From Kiritimatiellia bacterium (GTDB lineage Bacteria; Verrucomicrobiota; Kiritimatiellia; RFP12; UBA1067): 64,000 nt of DNA. Every line of letters begins with the position of its first letter. Positions within the stretch are counted from its first letter, which is position 1. The stretch spans positions 32,001 to 96,000 of the forward strand of contig JBMNFY010000017.1 in NCBI GenBank assembly GCA_050949565.1, in the 5' to 3' direction. Below the pieces are notes generated by a model that saw only the letters and a list, made by a program, of their open reading frames with translations, made no database searches and was not told where the DNA came from. The position numbers and the translations under genes were made by a program. This document shows, piece by piece, positions 1 to 64,000 of this stretch.

Positions 1-1250
1 GGCGCAAGCGTTGTGATGATCCGGCGCTTGAGCGTCTCGCCTTTTGCGACATAACCACCGGAGGCGCCCATCCAGATGCCGCCCGCGCCCAGATCCTCGA
101 TCGTGCAGTTTGTAATCCGGTTGGAGACGCAGCCATCGTTGAAGCGCAGCGCGTAGTTGCCCGTATGCGCGATCGTGCATGTGTCGAATGTGACGCGGTG
201 CGCGCCCTCGGCAGTCACGAGGCCGTCCGATCCGCTGGACGCCTGATGCTGCCAGCTTTCCGTAGGGCCATTTGCGGGAAGCCCCGGTGTTTGCGGAACA
301 TCGCTGTACGCGAATGTCAGATTGCGGAAAGCGATGTCATGCACGAACGCACCCTTGTCCGGGTCACCCTTGAACGCGACCAGTTGGCTCAGCTTGGCGC
401 TTGGCGCGATCACAACCGCCGTCGCGATGGTCTCACCCTCCAGCGGCCGATAGCGCACGCGGCCCGCCTTGGCGTCATAAAACCACTCGCCCGGCGCATC
501 GAACGCGCTCCGCACGTTCTCGAAGGCGACAAGCGTCTCGCGCTCGTTCCATTTCACCCAGCCGTGCCAATCTCGCGGCGACCAGGTCTCGACCGTCATC
601 GTGGCGGGGTCGAAGCGGCGCAGGATGCGGCGCGCCGTGCTCCACTTATGCACCACGTACATCTGCGCGTACGGCAACTCGTCAGCCGGAATCTTGCCGA
701 GTGCGGCGGCGGACTCGTTCGTCAGCGTAGCACGCTCGACATACGAGACCTTACCCTCCGCGTTCGTCACCACGGTGATACTCGGTTTCACGATATTGAA
801 ATAACTCGCCGTCCCCTGACCGCCATTTGGCAGGCGCGCACGGTCGGCGCGACGCCCGTTGACCCACAGCTGTTCGAAATAGGCGGGTTTGCCGTCAGGC
901 GCTACTGGGATTGGCGCGGACCATGTGCCGTCCGCCTCGGCGGTCCATCCTTTGATCACGCTGCCGCCGGAGATCGTCGCGCCTTCACCCTCGCCCACCC
1001 AAGTGACCGGTGCCTGCGGTGTGCCGGAATCGGCGGGCATGAACGTAAGCGTCTCTGCAAGTGCGTAGATGCCGGGCTTCACGATCACCGTCCAAGCCTC
1101 TTTGTTGCCCTTCGCCTTCGACGCACGAATCATCTCCAGCGCGGCCTGCGGCGTCAGGCCGTCTGGAGCGACCACCACCTCACCCGCCTGAACGAGTGCC
1201 GCTGAAATAAAACCCAAGAAAACACCCGCAAAACAAACTCTGCTCCCCAT
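1..1250 (-). CDS. Secreted right-handed parallel beta-helix protein (GH141-like/pectin-lyase fold), runs off the left window edge
   Basis: Hand translation from ATG at 1250 (GGAGG RBS upstream): MGSRVCFAGVFLGFISAALVQA signal peptide, then 'VKPGIYALAETLTFMPADSGTPQAPVTWVG...ISGG...FEQLWVNGRRADRARLPN', typical of this family. Absent from the ORF track because no stop lies inside the window. Confidence 0.8.
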   Translation of the reverse strand, partial: MGSRVCFAGVFLGFISAALVQAGEVVVAPDGLTPQAALEMIRASKAKGNKEAWTVIVKPGIYALAETLTFMPADSGTPQAPVTWVGEGEGATISGGSVIKGWTAEADGTWSAPIPVAPDGKPAYFEQLWVNGRRADRARLPNGGQGTASYFNIVKPSITVVTNAEGKVSYVERATLTNESAAALGKIPADELPYAQMYVVHKWSTARRILRRFDPATMTVETWSPRDWHGWVKWNERETLVAFENVRSAFDAPGEWFYDAKAGRVRYRPLEGETIATAVVIAPSAKLSQLVAFKGDPDKGAFVHDIAFRNLTFAYSDVPQTPGLPANGPTESWQHQASSGSDGLVTAEGAHRVTFDTCTIAHTGNYALRFNDGCVSNRITNCTIEDLGAGGIWMGASGGYVAKGETLKRRIITTLA

Positions 1251-1418
1251 TTCAAGCCTCCCATGAACGTTGCAACTGACCGCATGATAGCAAAATGCGG
1301 CGGTGGGGTAAACGCACTTCTGAACAATAAAGAGGCAGGTGTTTGGAACGGCAGGTGTTTGGAATAGGCACATGCGGAACTATCGTAATTAATCGTGCGC
1401 TGATTTTGTTTCGTGAAT

Positions 1419-1693
1419 GGTTGCCGAGCTGCCCGTGCCCACACCTTTCAAGGTGTGGGCACGGGCATGGCTCGGACATGGGCCGCGACGGCGGTGCGTT
1501 TTTTGGCGCATTGATCGAGACGAGCCTTTAAAACCGGTGGTGTCGGCGGGGTTGCCCGGTACGCGCGGGGTGCGTTCTGGCATACCTGGATGAAAAGGTT
1601 GATATGCCCACACCTTTCAAGGTGTGGGCACGGGCGTGGTTCGGACATGGGCCGCGACGGCGGTGCGTTTTTTGGCGCATTGATCGAGACGGG
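1419..1693. repeat. 169-bp-period repeat array A (about 1.6 units, 2 palindromes)
   Basis: Palindrome TGCCCACACCTTTCAAGGTGTGGGCA starts at 1436 and 1605 (169 bp apart). The first copy extends to a perfect 18-bp arm inverted repeat (1430-1467). Sequence downstream of both copies is nearly identical. Confidence 0.95.
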
Positions 1694-1828
1694 GTTTTCG
1701 TACTAAACGCCTGTCCCTTGGCAGTACCGATCGACGAGCGAGCCCTCAATCTGATTACCCCTTGATCAGGCGCCAAGACGAGGGACGTTTTTTCATGACG
1801 TGCCACTCTTGTTTACGGTGTCACGCGA

Positions 1829-2395
1829 TTACAAGTCCGCGTGCCGCGCGATCAGTTGCAAGAACGTCTCCGAGAAAAAACTGCGGTCGGGGTGGAGCGA
1901 CCACACCGCGTCTTTGTCGACGATCATTTTCCGCTCGGAAAGCTTGTTCAGATGCCGCGCCAATGCTTGCCGAGAAATGTGTGTCTCCTGCGCGAGAACG
2001 GGGGTAGCGAGGTTGCCCTTTGTAAGAAGACAATATAGCACGGTCAACCGTCGCGGATGCGTGTAGGCGGTCAGGTTGTGGATGATTCGGTCAGTTGTCC
2101 ATTTCTCCGTGAGGATCGCCCGACTGACAACCGCCAAGATGTGCGCTGCCGCGGGCACGAGCGGATCCGGCGAGGAAAAATAATGAACCCAGCGGCTCTG
2201 CCGTCTCGCGCTAATGAGTCCCCGCGCCTGGAGCGCCCGCAAGCACAGGCTGGCATGATCGTCGGGAACGGCGGCCTGCTTGGCGATCTCGCTGACTGAC
2301 TGGCCCGGCTGGCGCAACACGACCTCAAGGCAGCGGAGTCTGCGCTCATTGGCCAAGACCCGGCATGTGCGCCAAATGGTTGGATGGTAGCTCAT
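1829..2395 (-). CDS. Tandem (double) ArsR-like winged helix-turn-helix DNA-binding protein
   Basis: 188 aa with two ArsR-like units: 'RVLANERRLRCL...SVSEIAKQAAV...ASLCLRALQARGLISARRQSRWVHY' and 'AYTHPRRLTVL...TPVLAQETHISRQALARHLNKLSERKMI'. Confidence 0.85.
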   Translation of the reverse strand: MSYHPTIWRTCRVLANERRLRCLEVVLRQPGQSVSEIAKQAAVPDDHASLCLRALQARGLISARRQSRWVHYFSSPDPLVPAAAHILAVVSRAILTEKWTTDRIIHNLTAYTHPRRLTVLYCLLTKGNLATPVLAQETHISRQALARHLNKLSERKMIVDKDAVWSLHPDRSFFSETFLQLIARHADL

Positions 2396-2463
2396 CAGTG
2401 TTCCCCCGTTTCTGGATCAGCCCGCGCACACCGTGGTGGTGCTCACGCCTGTGCTTCGCTGAC

Positions 2464-2515
2464 GCCCACACCTTTCGATGCGCGGAAGTTAACACGGCGC
2501 ACGGTGACAAGTCAA
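2464..2515 (-). promoter_or_regulatory. Putative sigma70 promoter of the wHTH gene overlapping a degenerate copy of the array palindrome
   Basis: Minus strand TTGACT (2515-2510), 18 nt, then TAACTT (2491-2486) preceded by TG (extended -10). GCCCACACCTTTCGATGCGCGG at 2464-2485 matches the left arm of the array palindrome and covers the expected start site. Confidence 0.5.
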
Positions 2516-2616
2516 CAGATTATCGAAGTTAGACAAAACAGCTTTTTGAGCAAAACAGCTTTTTGAGCGGTGTGTTTCACTGGTGTTTGGTACACAAAAG
2601 AAACGCTTTCATAAAG

Positions 2617-3171
2617 GGTTGCCGAGCTGCCTGCGCCCACACCTTTCAAGGTGTGGGCACGGGCATGGTTCGGGCATGGGTCGCGACGGCGGTGCGTTTG
2701 TTGGCGCGGTGATCGAGACGGGCCTTTAAAACCGGCGGTATCGGCGTGGTTGCCCGATGCGCGCGAGGTGCGTTTTAGCATGCTCGGCTGAAGAGGCTGA
2801 CATGCCCACACCTTCCAAGGTGTGGGCACGGGCATGGTTCGGGCATAGATCGCGACGGCAGTGCGTTTGTTGGCGCGGTGATCGAGACGGGCCTTTAAAA
2901 CCGGCGGTATCGGCGTGGTTGACCGATGCGCGCGGGGTGCGTTTTAGCATGCTCGGCTGAAGAGGCTGACATGCCCACACCTTTCCAGGTGTGGGCACCG
3001 GCATGGTTCGGGCATAGGTCGCGACGGCGGTGCGTTTGTTGACGCGTTGATCGAGACGAGCCTTTAAAACCGGCGGTATCGGCGTGGTTGTCCGATGCGC
3101 GCGGGGTGCGTTTTAGCATGCTCGGCTGAAGGGGCTGATATGCCCACACCTTCCAAGGTGTGGGCACGGGC
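2617..3171. repeat. 169-bp-period repeat array B (3 full units plus a final palindrome)
   Basis: Palindrome starts at 2634, 2803, 2972 and 3141, each 169 bp apart. Intervening sequences are highly similar to each other and to array A. Both arrays begin with GGTTGCCGAGCTGCC. Confidence 0.95.
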
Positions 3172-3520
3172 GAGGACGTTCGCCCAGACGGCGTATCGCG
3201 CCGCCGCTTCTGAACGCCGGACATCGAACGCCGAACGCTGAAGTGAAACAAACAGTCCAGTTTTGTTTTCACCGCGACGAAGTGAAACAAATCCTTGCCT
3301 AAATCGAATTAGGTCGCGAGCTCCGTCCGTGTTAAGAAAAGAAAGAAAATCGGCAGACGCACATTCGAGCTGTTAGCCCGCCGCCCGCGTTTCGCACGGG
3401 AATGTAAATGAGGATAACTTTGATGTAAGTTATAGGCGCACACCCGAGCTTGAAAGAGTGAAGGTTAACCCCTATACTCTGGTGTGATTGATCGTCACAG
3501 CGTACTAAAGGAGGCTCCAC

Positions 3521-5179
3521 ATGACTTCTCCACGGATTGAACGCACGCTTCACACACTTGCTTACTGTGTGGCTTTGGCAACAGCCGCGTCTGTCTCAGG
3601 CGCGGAAAGAACATGGACCGGTGCCGGGGCGGACGCCCGTTGGACCACGGCGGCGAACTGGGCGGAAGGCGAAGTCGCAGCCTCTGACACGCTGCGGTTT
3701 GGCGGCACCGTGCAGCCCGTCACGACCAATGATTTCGCTACCGACACAGCGTTCTCAGGTCTCACCTTTCTGCCTGACGCGGTTGGCTTTACGCTCGCGG
3801 GCAACCGCATCACGCTTAACGGTGACCTCGTCAACCAATCGTCCGTCTCACAGACCGTCTCACTGCCCTTGCTGATCACGGCGACGGCGGACCGCACACT
3901 TAACGCTGCAAATGGTCCGATGACGTTGACTGACTCGCTGAATTATGACACCGGCACCACGTCCCGCTCCTACAAGAAGACCGGTTCCTATGAACTGCTC
4001 TTCACCGGGTCAACCCAGGTGACCAACCTCTACAGTCGTTTCGCGCTCAATGAAGGCACGCTGCGTTTCGCGCCGGGATCGATGTTTCATCTGGTCAACT
4101 TCAGCAATGATCGCAATGTCTTCCGCATCGGCGATGTCGCCAACAAACAATCCGCCATCATCGTTGAGCCGGGCGCAGATGTGGCACTCGGCGGGCTCTC
4201 CCTACAGATGACCTCAGTACCGGGAGGTACCGGAAGTTTCGACCTGCTCGTCAACGGCGGTCGCTTTGAACTCACCGGCACGGACAACACCTTCGGCGAT
4301 ATGACCGGCAACCGTACCGCAATTGTGATCAACAACGGCGGCATCTTCACAAACGGCACGGAAAACGCCTGGGTACATGCCGGCACACGCTGCCCCTTCA
4401 CCCTTGAACTCGACGGCGGGACCGTCTGGTTGCAGCGGCTCTCACTGGGACGTGAATCCGATGCGGGCGACCGTCAGTTAGGGCGCGCCGACATCGACAT
4501 CCGCCGCGGCCTCTTTGTCGTCAACAATGCCTTCCACTGGATGAGCACAAGTTGGACGCTCCGCACCAACATCGTCACACTCGGTAACGGCACGCTGGGC
4601 AGCGCAACGCTCAGTTCGGTCAGCATGTCGCGCGCAACCACATCCGGTACTGCGATTCTCAATCTGAACGGCGGCGTTTTGGAGTGCCGCAACGGCTCTG
4701 GCAACTTCCTGAGTGGCTTGAACCAGGTCAACATGATGGCGGGCGGCGTGATCATTGACACATCGAACAACGCTGTGAATATCACGGAACCGATCATGCG
4801 TGATCCTTCGCTCAGCCTAGACGTGAGGGATGGCGGCCTGACCAAACGCGGCGCCGGTTCTCTGACCTTTTCCGGGCCGACCAATGAGTTCAATGGTCCT
4901 CTGCGCGTCGAGGATGGTTCGCTGCGCATTTCGCCCGGCATGCTTTCGGACCTCGAAGAGATCTATCTCGCCCCCGGCAGAACCTTGAGCTTCCGTGGTA
5001 GCCACCGCCAGAATCTGGCGCCGCAGCGCCTCTGTCTAGGCGACGCCGTGACGACCAGCCGACTAGATCTAGACGTCTCGGTCGACGATCTGACCTGTGA
5101 CACGATCCACATCCCGAGTCGGCGGCTACATCGGCAAGATCAACCTGCACCTGAAGCAGCGCGGCCCCACCGACCTTGA
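3521..5179 (+). CDS. N-terminal part of a giant secreted protein with autotransporter-associated beta-strand repeats (frameshift near 5117-5120)
   Basis: GGAGG RBS, signal peptide, 'TWTGAGADARWTTAANW' and 'GGLTKRGAGSLTFSG' repeats. Reading continues in the next frame as 'GGYIGKINL'. Confidence 0.85.
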   Translation: MTSPRIERTLHTLAYCVALATAASVSGAERTWTGAGADARWTTAANWAEGEVAASDTLRFGGTVQPVTTNDFATDTAFSGLTFLPDAVGFTLAGNRITLNGDLVNQSSVSQTVSLPLLITATADRTLNAANGPMTLTDSLNYDTGTTSRSYKKTGSYELLFTGSTQVTNLYSRFALNEGTLRFAPGSMFHLVNFSNDRNVFRIGDVANKQSAIIVEPGADVALGGLSLQMTSVPGGTGSFDLLVNGGRFELTGTDNTFGDMTGNRTAIVINNGGIFTNGTENAWVHAGTRCPFTLELDGGTVWLQRLSLGRESDAGDRQLGRADIDIRRGLFVVNNAFHWMSTSWTLRTNIVTLGNGTLGSATLSSVSMSRATTSGTAILNLNGGVLECRNGSGNFLSGLNQVNMMAGGVIIDTSNNAVNITEPIMRDPSLSLDVRDGGLTKRGAGSLTFSGPTNEFNGPLRVEDGSLRISPGMLSDLEEIYLAPGRTLSFRGSHRQNLAPQRLCLGDAVTTSRLDLDVSVDDLTCDTIHIPSRRLHRQDQPAPEAARPHRP

Positions 5180-8100
5180 CTTCAACCTGCCCGGCGATTA
5201 TGTGCTCTTCACCTACGCGAGCGAGCCGCCGGACATCACCCTTTTGACCCACGCCAACCGCGCGTTCGGCACGACCTCCTCTTTCATCGTGGACCGTGCC
5301 GCAAAAACGGTAACGCTACGCCGCCTGATGGTGAATACCACGGAAACTACGTGGAGTAACCCCGCCGGTGGCGCTTGGGAGACCGCAGACAACTGGACCA
5401 CACCACCGATCAACGCGCCCGAAACGCGCGCCCGGTTCTGGGACGCCATCACCGCCCCCGCCACTGTTACGCTCAACACCGATACGCGTATCGGCGGCTT
5501 CTCTTTCAACAACAGCCAACCCTACACACTTTCCGGCAACGGTACGCTGACTATCGGCGACCAGTTCGGCACTGGCTATCTAGTCAGCGATGTCGGCAGC
5601 CATGCTGTCGCGCTGGACATTGAGTTGGCCGCCCCTATCAACATGGGCGCACCGGCCTCGCATACGCTGACGCTTTCCGGTGTCCTTTCCGGCTCAGGCG
5701 GCATCATTAAAGGCAATGCCGGCACTTTGCATCTTACCGCAGCAAACACCTTCTCCGGCGGCGTGCGCATTGACGGCGGTACCCTGACGATCCCCTCGCT
5801 GGATGTTTTGGGATCCGGCCCGCTGACCCTCGCGGGCGGCACCGCCCTTATGACTGGCGGCGGCAGCGCGACATACGCCAACCCGCTCTACGTGCAGGCC
5901 AACGGCGTCCTTGATCTGGGCAGCACAGACCTGACATTGACCGGCCCCATAGATTGGACCGGTGCAGGCATCCTCACCAAACAGGGCGAAGGCGAACTGA
6001 TCTTGGCCGGCAGCGCGAATGAAAACAACGGCGCCTACCGCTTCAATTTCCGTCAGGGTGTTACGCGCCTCGCCGCCGGTACAGCGTACACCCTGCGCGG
6101 CAACGACCGCGATGTCCTGCAGACCACCTACAGCGCTGTCGGCCAGACATCCAAACTGGTCATCGAACCCGGCGCAGTGCTCACCGCCGGCGGCATGCGC
6201 CTCATGGCCGGATCGTACGCCGGCACATCGACCGTGCATGTGGCGGGCGGGCGGCTCGACCTGCTTGATGCCGAAAGCACGATCGTCAATGCCACCGGCG
6301 GCCGCGCCGATCTCCTGATCGACAACGGCGGTTCGCTCTATGCAGCCAAAGGCTGGTTCAATCTCGGCGTCAACGGGCTTGGCACCCTGACGGTCACCAA
6401 CGGCAGCGTTTCGCTCAGCCTCCTGTCGATAGCCGGATATGGCGATACCATCAGCACCGGCAGCCGCAAAGGCAGCGCCGCAGTGACTGTCGGACCGGGC
6501 GGCGTTTTTGAGGTCCGTGACTACTTCAACTGGATCAATGACGACCAGAACAATCTTGCAAGTCTGCGACTCGATGGCGGCCGGTTGATCCTCCCCGTCA
6601 CCGCGCGCGCCGTTGGCAGCATCGGCACCGCAAGCGTCGTCCTCAACGGTGGTGTTTTCGACTGTGCCGGCTTGCCGACCTTAACCACCGTCAACGCCCA
6701 GATCGCACCCTCGCTGGATGACTATCTCTTCGGCGTCGATGAGCTATTCCTCGGCGCAGACGGCATCACGATTGATACCCGTCTCCACAATGTCACCATC
6801 ACTCAGCCGCTCGTCATGGAGAGCGGCAGCACTGTAGCCGCTGGTTTCACCAAGACCGGTGCCGGCAGCTTGACACTCGCAGGTGACCACGCGTTCAACG
6901 CACCGGTCACCGTTCAGGCCGGTACGCTTGCGCTCACTTCGCTGCCCAACAACGCGGTGCAGGTCGCCAGCGGTGCCACGCTTAACCCCAGTTTCAACAG
7001 CGTGCGGACCGATGCCGTCACAACCGCAACGTTTGGGGACAATACCGTTCTGGCCGTCGATCTCGCTGAAGCCAACAGCAGCGACCGCCTCGCGGTTGCC
7101 GGTACCCTCGCACTGGGCTCGCGCCTTACAATCTGGGTGAACGGCGACACGCTACCGGGCACCTTTACGCTCTTCACCTACGGCACACTCACCGGCAGTG
7201 CCAATGCTCTGCGTATCGGCAATCCGGATGGCGACTTCACCTATCAGTTCACCGACACCGGCAGCGCCATCACGTTGACCGTCGCGGCCAATCCCAATAG
7301 TGTGGCATGGGCGAACGATGCTGACGGCGTCTGGAGCGCAAACGCAAACTGGACACCGCAAACCGTGCCCAATGGCGTGGGACACTCGGCCCGCTTTGAC
7401 CTCAGCTTCGCGCAACCGCGCACGGTCACGCTTGACCTGCCGGTTACGCTGAGCGCCCTGCTGTTTGATGCGCCGATCGCCCCGCAGGTGACCGGCACGG
7501 CGTCGCTCAGCCTCAATCATAGCGCCATGCCTTCGTCAATCGAAGTGGCGTCGGGCCACCCGACGCTTGCCGTGCCGGTCGCCGTACCGGCCGAAACGAC
7601 GGCGTGGATCGCGCCCGACACCTCGCTGACTTTGGCCAAAAACCTGAGCGGCACAGGTGCGCTCAGTGTCCAAGGCGGCGGTGCGCTGATGCTGATGGCG
7701 ACGAACACGATAGCCAGTACCCGCGTCGCAGATGCTACGCTGCAACTCGGTCCCGACGCTTCGTTGGAAGCTCCGCTGACGCTCGACAACGCCACGCTCA
7801 CCACCTCAGCCGATCACACCAGCGCTGCCGCCATCACGAGCGGCACGTATGGCGCGACCGTTACACCGCTTGACAGCACCACGCTGACCCTGTCCGGCCC
7901 CGTCAGCGGTACAGGCGGATTGGTCAAGACCGGTTCCAGCACGCTGGCCCTGACCGGGCCGCTCACCTATCAGGGCACAACCGTCTCCAGCGGCGGCACG
8001 CTCGCCCTCGCCACGCCGCCGCCCGCCGATTTGCGCCTCGGCGCGGGTACCTTTGTCCATGCCGGCGCGGCGGCGTCACTGCCCGGCTATCTGCTCAATA

Positions 8101-11100
8101 CAGAATCAAACGGCACGGCGGCTGTCTTTGCCAATACGGCCGACGTGACCGTGACCGGCCGAGTCCAAGCCGTTGCCGGTGGGTTCGTCAAACAGGGCAC
8201 AGGTACGCTGGCCTTCACCTATCCCGGCGAACAGACGTTATGCGTCGCAACGCAAACCGCCCTGCAAGATACGCTACTCAATATCGGCCCGAACGGTGAC
8301 GGTCCAACAGCCGGATTCAATCCGTTCACCGTTTCGGAAGGTACCGTCGTGTTGGGGGCTGAAGGTCAGGTCAACACCTTTAGCGGCAGCATCAGCGTCG
8401 GTCACTTTTCGACGGCTGATGCGGGTGCCGAAACCGCCGCGCACTTGAGAATCGAAGGCGGCACCACGACCGTCGCCGGTCATATTGCCGTGGGCCGGGG
8501 CAACGGCAACACGGTCACGGCCCCTACCCCGCTCGTTTCCACCTTGACCATCGATGGCGGTACGGTCGCCGCCGTCGGCTTTGCCATCGGACACAACGGC
8601 GGCAACACGGTCGGGTTTAACGCACGTCCCGCTGTCATCGTCAATGGCGGCGACATCTCACTCACCCGCATCAACATCGCGGAGCATCTCGGCAGCGACT
8701 GCACACTGACGCTGAATGACGGCACGATCACGCTGGCAGAAAACATTCAGGTTGGTCACCAGACGTCATTTGGCGGTGGCGGCACAGCGCTCATCACCGT
8801 AAACGGCGGCGAACTCGTGGCGTCCAACGAGATCAACCTCGGCATAACTCCGTCGGCTACCGGCACGCTGCATGTGGCCGGCGGACTGGTCTCCGCGCGC
8901 AACATCGTCGTTGGCGAAGGATGCGGCCGCATCCTGCTCGATGGCGGCACGCTGCACCTTTGGATGGGACCGATGAACGCTCCGCAAGATGTACAGATCA
9001 TGGCAGGCGGCGCGCGCATTGAGGTTCGTTCGGGCCGCTTCACCATCGCTCGTCCCCTGTTGGCCGGCGAGGCCAACGACGGCGGCCTCGTCAAGATCGG
9101 AGCCGGCATGCTGGCGCTCGACAGTTCTGAGGACCACACCTTCACAGGTCCGGTCACGGTAGAGGAAGGCATCCTCGCCTTCCGCAATGAGGCAGGGGCG
9201 CCTCTGCCAGCGGGCACGACACTGACCGTGTCCCCTGGTGCAAGCCTCTATCTGACGTCCGAAGACATCAGGAACGACCGCGTCATGACAGTCGCCAACG
9301 CCACGCTCGGTGCGGCCGAGCCGGCAGTTGACGCCACCCTTGCGGTTTGGTGCGGCGCAAACAACACCTGCGATCAACTCGCCGTCACCGGCAACCTCAC
9401 ACTCGGCCAGGTCGCCGTCTTGCTCTATCAGCGCGGCTCGCTGGATCCCGCGCTTTACGCCGGCACCTACCCGATTCTCTCTTATGCGGGCACGGACCCG
9501 GACCTGACAGGGCTTTCGGTCGCCAACCCGATCGCCTCGCGCACCTATGCCTTCTCGCTCGACACCGTCAACAAGCGCGTGCTCCTCACCGTCACCACGC
9601 AGCCGGGCCTCGGCGAAGCGATCTGGACGGCTGACAACGACGGTCTCTGGTCGCAGGGCCCGAATTGGCAGAACGGCACCGCACCGATCGCCATCGATAC
9701 GGCGGCGTTCTTTGCCAACGTGCTGTCGGAAGCGCGTACCGTCACGGTCGATACGCCGGCCACGCTGGGCGGCCTGGTTTTCGACGCCACCAACCGCTAC
9801 ACCGTTTCCGGCGGCGAGACTCTGACGCTCTCCGGCAGTGCTCCCCAGATGACCCTGATGCGCGGCGATCATGAGGTGTCCGCGCCGCTCGCGGTCGCCG
9901 GTGCCGCCGCCGTCTCGCTGGCACCCAACGGCAACACGCTCACCATTGCCGGATCGGTGACGGGCGATTCAGCCGCCCTCTCGCTCGATACGGCAGGTAC
10001 CTTGCAGGTCACAAACTGCGTGATCGACACCGCCCTGCTGGTCAATGCCGGCACAATGCGGCTGGAGGAAAACGCCGACATCAACGGCATCGTACGCGTC
10101 AATGACGGCGAAGTCCTCGCAACCGGTAATGCCACGCTCGACGGTGCCGTCGAACTTCCGCCCGGCAATCGCAGCCTGCGCGCCAACAGCGGCGCGACCC
10201 TGACGGTCAACGGCACGGTAGTCGGCGTAGGCACCCTCGTCAAGGATGGCGGTGGCGGCACGCTGGAACTCACGGCGGCCAACACCCACGCGGGAGGAAC
10301 CCGCGTCTCAAACGGCACACTCGCTCTGCGCGGAAACGGCACTCCGGGCCGTGGCGATCTGACGATGGCCGGCGGGCTGCTCGCCACGCTTGGCAGCGCG
10401 CCTGTCGCGTTCGACACGGCAATCGGCTTCGTTAACAACACTACCGTGGACACCACCGCGCCGCTCACCACCGGCGGCGCGCTCGCCATGCCCGACCCGC
10501 GCGCGCTGACGAAGCGCGGAACCAACGTCTGGTCGATCGGCGGCACCCTGTTCGGCTCACATGCCAGCTATCGCTTCTATCTGCGTGATGGTACTGTGCG
10601 CTTTGCGCCCGGCAGCCGATTCACGATGGACACGCCCGGCCTAAACCTGCGCAACCAATTCGACGCCACCAGTTCGTATGAGGGTAGCGCTCTGGGACTG
10701 ATCATCGAGCCGGACGCCGAGGTCACGTTCGGTGGATTGGGCGTGCAGTTCAACACCACGGCACCCGCCGGCACCTTCGACATGGTCATGAACGGCGGAC
10801 GCCTGACGCTGACCGGCACCAATCCGTTGGGGTTCGGCGATGTTGCAAACATGGCAATTTCCGTTGTCTGCAACGATGGCGAATTCGTGACCCTCCGTGA
10901 TGACGCATGGTGCGACATCGGTACGCGCAGTCCGGTCGATTGGACGCTGAACGGCGGACTCGTCTCGCTGGGCCGTCCAGCTTTCGGACGCATGAACGAC
11001 TCCGGTGCTGGCCGTTTCTACGGGCGCGTCAACTTGACCATCCACGGCGGCACATTCGAGGCGCGTGAATTCTTCTCGTGGAAGAGCACCGATTACGCCT

Positions 11101-11987
11101 ACATGACGAACATCGTCATGCTGGGCAACGGCACGCCACTACAAGGCCGTTTCAGCATCCCGGCCACTAAACGATATCACAGCGGCGGCCGCGTCTTCCT
11201 GAACCTGAACGGCGGCGTGCTTGAAACGCGAGGGCTCTGCTCAGCGGTCGCGAACCTCAATGGCTCCTCGGACGATTATCTGTACGGTGTCAACGAGCTT
11301 ACCGTGCTGACCGGCGGCGCGGTGATCGACACGCTGACCAATAGCGTGGCGATCCGCCAAACGTTCACGGCAGGAGCCGAAGGTGACGGCGGCGTGACCA
11401 AGCTGGGCAGCGGCACGCTTACGCTGGTCGAAGATGTCGCGCTCACCGGACGCGTCCACGTTGCCGAGGGCACGCTCGACGCAGCATTTACAACGACACC
11501 CGATCTGGCTGTCGGTGCGACCGGTGTGCTTGACCTCGGGCAAAACGTCGGCGCCGCGCGCTTTACGCATGTCACGGGCACCGGCACGGTCACCAACGGC
11601 AACTTCACCGTCGCCGGGTCGCTGAGCGCTGGCGACGCGCCGGGAGAAATCGGTGTCTTCCATGCCGAAACGTTGGCTTTTGAAAACGGCGTGACGCTGT
11701 ACCTCGACTGGTCCGAGGCCGCCAACGATCTCTTCGCGGTCAGCGGAACGCTCACCGGCGCATCCGGCGGCACCATCGACTTTGGCCGCGAGGAAGGCGA
11801 TGCGATCCCGGTACCGATGACGACCGTGATCGGCACGTACGGCAATTTCAACGGCGGCTTCCGCGGCTGGAAAGTGCGCAACGCCGGTCTGCCGCCGCGT
11901 GTGGGCCTCTCTGCGCGCATCACGGCGGAGGACGGCGTGGTGACGCTATCCATCGCCAATAGCGGCCTGATTATGTTGTTGCGGTAA
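5097..11987 (+). CDS. C-terminal part of the same giant beta-helix/adhesin-like protein (about 2820 aa when joined)
   Basis: Many 'GGLxKxGxGTLxLxxxNTxSGGxRxxxGTL' and 'WxxxxxGxWxxxxNW' repeats. Ends in SGLIMLLR with no beta-barrel translocator. Confidence 0.88.
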   Translation: MTRSTSRVGGYIGKINLHLKQRGPTDLDFNLPGDYVLFTYASEPPDITLLTHANRAFGTTSSFIVDRAAKTVTLRRLMVNTTETTWSNPAGGAWETADNWTTPPINAPETRARFWDAITAPATVTLNTDTRIGGFSFNNSQPYTLSGNGTLTIGDQFGTGYLVSDVGSHAVALDIELAAPINMGAPASHTLTLSGVLSGSGGIIKGNAGTLHLTAANTFSGGVRIDGGTLTIPSLDVLGSGPLTLAGGTALMTGGGSATYANPLYVQANGVLDLGSTDLTLTGPIDWTGAGILTKQGEGELILAGSANENNGAYRFNFRQGVTRLAAGTAYTLRGNDRDVLQTTYSAVGQTSKLVIEPGAVLTAGGMRLMAGSYAGTSTVHVAGGRLDLLDAESTIVNATGGRADLLIDNGGSLYAAKGWFNLGVNGLGTLTVTNGSVSLSLLSIAGYGDTISTGSRKGSAAVTVGPGGVFEVRDYFNWINDDQNNLASLRLDGGRLILPVTARAVGSIGTASVVLNGGVFDCAGLPTLTTVNAQIAPSLDDYLFGVDELFLGADGITIDTRLHNVTITQPLVMESGSTVAAGFTKTGAGSLTLAGDHAFNAPVTVQAGTLALTSLPNNAVQVASGATLNPSFNSVRTDAVTTATFGDNTVLAVDLAEANSSDRLAVAGTLALGSRLTIWVNGDTLPGTFTLFTYGTLTGSANALRIGNPDGDFTYQFTDTGSAITLTVAANPNSVAWANDADGVWSANANWTPQTVPNGVGHSARFDLSFAQPRTVTLDLPVTLSALLFDAPIAPQVTGTASLSLNHSAMPSSIEVASGHPTLAVPVAVPAETTAWIAPDTSLTLAKNLSGTGALSVQGGGALMLMATNTIASTRVADATLQLGPDASLEAPLTLDNATLTTSADHTSAAAITSGTYGATVTPLDSTTLTLSGPVSGTGGLVKTGSSTLALTGPLTYQGTTVSSGGTLALATPPPADLRLGAGTFVHAGAAASLPGYLLNTESNGTAAVFANTADVTVTGRVQAVAGGFVKQGTGTLAFTYPGEQTLCVATQTALQDTLLNIGPNGDGPTAGFNPFTVSEGTVVLGAEGQVNTFSGSISVGHFSTADAGAETAAHLRIEGGTTTVAGHIAVGRGNGNTVTAPTPLVSTLTIDGGTVAAVGFAIGHNGGNTVGFNARPAVIVNGGDISLTRINIAEHLGSDCTLTLNDGTITLAENIQVGHQTSFGGGGTALITVNGGELVASNEINLGITPSATGTLHVAGGLVSARNIVVGEGCGRILLDGGTLHLWMGPMNAPQDVQIMAGGARIEVRSGRFTIARPLLAGEANDGGLVKIGAGMLALDSSEDHTFTGPVTVEEGILAFRNEAGAPLPAGTTLTVSPGASLYLTSEDIRNDRVMTVANATLGAAEPAVDATLAVWCGANNTCDQLAVTGNLTLGQVAVLLYQRGSLDPALYAGTYPILSYAGTDPDLTGLSVANPIASRTYAFSLDTVNKRVLLTVTTQPGLGEAIWTADNDGLWSQGPNWQNGTAPIAIDTAAFFANVLSEARTVTVDTPATLGGLVFDATNRYTVSGGETLTLSGSAPQMTLMRGDHEVSAPLAVAGAAAVSLAPNGNTLTIAGSVTGDSAALSLDTAGTLQVTNCVIDTALLVNAGTMRLEENADINGIVRVNDGEVLATGNATLDGAVELPPGNRSLRANSGATLTVNGTVVGVGTLVKDGGGGTLELTAANTHAGGTRVSNGTLALRGNGTPGRGDLTMAGGLLATLGSAPVAFDTAIGFVNNTTVDTTAPLTTGGALAMPDPRALTKRGTNVWSIGGTLFGSHASYRFYLRDGTVRFAPGSRFTMDTPGLNLRNQFDATSSYEGSALGLIIEPDAEVTFGGLGVQFNTTAPAGTFDMVMNGGRLTLTGTNPLGFGDVANMAISVVCNDGEFVTLRDDAWCDIGTRSPVDWTLNGGLVSLGRPAFGRMNDSGAGRFYGRVNLTIHGGTFEAREFFSWKSTDYAYMTNIVMLGNGTPLQGRFSIPATKRYHSGGRVFLNLNGGVLETRGLCSAVANLNGSSDDYLYGVNELTVLTGGAVIDTLTNSVAIRQTFTAGAEGDGGVTKLGSGTLTLVEDVALTGRVHVAEGTLDAAFTTTPDLAVGATGVLDLGQNVGAARFTHVTGTGTVTNGNFTVAGSLSAGDAPGEIGVFHAETLAFENGVTLYLDWSEAANDLFAVSGTLTGASGGTIDFGREEGDAIPVPMTTVIGTYGNFNGGFRGWKVRNAGLPPRVGLSARITAEDGVVTLSIANSGLIMLLR

Positions 11988-12001
11988 ATCGGAGATCAAA
12001 C

Positions 12002-13147
12002 ATGAAGAAACTGATTCAGATGATGACGGTAGTTGCGATGATCGCGGGAACGACTGGAGCCAAGGAGTGGCCCGGATTCACGCGGGGCATGGGCATCGGC
12101 GGATGGCTCACGAACTACAAGCGGTTTAATGTGCTGCCGCAACACCACCGCCTGCCGATCACGATCGGCGACCTGGAACACTTCGACACGTATATCACGG
12201 AGAAGGACATCGCGTACATCCGTGAGATGGGGTTCGATCATGTCCGCCTCGGCTTTGACCAGATCGTTCTGGAGGAGGCACCCGGCAAATACCGCGAGCG
12301 GACGTTCAAGAAGTTGGACGACTTTGTGGGGTGGTGCGAAAAGCACAATCTCAATATGGTGCTGAACATGCACAAGGCCGTGGGCAACTATTGCGACATC
12401 CCCGAGAAGGTGAAGCTCATCGACGACAAGGGACTTCAGGATCGATTCGTGGCGGTGTGGCTCGAAATCGAGCGTCGCTTCCATGACAAGCCTGCAATCG
12501 CGTTCGAGTTGCTGAACGAAGTCGTAAACGTGGATCCCGAAAAGTGGAACGCGCTTGCAGACCGCACACTGAAGGAACTTCGCGCACAGAATCCAGACCG
12601 CTGGATCGTGATCGGATCGACCTGCTGGAATTCAGCGGGCACGCTCTCCAAACTCAAAGTCTGGGATGACCCCAAGGTGGTTTACACATTCCACATGTAT
12701 GCGCCGCATGAATTCACACACCAGCGCGGTGTGCTCCAGGCCGGCCCGCTCTACTACAACCGCGTCATGGAGTATCCGACCACGGATGTCGAGCGTTATC
12801 GCGACTACAACCGGCTGCACGGCTCCAAGGACGGCGGCTACACGGGCGTGACCGCGATTGATCGGAATTTCATAAAAGGGTGCCTGCATGGCGCGCTCGA
12901 ATTCGTAAAGAAACATCCCGACAAGATTCTCTGGAACGGCGAGTTCGGCACAATCCGCCATGCGCCGCCGGCATCGCGCGTTGCCTACATGCGCGACATC
13001 GTCTCGATCTGTAAAGAGGCCGGCATTCCGTGGTGCGTGTGGAACTACCTCTCCACACCGAACGACGGCAACCGTTTCTCACTCGTAGACGACGACAACC
13101 GCAAAATCCTCTCCCCCGAGTTGCTCAAAGCCTGCTTGGGAGAGTAA
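12002..13147 (+). CDS. Glycoside hydrolase family 5 (cellulase family), secreted
   Basis: Signal peptide; 'GFDHVRL', 'FELLNEV' (acid/base Glu), 'YTFHMY', 'WNGEFG' (nucleophile Glu), 'PWCVWNY'. Confidence 0.92.
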   Translation: MKKLIQMMTVVAMIAGTTGAKEWPGFTRGMGIGGWLTNYKRFNVLPQHHRLPITIGDLEHFDTYITEKDIAYIREMGFDHVRLGFDQIVLEEAPGKYRERTFKKLDDFVGWCEKHNLNMVLNMHKAVGNYCDIPEKVKLIDDKGLQDRFVAVWLEIERRFHDKPAIAFELLNEVVNVDPEKWNALADRTLKELRAQNPDRWIVIGSTCWNSAGTLSKLKVWDDPKVVYTFHMYAPHEFTHQRGVLQAGPLYYNRVMEYPTTDVERYRDYNRLHGSKDGGYTGVTAIDRNFIKGCLHGALEFVKKHPDKILWNGEFGTIRHAPPASRVAYMRDIVSICKEAGIPWCVWNYLSTPNDGNRFSLVDDDNRKILSPELLKACLGE

Positions 13148-13159
13148 GGGGATTGGGTT

Positions 13160-13440
13160 CAGGTTTCTGGCTTTATCCAAATCGGGATCGCTATCGGGAT
13201 CGGGATCGAAATCGATTGTTGCGACCAGATAGTGGCTCGCAACGACGCGTGTAAAGACGCGGCAGCGTGACCGCCACCGGGCAAGCAGACGCTTGCCGCT
13301 CCCGGCGCTTCGCGAGCCCGATCATAGACTGGCGGGGCGAATGTTCCCACGAGCCGCCATCCAAATCATTTTCCTTGGCGGTTCAAAACTTTCAACGTTC
13401 AACTTTCACCGCTCAACTCTCAAGTATGCGGGTGGGGGCA
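13160..13440. repeat. Intergenic cluster of short-period repeats and REP-like palindromes
   Basis: 6-bp period ATCGGG/ATCGCT/ATCGAA at 13181-13215, hairpin GGCAAGCAGACGCTTGCC near 13280-13297, REP-like GGCGGGGCGAATGTTCCCACGAGCCGCC at 13331-13358, 7-bp period TTCAACG/TTCAACT at about 13390-13422. Confidence 0.65.
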
Positions 13441-13445
13441 CCCGC

Positions 13446-14315
13446 TTATTCGAAGGTCGGCAGGTCGCCGATTGCGTCGAAGGGGACGGGCGTGATCTTG
13501 AGCCAGCGGCAGGCCTCTTCGGGCGGGCCGTCCTCATGCTCGAAAAGGTGACGCCAGCGTTTCTGGAAGAGCAGGCCGTTGCGAACGACGACTGCGGCGT
13601 TGCGAACGGTCGGCGTACCTTGCGTGGTGACGCTCTCGAAGTGGTACATCTCCACATCCGACGTGTAGACTGCGGCATGACCGGCTTCGCGCAATCGGTA
13701 GACCAAGTCGAAATCCTCGAACTGTACCGGATGGAAGGCCTCGTCGAAACCGCCATGCAACTGCAACAGTTCGGCAGGGATCATCAGACAGGCGCTGATC
13801 AAGCACTGGACCTCCTCGAGTCGCGCGAAGCGCGGATCGTCGATCGGCGCGCCACGACCGCGGAAGCAGACGTGCCCGCGGCGCGAGATGCCGACGCCGG
13901 CGCACTGGATCGGGTAAGGCGCCCAAGGATAGACCATCTTGGCGCCTGCCATGCCGACGCCGGGACGGGATTCGAGTGCCGCGCGCAGCCCCTGCATCCA
14001 ACGTCGTGTACGCGGTGCCACGTCGTTATCGACAAACACGAGATGCGTGCCACGCGCCACGGCCACCGCGCGGTTGCGCGCAAAGGAGCAGCCGATGTTA
14101 CCGGGATTGTGCAGCACGGTGACCGGTACGCCGTGCGCCGCGCCCAACGCGACCAGTTCGGTGTCGCACCATTCCGCGCTGCCGTCGGTCGAGCCGTTAT
14201 CGACAACGATCATCTCCCACGGGGCATCGACGAGCGTGTCCGTCAGCAGTGCCGAGAGGCAGCGCCGCGTGCAGGCTAGCTTGTTGTGCGAAAGGGTGAT
14301 CAGCGAGTAAGTCAT
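13446..14315 (-). CDS. Glycosyltransferase family 2
   Basis: 'MIVVDNGSTDGS', 'NIGCSFARNRA', 'LVFVDND' (DxD), 'GGFDEAF...FEDFDLVYR'. Start chosen at MTYSL (14315), 1 bp after the upstream stop. Confidence 0.92.
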   Translation of the reverse strand: MTYSLITLSHNKLACTRRCLSALLTDTLVDAPWEMIVVDNGSTDGSAEWCDTELVALGAAHGVPVTVLHNPGNIGCSFARNRAVAVARGTHLVFVDNDVAPRTRRWMQGLRAALESRPGVGMAGAKMVYPWAPYPIQCAGVGISRRGHVCFRGRGAPIDDPRFARLEEVQCLISACLMIPAELLQLHGGFDEAFHPVQFEDFDLVYRLREAGHAAVYTSDVEMYHFESVTTQGTPTVRNAAVVVRNGLLFQKRWRHLFEHEDGPPEEACRWLKITPVPFDAIGDLPTFE

Positions 14316-14316
14316 T

Positions 14317-15288
14317 TCAGCCCATCCACTCACGGGCCAGCGCCAGAATGTCGTCGTAAGCGGGGAGACAGGCGGCCTCAAGGTTTTTGGCTGACGGAAT
14401 GGGGAAGTCAGCGCCCGCGATGCGGCGCACCGGTTTCTCCAGATACTCGTGGGCGTGCTCCATGATTTGCGCGGCGATCTCGGCCGCGAATCCGCCGGTC
14501 TTGGGGCCCTCCTCCAGAATCATGACGCGGCCGGTGCGGCGGGCCGACTCAGCCAGTGTGTCGATGTCCAACGGACAGAGCGTGCGCAGGTCGATAACCT
14601 CGGCATCGATGCCCTCAGCCGCCAGTTGCGCGGCAGCCCGCTCGGCTATAAAGGCTTGGTGCGACCAGGCGACGATCGTGAGGTCCTCCCCCTCGCGGGC
14701 GACACGCGCAAAACCGAACGGCAACGGTGTCGGCAGGTCGTCTTCTACATCAAAACGTTGCGGGTAGAGCAGTTTGTGTTCGAGGAACAGGACCGGGTTG
14801 TTGTCGCGGATCGCGGTTTGCAACAGCGCGGAGGCGTCGGTGGCGTTTGAGGGTGCCGCGATCTTGATGCCCGGGACACCGGCAAAGAGGCGTTCGAGCG
14901 ACTGCGAATGCGTAGCACCGTAACCGCGACCGCCGCCGGGTGGGGTGCGGATGACGAGCGGACAGGGACGACCGTAGATCGGATGGAGCTTAGCAGCCAT
15001 GTTGACAAGCTGATCGACGGCCAACGTGATGAAATCCATGAACATGATTTCGATCACGGGCCGCTGCCCCGCGACTGCCGCACCGATCGCGACGCCGGTC
15101 AGCGCCTGTTCCGAGATCGGGGTGTCGCGTATGCGCTCGGGACCGAACTCGTCGATCAGTCCGCGCGTCACGCCAAAGGAGCCGCCGTAGACGCCGATGT
15201 CTTCGCCCATCAGGAAGACCGAGGGATCGCGCCGCAGTTCAGCGGCCAGTGTTTCGCGAATGAGTTGTGTGAAGGTGACAGAACGCAT
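14317..15288 (-). CDS. Alpha-ketoacid dehydrogenase E1 component subunit beta (PdhB/AcoB-like)
   Basis: 'FLMGEDIG', 'DTPISEQ', 'EIMFMDF', 'ATHSQS', 'EVIDLRTL'. Confidence 0.93.
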   Translation of the reverse strand: MRSVTFTQLIRETLAAELRRDPSVFLMGEDIGVYGGSFGVTRGLIDEFGPERIRDTPISEQALTGVAIGAAVAGQRPVIEIMFMDFITLAVDQLVNMAAKLHPIYGRPCPLVIRTPPGGGRGYGATHSQSLERLFAGVPGIKIAAPSNATDASALLQTAIRDNNPVLFLEHKLLYPQRFDVEDDLPTPLPFGFARVAREGEDLTIVAWSHQAFIAERAAAQLAAEGIDAEVIDLRTLCPLDIDTLAESARRTGRVMILEEGPKTGGFAAEIAAQIMEHAHEYLEKPVRRIAGADFPIPSAKNLEAACLPAYDDILALAREWMG

Positions 15289-15327
15289 GACAGTCTCGAA
15301 ATAGAGGGTGAAGATTAAGACAGCGGG

Positions 15328-16272
15328 TTAAGCGAACAGATCCTCCTGCAACGAGGCCGGGTCCGGCAGCGGGGAGGATTCCGCGAAACGGATCGCGTCA
15401 TCGACGCATGCCTGAGCTTTTTCGCGCAGAGTCTTTGCGGTGGCGTCGGTGAGCGTTCCGTCGGCTTTGAGGCGCGTCTCCAGCCGCAGGATCGGGTCAT
15501 TCTCCCATGCGGCGGCCTCTTCTTCCCGCGACCGGTAAACACGCGGATCGCCGCGCGAATGGCCCGACAACCGGTAGGTGACGCACTCCAGCAACACTGG
15601 GCCTTGTCCGGCACGACAAACGGCCGCGTGCTGTGCCACGCAATCGCGCACAGCGAAAAAGTCATTGCCGTCCACACTGACACCCGTGATGCCATACGCG
15701 CTGGCGCGATCGGCAATGTGTGGGTTCGCCAGACCGCGCGCGGTAGGCGTGGACATGGCATAACCGTTGTTTTCAACCACAAAGAGGACAGGGAGTTTCC
15801 AGAGCGCAGCGAGGTTGAGCGTTTCGTGAAAGACGCCTTGGTTAGAGGCGCCGTCACCGAAAAAGCAGACGGTGACGCGACCGGTGTCGCGCAGCTTCGC
15901 ATCAAGCGCGACGCCGGTGGCGAAGGGGATGCTGCCGCCGGTGATGCCGTTCGCGCCGAAAAAGCCGATGGAAGGATCCATCATCATCTGGCTGCCGCCT
16001 CGGCCGCGCGAGTACCCCGTTTCGCGTCCGAAGAGTTCGGCCATAACGCGTTTGGGATCGGCACCGCGCGCCAGAAAGTGGCCGTGTCCACGGTGCGTGG
16101 TGGTCATGGCGTCACGCGTCTCGAGCGCCGCAGCCGTGCCGACAGCCACGGCTTCCTGCCCGATGCAGGTGTGTGCGGTGCCCATGATGCGTCCTTCAAG
16201 GAACAGACGCTCGATCGCCTCTTCAAAGAGGCGGATCATGCACATCAACGAATAAGCTTGAATGGTATCCAC
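15328..16272 (-). CDS. Thiamine diphosphate-dependent dehydrogenase E1 component subunit alpha (PdhA/AcoA-like)
   Basis: 'GQEAVAVG', 'HRGHGH', 'GRGGS', TPP-binding 'FGDGASNQG...ENN', 'TYRLSGHS..D'. Confidence 0.93.
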   Translation of the reverse strand: MDTIQAYSLMCMIRLFEEAIERLFLEGRIMGTAHTCIGQEAVAVGTAAALETRDAMTTTHRGHGHFLARGADPKRVMAELFGRETGYSRGRGGSQMMMDPSIGFFGANGITGGSIPFATGVALDAKLRDTGRVTVCFFGDGASNQGVFHETLNLAALWKLPVLFVVENNGYAMSTPTARGLANPHIADRASAYGITGVSVDGNDFFAVRDCVAQHAAVCRAGQGPVLLECVTYRLSGHSRGDPRVYRSREEEAAAWENDPILRLETRLKADGTLTDATAKTLREKAQACVDDAIRFAESSPLPDPASLQEDLFA

Positions 16273-16458
16273 GAAGTTCCCCTCCCCCGGTAAAATACGC
16301 CTTCACCTTACCACACCCTGTCTGGGGGGCAAAGAGCAAATTTATTGAGGTTGCGCAGGCGCGGTATGTCATAGTCATGGACACCGTAGCCAAAATCGCG
16401 GTGTCCGGAAATCAAGCGCATCCGTCAAATACTGGACACCGTGCTAGAATCGGCTCGC

Positions 16459-17717
16459 ATGAGAAACGAGATGTCACGGAAAGCCACGATGGAATACGTC
16501 GGCGCGAAGCGTCGCGCCTATTCAAAACTGAAGAGCAAGAAGGCCAAGAGTGCCGCGATCGACGACTTCTGCCAGGTCACGGGGGCCGAGCGCAAATACG
16601 CCATCCGGCTGCTGACCGGCAACCGGAAGTACCGCGATCACGCCGGGCGCGGGAAGACGTACACGCCCGGGGCGGAAGCCCTGTTCCTGCGTCTCTGGCG
16701 CGCCTCGGGACGCATGACGCCCCAGTACCTTGTGACCGTGGCGGACCGCCAGATGGCCGCGCTGCGCGAGCTCGAGCATGTCGACGAGGCGGCCGCGGCG
16801 CAGGTTCTGCGCATGAGCGCGTCGACGATGGAGCGCATCCTCCGCAAGCACCCGCGCGAGGCCCCGCGCCGCCGCAACCGCCGCAGCGGGGCGAACGCGC
16901 TGGCGTCGAGCGTCCCCTGCGTCCCGGGCGAGGCGCTGCCGCCCGCCGCCCCCGGCGACACGCAGGTCGACACGGTCGCGCTCTGCGGGGGCGACATGAG
17001 CGGCAACTTCTTCTGGATCCTCACGCTCACGGACCGCCTGACGCAGTGGACGGAGCTGCGCTGCGTCTGGAACCGCGGCGCGGCCGCGACCAAGGAAGGC
17101 CTCGCCGACGCCGAGGCCGCGTTCCCGTTCCCGCTCACGGCCATGCACTCGGACAGCGGGCTGGAGTTCCTCAACGCCCACGTGCTCGGCTACGCGCGGG
17201 ACCGCCCCCGCCCCTCGCCTTCACCCGTTCCCGCCCCGGGAACAAGAACGACAACGCCCGCGTGGAGCAGAAGAACGCCTCCGTCGTCCGCGAGTATTTC
17301 GGCTACGAGCGCATCGACCGCCTCGAGCTCAAGAAGGACATGGACGTCCTGTGCGCGAAGATATCGCTGTACAACAACCTCTTCCGCCCCTGCAAGCGGC
17401 TCATCTCCAAAACCAAAAGGCCGGACTCGCACGGCTTCTCCAAGCGTTACGACAAGCCCGCCACGCCCCTCGACAGGGTGATTGCGTCGGGATACGCGGA
17501 CCCCGCCGTGATCCGGCGTCTTACCGCGCTCCGCGAAAAGACCAATCCGATCCGCCTCCTTGAGGACATCCGCCGCCGATACGCGCTGATCCTGCGCAAG
17601 CAGAACAAGCTCGCCAAACGCGAAGCGCAAGGGATGACCACCCCGGGTTCCGCGCCCTGTCCCGCCGGAATACCGGCGGGACAGGGCGCGGAACCCGGCC
17701 ACCCTTCACGCCGTTGA
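16459..17717 (+). CDS. DDE-type integrase/transposase, split by a frameshift in a C-run near 17203-17218
   Basis: First frame: 'IDDFCQVTGAERKYAIRLL', 'PGDTQVDTVALCG', 'MHSDSGLEFLN'. Second frame: 'FTRSRPGNKNDNARVEQKN', 'YNNLFRP', 'YDKPATPLDR'. Confidence 0.88.
17643..17698. repeat. Perfect 26-bp inverted repeat with 4-nt loop in the transposase 3' end
   Basis: CCGGGTTCCGCGCCCTGTCCCGCCGG-AATA-CCGGCGGGACAGGGCGCGGAACCCGG. Confidence 0.9.
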
Positions 17718-17871
17718 CCAGCCCCTCGTCCCTTGACCCCCTCGGTGTCCAGTATTTGACGGATCGTCACCGCCTCAAAAAAACCTACGGTGTCTTTTCT
17801 ATTTGACGGACCGCGGAGAGGGTATCCACTCTCGCTTTGACTGCGACGGTGCCCGGCAGTATCCTGTACGC

Positions 17872-18336
17872 ATGACAACTCCGCTCCATCTTGTGTTGGT
17901 CAAACCGCAGATTCCGCATAACACCGGTGCGATCGGGCGCCTCTGTGTGGGGCTCGACTGCACGCTGCATCTCATCCGTCCGCTGGGCTTTCATCTTTCT
18001 GACGAGTATATCCGGCGCGCGGGGCTGGACTACTGGCAGCACCTGCGCCTGACCGTACACGATTCGTGGTCGGCGTTCCTCGCCGCCGTGCAGCCGCCGC
18101 GCCTCTTTTTCCTCAGCACGCACGGCACGCGCACGCTCTTTGACTGCTCCTTCCAGCCGTATGATGCGCTGGTTTTCGGCAACGAGGGGTCTGGCCTGCC
18201 GCCCCACTTTTACGACGATTATCGCGACCGCCTCGTCACTCTGCCCATGCCCGGCCCGCATGCGCGCAGCATCAATCTCGCCAATGCCGCGGCCGCCGCT
18301 GCATACGAGTTCTACCGGCAGGTGGGCCGCGCGTAG
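17872..18336 (+). CDS. trmL: tRNA (cytidine/uridine-34-2'-O)-methyltransferase, SPOUT family
   Basis: 'PQIPHNTGAIGRLC', 'LHLIRPLGF', 'RRAGLDYW', 'VFGNEGSGLP', 'RSINLANA'. Confidence 0.93.
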   Translation: MTTPLHLVLVKPQIPHNTGAIGRLCVGLDCTLHLIRPLGFHLSDEYIRRAGLDYWQHLRLTVHDSWSAFLAAVQPPRLFFLSTHGTRTLFDCSFQPYDALVFGNEGSGLPPHFYDDYRDRLVTLPMPGPHARSINLANAAAAAAYEFYRQVGRA

Positions 18337-18440
18337 CGTTGTTGGGCGCAGACTTGACGAGCAAAGCGCATGCCGACTGCTCCCAGTCGGACGCGAACGT
18401 CCGGAAATCCGCTGCGTCAAGGGGGCGGTTCACCGCCATG

Positions 18441-20207
18441 TCATTTGTTGAAGCCCTTGTGGTTCATGAATTCCCAGATGCGCCCCATCCACGTGTAACT
18501 GCCGGTGCCCGGAGCGGCCTTGCGCTGGAAGCAGTGGGGACGGCCAACCAGCGTGTGAAGATCTCCCTGGATGCCCATCCGGCGGAGCTGCTCCCAGCAT
18601 TTGATCGAGTTCATCGCCGCCCAGCCGTCTGCATCGCCGTGGATGAAGAGGATCGGGCATGTGGCGAGGTCGAATGAAAACTCGGGAACGAGCCGCGAAT
18701 CGTCTTCGTTACCGCCCTGTGTATTCGGTTTTTCCGCGCCGTCCGTAAGCGCATACGCCGGATAGATCGCAATCGCCCACTGCACGCTGCAGGAGAGCTT
18801 GTCCAGGTCGTCGATCGGCCAATAGGCGCGGCGCTTTGAACTGGTCGCACCCATAAGCGTCAGATGCCCGCCAGCGGAGGAACCCATGATGCCGATGCGG
18901 TCGGGATCAAGCCCCAACGCCGCAGCCTGGCTGCGGACAACCCGCACGGCGCGCTGCAAGTCCTGCCATGCCGTTGTGTGCTTGGCCAGCCCGCCCAATG
19001 GACGCGGTGTGCGGTATTTCATCGTCACGACGGTCATGCCCTTTTCATTCAGGAAGCGCCGCGTCGGCGCGACTTCGAAGCCGTCAGGGCTGTTGCCCAT
19101 GTAGCTGCCGCCCGAGTAGATGATCTGGATCGCCTTTGTCGTGCGCGTCTTCGGCATGTGCCACTCAAGATAGGGCACGCACTGGTTGGTCTGCAAATCC
19201 GGTATCCGGCCTTCCGGCCAGACGGGCTCCTTGCGATATCCATCGCGGGCGTCGTCGTTTGGATAGCGGGCCATTAGATCGACCTCCTCGCCGAGGCGTC
19301 CGTCAAAGTTCATCTGGCGAAGGTACTCGGCGATCCGGTCGAGCCAATTGTCGTAGGCGGTGCCTTGCTCGCCCTTGCTCGGATCACCCATGAAGCCGTG
19401 CGGCCGATCCGCAAAGAGGTGAATCTCGGCGGGGATTTTCATGCGGCGAAGTTGGCGGTAAATCTGCGTGGAGCCATTCGGCGAATAGACGTCCGTCCCG
19501 CCATGGAAAAGCACCATCGGGCAGGTCTTCGCATCGAACTTAAACACGTCTGTGAGTTTAACATCAATCGCGTCGCCATCACGCGTATTGGGGCCGGTCA
19601 ACCCGTCGGTGAGCGCATAAGCGGTGTAGATCGGTATCGCCCAGTTGACATGGCACGGAAGCTGATCGAGCGCGTCGACCGCCTCGTATGCCGGCGTAAG
19701 CGCGCTCGTCGCGAGCAAGACCGTCAGGTGCGAACCTGCGGAGAAGCCGAACGCGCCGATCTTCTCCGGATCGAAGCCGCGTTTCTGCGCCTCGCTGCGC
19801 ACGAGACGGACGGCGCGCTGGCCGTCCTGCCACCCGCTCTGATAGATCGGCAGACCTTGCGGGCGTGGCGTCCGATAGGTGAGGCTGACACAGACAAACC
19901 CGAGGTCAAGCAGCTTCTTGGCGACCCGGTCAATCCAGACTCCGTCGCAACAGTTTTGATAGCCGCCGCCGGAAATCAACAGCATGCACGCGCCGTTTTT
20001 CTCCACCGGCGGATCGTACCAGTCGAGATACGGCATCACACGCTCGGCCGGCTTGAATCCTGGCTCTTTGACCTCCTGGGTAGTCGCCGCAATCTGTTGG
20101 GGCTGGAAATTCGGAATCTTGCCTTCCGGCCAGAGCGTGACCCGCTCCCCGGCGAACGCCAATACGGCCACCGAGAACCATGCCCCAAAAATCCATGCTC
20201 TTTTCAT
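18441..20207 (-). CDS. Secreted tandem alpha/beta hydrolase (two esterase domains)
   Basis: Signal peptide; two homologous halves with nucleophile elbows GFSAG and GSSAG, each followed by 'FHG..D' and a catalytic His region. Confidence 0.88.
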   Translation of the reverse strand: MKRAWIFGAWFSVAVLAFAGERVTLWPEGKIPNFQPQQIAATTQEVKEPGFKPAERVMPYLDWYDPPVEKNGACMLLISGGGYQNCCDGVWIDRVAKKLLDLGFVCVSLTYRTPRPQGLPIYQSGWQDGQRAVRLVRSEAQKRGFDPEKIGAFGFSAGSHLTVLLATSALTPAYEAVDALDQLPCHVNWAIPIYTAYALTDGLTGPNTRDGDAIDVKLTDVFKFDAKTCPMVLFHGGTDVYSPNGSTQIYRQLRRMKIPAEIHLFADRPHGFMGDPSKGEQGTAYDNWLDRIAEYLRQMNFDGRLGEEVDLMARYPNDDARDGYRKEPVWPEGRIPDLQTNQCVPYLEWHMPKTRTTKAIQIIYSGGSYMGNSPDGFEVAPTRRFLNEKGMTVVTMKYRTPRPLGGLAKHTTAWQDLQRAVRVVRSQAAALGLDPDRIGIMGSSAGGHLTLMGATSSKRRAYWPIDDLDKLSCSVQWAIAIYPAYALTDGAEKPNTQGGNEDDSRLVPEFSFDLATCPILFIHGDADGWAAMNSIKCWEQLRRMGIQGDLHTLVGRPHCFQRKAAPGTGSYTWMGRIWEFMNHKGFNK

Positions 20208-20283
20208 CGTATCATTCCCTTCATTTTATTCTGTGAATATCCCATCCGGCGCACCGCGCCGCTGGACAAAGCTGTTCGAACCA

Positions 20284-21582
20284 TCAAGGCGTGCCGAAGC
20301 AATAGAAGTCCCCGAGCGTACGCAGATAGAGCCGGCTTTTCAGGATCACCGGCGTGGCAAAGACCCCGGACGGCAGGGTGTTCGTCACGACGCCGCCGAA
20401 TGAACGGCTAGCAGGTATGACAAACCCACCTCCCTTGCGGTCGAAAAGATAGAGATGACCATTCGCCAACGTAGGCGAGGAGTAGAACGGCGTTTTGAAA
20501 TCGTACTGCCAGACCACCTGTCCATCCTTTGCATCGTAACACCGGAACAAGCCCTGATCGGAAACCGCATACAGCAACCCTTGGTGAAGCAACGGCGACG
20601 GCACATACCCCGCCTTGGCGTCCCCCGTCCACGTCACATGCGTCTGCGTTACATCGCCCTGTCCGTCGGCACGGATGGCGAGCGTTTTTCGCCCCGGATA
20701 TCCGCCCGTCGCGTAGACCGTCGACTCGTCTGCTACTGGCGTTGCCACGCAGGTGCGCGCCGGGCCTTCGCAGTTCCACAGTAACGCTCCGTTGTTGGGA
20801 TCATAGCCGCGTGTGCTCAACCCGCCGATAAGCAGCAACTGTTCGCGACCGGCAACCGTACGCACCAAGGCGGGCGCATAGCTCTCGTTGTTGGCGCGGA
20901 TGGTTCTGCGCCAGACTATATCGCCGGTGGCGCGGTGAAAGGCTGTCAGGTAACATCCCTTGGGACCTTCCACAGGTACGATCACAGCCGATTTGTAGAG
21001 CGCGGGTGAGGCGGAGTATCCTTGGATCGTGTTGTAGGGCGCGACGGTTTTGCGCCAAAGGATATCGCCGTTCATGGAGACCGCCGCCATTTCGACACCG
21101 GCCCCGACCTGATATGGCACAAACAGCCGTTCGCCATCGCAAGCCGGTGTCGCGGCGGCCGGTGCGTTGTCGGGATGCAGCCTCCCGACGGGGCCGGCAT
21201 AGATTTCGGTCTGCCAGACGGTTTTCCCGGTCGCGCGTTCCAAGCCGTAGAGCCAAAGCTGCGCGCGGTCCTTCGTCTTCTCCCCCGCCGTGACATAAAT
21301 CCGATCGCCAACTATGACCGGTGTCGAGTGGCCGAGTCCCTGCAACGTGACGCGCCAGATGAGGTTTGAGCGTTCACCCCACACCGTCGGCGGCGATTGG
21401 TTGTCCGGCGCGATATTATCAAGCGCCGGACCGCGCCACCAAGGCCAGTCGCCGACAGCCGCAACAGGCGGCGGCAACGTATCCCATCCGTCTTTCGGTT
21501 CGACCTCTGGCAGCGTACCGCCGTGCATCCGGTACGCCAACATGCCGACCGTCAAAACCACTGCCGCAACTTTTACGTTCAT
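20284..21582 (-). CDS. PQQ-binding-like beta-propeller repeat protein (BamB-like family expanded in PVC bacteria)
   Basis: 'DWPWWRGP', 'GHSTPVIVGDRIY', repeated 'TGxxxW' blades, 'YVPSPL', 'FATPV'. Confidence 0.88.
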   Translation of the reverse strand: MNVKVAAVVLTVGMLAYRMHGGTLPEVEPKDGWDTLPPPVAAVGDWPWWRGPALDNIAPDNQSPPTVWGERSNLIWRVTLQGLGHSTPVIVGDRIYVTAGEKTKDRAQLWLYGLERATGKTVWQTEIYAGPVGRLHPDNAPAAATPACDGERLFVPYQVGAGVEMAAVSMNGDILWRKTVAPYNTIQGYSASPALYKSAVIVPVEGPKGCYLTAFHRATGDIVWRRTIRANNESYAPALVRTVAGREQLLLIGGLSTRGYDPNNGALLWNCEGPARTCVATPVADESTVYATGGYPGRKTLAIRADGQGDVTQTHVTWTGDAKAGYVPSPLLHQGLLYAVSDQGLFRCYDAKDGQVVWQYDFKTPFYSSPTLANGHLYLFDRKGGGFVIPASRSFGGVVTNTLPSGVFATPVILKSRLYLRTLGDFYCFGTP

Positions 21583-21669
21583 GATTCCCCCTAGCCCTCG
21601 GTCATTCCAAGTACGTTGAAGCGTATCGAAAGCAGTTGCGGGCGTCCAGCCGATTTATATCATTCGCGC

Positions 21670-21712
21670 AAAAACAGCGGGCGGGGTGCATCATGCACCC
21701 CGCCCGCTGTTT
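21670..21712 (-). terminator. Intrinsic terminator downstream of rpoC
   Basis: Long GC-rich inverted repeat AAACAGCGGGCGGGGTGCAT-C-ATGCACCCCGCCCGCTGTTT, ending in a 5-U run on the minus strand, 15 bp after the rpoC stop. Confidence 0.85.
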
Positions 21713-21727
21713 GATCAAATGACGTGC

Positions 21728-24700
21728 TTAGATGAAGACGTCGTCAAGCTGGCTCTGGGCTTCGGCTTGAAGCGCCGCCATCTCCTCCTCGCTGATCGGC
21801 TCGGCCAGCGGCACGAGCTTGATGTGACGGTGCAACGGGAAGCCGGTACCGCCCGGAATCAGATGGCCAAGGATGACGTTCTCCTTGAATCCGCGCAACT
21901 CGTCCACGCGACCCATAGCGGCCGCGTCAGTAAGCACACGCGTGGTGTCCTGGAAGGAGGCTGCCGAGATGAAGCTGTCGGTCTCGAGCGACGCCTTGGT
22001 GATACCCAGCAACGCGGGCTGCGCCTCGGCGGGCCGCTTGCCTTCGGCCACGATCTCCTCGTTGACCTCCAAGAACTTCTGCCGCGTGACCTGCTCGCCC
22101 CAGAGGAAGTCGGTGTCGCCAGGGTTGGTGATGCGGACCTTGCGCAACATCTGACGCACGATGATCTCGATGTGCTTATCGTTGATCTCCACACCCTGCA
22201 GGCGGTAGACCTGCTGCACCTCGTTGACCAAGTAGCGTTGCAGTTCCTGAGGACCGCAGATGTCGAGAATCTCCTGCGGCACCACCGGACCCTCGGTGAG
22301 CTGCTGACCCTTCTTGACGCGGTCGCCCTTAAACACGACCACCTGCTTGCCCATCGGGAACAGATGTTCCTCGACATGGCCGGTCACTTCGTCGCGTACG
22401 ATCAGGCAGCGTTTGCCGCGCGTATGCTCGCCGAAGTCCACGACACCCTCGATACGCGAGATTTCTGCCGCATCCTTGGGCTGACGCGCCTCGAAAAGCT
22501 CGGCCACGCGCGGCAGACCGCCGGTGATGTCGCGCGTCTTCGCCTCTTTACGCGGCGTCTTCGCGATCATCATGCCGGGCGACACACGTGCACCCTCTTT
22601 CGCCATAACGACGGCACCGGCCGGGATATGGTAGAAGCCCAGAATTTCGCGGGTCTCCGGATCGGTGACGATGATCTGCGGATGCAGATCCTCCTTGGTA
22701 TCGAGCACCACCAAGGTGCTCATACCGGTCTCCGGATCCACATCGGTACGGACTGACACATCGTCCACAAAATCTTGGAACGACACGGCACCGTGCTTTT
22801 CAGCCATAATCGGCACAGAGTGCGGATCCCACATGGCCACGCGCTGGCCGGGCTTGATAGCCGCGCCGTCCTCGGCGAGCAACACCGTACCCATCTGTAG
22901 GTTGTAGGTATCAATCTCAACACCGTTTTCATCGACGATCTGGATCGAGCCGTTCTTATTGAGCACGACCGAGTTACCCTCGTCATTGCGCACAGTACGC
23001 AGATCAACATACTTGATTAAACCGCCGTGCTTGAGCACGATTTCTGGAGCCTTCGACACCGTCGACACCGTGCCGCCGATATGGAAGGTCCGCATCGTCA
23101 ACTGCGTGCCCGGTTCGCCAATGGACTGCGCCGCAATAATACCGACCGCCGTGCCGATCTCAACGGGCTTGCCCGAGGAGAGGTCGCGACCGTAGCATTT
23201 CGCGCACATGCCGTAAGGCGCGTCGCACGTGAGACCGCTGCGGATCCAGACACGTTCGATACCGGCATCTTCCAGGGCCTTGCAGGCTGTCTCGTCGATC
23301 TCCGCGTTCGATGCGACCAACACATCGCCGGTCGCGGGGTGGCGGATATCGTAGAGCGCCGTACGGCCCAGTACACGGGTGCGCAACGGGATCAACGTCT
23401 CGTCGCCCTCTTCGACCGCCTCGACCTCGATGCCGTTCACGGTGTTGCAGTCTTGAATCGTGATGATCACGTCCTGCGCCACATCCACCAGCTTACGCGT
23501 CAGATAACCGGCGTCGGCCGTCTTGAGCGCGGTGTCGGCCAGACCCTTACGCGCACCGTGGGTGGAGATGAAGTACTCCAACACACTGAGACCTTCGCGG
23601 AACGACGCCGTAATGGGACGCTCGATAATTTCACCGGACGGATTGGCCATCAGACCGCGCATACCAGCGAGCTGACGGATCTGCAACTTCGAACCGCGGG
23701 ACTTGGAGTCCACCATCATGAAAACCGGGTTGGTCTCAGTCGGGTTGGGCTGTGCTTCTGTCACGTTGCGGTCGATCGCCTTGTACAGATCATCCGACAC
23801 CTTTTCGGTGGCGGCCGTCCACACGTCGACGATCTTGTTGTGTCGCTCGCCGTCCGTAATCACACCAGTCAAGAATTGGCTGTTAACCTTCTCGACCTCG
23901 GCATAGGCATTAGCAATGATCTCTTCCTTGTGCTGCGGACGGATCATGTCTTTCAAACCCATCGAAACACCCGCCAGAGTGGCGTGTTTGAAACCGAGCG
24001 TCTTCAACTCATCCAATACTTGGACCGTGACGGCATGGCCGGCCACCTGATGGCAATGCAGAATCAGGTCACCGAGCTTGCTCTTGTCGACCTTGTCATT
24101 AACATAGCCCAACTCGTCCGGCCAGATCTCGTTGAAGATCACGCGGCCGGCGGTCGTCTCAATCACGCGGACATCCGGGGTGCCATAACGACGGCCTTCG
24201 CTACCGAAGTCCGGATTGCGCAGGCGGATACGCGTATGGTACGTGATAGCCTTTTCAGCCAGGGCAAAGTCAACCTCCGCCGCGTCATTGAAGAGCGGCA
24301 GATGCGTCTCGTCGGGCGGCGTCTTGCCAGCGATCTTGCCGGCCAGCTTGTCGCTTTGGCTCGGGATGGTCAAGTAATAGATGCCCAGAGCAATATCCTG
24401 CGTCGGCGTCATGATCGACTTACCGGAGGCCGGCGAGAAGATCGAGTTAGAGGCCAGCATCAGCAGGCGGCTCTCCAACTGCGCTTCGACCGACAGCGGC
24501 ACGTGCACGGCCATCTGGTCACCGTCAAAGTCAGCGTTGAATGCGGTACAGACCATCGGATGGATGCGAATCGCCTCGCCTTCGACCAGTACCGGCTCGA
24601 AACTCTGAATCGAGAGACGGTGCAACGTCGGCGCGCGGTTGAGCATCACGGTCTTGCCCTTGGTCACCTCTTCGAGGATGTCCCAAACCTGCTCGTCATG

Positions 24701-25918
24701 GCGCTCGATCATCTTGCGCGCCGTGCGCACGGTATGGCAGATGCTCTTCTCCTTGAGACGGCGGATGATGAACGGCTCAAAGAGCGTCAACGCCATTTTT
24801 TTGGGCAAGCCGCACTGCGTGATCTTCAGTTCGGGGCCGACGACGATCACCGAACGTCCGGAGTAGTCCACGCGCTTACCGAGCAGATTCTGACGGAAGC
24901 GACCGGTCTTGCCTTTGAGCATATCACTCAGCGACTTGAGCGGACGGTTGCCGGCGCCAGCGACGGCGCGACCGTGGCGACCGTTGTCGAATACCGCGTC
25001 AACCGCCTCCTGCAACATACGCTTCTCGTTACGGATGATGACATCCGGCGTCTTGAGCAACAGCAGGTTCTTCAGACGATTGTTACGGTTGATCACGCGA
25101 CGATAGAGATCGTTCAGATCCGACGTCGCGAAGCGGCCGCCCTCGAGCGGCACCAACGGACGCAACTCCGGCGGAATCACCGGTAGGCAGTCCAGGATCA
25201 TCCACTCGGGGCGCGCCTTGCTGGAGCGGAATCCATCCGCGACCTTCATACGCTTGGTGATCTTTTTACGCGTCTGCTTGCTGCGTGTGTTTTCGATCTG
25301 CTCTTCAAGATCCTGCATGAGTTGGTCGAGATCGACCTTGTTGAGCGCGCGGCGGACTGCCTCTGCGCCCATCATTGCCGTGAAGCCCTCGCCGTACTTC
25401 TCGACCGCCTCATGGTACTCGGTGTCCGTCAGCAATTGCAGATAATCCAGCGGCGTGTCGCCCGGATCGATGACCATGTAGTCTTCGTAGTAAAGCACGC
25501 GCTCCAGTTCGCTGGCGGTCTTGTCCAAGATCAGACCGATGCGGCTGGGGTTGCACTTGAAGAACCAGATGTGCGAGACCGGCACGGCCAGCTCGATGTG
25601 GCCCATACGCTGGCGGCGCACGCGCGACACCGTCACTTCGACACCGCAACGGTCACAGACCACGCCCTTGTGCTTGATCCGCTTATACTTACCGCACGCG
25701 CACTCCCAGTCGCGTGTGGGGCCAAAGATTCGCTCACAGAAGAGACCGTCACGTTCCGGACGGTAGGTCCGGTAGTTGATGGTCTCGGGATTGCGGACCT
25801 CGCCCTTGCTCCAGGAACGGATGGTCTCGGGCGACGCGAGTGTAATACTCACAGCGTCATAGTGCCCGCCCGCATCAAACATTCCACCAAACATTTCTCG
25901 TGCTGCATAAGGATTCAT
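21728..25918 (-). CDS. rpoC: DNA-directed RNA polymerase subunit beta'
   Basis: 'PETINYRT', Zn finger 'CACGKYK...CDRCGVE', 'NADFDGD', '[13 protein letters not shown]'. Confidence 0.99.
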
Positions 25919-25941
25919 TGTGAACCTCCTGAAGGGTCGCC

Positions 25942-29796
<3,855 letters not shown>

Positions 29797-30134
29797 TGCC
29801 TACCTCAGGTTGGAATGTTATGACAAGGGTTGTCAACTCAAGGACCCCGCACGCAGGAGCATTTGCGCCCCTGCCGCCCGCCGCGCGCCTTGACACAGTT
29901 CTCAGCCGGCCGGTTGTGAATGGAAGTGTGGTAAGCAGCCACTTTGTTAACTAATTCACACTTCGGCCGGTTCATGCATCATCAGGCGTCCGGGTGCGTT
30001 TTGTCCCTTTTTTGACAAACACGAAAATGATGACGGGCCGGGCTTCTTCCTCTCGGCGCACACGGCGCGTTGAGGAAAGCGAGGACTGCCCGCGTCATCA
30101 CCGGACAGTCCCCGCGTTTTACACGCGGCGCGTA

Positions 30135-30503
30135 TTACTTGATCTCGACCTTGGCGCCGGCCTTCTCAAGCTGTTCCTTCAGCTTCGCGGCCTCTTCCTT
30201 CGAGACGCCTTCCTTCACAGCCTTCGGAGCGGCTTCGACCAAGTCCTTGGCATCCTTCAGGCCGAGGCTCGTGATCGCACGCACTTCTTTAATCACGCCG
30301 ATCTTGTTGGCGCCGATCTCAGCCAGAATCACATCAAACTCTGTCTTCTCCTCAACCGGAGCAGCGGCAGCGGCAGGAGCCGCAGCGACAGCCACGGGAG
30401 CGGCGGCGGTAACGCCCCACTTCTCTTCCAGCGCCTTGACCAGCTTGGAGATCTCGAGCACCGAAAGGTTGCTCAGATATTCAATCACTTCTTCGTTCGT
30501 CAT
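30135..30503 (-). CDS. rplL: 50S ribosomal protein L7/L12
   Basis: '[14 protein letters not shown]...[10 protein letters not shown]...KIGVIKEVR...[10 protein letters not shown]'. Start at MTNEE (30503) with purine-rich RBS. Confidence 0.98.
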
Positions 30504-30657
30504 GGTTCTCTTCCTTTTTTTGTGCAACCGCACGCGTTCATTCGCGGGCGGGGTTCCCGCTAGCGCCACTCCTCATAAAGGAGCCGTTCGCGCCACATGG
30601 CGCACTGGGGTGCCGACACCCGCCGACACCCGCGCCGTCGGTTTTTACGACACACGT

Positions 30658-31182
30658 TTATGCCGCAGATCCGTCTTTCTTCTCCTCGTACGCCTTGAGA
30701 GCGTAGAGCATATCCAACAGCGGCGCGTTCAACACGCGCACCAGGCTCGTCGCCGGCGCCTGCAGCGTGCCCAACAGCATGCCGCGCATGGCGTCCTTCG
30801 ACGGCAACTTCGAAAGTTCCTCCACTTCCTCCGCAGACAGCAGCGCTGCCTCGAAGCTGGCACCCTTGATCGCCGCCTTGTCATTCTGCTTCACAAAGGC
30901 GACCAGTGCCTTGGCTACTTCAGCCACATCGCCTCTGCCCGTCACGATGGCGGTCGGGCCGGAAAACAGCGCGGACACATCGCCCCAACCTAGATCCTTG
31001 GCGATTCGGCTCAGGTAGGTGTTTTTCACCACCATGGCGCGCGAGTCCAACTTGGTCAGGCTCTGACGCAACGTGGTCAGTTGCGTGACCTTGAGTCCGC
31101 CATAATTCAGGACAAAGCAGAAATCGGACGCTTTGACGCGCTCGATAACCTCATTCAGGATAGAAATTTTTTCGACTCTCAT
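30658..31182 (-). CDS. rplJ: 50S ribosomal protein L10
   Basis: 'YGGLKV..LR', 'VVKNT', 'SGPTAI', 'LSKLPSK'; position between rplA and rplL. Confidence 0.96.
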   Translation of the reverse strand: MRVEKISILNEVIERVKASDFCFVLNYGGLKVTQLTTLRQSLTKLDSRAMVVKNTYLSRIAKDLGWGDVSALFSGPTAIVTGRGDVAEVAKALVAFVKQNDKAAIKGASFEAALLSAEEVEELSKLPSKDAMRGMLLGTLQAPATSLVRVLNAPLLDMLYALKAYEEKKDGSAA

Positions 31183-31200
31183 ATCATCCCTCTCCCGCGA

Positions 31201-31896
31201 TTAAATCGCATCCTCGGTTTTGAGCTGCACGCGCACGCCCACACCCATCGTCGAACTGACCGTGAGGGAGCGGATGAACGTCCCTTTCGCCGCCGCCGGG
31301 CGCTCAGACTGAACCGCCTTCACGATGGCGTTGATGTTGCCGACCAGCTTGTCGGCGTCAAAACTGCTCTTGCCACAGAGCACGCAGACATTGCCGGTGC
31401 GGTCCATACGGAAATCAACTTTGCCGCCTTTGGCTGCCTTGACCGCTGCCGCCGTATCATCCGTCACCGTGCCGGTCTTGGGGTTCGGCATCAAGCCACG
31501 GGGGCCGAGCACACGGGCGATCTTACGCACCTCTTTCATCGCGTCGGTGGTCGCGATCGCCACGTCAAAGTCGGTCCAACCGTCCTTGACCTTTTCGATC
31601 AGTTCCTCATAGCCGACTTCATCCGCGCCAGCTTCCTTCGCATCATCGGCATGCACGCCGGCCGCGAACACGATCACTCGGATCGTCTTGCCGGTGCCGT
31701 GCGGCAGGGTGACGGTGCCGCGCACGGTCTGGTCGGACTTCTTGAAGTCCACGCCGAGGCGCATCGCGACTTCCACTGTCTCATCAAATTTCGCGTTGGC
31801 GTTGGCCTTCACAAATGCCACCGCCTCTTCCAAGCTGACCGGCTCCGTTGGGGCCTTCTTCAGCACATCGCTATAACGCTTGCCATGTTTTGCCAT
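31201..31896 (-). CDS. rplA: 50S ribosomal protein L1
   Basis: 'KFDETVE', 'VRGTVTLPHGTGK', 'LGPRGLMPNPKTGT', 'SSTMG'. Confidence 0.99.
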   Translation of the reverse strand: MAKHGKRYSDVLKKAPTEPVSLEEAVAFVKANANAKFDETVEVAMRLGVDFKKSDQTVRGTVTLPHGTGKTIRVIVFAAGVHADDAKEAGADEVGYEELIEKVKDGWTDFDVAIATTDAMKEVRKIARVLGPRGLMPNPKTGTVTDDTAAAVKAAKGGKVDFRMDRTGNVCVLCGKSSFDADKLVGNINAIVKAVQSERPAAAKGTFIRSLTVSSTMGVGVRVQLKTEDAI

Positions 31897-31914
31897 AATC
31901 CGTGTCCCCTTACC

Positions 31915-32340
31915 TTAGTCAACCACCTCGATACCCATATTACGCGCGGTACCTTCGATCATCCGCATCGCCGCCGCCTCGTCAGAAGCATTGAGGTCTG
32001 CCTTCTTGATCTCGGCGATCTTGCGGACCTGCTCGCGCGTGACTTTGCCGACCTTATCGCGGTTGGGGACCCCGGAGCCCTTCGCCAGCCCAGCCTCTTT
32101 CTTCAGCAGCGTGGAGGCAGGCGGGCTCTTGAACACAAGGGAAAAACTGCGGTCCGCATACACCGTGATGACCACGGGGATGATCAGGCCCGCTTTGTCT
32201 TGAGTCTTGGCGTTAAATTCTTTGCAGAACGCCATGATGTTGACGCCTTGCGAGCCCAGCGCGGGGCCCACCGGCGGCGCAGGATTCGCCGCACCTGCGG
32301 GAATCTGCAGTTTCACGATACCCGTGACTTTCTTCGCCAT
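31915..32340 (-). CDS. rplK: 50S ribosomal protein L11
   Basis: '[20 protein letters not shown]', 'FCKEFNA', 'GTARNMGI'. Confidence 0.99.
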
Positions 32341-32452
32341 AACTTTTACCTACTGTGTCTGTCGCGGCCCTCCCGGCATCCCCACCGGTACAGACGGACC
32401 GCAGTTGACGAGCCGCCGCCGCGCTCCAAACGCAACGGGATCGGCCGGACGG

Positions 32453-33019
32453 CTACGCGTTCTCGTTGACCGCGCGCTCGATCTGCCAATACTCCAGCTC
32501 GACCGGAGCGGAGCGCCCGAAGATCGCTACAGAGACCTTCAGCTTGCCCCGGTCAGGATCCACCTCATCGACGGTACCGCTGAAACTCATGAACGGACCG
32601 TCGATGATCTTTACGGCCTCACCCGGCTCAAACTGAACCTTAGGCTTGACCTTTTCCTTGTCCTTGTCCGCCGCCTGATTGACGATCGCATCAACCTCGT
32701 CGGCAGAAAGCGGCATCGGACGTTCGCCGCCAATAAAACCGATCACCCCCGGCGTCTCCTTAAGAAACCGCCAAGTGGGTTCCAGCACGTTGCGCTCCCC
32801 GTCATAGAGGGCCAGGTTAATCAACACATAACCTGGAAAAAACTTACGGGTGACGGTAGTCTTGACCCCGTTCCTGACCTCGGAAACCTTCTCAGTGGGG
32901 ATCATGACCTCGCCAATATACTCCCCCATCTCCTCGATCCGCACCCGCGCCTCAATCGAGCGCTTGACCTTCTGCTCCTGACCAGTCAGGGTGTGAAGCA
33001 CAAACCATTGTTTTGTCAT
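32453..33019 (-). CDS. nusG: Transcription termination/antitermination factor NusG
   Basis: 'WFVLHT', 'KFFPGYVLI', 'TPGVIGF', KOW motif '[12 protein letters not shown]', '[10 protein letters not shown]'. Confidence 0.98.
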
Positions 33020-33034
33020 GGACGGCCCCCCGCG

Positions 33035-33238
33035 TTAGGCATGGATTAACTGCAGGAAAAACATGATGGTTTTGTCGCAGCACAACACCACCACGGCCAA
33101 GATCACGATAAACGTAATCACGACGATCGTCGAATCGACCAACTCTTGACGGTCAGGCCAAGAGATCTTTTTGAACTCGACCCCGACATCGCCGAGATAC
33201 GCTCCCAGACTCTGGATGATTTGCTTTACGTTGCTCAT
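33035..33238 (-). CDS. secE: Preprotein translocase subunit SecE
   Basis: 'EFKKISWPDRQEL..ST.VV' plus one TM helix; located between tRNA-Trp and nusG. Confidence 0.95.
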   Translation of the reverse strand: MSNVKQIIQSLGAYLGDVGVEFKKISWPDRQELVDSTIVVITFIVILAVVVLCCDKTIMFFLQLIHA

Positions 33239-33329
33239 GTCCCAAGACCCTTCGGTCGTTCCGCTCTCAAAACGCGAAAACCTGTTGCCGCTCCCCCGGC
33301 AGGGACGGCGACAGATACCCGTTCTAAAC

Positions 33330-33406
33330 TGGCAGGCCAGGAGGGACTCGAACCCCCAACGCCCGGTTTTGGAGACCGGTACTCTGCCAAATTGAGCTAC
33401 TGGCCT
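33330..33406 (-). tRNA. tRNA-Trp (CCA)
   Basis: AGGCCAGTAGCTCAATTTGGCAGAGTACCGGTCTCCAAAACCGGGCGTTGGGGGTTCGAGTCCCTCCTGGCCTGCCA folds as a cloverleaf with anticodon CCA and encoded CCA end. Confidence 0.97.
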
Positions 33407-33427
33407 AAAAACTTCCTCGAGAGACGA

Positions 33428-33580
33428 CTACCTCGTTTCGCGATGCAACGTACGCTTCCGCTCCGTCGGGCAGAACTTCTTCATCTCCAGACGGTTGGTC
33501 GTCGTACGCTTATTGCGCGTCGTCGTGTAATTGCGGCGCTTGCACTCAGTGCACGCCAAAATGGCTAATTCTCTCGGCAT
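33428..33580 (-). CDS. rpmG: 50S ribosomal protein L33
   Basis: [25 protein letters not shown]...LEMKKFCP...TLHRETR. Confidence 0.97.
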
Positions 33581-33665
33581 ATCCGCCTCTTTGCTCCTGT
33601 TTAAACCCCGTGCCACGTCCGGGACGCCGCAACGCCCCGGACGGACACGCTCACAGGAAGCTCAC

Positions 33666-34874
<1,209 letters not shown>

Positions 34875-34921
34875 TTTAGGTTTCCTCCTGTGAGTAGTGA
34901 CAAAAAGTCCATCGTCAAAGC

Positions 34922-34997
<76 letters not shown>

Positions 34998-35156
34998 CCT
35001 ATCCATCGCCCCGCGCGGGGCAAAAAACCCCTTACCCAACATCCCCGACGGCTTTAAGCCAACCCATCGTGACATCGTGCAGGAGTCCATTAAACCTTGC
35101 CAATGTTTGTTTCCCGCTTCCCGAAGGCACAACTCCGGAAAAAAGAAAACCCGATT

Positions 35157-35185
35157 AGATTACTGAATGCCTCCGGGGATGTCAA
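35157..35185 (-). promoter_or_regulatory. Sigma70-type promoter for the tRNA-Thr/tuf operon
   Basis: Minus strand TTGACA (35185-35180), 17 nt spacer, TAATCT (35162-35157). Confidence 0.75.
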
Positions 35186-35314
35186 CACCGACGGGAAATT
35201 TTTTGCGAGGCTGTCAGGCTGTCAAATGTCACCCCAAAACCAGGACTTCCCCCAAAACCTCTTGCCTTGCCCCCATCCTTTCTCCATCATATGTTCACAA
35301 CAAGGGACACTGCC

Positions 35315-36686
35315 ATGAAGAAACGAAGCCGGAGCAGGATCCTCACTGCGTTGTTCATCGTGTTCGCAACGATGACCAACGCCGCTCCCACTGGGGTGAC
35401 GGTCAACGGCACCGCTCTCGACGATGCCGTCTCGTCCGGTGGCACGGGCTGGACGTATAACGCGCCTACACTCACGCTTTCCGGGGCAGAGCCCCTCACG
35501 CTCTCTGGCGCGAACACGGCGGGTAAGGTGCTCGTCGTCGTCTCGGCGGGCGCGACGAGCGCGGTCACGCTCTCGGATTTGACGCTCCAGACCACCGGCA
35601 GTGGCCAGTGCGTCTTCGAGTTGGAGCAGAATGCCGATATCTCGCTCTTCCTCGCGGGAACGAACACGCTCGCCTCGGGAAGAGACCACGCAGGCCTCGA
35701 AGTTCCCGCGAGCGCGTCGATCTCCATCACCAATGCGCCTAGCGATGCGGCAGGCGCACTGACGGTGACGGGCGGCACTATGGGCGCGGGCATCGGCGGC
35801 GGTTCTAAGGGCACGGGCGGCACGGTCACAATCTCCGGCGGCACGATCGCGGCTACGGGCGGCTTGTACGGCGCGGGCATTGGCGGCGGTTACTTACGTG
35901 CGGGCGGCACTGTGACCGTCCATGGCGGTACGGTCACAGCCACGGGCGGTATGTATGGCGCGGGCATTGGCGGTGGCCGCTCTGGTAACGGTGATGCTGT
36001 GACCATCACCGGCGGCACGGTCTTCGCGCGAGGCAACAACGGCAGTGCGGACATCGGGCCGGGCTTCAGTGGCACGGCTTCCGGCGCGAATATCTTTACC
36101 GGCGGCTCGGTCCGCCTCGCGAACGACAGCATCTCCCCCACGCCCACGGACAACGCTTTCCAAAACGGTGTCGGAACCGCAATGCAAACGCATCTCCCCC
36201 ACGCCCACGGACAACGCGACGCACGTTTGGTGCGTGACGGTAACGAACCTCACACCTAATGCGGCTATCGTCGTTACGGCGCTCGACCCCTACGGCGTCA
36301 GCGACCTCTTTGCCGATGAAAACGGCAAGCTCTACCTCTGGCTGCCGGACGGCGACTACACCTTCGTGGCGGGCAACGCCGGCTACACGGCTACCGTGGA
36401 CGGCGCGGCGACCACGGCGGTCGCCAACGGCCTTGTCGCGCCGCTCTTCGCCACGGACGGCACGGCGCTTGTCTTCGACGGCACGGCGCTCGCCATCAAG
36501 ATCACCAACGCCAAAAGCGGAATATGGTACGCGCTCTACAGGGTGAATACGCTCGGCGAGACCTGGGAACTGCTGCGGAGCGTCCACGCGACGACCGACG
36601 GCGACCTTGCCTTCACGGACATCGACGCGACAGCACCATACCGCTTCTTCAAGGTGAGGGCCAGCATCACTCAGCCCCTGCCATAG
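35315..36686 (+). pseudogene. Secreted GAGIGGG-repeat beta-helix protein, frameshifted by a 61-bp insertion
   Basis: Signal peptide, three 'GAGIGGG' repeats, C-terminal 'YRFFKV' domain. The two ORFs share ISPTPTDNA, and deleting 61 bp fuses them in frame. Confidence 0.85.
36129..36217 (-). CRISPR. Single repeat-spacer-repeat unit (28+33+28 bp) inside a CDS; candidate off-target Cas1-Cas2 integration rather than a canonical array
   Basis: GCATCTCCCCCACGCCCACGGACAACGC is identical at 36129-36156 and 36190-36217 and flanks a unique 33-mer. No cas genes in the window. Confidence 0.6.
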
Positions 36687-36725
36687 GCTGGTGCTGGCGG
36701 AAACAAGAGGTAGTAAGTTGCCGAA

Positions 36726-37050
36726 GGAATCGAAAAATTCGAAGGATTCGATTCCGTCGATTCTCTCGATTCCATCCGTGCGCAGCACAAAAGGTGGCTC
36801 GCGGGGACACTCGCCCCCCAAAAAACCTGAAACCAAACTCTGCGTCTCTGCGTCTCTGCGTTAAATAAACCCGAACCATGAAACACATGAAACTTCATGA
36901 AAATTGAAGGCTTTCCTTTGCGTTCTCTGCGTTCTTTGCGGCTATTTACGTGGCCATGACTATTCGCGACAATTCGCATCATTCGCGGTTAAAACCCCGT
37001 CGCTATGCCCCCAAAAACCTCTGCGTAATCGTGTAATCTGTGGATGTTAA
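36726..37050. repeat. Intergenic mosaic of 8-10-bp-period triplet repeats plus a REP-like element
   Basis: (TCGATTC)n, (CTCTGCGT)x3, (CATGAAA)x3, (CTTTGCGTT)x3, (ATTCGCG)x3, and GGTGGCTCGCGGGGACACTCGCCCCCC at 36793-36819. Confidence 0.75.
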
Positions 37051-37119
37051 AAACCGCACGCGGTCCTGCCACCCTATTTCGTATTGCTTTCTTCCGTAAA
37101 AAAAGCCAAACTTCACTTT

Positions 37120-37683
37120 ATGGAACCGTCTGTCACCCTCAAGTATTTCAAGACGCGTTTTGCATGGCGTGATGTCGCCGATGCCGCGCGTACCACCATC
37201 CGCATGGCAGAGGGGGAGAAAGAGCCCAGCAGCGCCTGGAAGCGCCGCATCCTGCTCTCTGAACATTCGCCCATCCGCCAGATGATGTTTAAGTGGAAGT
37301 GGATCAACCTCCCCTATTGGGTCAGCGTTCACTTCGTCCGACACAAGATCGGTATCGAGCACTTCGTCAGCACCCAGCGTACTGACCGCACGGGCGTGGA
37401 CCGTACATCCATGCCCCAGTCCGCGCCGGTCGATCACGAGTGCTTTGCCAATGCGCAGGCGCTCATCTTCATCTCGCGCAAACGGCTCTGCCGTCAGGCG
37501 TCCCCAGAGACGACGGCGGCCTGGAAGCTTGTACTGGATGAAGTCAAACAGTGCGAACCCGAGCTTCACAGCGTCTGTGTGCCGGAGTGCGTCTACCGCG
37601 GCTTCTGCCCGGAGTTCAAGAGTTGCGGCTACGTCGAGACCGCTGCCTATCAAGAGGCGCTGGCCGCTTACCGCGGCACCTGA
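37120..37683 (+). CDS. thyX: Short FAD-dependent thymidylate synthase (ThyX/Thy1)-like protein
   Basis: 'SEHSPIR', 'VSVHFVRHK...VSTQRTDR' (variant of RHRx7SxR), 'RKRLC..AS.ET', C-terminal 'PECVYRGFCPE...CG'. Confidence 0.7.
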   Translation: MEPSVTLKYFKTRFAWRDVADAARTTIRMAEGEKEPSSAWKRRILLSEHSPIRQMMFKWKWINLPYWVSVHFVRHKIGIEHFVSTQRTDRTGVDRTSMPQSAPVDHECFANAQALIFISRKRLCRQASPETTAAWKLVLDEVKQCEPELHSVCVPECVYRGFCPEFKSCGYVETAAYQEALAAYRGT

Positions 37684-37823
37684 CAATCATCACGAGCGGT
37701 GCCAGAGGCGCCACAGCCAGAAGCGCAGCCGCTGCCACCAGGTGGTCGCCGACGCCGGGGGCGTTGCGTTATTGTTCCGGCGAGCGCCGGGCCGCATATA
37801 CTCACGATCGGAAAGTCCCATAG

Positions 37824-38618
37824 ATGAGATCAGACGATACCACATCGCGCGCCACTCCGCAAAGCACGCATGCTGCGAACGGTGAGCGTCTACAGAATGT
37901 TCTGGCACGCCGGGGTGTCGCGTCGCGACGGCACGCTGCCGAGTGGATTGCCGCCGGCGTGGTCACCGTCAATAGTCAAACCGTATATGAGCCCGGCGCA
38001 CGCGTACAGCCGGAAAAGGACGATATCCGCGTAAACGGCAGACGACTGCCCAAGCAAGCTGAGCGTCTGCGTACTGTCCTGCTTTACAAGCCGCGCGGCC
38101 TGATCTGCTCAGCCGACAACCAACGCGGCGCAACAGTGTGCGATCTGATGCGCCCGCACTTCCGCGAACGGCTCGTGCCGGTCGGCCGGCTCGACAAGGA
38201 GAGCGAAGGGCTGCTCCTGATGTCGAACGACGGTGAACTGACCCACTGCATGACGCATCCGCGTTATGGGCACACCAAAACCTACCACGCGCGCGTCGCG
38301 GGGCGCATGGAAGAGAGCAAGGTTGAAACCCTACGCTCGCGGCTCGAGATCGACGGCTACGTCATCCAGCCGGTGGAGGTCGAAGTGCTGAAGGTGGGGC
38401 GCGACAACACGCACCTGCTGGCCTTCACGCTTGCAGAGGGCCGCAACCGCCAGATCCGTAAAATGTGTTCGCTGGCACACTTCGTTGTGCTTAGCCTCAC
38501 ACGCGTGCGCATCGCCTTTCTCAAGATCGGCGACATGCAACCCGGCGCGTGGCGCGAACTCAGCGACAGTGAAGTCCGCGCCTTGAAGAAACCGCTGCTC
38601 CGCGAGTCTGGCGAATAG
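37824..38618 (+). CDS. rRNA pseudouridine synthase, RsuA/RluB family with S4 domain
   Basis: 'ERLQNVLARRGVASRR', 'YKPRG', catalytic 'PVGRLDKESEGLLL', 'EGRNRQIRKM'. Confidence 0.93.
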   Translation: MRSDDTTSRATPQSTHAANGERLQNVLARRGVASRRHAAEWIAAGVVTVNSQTVYEPGARVQPEKDDIRVNGRRLPKQAERLRTVLLYKPRGLICSADNQRGATVCDLMRPHFRERLVPVGRLDKESEGLLLMSNDGELTHCMTHPRYGHTKTYHARVAGRMEESKVETLRSRLEIDGYVIQPVEVEVLKVGRDNTHLLAFTLAEGRNRQIRKMCSLAHFVVLSLTRVRIAFLKIGDMQPGAWRELSDSEVRALKKPLLRESGE

Positions 38619-38651
38619 ATTTGAGTGCGTCTGCTCGTCCTTGCTCTGCCC

Positions 38652-40895
38652 CTACCGCAGCGTCATCACCGAGCCGACCGGCGCAATGGTCAGTTTCGCG
38701 TAAGTGTCGGTCACGCGCACGAGAGCCGCATAGCCGACGGGGGCCGACGACGGCTTGGTTGCGTTCAGCAGCGCCTGGCGCGTTGCGGCATCAGCCGAAG
38801 CAAAGGTGAAGAGCGTTCCGTAGTAGGGATACACGACCCCTTGCGGCACGGTCAGCGTAACGGCACCCTCAACGGTCAGCGCTCCGGCAACGGCCAGCGA
38901 CGCGCTGTAGCACCCGCCGGTCTCGAACGTCACGGTGAGATCGCCGCTGACGGTCGCCGTGCCGGTCAATTCCGCGCCCGCGCAGATCACGATATTGGTG
39001 ATGCCGTCCAACACAGCACCATCCAGATCGAGCACACCGGCCTCGACGATCAGCGTGCCGTCCACCGCGAGTGTACCTGAGAGCGTCTGCACGGCCGTAC
39101 CGCTTTTGACAACAGTGCCAGCACCGCTGAATGAGCCGCTGAAGATCGCATCGTCAGTCGTGTGGATGCCGAACGTGCCGTTCGCAAGCAGTTCGATCGC
39201 ACCATCGCCGCTGAGCGAGCCGACCGTCTCGCTTGTGCCAGAGACTGCGAGCTTGCCCGGCGCCGCCACCGTGGTCGGCGAGAGATCGGAGAAGACATTC
39301 ATCGCGCTTTGCATGCCCTGCACCGACCACTGCCCGACCAACGTCTTACGCGCGGTCGTGATCAACGAGGTATCTGCGGAATAGTCTTGCGAGTCCACCA
39401 CCGTCCACGTCGTTCCGTCCGCACTGGTCTCGACGGTCCATGTGATCGCATCCCGTCCATCGGCATCGTTTGCGGTGTACCACGCATAACCGTTGAAGAA
39501 CACCGGAGTGGGGAACTCAAGCACCAACGGGTAGAGCGGCGACGCGGAACCATGATAAAACTTGGTGTCCACGCTGCCGTCGATCGCGTCTCCCGGCGGC
39601 TCTTTGCTGCTGGCAGTCTTGCCATAGCTTGTCGCCAGCGTGCCGACGGGATACGGCACATCGGCACCGCCCAAGGTGAGACGGAATTCGGAGAGTTGGT
39701 AGCCCGTATTGACATGGTCGCCTTCGGGACGCGTCGCGCTGGGCTTGAAGCGGACAAACTTGGTCAGAACCCCCGAGACCACCGTCGCCGTGCCGGCCTC
39801 GATCCGGGTTGCGCCGGTATAGGTACTGTCTGTGCCGGTGTAGTAGGTGTTCCCGGTGCCAGTCTGCGTGAGCCCCAGCGCGGAGACGCCGTCCTGCAAC
39901 GAACCGATAAACGTTTCCGCCCCAGCATTGGTCACGACCACCGACATCGGCAGAGCGCCGTCATTGCGAATCACAGTGTTGATACCCTTGGACATGATGT
40001 ACGGCATCGGCACCGTCCGTCGCCTGCAATGCGACCACGCCCTGACCTGAGGCCGTCCCCGCGAAAGCCGTCGTAATCCGTCAAAGTCACCACGCTGTTG
40101 TTCTCGGCGTGCAGCCGACCGGTCGCCGGAAAGCGCGCTGAACACGGCGTTGAAATTGTTGACCGCCAGCCGTCCGTCCTGTCCAATTACGACCGGCTGT
40201 TCAATCGACGTCCCTGCGCCGCCGAACCATTTATCGGTCAGATACGCCTCGACCGCCTGACGCTCTTCCACCGTCAACACGCGGTTATACACCAGCACCT
40301 CGCCGACATACCCGGCGAAGTAGCGGGCATATTGGGAACTGAACCAGTAGTCGCCGAGGGCCGCGCGGAACTCGCGGGTCGTGGAGCTGACGGCCGAGAG
40401 AATATGCAGCGGCTGGCTGGCGAATGAGTAACCCGCCACGCCATTGATCGCCATCTCGCCGTTGAAAGAGAAGTCATTCTGGTCCGCGCTGTTTCCGGTG
40501 TGCCGCCACGTGGTGGAAGAATTGAGGCGCACTCCATTCTTATCTTGGAACGATTCCCCCCAGAGGCCACCCAAGCTTACGTAACTGGTCATACGGTTGA
40601 CGATAAACACTGTACGGGCCTGTGCCGTCTTGCTGGCTTCCAGCCGCGTGCGCACCGCGCCGTCGCCGAACAGCACGGCCGGCTTACCGTTGATCGCGTT
40701 TTCCACCCATTTCGGTCGGTTCGCCGGGTTGGACTGCGTAAAATGGACACCCGCCCCGGACGCATCGTTCCACGCCGCAACAAAACCGTTGGACAGCGCA
40801 AAGGCGCTCGGCTCCGAGGCATCCAACCAATAAGAGAGTCCGTCCTTTAGCGGCACAGGCTTAGAGATGCGAAGCGTGCCCGCCTCCACCTGCAT
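38652..40895 (-). CDS. C-terminal part of a second giant beta-strand-repeat protein (LamG-like and discoidin/F5-8-like modules), with internal frameshifts
   Basis: 'YWLDAS...WNDASG...FAGYVGEVLVYNRVLT' and 'AIDGSVDTKF...YAWYTAND...WTVETSADGTTWTVVD'. Out-of-frame-looking stretch near 39990-40130. Ends in GSVMTLR. Confidence 0.8.
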   Translation of the reverse strand: MQVEAGTLRISKPVPLKDGLSYWLDASEPSAFALSNGFVAAWNDASGAGVHFTQSNPANRPKWVENAINGKPAVLFGDGAVRTRLEASKTAQARTVFIVNRMTSYVSLGGLWGESFQDKNGVRLNSSTTWRHTGNSADQNDFSFNGEMAINGVAGYSFASQPLHILSAVSSTTREFRAALGDYWFSSQYARYFAGYVGEVLVYNRVLTVEERQAVEAYLTDKWFGGAGTSIEQPVVIGQDGRLAVNNFNAVFSALSGDRSAARREQQRGDFDGLRRLSRGRPQVRAWSHCRRRTVPMPYIMSKGINTVIRNDGALPMSVVVTNAGAETFIGSLQDGVSALGLTQTGTGNTYYTGTDSTYTGATRIEAGTATVVSGVLTKFVRFKPSATRPEGDHVNTGYQLSEFRLTLGGADVPYPVGTLATSYGKTASSKEPPGDAIDGSVDTKFYHGSASPLYPLVLEFPTPVFFNGYAWYTANDADGRDAITWTVETSADGTTWTVVDSQDYSADTSLITTARKTLVGQWSVQGMQSAMNVFSDLSPTTVAAPGKLAVSGTSETVGSLSGDGAIELLANGTFGIHTTDDAIFSGSFSGAGTVVKSGTAVQTLSGTLAVDGTLIVEAGVLDLDGAVLDGITNIVICAGAELTGTATVSGDLTVTFETGGCYSASLAVAGALTVEGAVTLTVPQGVVYPYYGTLFTFASADAATRQALLNATKPSSAPVGYAALVRVTDTYAKLTIAPVGSVMTLR

Positions 40896-41213
40896 GCCGC
40901 CCGAATAGGCGATCGAAGCGATGGGGAAGGGAGAAGTCGCCGGTCCCGATCTTTGCCAGCGCGAGCGGTGGCCGGACCGTCACTGATCGTGCCGGTGAAC
41001 GCGGATGAGACGTTGCCGGCGCCGACCGTCAGCGTCGCCGCCTGCGCGCCGCTGTTCGTGACGCTGCCGCCGGCCAGCGTGTTGGTGAGCACGCCGAGCG
41101 TTTCAGCTCCGGCCGTTCAGGTCCAGCACGCCGCCCGACAGTGCCACGCCGCCGCCGATCTGGTTGCCGTGTGTCACCGGTCAGCACCACACGCGTGCCG
41201 GGCTCGGCACCGA

Positions 41214-43883
41214 TCACGTCTTGGACGGCATAGGCGTCAGCCACGCCGCTCTTGGCGAGCGCAAGGGTGCCGCCGCGCACATGCACAGAGCAGGCCGTAC
41301 GTTCTGCTCGCTGCCGCCGAGCGTCAGCGTGCCGTCCCCCCATTTCGACACGTTAGCCAGCCCCGTGATCACGCTGTTGACCGTCATTGTCTCACCGACA
41401 CCGCTCACCTCGAATCCGCCTCCCTGCGCGGTGACCGGCGTGGTAGCCAGCAGCAGGTCGCCGCCGACGGGATTCGCGAGGCGTCCACCATTCAGGTGTA
41501 CCGTCGCACCGCCCAGAGCAGTCTCGTCGGCCGGCAGCACACGACCGGAGACGATCCTCAACGTGCCGGACAGCGATGAGCCAGAACCCTGTAACACCAG
41601 GTCACCCGTGCCGTCTTTAATAGCCGAACCGGTTCCGGTCAATGTTCCCGTGTAGGTGATCGTTCCGTCACCGGTAAAACGGGCAGTACCTCCATTCAAC
41701 ACGACATCGTTGTCGTAGGTTTGCGACGCCGTGCTGTTCGTGAGGCGGTTATCAACGAAGCGCATCGTGTCAAACCACACGGCGGTTCCCGCGTTCGCGG
41801 TGACCGAGCCGTCGCCGCCGACCGAATCGTCATGCACGACGCGCACCGAGTAATCGGTCAGGTTCAGCGCTGAGGGGCCCAGCAATGCGGCACCGTCCAG
41901 CGCGAGGTCCGCGCCTGCCGCGATTGTATACGGCGTTTCCGGCATGCGGCGCAGCCAAACACGGTTGGTGAGTATCAAGCCGCCCGCATTCACGATCTTC
42001 GCGTCCAGCACCGAAGGCCACGCACCCGTTGAGCCGAAGCAGAGCGGCAACCCGCCATTATTGATGGTCAAGACCGGTTCTGGCGGACCTGCCGTCAATG
42101 CAGTAACGCCACACGCCATAACCAGGTTGCCGGCCTCGGCAGACACTGACAGCGTACCGTCCTGCGCCAATGCCAGCATACCTGACAGAAAGTTGTCGGC
42201 ACTTTCTGTGATCAGGTTCGATCCGCCGTCGTCCGTAAACATCCGCGCACGCGCCAGTTCCGTCGCGTTGGTGAAACCGCCGTTCTCGGCATCGTACAAG
42301 ATGCCGTTACGGAAGTTCCCTTGCGGACCTACGGCACCGGTGCCCTGCGCATAGCGAAACTCGACGGAATGCCAGCCTGCGGCGAGCGCGACGTTGTTGG
42401 TGACCACCCGCGCAGCCGATGTATTGTTCAGGATCAGCGGCACCCCGTCGATCGCCAGATAGCCGCCGTCATCAAAACATTTGCCAAAACTGTAGACCCC
42501 GTCTTCGGCCAGATACCACCGGCCGCGATACACATACTGCGTGTTGTTCGGGAAAACACTGGTATCGGCGGTACTGCCTTTCTCGGGCATCGGCCGCCAA
42601 CCGGTGTAGGTCAAAGGGGCACTGAGATCGATCTGCGCACCCGCACCCCGGTATTCATCGAGTCCGGAAGGTCTGGCCAGTTGCATGTTCCCGCCATCGA
42701 ACACGACCGTACCGCCGGCCATCACGTTCGGCCCGCCGATCAGCAGGGTGCCGTCCTTCAACCAGAGCGTGCCGTCCTCAATGCGCGCACCGATCGCGCT
42801 GAACGTGCCGCTGCCCTGCTTCTCAATCGTCGCGCCGCCCTTGAGTACGCCGCGCCAATCGCAATCCTCATTCAAGCCGCCCACGATCAGCGTGCCTTGC
42901 CCCGCGACGGATGAGGTGATGACCGCCTTGGGTCCGGATGAAAGCGTATTGACCGTCTCGCTTTTGCCGTTCAAGTCCAACGTCGCAGTCGGCAGCTTGT
43001 CATTGTAACCAGCCCACGGATTGATCGACAGACCGCCCTTGCCCACGCCGTGCGGCAGCACTTCGTCCTGCCCCAGCCGCAACAGACTGCCTAAGCCCAG
43101 GCTGGCCCCGAGACCGTTCGTGCCGACTACAGTCCCTCCGCTGTAGTCGTTGCCCGAGTTATTGAGAATCACCGAGGAAAACTCGTAGTTGATCCCCAGC
43201 GTGCCGCTCCCGGTAATCGGACTGTCCACCTGCGTCGCACCGCCCACGTAACCGGCGCCGAGAAAACCACCGCGCGGCGATAGTGTGATGCCCCGGTTCG
43301 CGTGAATGGCCAACGTGTAGTCGTTATCATCGTTTTGTAGTCCACCATTGTCCAAGATAATGGCGTCGGACTTATAGGCGCCCGGCACCGGACCGAAGCC
43401 GCTGTCACGCGCCACGCGCGCGTTGCCGTTTGAGACGATCGTGCGGCCGGTAAACAGATTGTCGTCACCCAGAAACGTTCGTCCGGGGCCGGTGATCGTG
43501 ACATCCGCACTGCCCGTCAGCGTGGTGCCGCGCAGGTTGAGCCCGTGCGCCGGCGTATTCAGCAGCGCCGGCGAGATCAGCTCAAAGGTGCCGCCGCGCA
43601 ACCTCCATTCCGCGGCGATACTGTCGGGCGTCGAATCGGGGTTGCCGCGGATTTCGGAAAGGACCACCGTGCCCATGTCGTTTGTAATCTCGTAATAGCC
43701 GGACGCTCCTTGAAAAGTCGCCACGCCGCCGCCACCCGCGATGACGCCGTCAACCCATTTGCTGCCGTCGCTCCACGCCCCCGTTGACGGACTCTTCCAC
43801 ACGCCATCCGCCGCACCGCAGCGCATCGCGGCAACAGCCGTCAACCCGATCACCGCACACACCCCTACCCAGTTCTTGCTCAT
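41214..43883 (-). CDS. N-terminal part of the second giant protein: signal peptide, autotransporter-associated beta-strand repeats, PA14 domain
   Basis: Start MSKNWVGVCAVIG at 43883; PA14-like 'GRWY...YSFGKCFDDGGYLAIDG...GWHSVEFRYAQGTG'; 'KxGxGTLTL' repeats. Several indels between 40900 and 41300 link it to the downstream part. Confidence 0.8.
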   Translation of the reverse strand: MSKNWVGVCAVIGLTAVAAMRCGAADGVWKSPSTGAWSDGSKWVDGVIAGGGGVATFQGASGYYEITNDMGTVVLSEIRGNPDSTPDSIAAEWRLRGGTFELISPALLNTPAHGLNLRGTTLTGSADVTITGPGRTFLGDDNLFTGRTIVSNGNARVARDSGFGPVPGAYKSDAIILDNGGLQNDDNDYTLAIHANRGITLSPRGGFLGAGYVGGATQVDSPITGSGTLGINYEFSSVILNNSGNDYSGGTVVGTNGLGASLGLGSLLRLGQDEVLPHGVGKGGLSINPWAGYNDKLPTATLDLNGKSETVNTLSSGPKAVITSSVAGQGTLIVGGLNEDCDWRGVLKGGATIEKQGSGTFSAIGARIEDGTLWLKDGTLLIGGPNVMAGGTVVFDGGNMQLARPSGLDEYRGAGAQIDLSAPLTYTGWRPMPEKGSTADTSVFPNNTQYVYRGRWYLAEDGVYSFGKCFDDGGYLAIDGVPLILNNTSAARVVTNNVALAAGWHSVEFRYAQGTGAVGPQGNFRNGILYDAENGGFTNATELARARMFTDDGGSNLITESADNFLSGMLALAQDGTLSVSAEAGNLVMACGVTALTAGPPEPVLTINNGGLPLCFGSTGAWPSVLDAKIVNAGGLILTNRVWLRRMPETPYTIAAGADLALDGAALLGPSALNLTDYSVRVVHDDSVGGDGSVTANAGTAVWFDTMRFVDNRLTNSTASQTYDNDVVLNGGTARFTGDGTITYTGTLTGTGSAIKDGTGDLVLQGSGSSLSGTLRIVSGRVLPADETALGGATVHLNGGRLANPVGGDLLLATTPVTAQGGGFEVSGVGETMTVNSVITGLANVSKWGDGTLTLGGSEQNVRPALCMCAAAPLRSPRAAWLTPMPSKT

Positions 43884-44008
43884 GGCAGTAACCCTCGCGC
43901 TTAGTTTCGCAAACTGTCTTGGCGAACCTGCTGACACGTAAAACACACTGTGTGGTACAGTAAAAGAAAAGCGGCGCATTGGCAATGGTATTTTAGGAAA
44001 GGGATGAC

Positions 44009-46408
44009 ATGCAGGCTTTTGAAAAACTGGGAGTGTTTTATCTAGGTAAGCAGGTTGAGGCCGCATCGGGCGAAGCGAGCGACAATCTGCTCCTCTATGA
44101 TGCCAAAGACCTGACCACGCATGCGATGATGGTCGGCATGACCGGCAGCGGCAAGACCGGACTCGCGCTGGCCCTGCTGGAAGAGGCGGCGATCGACGGC
44201 ATCCCCGCCATCTTGATCGACCCGAAAGGCGACCTCAGTAATCTCATGCTGCAGTTTCCCGAACTGCGCCCCGAAGATTTCCGGCCGTGGGTGGATGAGG
44301 CCGAGGCGGCACGCAAAGGAATGTCGCCAGAGGCGTTCGCCGCCAAAACCGCTGAAACCTGGCGTAACGGCCTCGCACAGTGGGGCCAGGACGGCGAGCG
44401 CATCCGTCGCTTGCAGGCCTCGGCAGACTTCGCCATCTACACGCCGGGCAGCACAGCCGGACGCCCCCTGCAACTGCTGCGTTCGTTCGACGCCCCGCCA
44501 GCGGCCCTGCTGAATGACACCACCGCGCTGCGCGACCGCGTGATGTCGGCCGTCTCCGGACTGCTCGGCCTGCTCGGTATCGACGCCGACCCGGTTCAGA
44601 GCCGCGAGCACATCCTGCTCTCCAACATTCTCGACCGCGCCTGGCAGGACGGGCGGGACGTGGACTTGACGGCGCTGATTCAGGATATCCAGACACCGCC
44701 CTTCGACCATGTGGGCGTGTTTGCGCTGGAGTCCTTCTATCCCTCGAAGGACCGCTTCGCCCTCGCCATGCGCGTCAACAATCTGCTGGCCTCGCCGGGA
44801 TTCGCCGCCTGGATGACGGGCGAACCGCTCGATATCCAGCGACTGCTCCACACGCCGGACGGCAGGCCCCGCGTTTCGATCCTCTACCTCGCCCATCTCT
44901 CGGATGCCGAGCGGATGTTTTTCGTAACGTGCCTGCTCACCGAGGTGCTCGCATGGATGCGCACCCAGCCCGGCACCGGCAGCCTGCGGGCGCTGCTCTA
45001 CATGGATGAAATCTTCGGCTACTTCCCGCCGACCGCCAATCCGCCCTCCAAACTGCCGATGCTGACCCTGCTCAAACAGGCGCGTGCCTTCGGATTGGGC
45101 GTGGTGCTTTCCACACAGAATCCGGTCGATCTGGACTACAAGGGCTTGGCAAACTGCGGCACGTGGTTCATCGGACGGCTTCAGACCGAACGCGACAAAC
45201 AGCGCGTGATGGAAGGGCTCGAAGGCGCAGCCGCCAGCGCCGGCGACGGCTTTGACCGCAGTGCGATGGAACGCCTGCTGGCCAGCCTCGGCAACCGTGT
45301 CTTCCTGATGCACAACGTCCATGACGATGCCCCGGTGCTCTTTCAAACGCGTTGGGTCATGAGCTATCTGCGCGGACCGTTGACGTTGCCGCAGTTGGCC
45401 GACCTTCCCGGCAACACGTCTGCGCAAACCGCCCCACAGAAGCCTACCGCAACACAGCCCGCGCCACAATCGGACGCAACTCCTCAACCTGCCGCCGTTG
45501 CCCCGGTCGTGCCGCCCGACATTCCCGTTTTCCACTTACGCCCGCCGCAGACAGGGGATGGCGGCACGTATACGCCGACATTGGTGGCCACCTACAAGCT
45601 GCACTTTGTCGATGCCAAAGCCGCCGTCGATAAATGGATCAGCCGCACTTGGCTTGTGCCGTTCGCGGCGACGACCGGCGAACCGCTGTGGGACGAACCC
45701 GTGCTGTACGAAACGGCGGACCGCGACTTGGTTCGCGACACCCCCGCGCAGGCCCGTTATGCGGCACTGCCCGCGAGCGTGACGCGCCCCAAAGTCCTTG
45801 CAACCTGGACCCAATCGTTGGCAGCGGCGCTGTACCAGAACGCCACCCTCGACCTCCACGCCTATCCAGAACTCAAGATGGTGTCGCGCCCCGACGAGCC
45901 GCTCGGCGAATTCCGCGTCCGTGTCTGCCAGATACTCCGCGAACGTCATGACGAGCAGGTCGCCAAATTGAAGGCGAAATACGCACCCGCGCTGCGGACA
46001 CTCAACGATCAGATCCGCCGCGCCGAAGCCAAGGTCGAGCGCGAACGCGCGCAGTCCAGCCAGCGGAAAATGGACACGATGCTTTCGGTTGGCGCCACGC
46101 TCCTCAGCGCCTTTCTCGGGCGCGGGCGCTCGCAGATTGGCACGGTGGGCCGTGCGACAACCGCCATGAAGAGTGCCGGCCGCATCGGCAAAGAGCGCGC
46201 GGATGTCGCACATGCCGAAGAGAGTCTGGAAGTCTTGCAGCAGCGCATGCGTGATTTGGAACAGCAGTTCGAGACGGCAACCGCAGAGTTGAGCGCCGTG
46301 CCACATCCTGAGACGTTGCAGGTCGCGACACAGGCCATCCGTCCACGCAAATCCGATATCCTGATCGAGATACTGGGGTTATGCTGGGTACCGGACGGCA
46401 CGCTCTGA
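44009..46408 (+). CDS. HerA/DUF87-like P-loop ATPase with C-terminal coiled coil
   Basis: 'LTTHAMMVGMTGSGKT' (Walker A), 'IDPKGD', 'LLYMDE' (Walker B), 'LKQARAFG...STQNP.DLD'. Confidence 0.85.
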   Translation: MQAFEKLGVFYLGKQVEAASGEASDNLLLYDAKDLTTHAMMVGMTGSGKTGLALALLEEAAIDGIPAILIDPKGDLSNLMLQFPELRPEDFRPWVDEAEAARKGMSPEAFAAKTAETWRNGLAQWGQDGERIRRLQASADFAIYTPGSTAGRPLQLLRSFDAPPAALLNDTTALRDRVMSAVSGLLGLLGIDADPVQSREHILLSNILDRAWQDGRDVDLTALIQDIQTPPFDHVGVFALESFYPSKDRFALAMRVNNLLASPGFAAWMTGEPLDIQRLLHTPDGRPRVSILYLAHLSDAERMFFVTCLLTEVLAWMRTQPGTGSLRALLYMDEIFGYFPPTANPPSKLPMLTLLKQARAFGLGVVLSTQNPVDLDYKGLANCGTWFIGRLQTERDKQRVMEGLEGAAASAGDGFDRSAMERLLASLGNRVFLMHNVHDDAPVLFQTRWVMSYLRGPLTLPQLADLPGNTSAQTAPQKPTATQPAPQSDATPQPAAVAPVVPPDIPVFHLRPPQTGDGGTYTPTLVATYKLHFVDAKAAVDKWISRTWLVPFAATTGEPLWDEPVLYETADRDLVRDTPAQARYAALPASVTRPKVLATWTQSLAAALYQNATLDLHAYPELKMVSRPDEPLGEFRVRVCQILRERHDEQVAKLKAKYAPALRTLNDQIRRAEAKVERERAQSSQRKMDTMLSVGATLLSAFLGRGRSQIGTVGRATTAMKSAGRIGKERADVAHAEESLEVLQQRMRDLEQQFETATAELSAVPHPETLQVATQAIRPRKSDILIEILGLCWVPDGTL

Positions 46409-46425
46409 CCATTTCTGCAAAGGCA

Positions 46426-48684
46426 ATGACAACGTACATGCATCAAACAGCCAAGCAGAACCCTCCGGTCGTACCCCTGAGACCTCCTGCCGCTCCAAAG
46501 TTTGCTCCCCGTTTCTTGCCGGCCCTTGTGTTCGCCGCAATCGGGTTGATGTTGATTGCCGGCTCATGGCAGTTCTGTCATCTGACGACCCAGGTGATCC
46601 GGCATGAGAAAGACATGCTTCTGTCGCACACGGCCTCTGTCGCCCGTTCGTTATCGCACACGGATTTCGACACGCTGTCTTTCACCGGGGATGATGCGCA
46701 ACGGCCGGCCTATCGCCTGCTCTGCCGAAAGCTTTCAGCCGCGTCGTGCCACCTCGGTCTGCGAGGTCTTTTCACACTCGCAGAGCGGGACGGCAACTAT
46801 CTCATCGGACCGGAGAGTTATCCGACCAATCACCCGAGAGCCACCCCGCCCGGCACCATCTACCGCCTCCCGCCAGCCGAAGTTTCGCTCGCGTTTTCCA
46901 GAACGGCTGCCCTGTGTCTCCCCGCTCAGTGGCACCGACGAATCCGGCTGCATTTCAATCACCGCGTTTGTCCCTGTGCTGGACCCCGGCTCCGGGAGAG
47001 TCTGCCTTTCTCTTGGCGGCGGACATGGACCTGCCGGTCTTGCGTCGGCGGTTGATGACAAGTCAGCGGAACGTCTGCCGCGCTCACGCTCATCCATCAT
47101 CACCCTGCTCGGCATGCTCGGGTTGCTGATCAGCAGACGCATGCCGCTTCCACGCGCCGATGCGGCAACACCGCCAGCACGTCGAAACATTCCTGTGCGC
47201 ATTGATTCTTCTTGTTGGCCACCGGCTGCTGTCACGTTGCACCTGTATGTCGCCGATGACCCAGCTACGCGCCAAAACACTGCTGGCGGCCGCCCAGCAG
47301 CAAACGGCGCTGGTCGCATCGGAGTTTGATGCGATCAGCAAAAGCCTCGACAGTATCGCGTATGTTTTCGAGAGAGAGCGAAACGATCACGCAAAGTGAG
47401 TTCGCCCAAGTCACGGCACACATTGTCCGTGACTATTCGATCCAGACCGTTACCTGGTCGCCCGCCACAAGACGGGATGAGGTCGACGCCTTCGAAACGT
47501 CGGTCCGTGCATCTGGCATGCAGGCTTACCGAGTCTGGCGCAACGCAGAAACAAATCGGCCGAGACGTGGTGGAAAGCCCGTCGGACATTCTTTATCCCG
47601 TCCGCTTCGTCAGCCCTTTGGAGGGGCATGAGAACGTGCTTGGCTTCGAACAGACGTCCGCGCCGCGCCGTCGGCGAGCCATCCAGCGTGCCTTCGTCAC
47701 CGCATCGCCAGGCCGCCACGCGACCCGAACCGATCATCACGCTTTCAGGCCAGCCGGCTGGGATTTTGATTTATCGCCCCGTCATCTCGAACACACAGAC
47801 TGGTGTCGTGGCTTTGACCTACTGCGCCGAAAACGCCCTGTTGGTTCCCTTGTCTCGGACGGCCGCATTCCCCGACATGCGGGGACTTGTCGTCCAACTC
47901 TTCCATCTGAACCCAGGCACGAGGCGCGAGTTCCTGTTTGCGGTAGGCACCACCACGCCACTTGCCATGCCGTTTGCTGCACAGCAGTGGTCTCGACATC
48001 CGCGCTCAAGCCTGCCGACGGTCAACGCGTCGCTGTTCGCATTTGGAAACTCGTACGGCGTCGTTGTTCAGGCCTCTCCGGCTTGGGTGGCTGCCCGTCC
48101 GCTGCGTCAGCGCGATCACCTCTGCCATTACCGGCGTACTTTTGACCATTCTCATCACGGCCTTTCTCGCCGTGACTGGCCAGCCGCCGTCGCGTGCTCG
48201 AACGCGAGGTCCGCGCACGGACCGAAGAACTGGAACTCGCGCACCAAGAGATCGCAGGCATGCTCAAAACTGCGCCCATCGCCATGATACTCGTGGATCG
48301 CAATATCCGTGTGCTGAATGCCAATCCGTGTGCTGAACGCCTGATGCAAAATGACGTTTTCATGTGCATCGATAAGCCATGCGGTGTTTTTCTGACCTGT
48401 GCACAAACCGCAATCTGGATGTCAAGGGGTGCGGCTTCAGCATCCCGTGCCAAACCTGTGTCCTGCGCAGCGCGGTTCAGAAGTGTCGCCGCCGGAGGTC
48501 CGCCGGTCACAGACCGCGACCTGACCCTGACCACTGAACGCGAAGGCCGGAGCAGAGACCGTTCATGTGAAGTTCGGCGCCGCCCCCGTCAGGCTGAACG
48601 GCCAGCGCCATGTGGTCATCGCCATCTACGACGTGACCGCCTGGTACCGGACGGAGACAGCTCTACTGGACGCTGTTCAACGAA
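46426..48684 (+). pseudogene. N-terminal sensor part (TM, CHASE-like, PAS) of the hybrid kinase, broken by multiple frameshifts
   Basis: TM segment, 'GPESYP...PGTIY', CHASE-like 'ITQSEFAQ...TWSPA...YPVRFVSPLEGHENVLGFE', 'LEREVRARTEEL' and PAS fragments lie in alternating frames. Confidence 0.65.
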
Positions 48685-50565
48685 ATGGACGACGGCTTCT
48701 TGCTGGTTGAACGGTCGGGTCAGGTGGATGCGCCCGAGTTTTCTATCCGCGCGGCAAATCCTGCCTTGCAGAAACTGACCGGGCGTGATGTTGCTTCCCT
48801 AATCGGTTCAACGCTCGACCGCTCGTTCGCGGTTCCCACTGCGTTGCACGAAAATATCCGGCAGGTTCTTGAAGACGGTGGAGCGATCCATGACCAGTTC
48901 TTTTTTGAAGGCATCGCGAAACACGTCTCCTGCACGGCCTTTTGTCCCGCAGACGGTCAGGCCGCAATCATTCTTACGGACATCACCGACCAGAAACGGG
49001 CTGAACACGCATTGCTCTACGAGCGCAATCTGCTCTACGCGCTGATGGATAATCAGCCCGACCGTATCTTTTTCAAAGATGCGGAGCTGCGTTTCGTCAA
49101 AGTCAGCAAAGAGCAGGCACGTGCGTTAGGACTGGACTCGCCAGCCCAGGCGATCGGCAAAACACTGGGCGAACTCCGGCCTGGTGACGCCTCGCGACGT
49201 GCCATGGAACGCGAACGCTCTGTTCTGAAATCTGCCAAGCCCCTGATGGCGCAGGTCGAAAAGAGTGTGAACGCATCGGGCCGGACATGTTGGGACTCAA
49301 TCTCTATAGCCCCGATCCACGACGCTTCCGGCGAATGCGTCGGTCTTGTCGGTATCGCCCGCGACATCACGCCAGAGATCGAGCTGCAGCAACACTTGCA
49401 ACACATGACCAAGATGGATGCGATCGGCCGGCTCGCGGGTGGCGTGGCGCACGACTTCAACAATTTGCTGCAAGCAATCCTCGGTTATACCGAACTGCTG
49501 CTCGCAGGCATGACCGAAAAATCACCGCAGTACGGCGACCTTAAAGAGATTGAGCGCGCCGCGAAACGCGCAGCCGACCTGACGCGTCAATTGTTGACAT
49601 TCAGTCGCAAACAGCACATCGAGCCGCAGATTATCGACATGAACCAAGCTATTCTTTCCGTGGAAAAAATGTTGAAACGCCTGATGGGCGACCAGATCCT
49701 CATCCAACTCGATTTGCAGCAGGCTCTGGAAAGCGTGATGATCGATCCAAGCCAAATGGAGCAGATCCTGCTGAACCTCGCGATCAACGCAAAAGACGCC
49801 ATGGCTAATGGTGGTACGCTCTCCTTCCGCACCGAAATGGTGATGCTCGACGAGGAGGCCGCATCCTCGCAGCTTGAGGCACATCCCGGCACGTTCGTGA
49901 AACTGACGGTGTCTGACACCGGAAGCGGCATCCCGGAAGACGCAATCCCATACGTCTTCGATCCGTTTTTCACGACCAAGGAACGCGGCAAGGGCACAGG
50001 GCTTGGCCTCTCTGTGATCTACGGCATCGTGAAGCAGTGCGGCGGATGGATATCGGTCTCATCGTCCGCAGATGACGGCACCCACTTTTCACTTTATTTT
50101 TCCGCCCACGAAGCAACAGACGTGGTTACAACCGAGGAGACGCGCCCAGTCGTTGACATGCCCGTCACGCTACCTGGCATTGGCAAGACCATCCTTCTGG
50201 TAGAGGATGAGCCCGGCGTCCGTAACCTTGCCGCTTTGGTCATGCAAAGCGCGGGATATAAAGTCCACACCTGCGTCGGTGCCAGCGAAGCCAAAGCTGT
50301 GTTCGCCAAAGAGTACGCCCGGATTGATCTTTTGTTTAGTGATATCGCGCTGATCGGCCAGAATGGCATCGATCTGGCACTGGATCTCCGCAAGCAAAAT
50401 CCTGCGCTCCCTTGTCTGCTGTGCAGCGGGTACGTAGACGAAACGATGTCTTGGGACTCCCTCCAGAAAGAAGGCTTTCATTTCCTGCCTAAACCATACC
50501 CCGTTGCCAAACTGCTGACGGCAGTGGCCGAAGCGCTGGCCGGGAAGTTTAAACTTAGGATTTAG
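48685..50565 (+). CDS. Hybrid sensor histidine kinase/response regulator (PAS-HisKA-HATPase-REC), intact C-terminal part
   Basis: '[15 protein letters not shown]', '[10 protein letters not shown]', 'DTGSGI', '[16 protein letters not shown]', receiver 'ILLVEDE...FSDI...KPY'. Confidence 0.93.
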
Positions 50566-50704
50566 GAGTTGAGACGCGGATAAAAAAGCAGGGCAACGCT
50601 TTTACTCTCAAGATTGCGAACCACTGCGTGGTCGCAACAAGAGATGTTGACTGGCGACCCGCAACCCGCAACCATGCAAAAAACTCCTAAATCCTAAATC
50701 CCAA

Positions 50705-52354
50705 GAGGCTCTTGCAAAACCCCCTCGTGACATGGGCGTCCCGCCCATGAAACACGGGCAGGATGCCCGTGCCACGCCTGCACGCAAGGGATTTTGCAGG
50801 ATTTTCTGACGAAGAGGCGCAGCGGTTGCTGAAAAACGGACGCGACAGGGCGTTTTTCCCGTTTTTCGGATGTTTCCGGGCAGACCCCGGCGCCTCCGCC
50901 CGGTCGCGGGCGGGTTTTCAGGGAGGGCAGTCTGCCGCGGGGCCGGTCAGGGAAGCATTCTGAGCATCTGCTCGGCGGCGATGACCAGCAGCCCGAAGGC
51001 CAGATGCGCCGCCACCTTCGCCGGGCCGCGCACCCGGACGTTCCGTCCGCCGTGCTCTTCGTGCAGATGGCTGTTGACGCGCTCGACGGCCGTGCGTTCG
51101 TGGTAGCGCCGGGCTTCCGCCGGGGAGAACTCGATCTTCTCGCCCCGGCGCGGGTTGTGGTCGATGAGCGCCACGTGCCCCAGCCGCGCCGACATCTCGC
51201 GGATCTCCTTGGCGTCGTAGGCGGCGTCGGCCAGATCATAGAGGTTGACGATCCGTCCGGCGGTCATCTGCGCCAGCGGGATGGCGGCCTGGCTGTCGTG
51301 CAGGCTGGCGGAAGTGAGTATGAAGCTGACCGGGATATCGCCGTCGATCACGTCCAGATGGGCCTTGTAGCCGCGCCAGCATTCTGTCTTGCCCTTGCTG
51401 TTCTTCTTGCAGCCCCAGTCGCAGGACGCGGGCAGGTCGGCCAGGTTTTCCTTCAAGCCGCGGTTGAGCTGCAGTTGCAGCCGTGTCGGATCCGGCGGCG
51501 GCGCCGGGGGCTCGCCCTTCCTGCGCCGGCCGCGTTTGCCGCGCTCGGGGGCGGGGGCCGTCTCCGGCTTGGCCGCGGCCTTCTCGCGGGCGCGGATCGC
51601 GGTGGCGTCGCGGCTGACGTGCCCGGCGAGCTTGTCGCCATAGCGGGCCTTGACCATCGCCTCGTGGATTTCCTGCGGGCACCCGTTTTTGGCGAATTCG
51701 GCGAAGGCGCGCGAGAAGGTCGACGCCGAGGGCACTTCGCCGAGCGTCTCCCAGCCGCACAGCCGGCGCAGGGCCGGACGGTGGCGGATGGCGTCGATCA
51801 GGCCGCTCGTGGTGTCGAAGTTCCAGACGGTCTTGCCTATGAACGCCTTGCACATCGCCAGCCGGTCGCACGGCGGGCAGCCGTTGCCGCACCAGCGGTA
51901 GGCGCCCATGTGATCCTGCGGGGCGCACAGCTCGCAGACCGCGACGAACTGGCGGTGCTTCTCGTCGAGTTCCCCGATCTCGTCCTCCAGCATCGGGAAG
52001 AGCCATGACTGGATGCTGTTCCACAACTGGCCCAGAGGGGGTTGATGTCGCGTTTCCTTCATGCGTTTTTGTCTCCTTTCCGCGTTTGTTTTTCCGTCCT
52101 TACGGATGATGGAGGCATTGTAACATATTGCGCGGCAACAAGATACAACAAAAATCGGGGGGGTAGACAAACACCCCGGAATGTGCGACAATACCCCTGT
52201 TCGTTTTGGGCGCGGTATGGTGCCGTGCAGAAGGCGACGCGGCGTGGGGCGGAGCGTCATGCCCGGCCGCGCCGGGCGGTGGGATGGTTCGCTGACAAGA
52301 CGTCCCGCCCGCAGGCCGTCAGGCGTTGCGGTGTGGGGGTTTTGCAAGAGCCTC
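50705..52354 (-). mobile_element. Complete 1650-bp insertion sequence (IS5/IS4-type DDE) with 20-bp IRs and 4-bp target duplication
   Basis: GAGGCTCTTGCAAAACCCCC at 50705-50724 and its reverse complement at 52335-52354; CCAA on both flanks (50701-50704, 52355-52358). Confidence 0.93.
50947..52062 (-). CDS. DDE transposase (IS5/IS4-like)
   Basis: 'LRRLCGW...PSASTFSR', 'SRDATAI', 'GYKAH', 'ASLHDS', 'LADAAYD', 'YHERTAVERVNS'. Likely start MKETR at 52062. Confidence 0.92.
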   Translation of the reverse strand: MKETRHQPPLGQLWNSIQSWLFPMLEDEIGELDEKHRQFVAVCELCAPQDHMGAYRWCGNGCPPCDRLAMCKAFIGKTVWNFDTTSGLIDAIRHRPALRRLCGWETLGEVPSASTFSRAFAEFAKNGCPQEIHEAMVKARYGDKLAGHVSRDATAIRAREKAAAKPETAPAPERGKRGRRRKGEPPAPPPDPTRLQLQLNRGLKENLADLPASCDWGCKKNSKGKTECWRGYKAHLDVIDGDIPVSFILTSASLHDSQAAIPLAQMTAGRIVNLYDLADAAYDAKEIREMSARLGHVALIDHNPRRGEKIEFSPAEARRYHERTAVERVNSHLHEEHGGRNVRVRGPAKVAAHLAFGLLVIAAEQMLRMLP

Positions 52355-52548
52355 CCAAATCCTCCTTCCGTTCGGACAAGGGCGCGATTCGCCGGAAGTG
52401 AATCGCGCCCTTGCCCGAACAGCGACAACTGTTGTATCATTTTAAACGTTTTTCCTGCGGGCTCTTGTGCTGTTCACGCACCACAGATGAGGCTGTTGCG
52501 GATCTGTTTTCAGCCAGTCAGGCCTGCGGGAAAAGGAGGATCACTACC

Positions 52549-53244
52549 ATGTTTTACGACCCTGTCTATTTCATGTTTCTCATTCCAGGACTGATCCTGG
52601 CAGGCATCGCGTCCCTGTTGGTCAAAACCACCTTCAGCCGCTATGCACGGGTTCGCTCATACTCGGGCATGACCGGTGCGCAGGCGGCTGAGCGCATGCT
52701 GCGCGCCAACGGCGTGTTTGACGTGCAGGTCGAGCAGACGCAGGGTTTCCTGTCAGATCATTACGATCCCACCCGCAAAGTGTTACGCCTCTCGCCGGAT
52801 GTGTACGGCAGCAACTCGCTCTCTGCCGTGGGTGTGGCCTGTCACGAAGCCGGGCACGCCCTGCAACACGCCGCCGCATACGCGCCGCTCACGCTCCGCA
52901 CGCTTCTGGTGCCGGCCACCAACTTCGCCAGCATGTTCGCCTTTTATGTTTTCTTTGCGGGATTGCTGTTCAATAGCCAGTCGCTGGTCTACATCGGTTG
53001 CGCGCTGTTTGCGGTCGGCTTTCTGTTTGCCGTGGTCACCCTGCCGGTCGAGTGGGATGCCAGCGCACGCGCCAAACAACACCTGGCGACAACCGGCATC
53101 GTCTCGCCCGATCAGGTGCAGCATGCCGGACGCGTACTCAACGCGGCCTTCCTGACCTATCTGGCCGGCGCAGTCAGTTCACTTTTGACGTTGCTGTATT
53201 TCATGTTCCGCGCGGGGTTACTTGGCGGACGCAGCAGAGATTAA
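52549..53244 (+). CDS. Membrane zinc metallopeptidase (YugP/neutral zinc metallopeptidase family)
   Basis: 'LSDHYDP', 'VACHEAGHALQH' (HExxH), 'VTLPVEWDAS.RA', 'VLNAAFLTY'; AGGAGG RBS before ATG 52549. Confidence 0.92.
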   Translation: MFYDPVYFMFLIPGLILAGIASLLVKTTFSRYARVRSYSGMTGAQAAERMLRANGVFDVQVEQTQGFLSDHYDPTRKVLRLSPDVYGSNSLSAVGVACHEAGHALQHAAAYAPLTLRTLLVPATNFASMFAFYVFFAGLLFNSQSLVYIGCALFAVGFLFAVVTLPVEWDASARAKQHLATTGIVSPDQVQHAGRVLNAAFLTYLAGAVSSLLTLLYFMFRAGLLGGRSRD

Positions 53245-53261
53245 GGTAATCGGAGAACATC

Positions 53262-55142
53262 ATGAGCAAGAAAACCCGTGTCTTTAAAGCCGAAGTCCAG
53301 CAGGTGCTGGACCTGGTCATCCACTCCCTCTACTCGAAGAAAGAGATCTTCCTCCGCGAATTGATCTCCAATGCGTCGGACGCCATCGATCGCGCCCAGT
53401 ATCTGGGGCTGACCGACAAGTCGCTGATCGCCGATGCGCCGAATTGGAAGATCGACCTGATCGTGGACAAGGAGGACAAGACGCTGACGATCACCGACAA
53501 CGGCATCGGCATGAACGAGGAGGATCTCGACAAGAACCTCGGCGTCATCGCGAACTCCGGCACCAAGGCCTTCGCACAGGCACTGAAGGAGAAGCAGCAA
53601 ACCAATATCCCGGAGTTGATCGGGCAGTTCGGCGTGGGCTTCTACGCCGCGTTCATGGTCGCCGAATCGGTCACCGTGATCACGCTCAAGCGCGGCGAAG
53701 GGCAGAAGGCGGTCAAGTGGACATCGACAGGCACCGGCAGCTACACGCTGGAGGAGGCGGCGCGCGACAAACCGGGCACAACCATCGTGCTTAAGCTGCG
53801 CGAGGGCATGGAGGAGTTCCTGAACGAGTGGCGGCTGCACGAGCTGGTTAAGAAGTACTCCGACTTCATCGCGTATCCGATCCGCTTCAGTGACACCGGC
53901 GAGGCGCCTGCAGAAGACGCGCAGCCGTTCAACACCATGAAAGCGATTTGGAAGCGCCCCAAGAGCGAACTGACCGAGGAGGCGACCAACGAGTTTTACA
54001 CGCACCTCACGCACGACTACAACCCGCCGCTCAAGACCATCCCGATGTCGGTCGAAGGCGTGGTCGAGTTCAAGGCGCTGCTCTTCCTGCCCAAACAAGC
54101 GGGTATCGACCTGATGATGCCCAACAAGAAGTACGGGCTGCACCTCTACGTACGCAACGTCTTTATCGGTGCCGACTTCGACCTGCTATTGCCGGAGTAC
54201 CTGCGCTTTGTGAAGGGCGTCGTAGACTCCAGCGACCTGCCGCTCAATGTGTCGCGCGAGATGCTGCAAGATGACGCCGTCATCCGTAAGATCAAGAGCA
54301 ACATCACCGGCAAAGTGCTGAGCACGCTGGCGGAGATGATGGCCGACGAGCCGGAAACCTACACCGCCTTTTTCACCGCCTTCGGCCGCGTGCTCAAAGA
54401 GGGTCTGCATCACGACTACGAAAACGCTGACAAGCTCAAAGCGCTGATGATGTTCCGCTCGGCCACACGCGACGGCAACGCGCTGATCTCGCTGGCGGAC
54501 TATGTCAAGGCCATGCCCGAGACGCAGCAAGACATCTACTACCTGATCGCCGAAGATCTGGAGACCGCCAAACGTGCGCCGCACATTGAAGCACTGACCA
54601 AGCGCGGTTACGACGTGCTGCTTTTCACCGATCCGATCGACCAGTGGATCGCCGACACCCTGCGCGAATTCGAAGGCAAGAAGCTCGTCGCCGTTGATAA
54701 AGGCGCGCTGGAGGTCGGCACCGACGAGGAGAAGGCCGCCGCGAAAAAGAAGATCGAGACCGCGGCCGACGACTTCAAAGAGCTGACGGCGTTCATCCAG
54801 GAGCACCTCAAAGACCACGTCAAAGAGGTGCGTTTCTCACCACGCCTCACCGACTCCGCCTGTTGTCTGGTTGCTGACGAGAACGCCTTGAACCCCAGCA
54901 TGGAGCGATTGATGCGCGCCATGAACCAGGATGTGCCGAAACAGCTCCGTACACTGGAGTTGAATCCTGACCACGCCGTGATCGCACGCATGAAGAGCAT
55001 GCTGGAGGCCGACAAGGCCGATCCCCGTCTGGCCGATTTCGCCGACCTGCTTTTCGGTCAGGCGTTATTGGCAGAGGGTTCGGCACCGCAGAACCCGCAG
55101 CGCTTCACTCAGTTGGTCGCCGAGTTGATGACGCAAGTTTAA
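53262..55142 (+). CDS. htpG: Molecular chaperone HtpG (Hsp90)
   Basis: 'HSLYSKKEIFLRELISNASDA', 'DNGIGM', 'IGQFGVGFY', 'GVVDSSDLPLNVSRE'. Confidence 0.98.
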   Translation: MSKKTRVFKAEVQQVLDLVIHSLYSKKEIFLRELISNASDAIDRAQYLGLTDKSLIADAPNWKIDLIVDKEDKTLTITDNGIGMNEEDLDKNLGVIANSGTKAFAQALKEKQQTNIPELIGQFGVGFYAAFMVAESVTVITLKRGEGQKAVKWTSTGTGSYTLEEAARDKPGTTIVLKLREGMEEFLNEWRLHELVKKYSDFIAYPIRFSDTGEAPAEDAQPFNTMKAIWKRPKSELTEEATNEFYTHLTHDYNPPLKTIPMSVEGVVEFKALLFLPKQAGIDLMMPNKKYGLHLYVRNVFIGADFDLLLPEYLRFVKGVVDSSDLPLNVSREMLQDDAVIRKIKSNITGKVLSTLAEMMADEPETYTAFFTAFGRVLKEGLHHDYENADKLKALMMFRSATRDGNALISLADYVKAMPETQQDIYYLIAEDLETAKRAPHIEALTKRGYDVLLFTDPIDQWIADTLREFEGKKLVAVDKGALEVGTDEEKAAAKKKIETAADDFKELTAFIQEHLKDHVKEVRFSPRLTDSACCLVADENALNPSMERLMRAMNQDVPKQLRTLELNPDHAVIARMKSMLEADKADPRLADFADLLFGQALLAEGSAPQNPQRFTQLVAELMTQV

Positions 55143-55146
55143 GTTC

Positions 55147-56721
55147 ATGCTTGAACGCCTGATGAACCTGCTGAACAGCGACGTGGGGCCGGATCTGCTC
55201 CGGGCCCTGAAAGTCGTGTTTCTGGCAGTTCTGGCAGTCGCCACGTTCGGCATTCTCTACGCACCGACAGTCAAGCCCGGCAAGGTTACGAGCTATGGGT
55301 TGCTGCGCGTTCTATTTGCTGGTGCGCTGTTCGCGGTGCTGATCTATCAAGCCACCTGGCAAATATGGGGCTACACCAACCCCGATTTCGTCAAATTCAT
55401 GCGGCGTTACAACCGCCGTCCGGATGCCGCCGAAAAACAGGTGATGCGCGGGCCGCTATTGGACCGGCGTGGAATGGTGCTGGCCGCGCCGGTGATCGGC
55501 GATGTCTGGGGAAGACGCTATCCGCTGGGCGCGGCGGCGGCCCACCCCTTGGGCTATTATCACTCCACCTACGGCATCACCGCCGTGGAGCGCGTGTGCG
55601 ATCCGACCCTAAGCGGATATGCGATCGACAAGCGCGACGAAGCACTGGGCAAGATGTTGTTCACGCAACGCGCCGCCGAGGGAGAGGCCGTGACCTTGAC
55701 CCTTGACCAACGCTTGCAACAAAAAGCCTATGAGTTGCTTGCAGGTCGCAAAGGTGCTGTGGTGGTCATGCGGCCGCGTAGCGGGGCGCTGCTCGCACTG
55801 GTCAGTTCGCCGGGCTTCGATCCGTTGAATCCGGCCGAGGCGATCAGGGATGAGAAGAACACGCCCGCGTTTAACCGCGCGGTGCAGGGGCGCTATCCGC
55901 CCGGCTCTACCTTCAAAATCCTGATGGCCGCGTTGGCCATCGAGAAGGGTTTGCCGCAAGTCTATGCGTGTCCGGGGCAGGGATACGTTGCCGGATCGGG
56001 CACGCCGCCCATCCGGGACAGCGAGTATTATGCCTATCAGCGTAGGGGGGCGGTCTGGCCGGGCTGGGGTCGCATCGGGCTGAAAGATGCGACCGTCCAC
56101 TCCTCCAACGTCTATTTCGCCCAGCTCGGGGTCGCATCGGGGCCTAAGGCGTTCAACGACATGATGGCCAAGGCGCACATCCGCGAGCCGCTCACCTATC
56201 TGCGGGCCAGCGGCGGCGAGCTTAAAAGCGCGCGCGGCCATGTGCCCGAGGTCACCAAGGCGCGCACGATCGCACTGCTGGCGATCGGTCAGGGCGAACT
56301 CTTGACCACCCCGCTGCACGTGGCTTGCTTCACTGCGGCTGTCGCCGCCGACGGGCGGATGATGCGTCCGCGCCTCTGCCAGGCTGAGCCGATCGAAGAG
56401 ATGTCACGGCTCTGTAGTGTCAAGACAGCCGAGCAACTCCGCGCGATCCTACGCGAGGCAGTCAGTCGCGGCACCGGCAAAGGCGTCGATCTCCCGGGGC
56501 TCAACGTCTGTGGCAAGACTGGCACCGCGCAGGCGCCGGGCGGAGAAGACCATGCTTGGTTCACCTGCTTTGCTCCACAGCGCAAGCCGAACATCGTCGT
56601 CACGGTTTTGATTGAGCGCGGTGGCTTCGGCGCTAAAGCAGCGCTACCCGTAGCGCGTGCCCTGCTCCAAGAAGCCGATCGCCTCGGGTACGTGCGCATT
56701 GGCGAGGAGGCCGCGCCGTGA
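55147..56721 (+). CDS. Class B penicillin-binding protein (PbpA-like transpeptidase)
   Basis: 'RGPLLDRRG', 'RRYP', SxxK 'YPPGSTFK', SxN 'HSSNVYF', 'GKTGTA'. Confidence 0.93.
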   Translation: MLERLMNLLNSDVGPDLLRALKVVFLAVLAVATFGILYAPTVKPGKVTSYGLLRVLFAGALFAVLIYQATWQIWGYTNPDFVKFMRRYNRRPDAAEKQVMRGPLLDRRGMVLAAPVIGDVWGRRYPLGAAAAHPLGYYHSTYGITAVERVCDPTLSGYAIDKRDEALGKMLFTQRAAEGEAVTLTLDQRLQQKAYELLAGRKGAVVVMRPRSGALLALVSSPGFDPLNPAEAIRDEKNTPAFNRAVQGRYPPGSTFKILMAALAIEKGLPQVYACPGQGYVAGSGTPPIRDSEYYAYQRRGAVWPGWGRIGLKDATVHSSNVYFAQLGVASGPKAFNDMMAKAHIREPLTYLRASGGELKSARGHVPEVTKARTIALLAIGQGELLTTPLHVACFTAAVAADGRMMRPRLCQAEPIEEMSRLCSVKTAEQLRAILREAVSRGTGKGVDLPGLNVCGKTGTAQAPGGEDHAWFTCFAPQRKPNIVVTVLIERGGFGAKAALPVARALLQEADRLGYVRIGEEAAP

Positions 56722-58004
56722 GCCGGAAAAAGAAAAAAAAGCAAGCCCTGGGACCGGTCGGAACCGCCACGGGACTCTTCCTGCTCTCGGCGTTTGCCGT
56801 CGCCTGTGCCTGCTTGGCGATCCTCGGCGTCAAGCTCTCCAATGCGCCGGTCTTGCAGGTGGAGCCGCTGATCCCGTTGGCCGTGTATGCGGTCGGCGTG
56901 CCGCTGATCCTGCTCTGGCTCAAGCTTTCCGGCTGGAAGGGTGACGCCGGTCTGGTCGGTGCCGTGTTTCTGCTCTGCGGCATCGGTCTGGTCATCCAGT
57001 TCCGCATGGGGAGCTTCGCGCAGGGATTGGCCAAGCCTGCGACGATGCTGCCCTTACCGCTCGGGCTGGCCGCCTTTATGGTCGGCACCCTGTTGACCGG
57101 CAAAGGTCGGGGCGCTTGGCTCGCCAAAGCAGGTTGGCTGGCCTACCTTGTGGCGCTGGGCGTGCTGGCGGCCATGCTGCTGCTGGGACGCAGCTTCCGT
57201 GGTGGCACGTATCTGGCCGGCAATCTCAACCCGTCAGAGATTGTGAAGCCGTTGCTGGTGCTTTTTCTGGCTTCTTATCTGAGCCGCCATCAGAAGGCCT
57301 TCTCCGAGACGCAGAAGGGCATTCCTGTCCCACCGTTGCACGCGTTGTTGGGTCTCGTCGCGCTGTGGGCCATCCCGATGCTGATGACAATCGCGCTGAA
57401 AGACCTGGGACTCATGGCCCTGCTCAATGCCGTGCTGATCGTGATGCTGTTCGCGATTGCGCGCAGCACCGGCTACCTGGCGATCGGCCTGGCGGCTGTT
57501 GCGGCGGCGGGCTTCGGCGTGCAGCTTATCTCAGCCAACGCCCGGACACGTTGCGATGTCTGGCTCAACCCATTCGCCGATCCGACCGGCAAAGGCTGGC
57601 AGATTCTTCAAGCGTTAGCCGCCATGTACTCGGGCGGATTGTGGGGTGCCGGGCTCGGCGCGGGCGTGCCGCAGTCCGTGCCCATCGTCACATCGGACTT
57701 CGTCTACGCAGCGGTGGCTGAAGAGATCGGACTGGTCGGCTGCGCCCTGCTGCTGATCGTTTACGCCACGCTCTTCTCGCGCGGACTGCGCGCGGCTGGC
57801 GCGACAAAAACACCCTTCGAGCGGTTGCTGTGCGTGGGCCTGACCGCCTCGCTGGCGACACAGACGATCTTCAACGTCGCCGGCGTCACCAAAGCGCTGC
57901 CGATGACCGGCATCACGCTGCCGCTGATCAGCCACGGCGGCAGCAGCCTGATCACCACCCTGCTGATCGCCGGCATGCTCACCGGCCTCTCCGACCGCAA
58001 GTAA
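56718..58004 (+). CDS. FtsW/RodA/SpoVE (SEDS) family peptidoglycan glycosyltransferase
   Basis: Multi-TM protein; 'NPSEIVK', 'KDLG', 'WLNPF', 'GLWGAGLG', 'SDFV...EEIG', 'PMTGITLPLISHGGSS'. Confidence 0.94.
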   Translation: MSRKKKKKQALGPVGTATGLFLLSAFAVACACLAILGVKLSNAPVLQVEPLIPLAVYAVGVPLILLWLKLSGWKGDAGLVGAVFLLCGIGLVIQFRMGSFAQGLAKPATMLPLPLGLAAFMVGTLLTGKGRGAWLAKAGWLAYLVALGVLAAMLLLGRSFRGGTYLAGNLNPSEIVKPLLVLFLASYLSRHQKAFSETQKGIPVPPLHALLGLVALWAIPMLMTIALKDLGLMALLNAVLIVMLFAIARSTGYLAIGLAAVAAAGFGVQLISANARTRCDVWLNPFADPTGKGWQILQALAAMYSGGLWGAGLGAGVPQSVPIVTSDFVYAAVAEEIGLVGCALLLIVYATLFSRGLRAAGATKTPFERLLCVGLTASLATQTIFNVAGVTKALPMTGITLPLISHGGSSLITTLLIAGMLTGLSDRK

Positions 58005-58038
58005 ACGCCGCTCTGACGGCTGCGGCACCATACCGCCA

Positions 58039-59796
58039 TCAGCGGGCGAGAATCGCTGCGGCCAACTCCCGCCGCGCGTCGTACAGGGCTTTCGGATCGC
58101 GCGTGTACCCCCACCACGTCGGGGCGATGCGGTCAACGATTTTCTGCACGGCCGCAGCTCCGGCGCGCCGTTCGAGCAGAACGAAATATTCGTAGTCCTC
58201 CATGCCATCGCGGAGGTTTTTCAGCCGCATGCTGGCGACCGGCCCCTTGATCCCGCACGGGACGCCGGGATAAAACAGGTACCCGCCGCCGTTGAAGTGC
58301 CGCGGATGCGCGAATGCCGGATTGTACCACGGCTCGATCACCCGCTGTACGGTGCTCCAGTAAAGCAACCCCGTGATACCGTACTGCCGGTTGATCCAGG
58401 TAGGCACACGGTAAACCAGCAACGGCCGGTCGATATGCCAATAGGGCGGGTCCTTCTCGCGTACCTCTTCGTACGCGGGGTGATAACGCGGCGACCGCTG
58501 CACCAGCGCGGTGTACGACCAGACGGAATCGCCTTGCTTGAGTTTCTGATTGACCGTCTCGCGATCGATAAACGACCAAAGCGGGCACCAAATGTCGACC
58601 GCCGGATCGATATCGGGCCAAGCCGGATCGTGAGGATAGGTCTGCTCGACAACGAGGCATTTCAACTCGGGCGCAGCTTGGTGCACGATCTCGGCCAGAA
58701 CCAGCACCTGCTCGTAATTTTCGGCAGTGTTGGGCTCGTCAAGAAGGTAGACGTACGCCCGGTCCGCCCAGCCGTTCGATTTGACGTACTGGTAGTAATC
58801 GCGGTAATAGCGCAGGGCTTTTTCGCGCTGGTCGGGCGGGACGGTCTTGTAGTTAGCGTTTGTGGTGGAATGCGGCAGGCGTCCGAAAGGCGAGGACGGG
58901 ATTTCGAAATCGGTCACATGCAGCTTTTCGATGAACGCGCGCAGCGCCTCGTGCCTGTTCGTGTCGATGGTCAGCGAACCGTCCGGATTCGCCTGCGGCA
59001 GCAGGCGGCTGGGCAGAGGCGGGTTGAGGCGGTGCTCGGCCATAGCTTCGCAGTAGCGGGCTTCGATCTCACGGAACTCGTCCGAGTTGTACTTCACGCC
59101 GAAGACCGAGGCAATCCCCCAAAAGCCGCCGAAATGATTGCAATGGGTCGGGCCGTCGGGCAGGTCGAAGTCCCAGACGGTCAGCGTGACCGGAAGCTCG
59201 GCTTTACCCTTATCGGTAGACACCCGGACCGTGCCGCGATAGACACCTGCCGGCACCCCCTTGGGCACATGGACGTCGATCCAAAGGGGTTGGTTCTGTC
59301 CCGCAAACACGTCGAACGGCACGGCGTACATGTCGTTACCAGTAGTGATCAGAGGCTCGCCCCAACGTTCGCGCCGCTGGGAAAACGGCTCGATGGGTTT
59401 GCCGGTAACCGGATCAATAAACGGAACGAGCGCGTCCGGGTACAGCCCCGGCGGCAACTCCGCCCGCGGCGTGGACAGACGGACGCGCACATACTCCTCC
59501 CGGTACAGCTTGATGCGGTCGCCGGGAATCTTCGCGCCCCCTTCGCCCACCAGTTCGGGAAGCGTGACTGAGGTCACCCGCAGGTTTTGATCCCGTGCAG
59601 CCACGACCACCTGAAACGATTCGACCTCGTTACGTGCGGCGGCGATCTCCACCGCCGAAGCTCCAAAGGGCGCCTCGTGTTGGAGAATGCGTTCCATGGC
59701 GTGGAGCGCGGTGAGCCCGACGACAGGCCGCTCCGCAGCCGGAGCCGTGGCGGTCAATAAAACCGATGACACAACCAAAAGCAGTAAACTTCGCAT
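58039..59796 (-). CDS. Secreted DUF4091-domain putative glycoside hydrolase (GH123-like architecture)
   Basis: Signal peptide; 'AARNEVESFQ', 'YPDALVP', 'TVWDFDLP', 'YLLDEP', 'GLLYW', 'LFYPG...SMRLKNLRDGMEDYEY'. Confidence 0.85.
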   Translation of the reverse strand: MRSLLLLVVSSVLLTATAPAAERPVVGLTALHAMERILQHEAPFGASAVEIAAARNEVESFQVVVAARDQNLRVTSVTLPELVGEGGAKIPGDRIKLYREEYVRVRLSTPRAELPPGLYPDALVPFIDPVTGKPIEPFSQRRERWGEPLITTGNDMYAVPFDVFAGQNQPLWIDVHVPKGVPAGVYRGTVRVSTDKGKAELPVTLTVWDFDLPDGPTHCNHFGGFWGIASVFGVKYNSDEFREIEARYCEAMAEHRLNPPLPSRLLPQANPDGSLTIDTNRHEALRAFIEKLHVTDFEIPSSPFGRLPHSTTNANYKTVPPDQREKALRYYRDYYQYVKSNGWADRAYVYLLDEPNTAENYEQVLVLAEIVHQAAPELKCLVVEQTYPHDPAWPDIDPAVDIWCPLWSFIDRETVNQKLKQGDSVWSYTALVQRSPRYHPAYEEVREKDPPYWHIDRPLLVYRVPTWINRQYGITGLLYWSTVQRVIEPWYNPAFAHPRHFNGGGYLFYPGVPCGIKGPVASMRLKNLRDGMEDYEYFVLLERRAGAAAVQKIVDRIAPTWWGYTRDPKALYDARRELAAAILAR

Positions 59797-59888
59797 AATC
59801 AAACATCCCTTCACGTATCGCTTCTTAAAGCGATTTCACAAGCGTACCTCATGACGCCTCGTCAATCGATCAAAAAATTCTACGCCGA

Positions 59889-60542
59889 CTATCCCGCGTA
59901 TTCCACCAGCTGCGTAATGCCGTGATACAGATAGCGGCCCCAGCCACAGGTGAAGACCAGTTGCCCGCACACCGCATGCTCCAGATTGGAGGCTTGCAGG
60001 CAACCCGTCGTGCGGAAGGTCCGATTGAACATCGCACCGCCCGCCAGCGTCAGCAGCAATGCCCAGGGATTGAGAAAGACCAAGTGCGCCAAGCTGAACG
60101 CCACGGTGCCGACCATGTGTCGCGTCCGTTCACTGGCAAACAGCGGCGCGTAACGCGCATAGAAAAGTGCACGATACAGGACACCTTGCGGAAAGACCGA
60201 AAGCAACGGGTAGAAGACCATAACCAAAGCCCAGAGGCGCGGTGAGCGGCGCGGCATTTCCAGGAACAATCCGGGATCCATCAGCAGGATTCCTCCCGCC
60301 AGCACAGCAGCCGCCGCAAGCAGGCGTACCCCGAGCCACAACGCCTGCACGCGGTTGATGCGCCAGCCGAAAAACTCGCGCCTCCCCCACCCTTCGCGCT
60401 TCACAAGATACATAGCCGCCGGACAGGCCGCCACCCACAGCACCGGCAGTACGGGAAAACCACCTATCATGAGACGAATAACCGCCAGCAACAGCGGCAG
60501 TCCCACATACAGCAACACACATTCCCATCCCAAACGATTCAT
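59889..60542 (-). CDS. CPBP/CAAX-protease (Abi) family intramembrane protein
   Basis: Hydrophobic; 'YPLLSVFPQGVLYRA', 'FSLAH', 'EHAVCG...FT.G.G'. Start MNRLG at 60542. Confidence 0.8.
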   Translation of the reverse strand: MNRLGWECVLLYVGLPLLLAVIRLMIGGFPVLPVLWVAACPAAMYLVKREGWGRREFFGWRINRVQALWLGVRLLAAAAVLAGGILLMDPGLFLEMPRRSPRLWALVMVFYPLLSVFPQGVLYRALFYARYAPLFASERTRHMVGTVAFSLAHLVFLNPWALLLTLAGGAMFNRTFRTTGCLQASNLEHAVCGQLVFTCGWGRYLYHGITQLVEYAG

Positions 60543-60594
60543 GCAACCACCAACTTGGGTCGCGGGCTCCGCCCGCATTAGCTTATTACCGTGC

Positions 60595-61347
60595 TTATCG
60601 CATGAACAACTGCGTTGAGAAAAGGGCGTACGTATACAGGCCGAGCGACATGGCCTGCAGAACGGCCTCGGGTCCGGGCGGCGGGAAGTATCCCGCGACA
60701 CCGTGGCGGCGGGCGAGGTAGCTTCGGACAGTCCGACGGACAGCCTCATCGGGCGACGTGTCAAACGCGACAATCTCCGATATATGGCCGCACCATGACT
60801 GCCGCCATGAAGCGCATGCCGAGACCCCGCCTATCCGAAGGTCGCAGCCGGGCACGGCCTGCGCGAAATCAACCTCCACGATATGCCGCCCGTCGGGAAA
60901 CGTCCACACCGGTTGGCCGTTGACGCGTACGGAAAGCCCTCCGGCATCCTCGGGGTCGTAGGTCAGCGGCAAAGCACGGGCAGCCACTGTCACAGACGCC
61001 CCGGGGGCCTCGACAAGTGCGGCAAAGTGGTTGGATGATTCTGCCGGACACGCTACGATGAAGAGCGTCGAAACCGAAATGGCGCTGGAGCAGAACGGCG
61101 AGGCCGGGGCGCCCGGCGTATCGAACGTGATCCCCTCCGTTTCCAACGCGGGCAATCCCCAAGACGTCGCCCCCGCGATGGCCGGGCTCCATGCCGCCCC
61201 TTCGCGCAAAGATATCCATGACAGCACACAACCGTCCGCATTCACGAGCACCCTGTCCGCGACAGCCTCGCATTGCGACACCACGGCGGCAGACGCATGA
61301 AAAGCGCCTAAAAAGCACAGCAAAACACCCATCAGCATCGTCATCAT
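60595..61347 (-). CDS. Secreted hypothetical protein with LamG-like segment
   Basis: Signal peptide; 'WCGHISEIVAFD...VRSYLARRHG' resembles the LamG-like module of the 38.6-43.9 kb protein. Ends in STQLFMR. Confidence 0.65.
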   Translation of the reverse strand: MMTMLMGVLLCFLGAFHASAAVVSQCEAVADRVLVNADGCVLSWISLREGAAWSPAIAGATSWGLPALETEGITFDTPGAPASPFCSSAISVSTLFIVACPAESSNHFAALVEAPGASVTVAARALPLTYDPEDAGGLSVRVNGQPVWTFPDGRHIVEVDFAQAVPGCDLRIGGVSACASWRQSWCGHISEIVAFDTSPDEAVRRTVRSYLARRHGVAGYFPPPGPEAVLQAMSLGLYTYALFSTQLFMR

Positions 61348-62645
61348 TTTTCATCCTTCCTCTCTTGTTGACACTCCCACTTTGGATCAACGATGTCGCC
61401 GATGATCCGCAGACAATCGGGGTCGGTCTCGAGAACCTTGACGCGGTTGAGGAAGTGCGAATACCGCAGCGACTCGCGGGACGGGCGGTCGATGGAACGG
61501 TCTATCCAGCTATGTGTTTTCAATTTTTTCGATCCGGATCTGGCATACCACGCCTTCCTCTCTTCAAGGGGGAAACTCTTGACCACGGTCTCTGCGAGAA
61601 CCGTCATCGGCACGGGCGAGGCCATCACGTAGGCGCGGAACGTGGCCTCGCGGTAATGGTTGGTCGGCGCGAGCAAGGCCTGATGCAGGATGTTGGTGAT
61701 CTCCGGCGAGTCCCCGTTCCGCCAGAGGATGCCGAGAAGCTCCGCGACATATTCCGACGTCCCCTCGGACGTCCGCGCGAGCGGCGTATCCCGCGACAGG
61801 AGTTCTGCCCCGATCAGGCCGATCATCCCCCCGTCCCTGCCGTGCGCCAGCCTCGCGTTGACGGTTCGCAGCGAGTCGTCCGCCTCGTACCACGGCCGCG
61901 CTGTCGGGGCGACCCAGGAAATAAACTGCGCGGCTCCGTTGGGCGCGACGCGCCTCTCCCCTCCCTCCTTCCCGCCGCCCGGCGCCGGCGTCGGGAAAGC
62001 CTCCCGCCCGGGATCGAAGGGATTCCCGATGACCCGCAGACACTCGGGGTCTGTTTCAAGGGCCTTGGCCCGGTTCAGGAAGTGCGAATACCGCAGCACC
62101 TCCCGTGACGGGCGGTCGAGGAGGCTGTCCTCCCAGGAATTCCCGTACAGGGCCTTCTCCCCGGCTGCGGCGTACCACGCTTTCCGCTGTCCTGCGGGGA
62201 ACTCCTTGACCACCGTTTCCGCAAGAAACGTCATCGGCACGGGCGAGGCCATGATGTAGGCGTGCAGGATGATATCGAGGTAGAGGTTCTTCGGCGTGAG
62301 CAGTGCCCGATGCAGGGTGTTGGTGATCTCCGGGGAATCTCCGCTCCGGTGAAGCGCTTCGGAAATTCTCGTGATATATTTCTTGGTACCCGGAAGGGTT
62401 GACGCAAGCGGGCACTGTTCTCCGACCAGCCCCTCTTTCATGATCCGGATCATCCCGGCCGAGTTCCCAAGGTTGCACCCCGCATTCAGCGACTCCAGCG
62501 AGCCGTCCGGTTCATACCACGGCCTCGTCGTCGGGGCCACCTTATGGATACGCGTGCCGGAATCTGTCGGGCTTGTGTATTGCCCAAAAGAAACCCAACA
62601 CATGCCGAATATCAACGCGGTCAAAAAAATACACCTTGTTATCAT
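61344..62645 (-). CDS. Secreted hypothetical protein made of two copies of an unrecognised ~200-aa domain
   Basis: Start MITRCIF with purine-rich RBS and signal peptide. Repeated 'APT.RPWYE.D.SL', 'GDSPEITN.LH.ALL', 'AY.MASPVPMT.LAETVVK.FP', 'DRPSRE.LRYSHFLNR.K.LETDP.CLR'. Confidence 0.8.
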   Translation of the reverse strand: MITRCIFLTALIFGMCWVSFGQYTSPTDSGTRIHKVAPTTRPWYEPDGSLESLNAGCNLGNSAGMIRIMKEGLVGEQCPLASTLPGTKKYITRISEALHRSGDSPEITNTLHRALLTPKNLYLDIILHAYIMASPVPMTFLAETVVKEFPAGQRKAWYAAAGEKALYGNSWEDSLLDRPSREVLRYSHFLNRAKALETDPECLRVIGNPFDPGREAFPTPAPGGGKEGGERRVAPNGAAQFISWVAPTARPWYEADDSLRTVNARLAHGRDGGMIGLIGAELLSRDTPLARTSEGTSEYVAELLGILWRNGDSPEITNILHQALLAPTNHYREATFRAYVMASPVPMTVLAETVVKSFPLEERKAWYARSGSKKLKTHSWIDRSIDRPSRESLRYSHFLNRVKVLETDPDCLRIIGDIVDPKWECQQERKDEK

Positions 62646-62690
62646 TGCTTCCTCCTTTGTTTTCATCACACAGGATTTCGGCAAGCGCAT

Positions 62691-64000
62691 TCACTCCCAC
62701 TTTGGATCAACGATGTCGCCGATGATCCGCAGACATCTGCGGTCGGTTTCAAGGGTTTTGATCAGGTTGAGGAAGTGCGAATACCGCAACGCCTCGCGCG
62801 ACGGGCGGTCAATGGAGCGGTCTATCCAGTTGTGAGTCTCCAACGTTTTCGATCCGGATCTGGCGTACCACGCTCTCCTCTCTTCAAGGGGAATCTCCTT
62901 GACCACGGTCTCCGCGAGAACCGTCATCGGCACGGGCGAGGCCATGACGTAGGCGCGGAACGTGGCCTCGCGGTAATGGTTGGTCGGCGCGAGCAGGGCC
63001 TGGTGCAGGATGTTGGTGATCTCCGGCGAATCCCCGCTCCGCCAGAGGGTGCCGAGAAGCTCCGCGACATATGCCGGCGTCCCCTCGGACGTCCGCGCGA
63101 GCGGCGTTCCCTGAGACAGGAGTTCTGCCCCGATCAGGCCGACCATCCCCCCGTCCCTATCGCGCCTCAGCCTCGCGTTGACGGATCGCAACGAGTCATC
63201 CACCTCGTACCACGGCCGCGCTGTCGGGGCGACCCGGGAAATAAACTGCGCGGCCCCGTTGGGCGCGACGCGCCTCTCCCCTCCCTCCTTCCCGCCGCCC
63301 GGCGCTAGCGTCGGGAAAGCCTCCCGCCCGGGATCGAAGGGATTCCCGATGACCCGCAGACACTCGGGGTCTGTTTCAAGGGCCTTGACGCGGTTCAGGA
63401 AGTGCGAATACCGCAGCACCTCCCGCGACGGGCGGTCGATGAGGCAGTCCTCCCAAGAGTCCCCGTACAAAGCCTTCTCTGTGGCTGCGGCGTACCACGC
63501 CTTCCGCTGTCCTGCGGGGAACTCCTTGACCACCGTTTCCGCAAGATAAGTCATCGGCACGGGGGAAGCCATGATGTAGGCGTGCAGAATGATGTCGCGG
63601 TAGAGATTGGTCTTGATGGAATCAGGACCGGGGGCTTTTTTTATCCAGTCCGGGGGCAAAGCAATGCCGCAGTTGAGATTGGTTTGAATGAGCAGGGACT
63701 GATGCAGGATGTTCGTGATCTCCGGGGAGTCCCCGCTCCGGCAAAGCGCTTCGGAAATTTTTGTGATATAATTCTTTGCAGCCGATACAGTCCAAGCAAA
63801 CTGAAGCGGTTCTCCAAGCAGTCCCTCCTTCATGATCTGAATCATCCCGTCCGAGTCTCCAAAGTCAAGGCCTGTGTTTAGCGACACCAGCGAGTCGTCC
63901 GCTTCATACCACGGCCTCGTCGTCGACGCGACTTGATTGATATATTGCGCGGACTGGGTCGGGGGTATGAATTCACTACCGAAACAGGCATACACCCATG
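62691..64000 (-). CDS. Tandem paralog of the 61344-62645 protein (5' end beyond the window)
   Basis: Same two-domain architecture and long near-identical nucleotide stretches; the frame stays open to the window edge. Confidence 0.8.
   Translation of the reverse strand, partial: WVYACFGSEFIPPTQSAQYINQVASTTRPWYEADDSLVSLNTGLDFGDSDGMIQIMKEGLLGEPLQFAWTVSAAKNYITKISEALCRSGDSPEITNILHQSLLIQTNLNCGIALPPDWIKKAPGPDSIKTNLYRDIILHAYIMASPVPMTYLAETVVKEFPAGQRKAWYAAATEKALYGDSWEDCLIDRPSREVLRYSHFLNRVKALETDPECLRVIGNPFDPGREAFPTLAPGGGKEGGERRVAPNGAAQFISRVAPTARPWYEVDDSLRSVNARLRRDRDGGMVGLIGAELLSQGTPLARTSEGTPAYVAELLGTLWRSGDSPEITNILHQALLAPTNHYREATFRAYVMASPVPMTVLAETVVKEIPLEERRAWYARSGSKTLETHNWIDRSIDRPSREALRYSHFLNLIKTLETDRRCLRIIGDIVDPKWE

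Follow-up and report, generated by a model that had tools for sequence, protein, structure and literature searches.

In the window (the whole 64-kb stretch of DNA analysed here), a minus-strand gene of 188 aa (1829..2395) is bracketed by two arrays of a palindrome-bearing 169-bp repeat. The six palindromes that a sequence-only reading of this DNA had described were all recovered: the 24-nt sequence GCCCACACCTTNCNAGGTGTGGGC occurs with no mismatches on the plus strand at 1437, 1606, 2635, 2804, 2973 and 3142, and at no further site in the window. Since each site is a palindrome it is matched on the minus strand as well, such that the 12 strand-matches represent six sites, and the sequence gave 0 matches in 100 dinucleotide-preserving shuffles. 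The copies are 24-26 bp long and, as had been claimed, lie exactly 169 bp apart within both arrays; across the gene the distance is 1029 bp. The left array (1436..1690, plus strand), downstream of the gene, contains 1.5 units, and the right array (2634..3171, plus strand), upstream of it, contains 3.2 units with palindromes at 2634, 2803, 2972 and 3141; Tandem Repeats Finder places this repeat at 2635-3171 (period 169, 3.2 copies, 94% matches, no indels). Both arrays have the same orientation, again in agreement with the earlier description, the left (1409-1698) being a direct copy of the right (2607-2896) at 87% identity.

The first palindrome of either array is longer than the other copies. 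In the distal downstream copy (palindrome 1, 1430..1467), the 18-nt arms (1430-1447/1450-1467) are 100% complementary, and in the first copy of the upstream array (palindrome 3, 2628..2665) the extended arms (2628-2645/2648-2665) are 89% complementary. The downstream copy closest to the 3' end of the gene (palindrome 2, 1605..1630) lies 199 nt from the stop codon, and a degenerate seventh copy consisting of one half-site only (GCCCACACCTTTC; 2463..2485) lies 68-90 nt upstream of the ATG. The TTTAAAA tract noted earlier within the units proved real and more striking than described, with the motif CCTTTAAAA present in 16 of 16 aligned units, which come from six loci of the window genome and one relative; in the window this invariant mid-unit motif occupies 1525-1533, 2723-2731, 2892-2900 and 3061-3069, approximately 81 and 88 bp from the centres of the neighbouring palindromes. 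The segments between palindromes are 94% alike within an array and homologous between loci, with no unique spacers, which excludes CRISPR, as had been argued.

The flanked gene encodes two ArsR/SmtB-like winged-helix units (approximately residues 5-95 and 103-188), in line with the proposal of two fused ArsR-like domains. ArsR/MarR-type matches were found in both halves of the protein (Pfam HTH_20, HTH_5 and MarR_2; PF12840 at 29.9 bits against a cut-off of 27, PF01022 at 23.0 against 22, PF12802 at 38.4 against 27), NF033788 matched it in two stretches (70.1 bits, cut-off 55), and its closest PDB relatives are NolR (E 3e-9) and SmtB (E 2e-8). The halves are themselves homologous (hhalign probability 96.9%, E 2e-10, 15% identity over 73 columns), and the fused pair may constitute a single-chain dimer. 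A complex prediction with two copies of the protein scored 0.18 against a mark of 0.42, which speaks neither for nor against such a complex. Two cysteines, C11 and C22, are nearly invariant in the family.

We compared 80 homologous loci in genomes of Kiritimatiellia, Lentisphaerae and Verrucomicrobia, and found the 18-bp palindrome CAYAC-N8-GTRTG within 150 nt upstream of the start codon in 60 of them, the site mostly starting 20-23 nt before the ATG (at -21 in L036 and L084, for instance). A stop-side site (-70 to +150) was detected in 39 of the 80, clustering at +8 to +25, and 38 loci carried both. The far-flank background is 15 sites in 325,937 nt (0.0069 per 150 nt), and the mirror control, GTRTG-N8-CAYAC, gave 0 matches near the genes of the 80 loci. 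Under a stricter site rule, 41 loci had an upstream site, 23 a downstream site and 20 both, with 0 mirror matches in 449,637 nt. Homologs had been predicted to be flanked by arrays of the palindrome; the palindrome itself is there, but arrays are not the rule, as at least three sites occur in only 10 of the 80 loci and the usual layout is one palindrome per side. Comparison across the family thereby supports the view that protein and palindrome belong together, and the proposed binding of one to the other is, judging from these sequence patterns, most likely.

Promoter-like boxes accompany the upstream sites. Among the 57 loci in which the site starts within 60 nt of the ATG, a TTGAC-like box lies 5-16 nt before the core in 28, and TAnnnT lies no more than 12 nt before it in 17. 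Self-complementarity runs right through the centre of the palindrome in most lineages (TTTGCAAA, CTCCGGAG, TTCATGAA), a property better suited to a two-fold symmetric protein on duplex DNA than to the loop of an RNA hairpin, and the outer pentamers are conserved in sequence, beyond mere pairing. The stop-adjacent copies are long perfect palindromes with arms of up to 26 nt, the outer parts of which differ by lineage, and no T-run follows them. The 80 loci have no conserved gene neighbour (the commonest neighbouring family occurs in 6), and the gene travels alone, unattached to any cargo operon; the neighbours of the window gene encode a GH141-like beta-helix protein and a PATR-repeat protein. 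A search of 1.84 billion representatives at E<=1e-30 gives 308 clusters of the family, and of 201 genomes sampled from the phylum 19 have it, with 1-7 copies each; a record of Pontiella desulfatans, a cultured relative, is one of the homologs (L104). In the part of the literature that our search reached, neither the family nor any of the six site sequences looked for turned up, and to that extent the claim that the system is undescribed stands.

ArsR-type repressors bind 12-2-12 inverted repeats and autoregulate. Repressors of the ArsR/SmtB group (SmtB, CadC, NolR, HlyU, BigR) belong by sequence to the same winged-helix fold family as the protein described here, and likewise have an inverted-repeat site overlapping the regulator's own promoter, an arrangement seen in 60 of the 80 loci; the window gene has only the half-site (-68 to -90) and arrays from -239. 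Whereas those repressors are homodimers of ~100-aa subunits joined via terminal helices, here two units lie in one chain, which consists of two homologous tandem units and is therefore not a single-unit subunit. Further differences are the second site after the stop, the arraying and dispersal of the sites, the private variant of each paralog (see below) and the separation of the gene from any cargo operon.

On balance, we favour the explanation that the protein binds DNA and regulates itself through an operator of its own, which has been locally amplified and behaves in part like a REP-type element. This explanation builds on what is directly established, namely how the locus is built, that the palindrome accompanies the gene across the family, that paralogs have variants of their own and that copy number varies. 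The 188-aa protein would be a sequence-specific DNA binder with an ArsR-type winged-helix unit duplicated within the chain, and would recognise an 18-bp core, CACAC-N8-GTGTG, in which the centres of CACAC and GTGTG lie 13 bp apart, plus 3-6 symmetric flanking bases. In the basic family form gene and sites would make up a self-contained module. One site, between the TTGAC-like or TAnnnT box and the ATG, would serve autorepression, since protein bound at that position would block its own promoter, and the second site, often a longer palindrome just past the stop, could act as a roadblock, an insulator or a looping partner. The looping repressors LacI, GalR and DeoR have two or more palindromic operators around one promoter. 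Several palindromic sites tens to hundreds of bp apart are common to both; here, however, the protein family is another one, the regulator's own coding sequence lies between the sites, and the spacers consist of units that are themselves repeated. In the window's genus, the promoter-proximal site would have decayed to a half-site, tandem duplication would have brought the site-bearing 169-bp unit to four copies on the upstream side and two on the downstream side, and the unit would also have spread into other intergenic regions. The arrays could load many protein molecules beside the gene, as a cooperative nucleoprotein stretch or as a titration sink that determines how much protein remains free. 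Repression and this role of the arrays are what we infer from the arrangement of the sites.

Some of the evidence argues against this explanation. The closest perfect palindrome lies 239 nt upstream of the ATG of the window gene, so simple promoter occlusion is inapplicable to it; the two recognition helices of one chain are unlike in sequence although the cognate palindrome is perfect; and 19 of the 80 loci, among them close relatives at 53-61% identity (L032, L033, L035, L037), have no site by the rule used.

Paralogs inside one genome are flanked by their own palindrome variants, with three such paralogs in the window genome and four in a complete 6.1-Mb genome (G234; four paralogs, four site variants). 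The palindromes of the window genome are of GCC-type, TTC-type and CACATATT-type, in addition to five hybrid sites: the window gene has GCC-CACACCTT sites only in its flanks, an 86% identical paralog (C17:684880) has TTC-CACACCTT sites only in its flanks, and a 40% identical paralog (C16:94354) has GGGTCACATATTCGAATATGTGACCC, with two copies upstream and two downstream. In the two closest paralogs, both recognition helices begin differently (DDH/ENQ; SRQALA/SWQALT). Across the family, a protein-site covariation table, from which three wrong-frame ORFs were dropped, shows site classes tracking protein clades. In the clade in which CACTTC replaces CACAC the first wing is altered (GVHI for SRWV), and a paralog whose site reads CACAG carries RQL instead of RHL; each of these changes amounts to one or two events and is confounded by descent.

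The palindrome had also been considered as a possible genome-wide REP unrelated to the gene, of which only half applies: it is dispersed (34 sites at 13 loci of the window genome), but remains linked to this gene family. Single, paired and clustered copies are found in intergenic DNA whatever the gene orientation, and those dispersed in the window genome are always grouped, with 2-6 per group. Perfect palindrome of up to ~30 bp is common to dispersed copies, and in the window genome whole 169-bp units are as well (at least five other loci share them, at 69-81% identity); this combination points to DNA copying rather than to independently evolved operators, and so counts against the operator explanation. 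The same is true of the many dispersed sites that lie off operator positions (in the genome G045, convergent genes surround 4 of the 9 doublets with assignable neighbours) and of the lack of a common function among site neighbours in three genomes, as Pfam revealed no shared function among 47 ORFs at 12 other loci of the window genome (11 palindrome loci and the locus of the third paralog), 48 ORFs at 16 loci of G045/G041 or 30 ORFs at 11 loci of G234. The spacers of 13 doublets in G045 are mostly unrelated, with a similar stretch in only 4 pairs, which looks like conserved sites and not recent copies. Some genomes have few sites beyond the gene's own flanks (three sites in G042, two in G044).

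Palindrome copy number differs between close relatives, and changes by whole units. A four-copy array at C17:835k is absent from the orthologous spacer of the genome G002, the flanks being 97-98% identical, and at two doublet loci of the window genome G002 is short by exactly one period (109 and 119 bp). The closest genome is 95-99% identical throughout, too similar to reveal selection on the arrays. Arrays in other lineages, with eight 265-bp units between two gene copies (L103), three 48-bp units (L051), three ~92-bp units (L099) and four ~135-bp units (L134), arose independently. The earlier suggestion that sites could be phased on one face of the DNA found no support, nor did strict helical phasing: spacings in the window genome are 109, 119, 122-124, 145, 154 and 166-172 bp, and these and those in G045 (77-191 bp) fit no single phase.

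REP/REPIN elements are copied around the genome by RAYT transposases, and combine a palindrome-flanked gene with dispersed intergenic copies. The family described here resembles REP/REPIN-RAYT systems in that the gene lies between its own short palindromes, further palindromes are scattered in intergenic DNA singly, as doublets and in tandem clusters, and distinct palindrome families exist side by side with distinct gene copies within a genome; it differs in that the protein is a winged-helix DNA binder without a Y1/HUH domain and the copies number tens, not hundreds. It is possible, if doubtful, that these loci represent an unrecognised partnership of protein and repeat in Kiritimatiellia and relatives, pairing a non-catalytic duplicated winged-helix protein with a private palindrome. 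The palindrome would bracket the gene, be copied into arrays and around the chromosome and diversify together with the protein, with each paralog keeping its own protein-DNA code, in the manner of REP/RAYT but without the transposase, and the elements, with the protein bound to them, could mark boundaries or serve as insulators between genes.

A REP-like system whose partner protein is non-catalytic, in which another enzyme copies hairpin repeats, the winged-helix gene encodes the resident binder and the arrays are repeat clusters instead of regulatory devices, seems to us rather unlikely. Whether selfish or domesticated, such a binder might for instance mark the repeats, silence them or keep them stable. 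The palindromes on both sides of the gene with a variant for each paralog, the orientation-independent intergenic singlets, doublets and clusters, the perfect stop-adjacent palindromes with lineage-specific outer parts, the shared 169-bp units and the array missing from G002 would all be expected of it. Profile searches, however, detected no HUH/Y1 or other nuclease domain in the 188-aa protein, which has no match to PF01797 (Y1_Tnp), and the window genome's seven PF01797 matches, five of them above the cut-off, are near none of the 36 palindrome positions. Nor do the modest copy number and the mostly unrelated doublet spacers of G045 suit such copying, and a clean insertion with a target-site signature was not found.

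In the partition systems ParB-parS, ParR-parC and TubR-tubC, clusters of binding sites surround the gene of the binder, which is autoregulated through the same sites, and TubR is a winged-helix protein. Site clusters likewise adjoin the gene of the presumed binder here. A chromosome-organising or centromere-like system, in which the protein would load on the clustered palindromes and bridge or loop DNA, with CCTTTAAAA as a mid-loop bend, would account for this arrangement, for the invariance of that A/T tract midway between palindromes and for the A/T-rich spacers of both the G045 doublets and the TTC-type doublets of the window genome. We nevertheless consider it improbable, as no ParA-, ParM- or TubZ-type NTPase gene lies beside the window gene and no other conserved partner was found in the 80 loci. 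In contrast to partition sites, the palindromes of the window genome lie 109-172 bp apart and are not closely packed iterons, and spacing overall varies as widely as 77-191 bp. These loci are multiple and lie on the chromosome, and a single segregation system would have no need of several paralogs in one genome with sites of their own.

Transcription of the 169-bp units as repeated structured small RNAs, with the palindrome as an RNA hairpin, had been offered as an alternative and now appears very improbable. The palindrome would form a strong hairpin, a weak stem and then a T-run follow it in four units, and short RNA contigs from one run touch 2754-2831 and 3094-3172. RNAalifold, however, gave a covariation term of only -0.65 kcal/mol for the 16 units, with proposed pairs mostly joining the two flanking palindromes, and an Rfam search of 1-6000 at E<=1 returned two chance-level microRNA rows only (22-26 bits against cut-offs of 80-108). 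Self-complementarity through the centre would moreover leave no loop in most lineages, and the outer pentamers are kept as sequence and not just as pairing. RNA-library contigs from four metatranscriptome runs of four studies cover the gene and little of the array units, where thin cover does not mean silent arrays, as such contigs say nothing on strand, ends or absence; the X1 contig over the gene ends at 1607, and contig ends at repeats are not transcript ends. That the palindromes are generic terminators or REP elements unrelated to the protein, as dispersed copies in many unrelated intergenic regions might suggest, has a negligible probability, since it is already contradicted by the family-wide association and by stop-adjacent copies without a T-run, and leaves unexplained the 20-23 nt offset from the ATG in distant homologs, the private paralog variants and the empty mirror control.

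We therefore return to the self-regulating binder with its own, locally amplified operator. To our knowledge, Kiritimatiellia and related phyla have almost no characterised transcription factors, and the present family is not rare. Its site variants, at least 12 in number, each with its own protein and several pairs of them inside single genomes, form a natural specificity series, and the recognition code of a duplicated ArsR fold is directly testable because the binding site is already predicted for the family. These loci raise the question of how a plain DNA-binding protein and its operator acquire the genomic look of a mobile repeat family, with a bracketed gene, doublets, arrays and copy-number change. 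Should the dispersed copies that separate convergent genes prove to be bound in vivo, they would provide a new example of protein-marked intergenic boundaries in bacteria.

We found the pattern GCCCACACCTT-NC-N-AGGTGTGGGC exactly six times in the whole window (at 1437, 1606, 2635, 2804, 2973 and 3142) and not once in 100 shuffles, with a spacing of 169 bp between palindromes inside either group. The right array (2635-3171) is a clean tandem repeat of period 169, with 3.2 copies, 94% matches and no indels, and the left array (1409-1698) duplicates it in direct orientation over 1.5 units at 87% identity. The first palindrome of both arrays has longer arms, which at 1430-1467 are perfect over 18 nt. 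Pattern search and repeat finding agreed in all checked details with the sequence-only reading, which had described six palindromes at 169-bp spacing in same-orientation arrays flanking one gene; the A/T tract that it claimed for the full units is CCTTTAAAA, located about midway between palindromes in all of them and invariant in 16/16 aligned units. The intergenic regions beside the arrays contain two short, perfect tandem duplications, CAAAACAGCTTTTTGAG x2 (2534-2568) and GGCAGGTGTTTGGAAC x2 (1334-1364), which may be sites of other regulators.

The sole ORF between the arrays (1829-2395, minus strand) encodes a protein of 188 aa; its leader, as read from the sequence, is normal and includes a GGGGGA box, and 68-90 nt before its ATG there is a decayed palindrome copy of which one half-site remains. 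The two ArsR-like winged-helix domains claimed for this protein were confirmed, as ArsR/MarR-type models match both its N- and C-terminal halves, which are homologous to each other by profile comparison (probability 96.9%, E 2e-10, 15% identity). A word-indexed search returned 219 relatives at E<=1e-3, nearly all of 185-205 aa and named only 'ArsR family', 'IclR family', 'HTH domain-containing' or 'predicted transcriptional regulator', and an exhaustive profile search returned 308 clusters at E<=1e-30. According to record titles, the hosts are metagenome-assembled genomes of Kiritimatiellia, Lentisphaerae and Verrucomicrobia; of 201 genomes sampled evenly across the phylum, 19 contained the family, with 1-7 matches each, and these 19 all belong to the window's class. 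Across the family, the invariant stretches HPTxWRTCRxLAN and LTAFTHPRRL each occur at the opening of one winged-helix unit, and near-invariance extends to two cysteines, C11 and C22. The recognition helices of the two units are unlike (xASLCLRALQ vs xPALxRHLxKL) despite a perfectly palindromic site, which favours two chains per palindrome, or recognition chiefly by one unit.

To compare homologous loci, we took the 80 best with 3-kb flanks, and in a first search that did not assume the window's sequence a perfect 8+8 palindrome recurred in 32 of them, almost always as CACAC(C/T)T...A(G/A)GTGTG. Under a uniform rule (CAYAC-N8-GTRTG, tolerating no more than one departure in the pentamers and requiring 7/9 or more symmetric pairs), 60/80 loci carry an upstream site within 150 nt of the ATG, with offsets clustering at -20 to -23, and 39/80 carry a site at the stop, mostly 8-25 nt past it; both occur together in 38 loci and neither in 19. 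The background amounted to 15 sites in 325,937 nt of flanking sequence over 500 nt away from the gene, and the mirror arrangement of the site was absent near the genes of all 80 loci. ATG positions follow our own rule and are consistent with where independently called database proteins begin (MxYHPT...). The sequence-only reading had proposed testing whether homologs carry flanking palindrome arrays: most have flanking palindromes, whereas at least three sites were present in only 10/80 loci. Arrays and dispersal thus recur in the family without being general to it. Gene neighbours are not conserved, the commonest neighbour family occurring in 6/80 loci.

The box ahead of the upstream site is TTGAC-like in 28/57 cases and TAnnnT in 17/57, implying that the site lies over the -10 region or the start of transcription, where a repressor classically sits. 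The post-stop copy is often a long perfect palindrome (arms of 16, 22, 23 and 26 nt in loci L036, L058, L066 and L054, respectively), with outer parts that vary by lineage and no T-run after it. The upstream sites of L036, L041 and L052 are CTCC-GGAG variants whose right arm reads as a perfect Shine-Dalgarno sequence (GGAGGTG) ~8-14 nt ahead of the ATG, with its complement in the left arm; if transcribed, such a site would sequester the ribosome-binding site too.

The genome of the window, G000, encodes two paralogs of the window protein, 86% (C17:684880) and 40% (C16:94354) identical to it. Its sites are of two types, GCC-CACAC... and TTC-CACAC..., of which only the GCC type flanks the window gene, while three TTC-type sites lie directly upstream of the 86% paralog; the 40% paralog is accompanied by a palindrome of its own, GGGTCACATATTCGAATATGTGACCC, with two copies upstream, two downstream and 12 genome-wide. 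Five hybrid sites (C6:159436, C7:153212, C7:156584, C8:214739 and C17:684796) join a CACATATT half, like that in the 40% paralog's sites, to a AAGGTGTG half, like that in the 86% paralog's, each 123-168 bp from a regular site, and one of them is the site closest to the 86% paralog's start; they may be read by mixed paralog pairs or be weakened sites. The pattern recurs in an independent genome, G234 (complete, 6.1 Mb in one contig), where four paralogs are each bracketed by a different palindrome: ..CACACTTTGCAAAGTGTG.., ..CACACCTTGCAAGGTGTG.., ..CACAGTTTATAAACTGTG.. and ..CACACTTCATGAAGTGTG.., with 3, 5, 9 and 7 perfect copies genome-wide, respectively, and four copies of the ..CACAGTTTATAAACTGTG.. 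variant ~135 bp apart after the stop. A separate regulator would itself require one specificity for every paralog; the economical reading of these sequences is that every paralog would recognise its own palindrome variant.

The window corresponds to C17:32001-96000 of the G000 assembly (4.66 Mb). A scan of this assembly with the core CACACCTT-NN-AAGGTGTG (up to 2 substitutions) yielded 36 occurrences vs 1 for a reversed control. Two isolated two-mismatch matches look like chance and were set aside, and the remaining 34 sites fall at 13 loci, throughout in groups of 2-6 spaced 109-172 bp apart. The palindrome is thus dispersed, and yet flanking palindromes recur at homologous genes. Genes by the other 11 loci include those for LamG-domain proteins, an Xre-type HTH, a PIN toxin, UvrD, PGK, a T2SS protein and an integron-cassette-type protein with an IS4 transposase, and no common theme was found among them; nor was a common function found for genes by sites in the other genomes compared, including G045.

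The main rival explanation, which we consider unlikely, is a REP-like partnership of the palindromes with the winged-helix protein. It draws on three features that fit a plain regulator poorly: dispersed copies between convergent genes, identical palindromes of ~30 bp at unrelated loci, and whole 169-bp units, beyond the palindromes alone, that are common to at least six loci of G000 at 69-81% identity. In REP-type repeats, transposase genes are flanked by their own palindromes, as the window gene is by its own; however, its product is a winged-helix protein in which a domain-model search found no nuclease domain, and the Y1-transposase genes of G000 are located elsewhere, away from the palindromes. 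The alternative that the units are repeated structured RNAs was not borne out, since a consensus fold of 16 units gave a covariation term of -0.65 and an Rfam search gave no match.

Contigs from four metatranscriptome runs of four studies, all of digesters or sludge, cover the window gene (X1, 1607-2331; X2, 1668-2316; X3, 1639-1881 and 1980-2344; X4, parts), although such contigs give neither strand, ends nor levels; the array units appear as short contig pieces only, in one run. Beyond the right array (3521-11987) are two very large, secreted-type PATR-repeat proteins of 552 aa and 2296 aa (overlapping frame), with what looks like an interruption at 5097-5179, between the two. A 66-nt element (3372-3437) closely precedes the promoter predicted for the PATR-repeat gene (3450-3478) and has 16 further copies in G000 at 83-98% identity, 12 of them full-length (83-93%). 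It has no Rfam match, turns up between unrelated flanking sequences in many different RNA-library contigs from four runs, and could be a shared leader or small RNA. Another copy (C17:478535-478601) likewise lies ~225 nt from a palindrome array.

Two further species-level genomes of the genus preserve the window's 4+2 architecture (G004:C47 and G002:C140; locus L028). A four-copy array at C17:835k is absent from the orthologous G002 spacer, whose flanks are 97-98% identical, and at two G000 doublet loci G002 is short by exactly one period (109 and 119 bp) and has one site each, indicating that arrays grow and shrink by whole units. The intergenic regions bearing arrays belong to the variable portion of these genomes. 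Several further short repeat families, present in dozens of copies across the genus, share the variable spacer of the four-copy array (L025:4200-4750; G000 C17:834.4-834.9k). In a Chthoniobacterales genome (L103:1-3600), two gene copies with 93-96% identical DNA lie 2.9 kb apart, and the gap consists of eight homologous ~265-bp units, each with a palindrome and a weakened TTGAC box copy. Across five genomes, the TTTGCAAA variant was counted 2, 3, 7, 11 and 36 times, with 0 for controls. The 36-copy genome, G045, which appears to have five paralogs if identical to the sampled genome G187, as coordinates match, has 13 doublets among its sites, 77-191 bp apart; their A/T-rich spacers are mostly mutually unrelated, with a similar stretch of more than 40 nt in 4 pairs only, and the nine doublets with assignable neighbours lie between 4 convergent, 3 tandem and 2 divergent gene pairs.

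Judging from these comparisons, the protein is most likely a duplex-DNA-binding autorepressor with amplified sites. It would bind the 18-bp core and symmetric flanks as duplex DNA, and in the basic module would shut off its own promoter, while the second palindrome copy at the gene's 3' end could block transcription reading in or out, or pair with the first across ~600 bp. In the window's genus the promoter-adjacent site has decayed, with the site-bearing unit amplified on both sides of the gene instead; our best guess is that the arrays provide a zone of cooperative loading or a sink, buffering free protein, and the invariant A/T tract could be a flexible point between adjacent bound proteins.

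At the level of titles and opening abstract text, we found no literature on the family or the exact site sequences. Autorepressors of the ArsR type with inverted-repeat operators are textbook knowledge; the new elements are the tandem fusion of two ArsR-like units throughout the family, the pair of predicted sites bracketing the gene, the private site variant of each paralog and the recurrent multiplication of the site.

Follow-up and report, generated by a model that had tools for sequence, protein, structure and literature searches.

The window analysed here is a stretch of 64,000 nucleotides (C17:32001-96000) from an assembly of 21 contigs and 4.66 Mb (G000) that belongs to an uncultured Kiritimatiellia-like bacterium, whose NusG is 91-94% identical to that of MAGs labelled as Kiritimatiellia. 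On the plus strand of the window, the list of open reading frames contains the 5′ part of a broken gene for a beta-helix repeat protein (35267..36259), the probable start of which is the ATG at 35315 (MKKRSRSRIL...). The N-terminus of the encoded protein resembles a signal peptide; the protein also contains beta-helix repeats and scores 28.5 bits with the Pfam family Beta_helix_3 (PF18889; cut-off 27). The 3′ part of the gene is stranded in a shifted frame that is still open (36190..36686, plus strand, inside an ORF of 36045..36686); it is 91% identical to the 3′ part of an ortholog in G002, a genome of the same genus.

At the break, the repeat families of the window include a 28-nt direct repeat (36129-36156 and 36190-36217) that is 100% identical and has a start-to-start spacing of 61 nt. 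The bases that border the two copies are unlike each other on both sides (A versus C before, T versus G after), so that the duplication is exactly 28 bp and the insert between the copies exactly 33 bp (36157-36189). Read on the minus strand, the unit consists of a leader-proximal copy, GCGTTGTCCGTGGGCGTGGGGGAGATGC (36190..36217), an insert made up of a G and a 32-nt spacer-like sequence (36157..36189), and an exact leader-distal copy (36129..36156), after which the next base, a T, is the original flank. The insert opens with its G immediately after the leader-proximal copy, and each copy has the heptamer CGTGGGG at its positions 15-21 (36197..36203 and, in the other copy, 36136-36142, minus strand). 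The 28-mer is present twice in the 4.66-Mb assembly, both times at this locus, and the 33-mer once; no template for the insert was detected elsewhere in the assembly, where runs of shared 12-mers extend to 14 nt at most. A first-pass annotation of this DNA, made from the letters alone, had described an exact 28-bp repeat with differing flanks around a unique 33-mer that opens with G on the minus strand, and both the window and the search of the whole assembly bear out that description.

Because 61 is not a multiple of three, the insertion breaks the reading frame. The 5′ ORF reads on past the first copy and across the insert, and its last 33 codons, those downstream of the first copy, are out of frame. 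The +61 frameshift leaves about 297 native residues and a junk tail, and it strands the C-terminal third of the protein. That a single frame had been broken by these 61 bp was also the earlier reading, and it agrees with the presence of ORFs in two frames and with the state of the gene in the relative of the same genus. Among 41 genomes of relatives that were searched, the ortholog was found in G002, where it is a single intact ORF of 453 aa that reads ...LANDSISPAPSNGTARVWCVTVTN... over the insertion site. The alignment to this ortholog falls into two blocks, 86.7% and 91.0% identical, whose subject coordinates overlap by 16 nt; the overlap indicates that the site is present once in G002, with nothing inserted. 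In a multiple alignment, a clean 61-column gap is seen in the G002 ortholog and in two paralogs from the same genome as the broken gene; a third paralog (C1, about 25 kb), aligned in reverse orientation, was left out of consideration.

Strains that carry the insertion

One explanation for such a structure is an artefact of assembly or sequencing, either a chimeric join or a mis-assembled repeat; the assembly is of the metagenome type, with 21 contigs, and the gene belongs to a large family of paralogs (39 matches in G000). The probability of this explanation is close to nil, because the same structure is present in independent records. A search of metagenome contigs with the exact 32-mer retrieved two records (L019 and L020), each of which is the same chromosomal locus with an identical 89 bp, and which are elsewhere distinguishable from G000 (98.6% identical over 6.4 kb for L019, and 99.5% over 14.7 kb for L020). 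In addition, both junctions are spanned without any difference by single contigs from the sequencing runs X10, X15 and X16; these contigs come from Logan, and the assembly may itself have been built from some of the runs, which makes their support only partly independent. When words were sampled from 35950-36400, at least half of them were present in 19 of the 24 listed runs and all of them in 14, and the runs that hold them span 12 studies. The insertion is not an artefact, and the allele is common to several strains of an uncultured Kiritimatiellia-like species of digesters, landfill and sludge.

Support for the junctions and an uninterrupted allele in sister genomes had both been named as checks in the first-pass annotation. 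The junctions are carried by the two other assemblies and the contigs of the three runs. The uninterrupted state is represented by the G002 ortholog and the two paralogs; within the same species, no uninterrupted allele was seen among the examined assemblies and run contigs. Run X17 has no contig that bridges the insertion site. An X17 record that skips the insert was considered as an uninterrupted allele and rejected as a paralog (19 differing positions and 74 other letters). Over the 1550 bp of the gene region, the strains differ from one another at 0-2 positions, and two other strains likewise keep the stranded 3′ frame open; relative to the pace at which pseudogenes decay, the event is therefore recent.

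The resident type I-E system and the target site

The genome encodes a complete type I-E operon at the end of contig C6, in which cas3, cse1, cse2, cas6e, cas7, cas5, cas1e and cas2e were identified with NCBIfam models. The scores of the two adaptation genes are 315.5 bits for cas1e (TIGR03638, cut-off 215.6) and 61.4 bits for cas2e (TIGR01873, cut-off 33.15), which answers the question, raised in the first-pass annotation, of whether type I-E cas1 and cas2 are present. A leader and the first repeat lie directly after the operon on C6, and the array resumes at the start of C10. It has a period of 61 nt in 77/78 cases, equal to the 28 + 33 nt of the insertion, and contains 79 spacers, all distinct. 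The native repeat consists of CTTTTCCCCACGCACGTGGGGATGATCC (28 nt) and a 29th base, after which comes a 32-nt spacer. Base 29 is G in 72 of the 75 non-degenerate repeats and T, T and A in the others, a variation that fits the arrival of the 29th base with the spacer. The G that opens the insert on the minus strand stands at the corresponding place. The same repeat is found in three further genomes of the 41, with 0 mismatches in G003 (same genus), 1 mismatch in G009 and 3 mismatches in G015.

In register with this native repeat, the duplicated 28-mer is identical at 16/28 positions on the minus strand and at 12/28 on the other strand. An identity of at least 16/28 is reached by 4,715 of 9,317,900 position-strands genome-wide (5.1e-4), the native array included. 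Positions 15-21 match throughout: they spell CGTGGGG, the arm of the native palindrome that lies away from the leader (the IR2 side). The heptamer has a genome-wide frequency of 9.4e-5 per position-strand, or 1.9e-4 for either orientation, and it is combined in register with an identity of at least 16/28 at only 43 other position-strands outside the array. The first-pass annotation had aligned the 28-mer to the E. coli repeat with 15/28 matches; our hand count agrees, and the figure is now superseded by the comparison with the genome's own repeat that it had recommended, in which the 16 matching positions include the entire leader-distal half-palindrome.

At the place of the heptamer, the G002 ortholog and the paralogs have CGCGGGG or a variant, and it is therefore possible that a lineage-specific substitution made the perfect half-site. 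The leader-proximal half-palindrome (IR1) keeps three of seven positions (8, 9 and 12) relative to the native CCCCACG, so that the IR1 anchor, which should end 16 nt before the junction, is lacking. Upstream of the site, 13/40 positions agree with the native leader, which is about the level of chance, with only the C at -1 shared. At least 43 other genomic sites are equally or more repeat-like, and none of them has an insertion.

The spacing within the target can be compared with the acquisition rules of E. coli type I-E. According to Goren et al. (2016, PMC5039180), a single 28-bp repeat is enough for acquisition, mutation of either inverted repeat lowers acquisition about 100-fold, and the IR2 motif GCGGG anchors a ruler by which the spacer is placed 8 nt past the end of the motif. 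In the duplicated 28-mer and the native repeat of the present genome alike, GTGGG occupies positions 16-20 and ends 8 nt short of the repeat/spacer junction, a distance equal to the one given for the E. coli IR2 anchor in that study. The register of the insertion thus agrees with an experimentally defined IR2 ruler.

A second CRISPR system in the genome has to be considered as well. Contig C8 carries an array of about 70 repeats, each 32 nt long and spaced at periods of 65-68 nt, and also a second cas1 (347 bits to PF01867). With this additional cas1 and array at hand, and with an assembly that is 92% complete and could be missing further modules, another Cas1-Cas2 might have made the insertion, be it that of the resident C8 system or a type I-E or I-F module of a lost plasmid. 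However, the repeat length and periods of the C8 system do not match the 28-bp duplication and predict a duplication of 32 bp, and the target has the heptamer CGTGGGG of the resident type I-E repeat where the ortholog has CGCGGGG. We consider the involvement of another integrase very unlikely.

No second event of the same kind was found in the genome by direct-repeat scans with periods of 36-120 or by a scan for 28-mers at least 25/28 identical around an unrelated insert with periods of 50-72. Isolated direct-repeat events numbered 39 among the matches listed, and each of those inspected proved to be either a REP-like palindrome present in multiple copies or a protein repeat whose period is divisible by 3. 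The 28-mer scan gave three hits with a period of 61, namely the present site and two within tandem-repeat tracts. A 28/28 match with a period of 62 at C1:35068 was considered as another event and ruled out, being a plain 62-bp tandem duplication. As there is one event only, its statistics are not replicable within the genome.

Origin of the 61 bp

We propose that the 61 bp were added when the bacterium's own type I-E integrase, Cas1e-Cas2e, inserted a single spacer off target, a reading to which we assign a probability of roughly 85%. In this scenario, a 33-nt prespacer, the first G of which would be derived from the last base of the PAM, would have been joined through two staggered attacks 28 bp apart to a target that is coding sequence and resembles a CRISPR repeat by chance, and gap repair would then have produced the 28-bp duplication. 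The integrase would have docked on the CGTGGGG half-palindrome at its native position and made the spacer-side cut 8 nt after GTGGG; the orientation and register of the insertion fit such docking, since the heptamer is identical to the leader-distal inverted repeat of the native array and lies at the native position. The first-pass annotation had interpreted the locus as a natural case of Cas1-Cas2 acting as an insertional mutagen of a secreted-protein gene, and its interpretation is supported by the resident type I-E system with its 61-nt geometry, by the likeness of the target to the native repeat, by the uninterrupted sister alleles and by the other assemblies that carry both junctions.

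Relative to canonical type I-E acquisition in E. coli as described in PMC5039180, the event is alike in its 28-bp duplication, in its 33-nt insert that opens with G and in the position of the IR2 anchor 8 nt away. It is unlike canonical acquisition in that the site has no evident leader, retains IR1 at 3/7 positions and lies in a protein-coding target, and in that the new repeat has no significant hairpin.

The source of the insert was sought in several collections. The exact 32-mer had 0 matches in viral contigs and 0 matches in genome contigs, and among metagenome contigs it gave no protospacer, the two matches being the same locus in the other strains; these large collections were scanned for exact patterns only, so that diverged protospacers would escape. 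In blastn searches with the 33-mer, phages yielded 31 records at the level of chance, none covering at least 80% of the query and the best with E = 4 (the rows listed are 25-nt matches at 88% to T7-like Yersinia and Escherichia phages, E = 4), and plasmids yielded two records (E = 3) and no source. A 61-nt query centred on the spacer, compared with 319 genomes of the order, matched only 35 genomes besides G000, over at most 30 nt and with E values of 0.003-0.1. The native spacers were no more informative about the PAM: inside the genome they have no targets, none of the 79 spacers matching over more than 23 nt elsewhere, and the whole array compared with phages (1 record, 67%) and plasmids (49 records, all with 60-80% identity) found only other type I-E-like arrays. 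Consequently, no PAM can be derived for the resident system. A PAM-flanked protospacer was to have been the decisive test according to the first-pass annotation, and none was found in the genome, viral, phage, plasmid or metagenome collections; for this reason, we infer, rather than observe, that the insert came from foreign DNA and its G from a PAM.

The insert has a further property, namely an unusually high self-complementarity around its centre (10/16 pairs; P = 0.003 for random genomic 32-mers). One of the 79 native spacers reaches 10 centre-symmetric pairs. This quasi-palindromy stays unexplained by the off-target integration model.

It is also conceivable that the geometry of type I-E acquisition is mimicked by coincidence, and that the 61 bp arose through an unrelated insertion-duplication, such as repair or template switching, or as the footprint of some unknown element that makes long target-site duplications. 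The failure to find a protospacer or PAM would fit such an explanation, as would the lack of conservation of IR1 and the leader, and the quasi-palindromic insert could point to a hairpin-derived origin. On the other hand, five coincidences would be needed: a duplication of 28 bp, an insert of 33 nt, the native IR2 heptamer falling in register (1.9e-4), a G at the corresponding end of the insert (0.30, the genomic frequency of G) and a resident system with a period of 61 nt. Moreover, no template for the insert was found in the genome. As for elements, transposons and casposons also leave direct repeats of the target around the inserted DNA, through a staggered attack by a Cas1-like or transposase-like enzyme. 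Their known duplications are about 15 bp or less, and the element itself comprises hundreds to thousands of bases and has its own ends. The present duplication differs in being 28 bp, and the 33-nt insert has no features of an element, nor any copy or relative elsewhere in the genome. We therefore think it quite improbable that the resemblance to type I-E acquisition is accidental, and favour integration by the resident Cas1e-Cas2e.

Fate of the unit and implications

If the 61 bp were integrated by Cas1e-Cas2e, the question arises whether the resulting repeat-spacer-repeat works as an array. The native repeat is predicted to fold with -12.8 kcal/mol (z = -4.08), and 0/200 shuffled sequences fold as well. 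The corresponding values for the new repeat are -7.0 kcal/mol and z = -0.48, with 60/200 shuffles folding equally well or better; by this prediction, the new repeat is without a significant hairpin of the Cas6e type, and the unit is therefore unlikely to be processed by Cas6e. For the unit as a whole, a hairpin of 89 nt is predicted (z = -2.24, 7/200 shuffles as good), which was too weak to interpret. The repeat-spacer-repeat, which is antisense to the gene, is probably not working as CRISPR memory. The first-pass annotation had stated that the insertion seeded a minimal array; this holds for the structure, with its two repeats and one spacer, and does not extend to function, since the new repeat lacks the Cas6e hairpin. 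We use the term minimal array as a description of structure.

The persistence of the allele might be explained in more than one way. The off-target unit is present in all sampled strains of a species with a wide distribution in digesters and landfill, and its two 28-mers are still identical. One scenario is that the birth of a CRISPR-like locus has been caught in the wild and kept, with the event possibly favoured by selection. For example, the loss of a surface beta-helix protein may have removed a phage receptor, in which case protection would have come through mutagenesis and not through memory; alternatively, the antisense repeat-spacer-repeat may be transcribed and used. We regard selection for the event as unlikely, and a neutral pseudogene that hitch-hikes in a nearly clonal population fits the evidence equally well.

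The mechanism itself is known. Nivala, Shipman and Church (2018, Nat Microbiol) reportedly described how the type I-E Cas1-Cas2 of E. coli integrates spacers off target, and their natural candidates are said to have come from Yersinia pestis and Sulfolobus islandicus. Off-target genomic integration was detected in E. coli cells with over-produced Cas1-Cas2 and supplied oligonucleotides (PMC7054753), and for natural cases, in two other species, the E. coli study is summarised as giving only ‘circumstantial evidence’ (bioRxiv 10.1101/148544). The E. coli events, as reported, resemble the present one in being of type I-E, in adding a spacer and a repeat-length duplication at a repeat-like chromosomal site, and in forming a two-repeat ‘neo-CRISPR’ unit; the present case differs in being natural, in having an uncultured Kiritimatiellia-like host, in frameshifting a coding gene and in being common to several strains. 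Off-target integration at repeat-like sites has also been observed for the Cas1-Cas2 of Pyrococcus furiosus (PMC6698737), which concerns another subtype and organism and reactions in vitro on plasmid DNA. A literature search that covered titles, abstract openings and passages returned no description of a natural off-target event of type I-E within a gene; what it returned otherwise was ‘ectopic’ acquisition within arrays and citations of the 2018 study.

What is new is a natural type I-E case that lies in a coding gene and is common to strains of an uncultured Kiritimatiellia-like bacterium. Clean natural examples with a resolved ancestral allele, a resident system and a register consistent with the ruler are rare, and here every element is available for a base-by-base comparison: the resident system with its repeat, the intact allele of the sister genome, and the product. 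The combination of a repeat-length duplication, a spacer-length insert and the resident half-palindrome in register provides a signature with which genomes can be searched for the frequency of such events. The lack of a processing hairpin in the new repeat argues that most array seeds of this kind are dead ends. Finally, we note that the frameshifted gene is an example of a real mutational cost carried by CRISPR adaptation, and that an allele created in this way can spread through a species.

The interrupted gene and its insert

The beta-helix repeat protein gene that is frameshifted by the 61-bp insertion has internal repeats of 87 nt (29 aa) at window 35763-35987, which comprise the direct-repeat families D1 and D2, and it belongs to a large family of paralogs clustered on contig C1 (positions 96000-108000). 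The 32-nt spacer-like part of the insert (window 36157-36188) is a quasi-palindrome around its exact centre, with 10 of 16 possible pairs formed (P = 0.003 relative to random genomic 32-mers). A spacer with 10 central pairs occurs once among the 79 spacers of the native type I-E array. At least eight central pairs are found in 8/79 of them, compared with ~4% of random 32-mers, and as a group the native spacers seem to be biased toward self-complementarity.

Native repeats and a repeat-like hairpin

The final four repeats of the native array (contig C10, 4576-4790) are a degenerate variant (CTTCTCCCCACGCACGTGGGGATACC...) and mark its old, leader-distal end. Outside the array, the best match to the native repeat in the genome (20/28 overall) lies in a lone long hairpin at C19:29115-29165, whose 16-nt core is identical to the repeat palindrome (CCCCACGCACGTGGGG); this most repeat-like non-array site carries no insertion.

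Other repeated sequences in the genome

Two families of REP-like, multi-copy intergenic palindromes, with cores TGGAGGGCGAGTGTCCCCACGAGCCG and GGCACGGGCATCTTGCCCGTG, are present genome-wide (e.g., at C1:113314, C10:41203, C17:919220 and C11:40841), frequently as close-set pairs. Separately, a perfect 62-bp tandem duplication is located in an apparently non-coding stretch at C1:35055-35190.

Additional genes in and beside the type I-E cas operon

Two further ORFs accompany the cas genes on contig C6 (locus L021). One, of 319 aa, is located between cse1 and cse2 (L021 8028-8987) and has HEAT repeats (PF13646, 43.7 bits), with no match in an NCBIfam search; a HEAT-repeat gene within the Cascade gene set is an unusual addition. 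The other, of 267 aa, lies between cas2e and the CRISPR leader (L021 13038-13841), overlaps the end of cas2e as listed, and encodes an RNase_H_2 / DEDD-type exonuclease-like domain (PF13482, 103.8 bits). Cas2-DnaQ fusions occur in other I-E systems; by analogy with these, the 267-aa protein could be an exonuclease dedicated to prespacer trimming.
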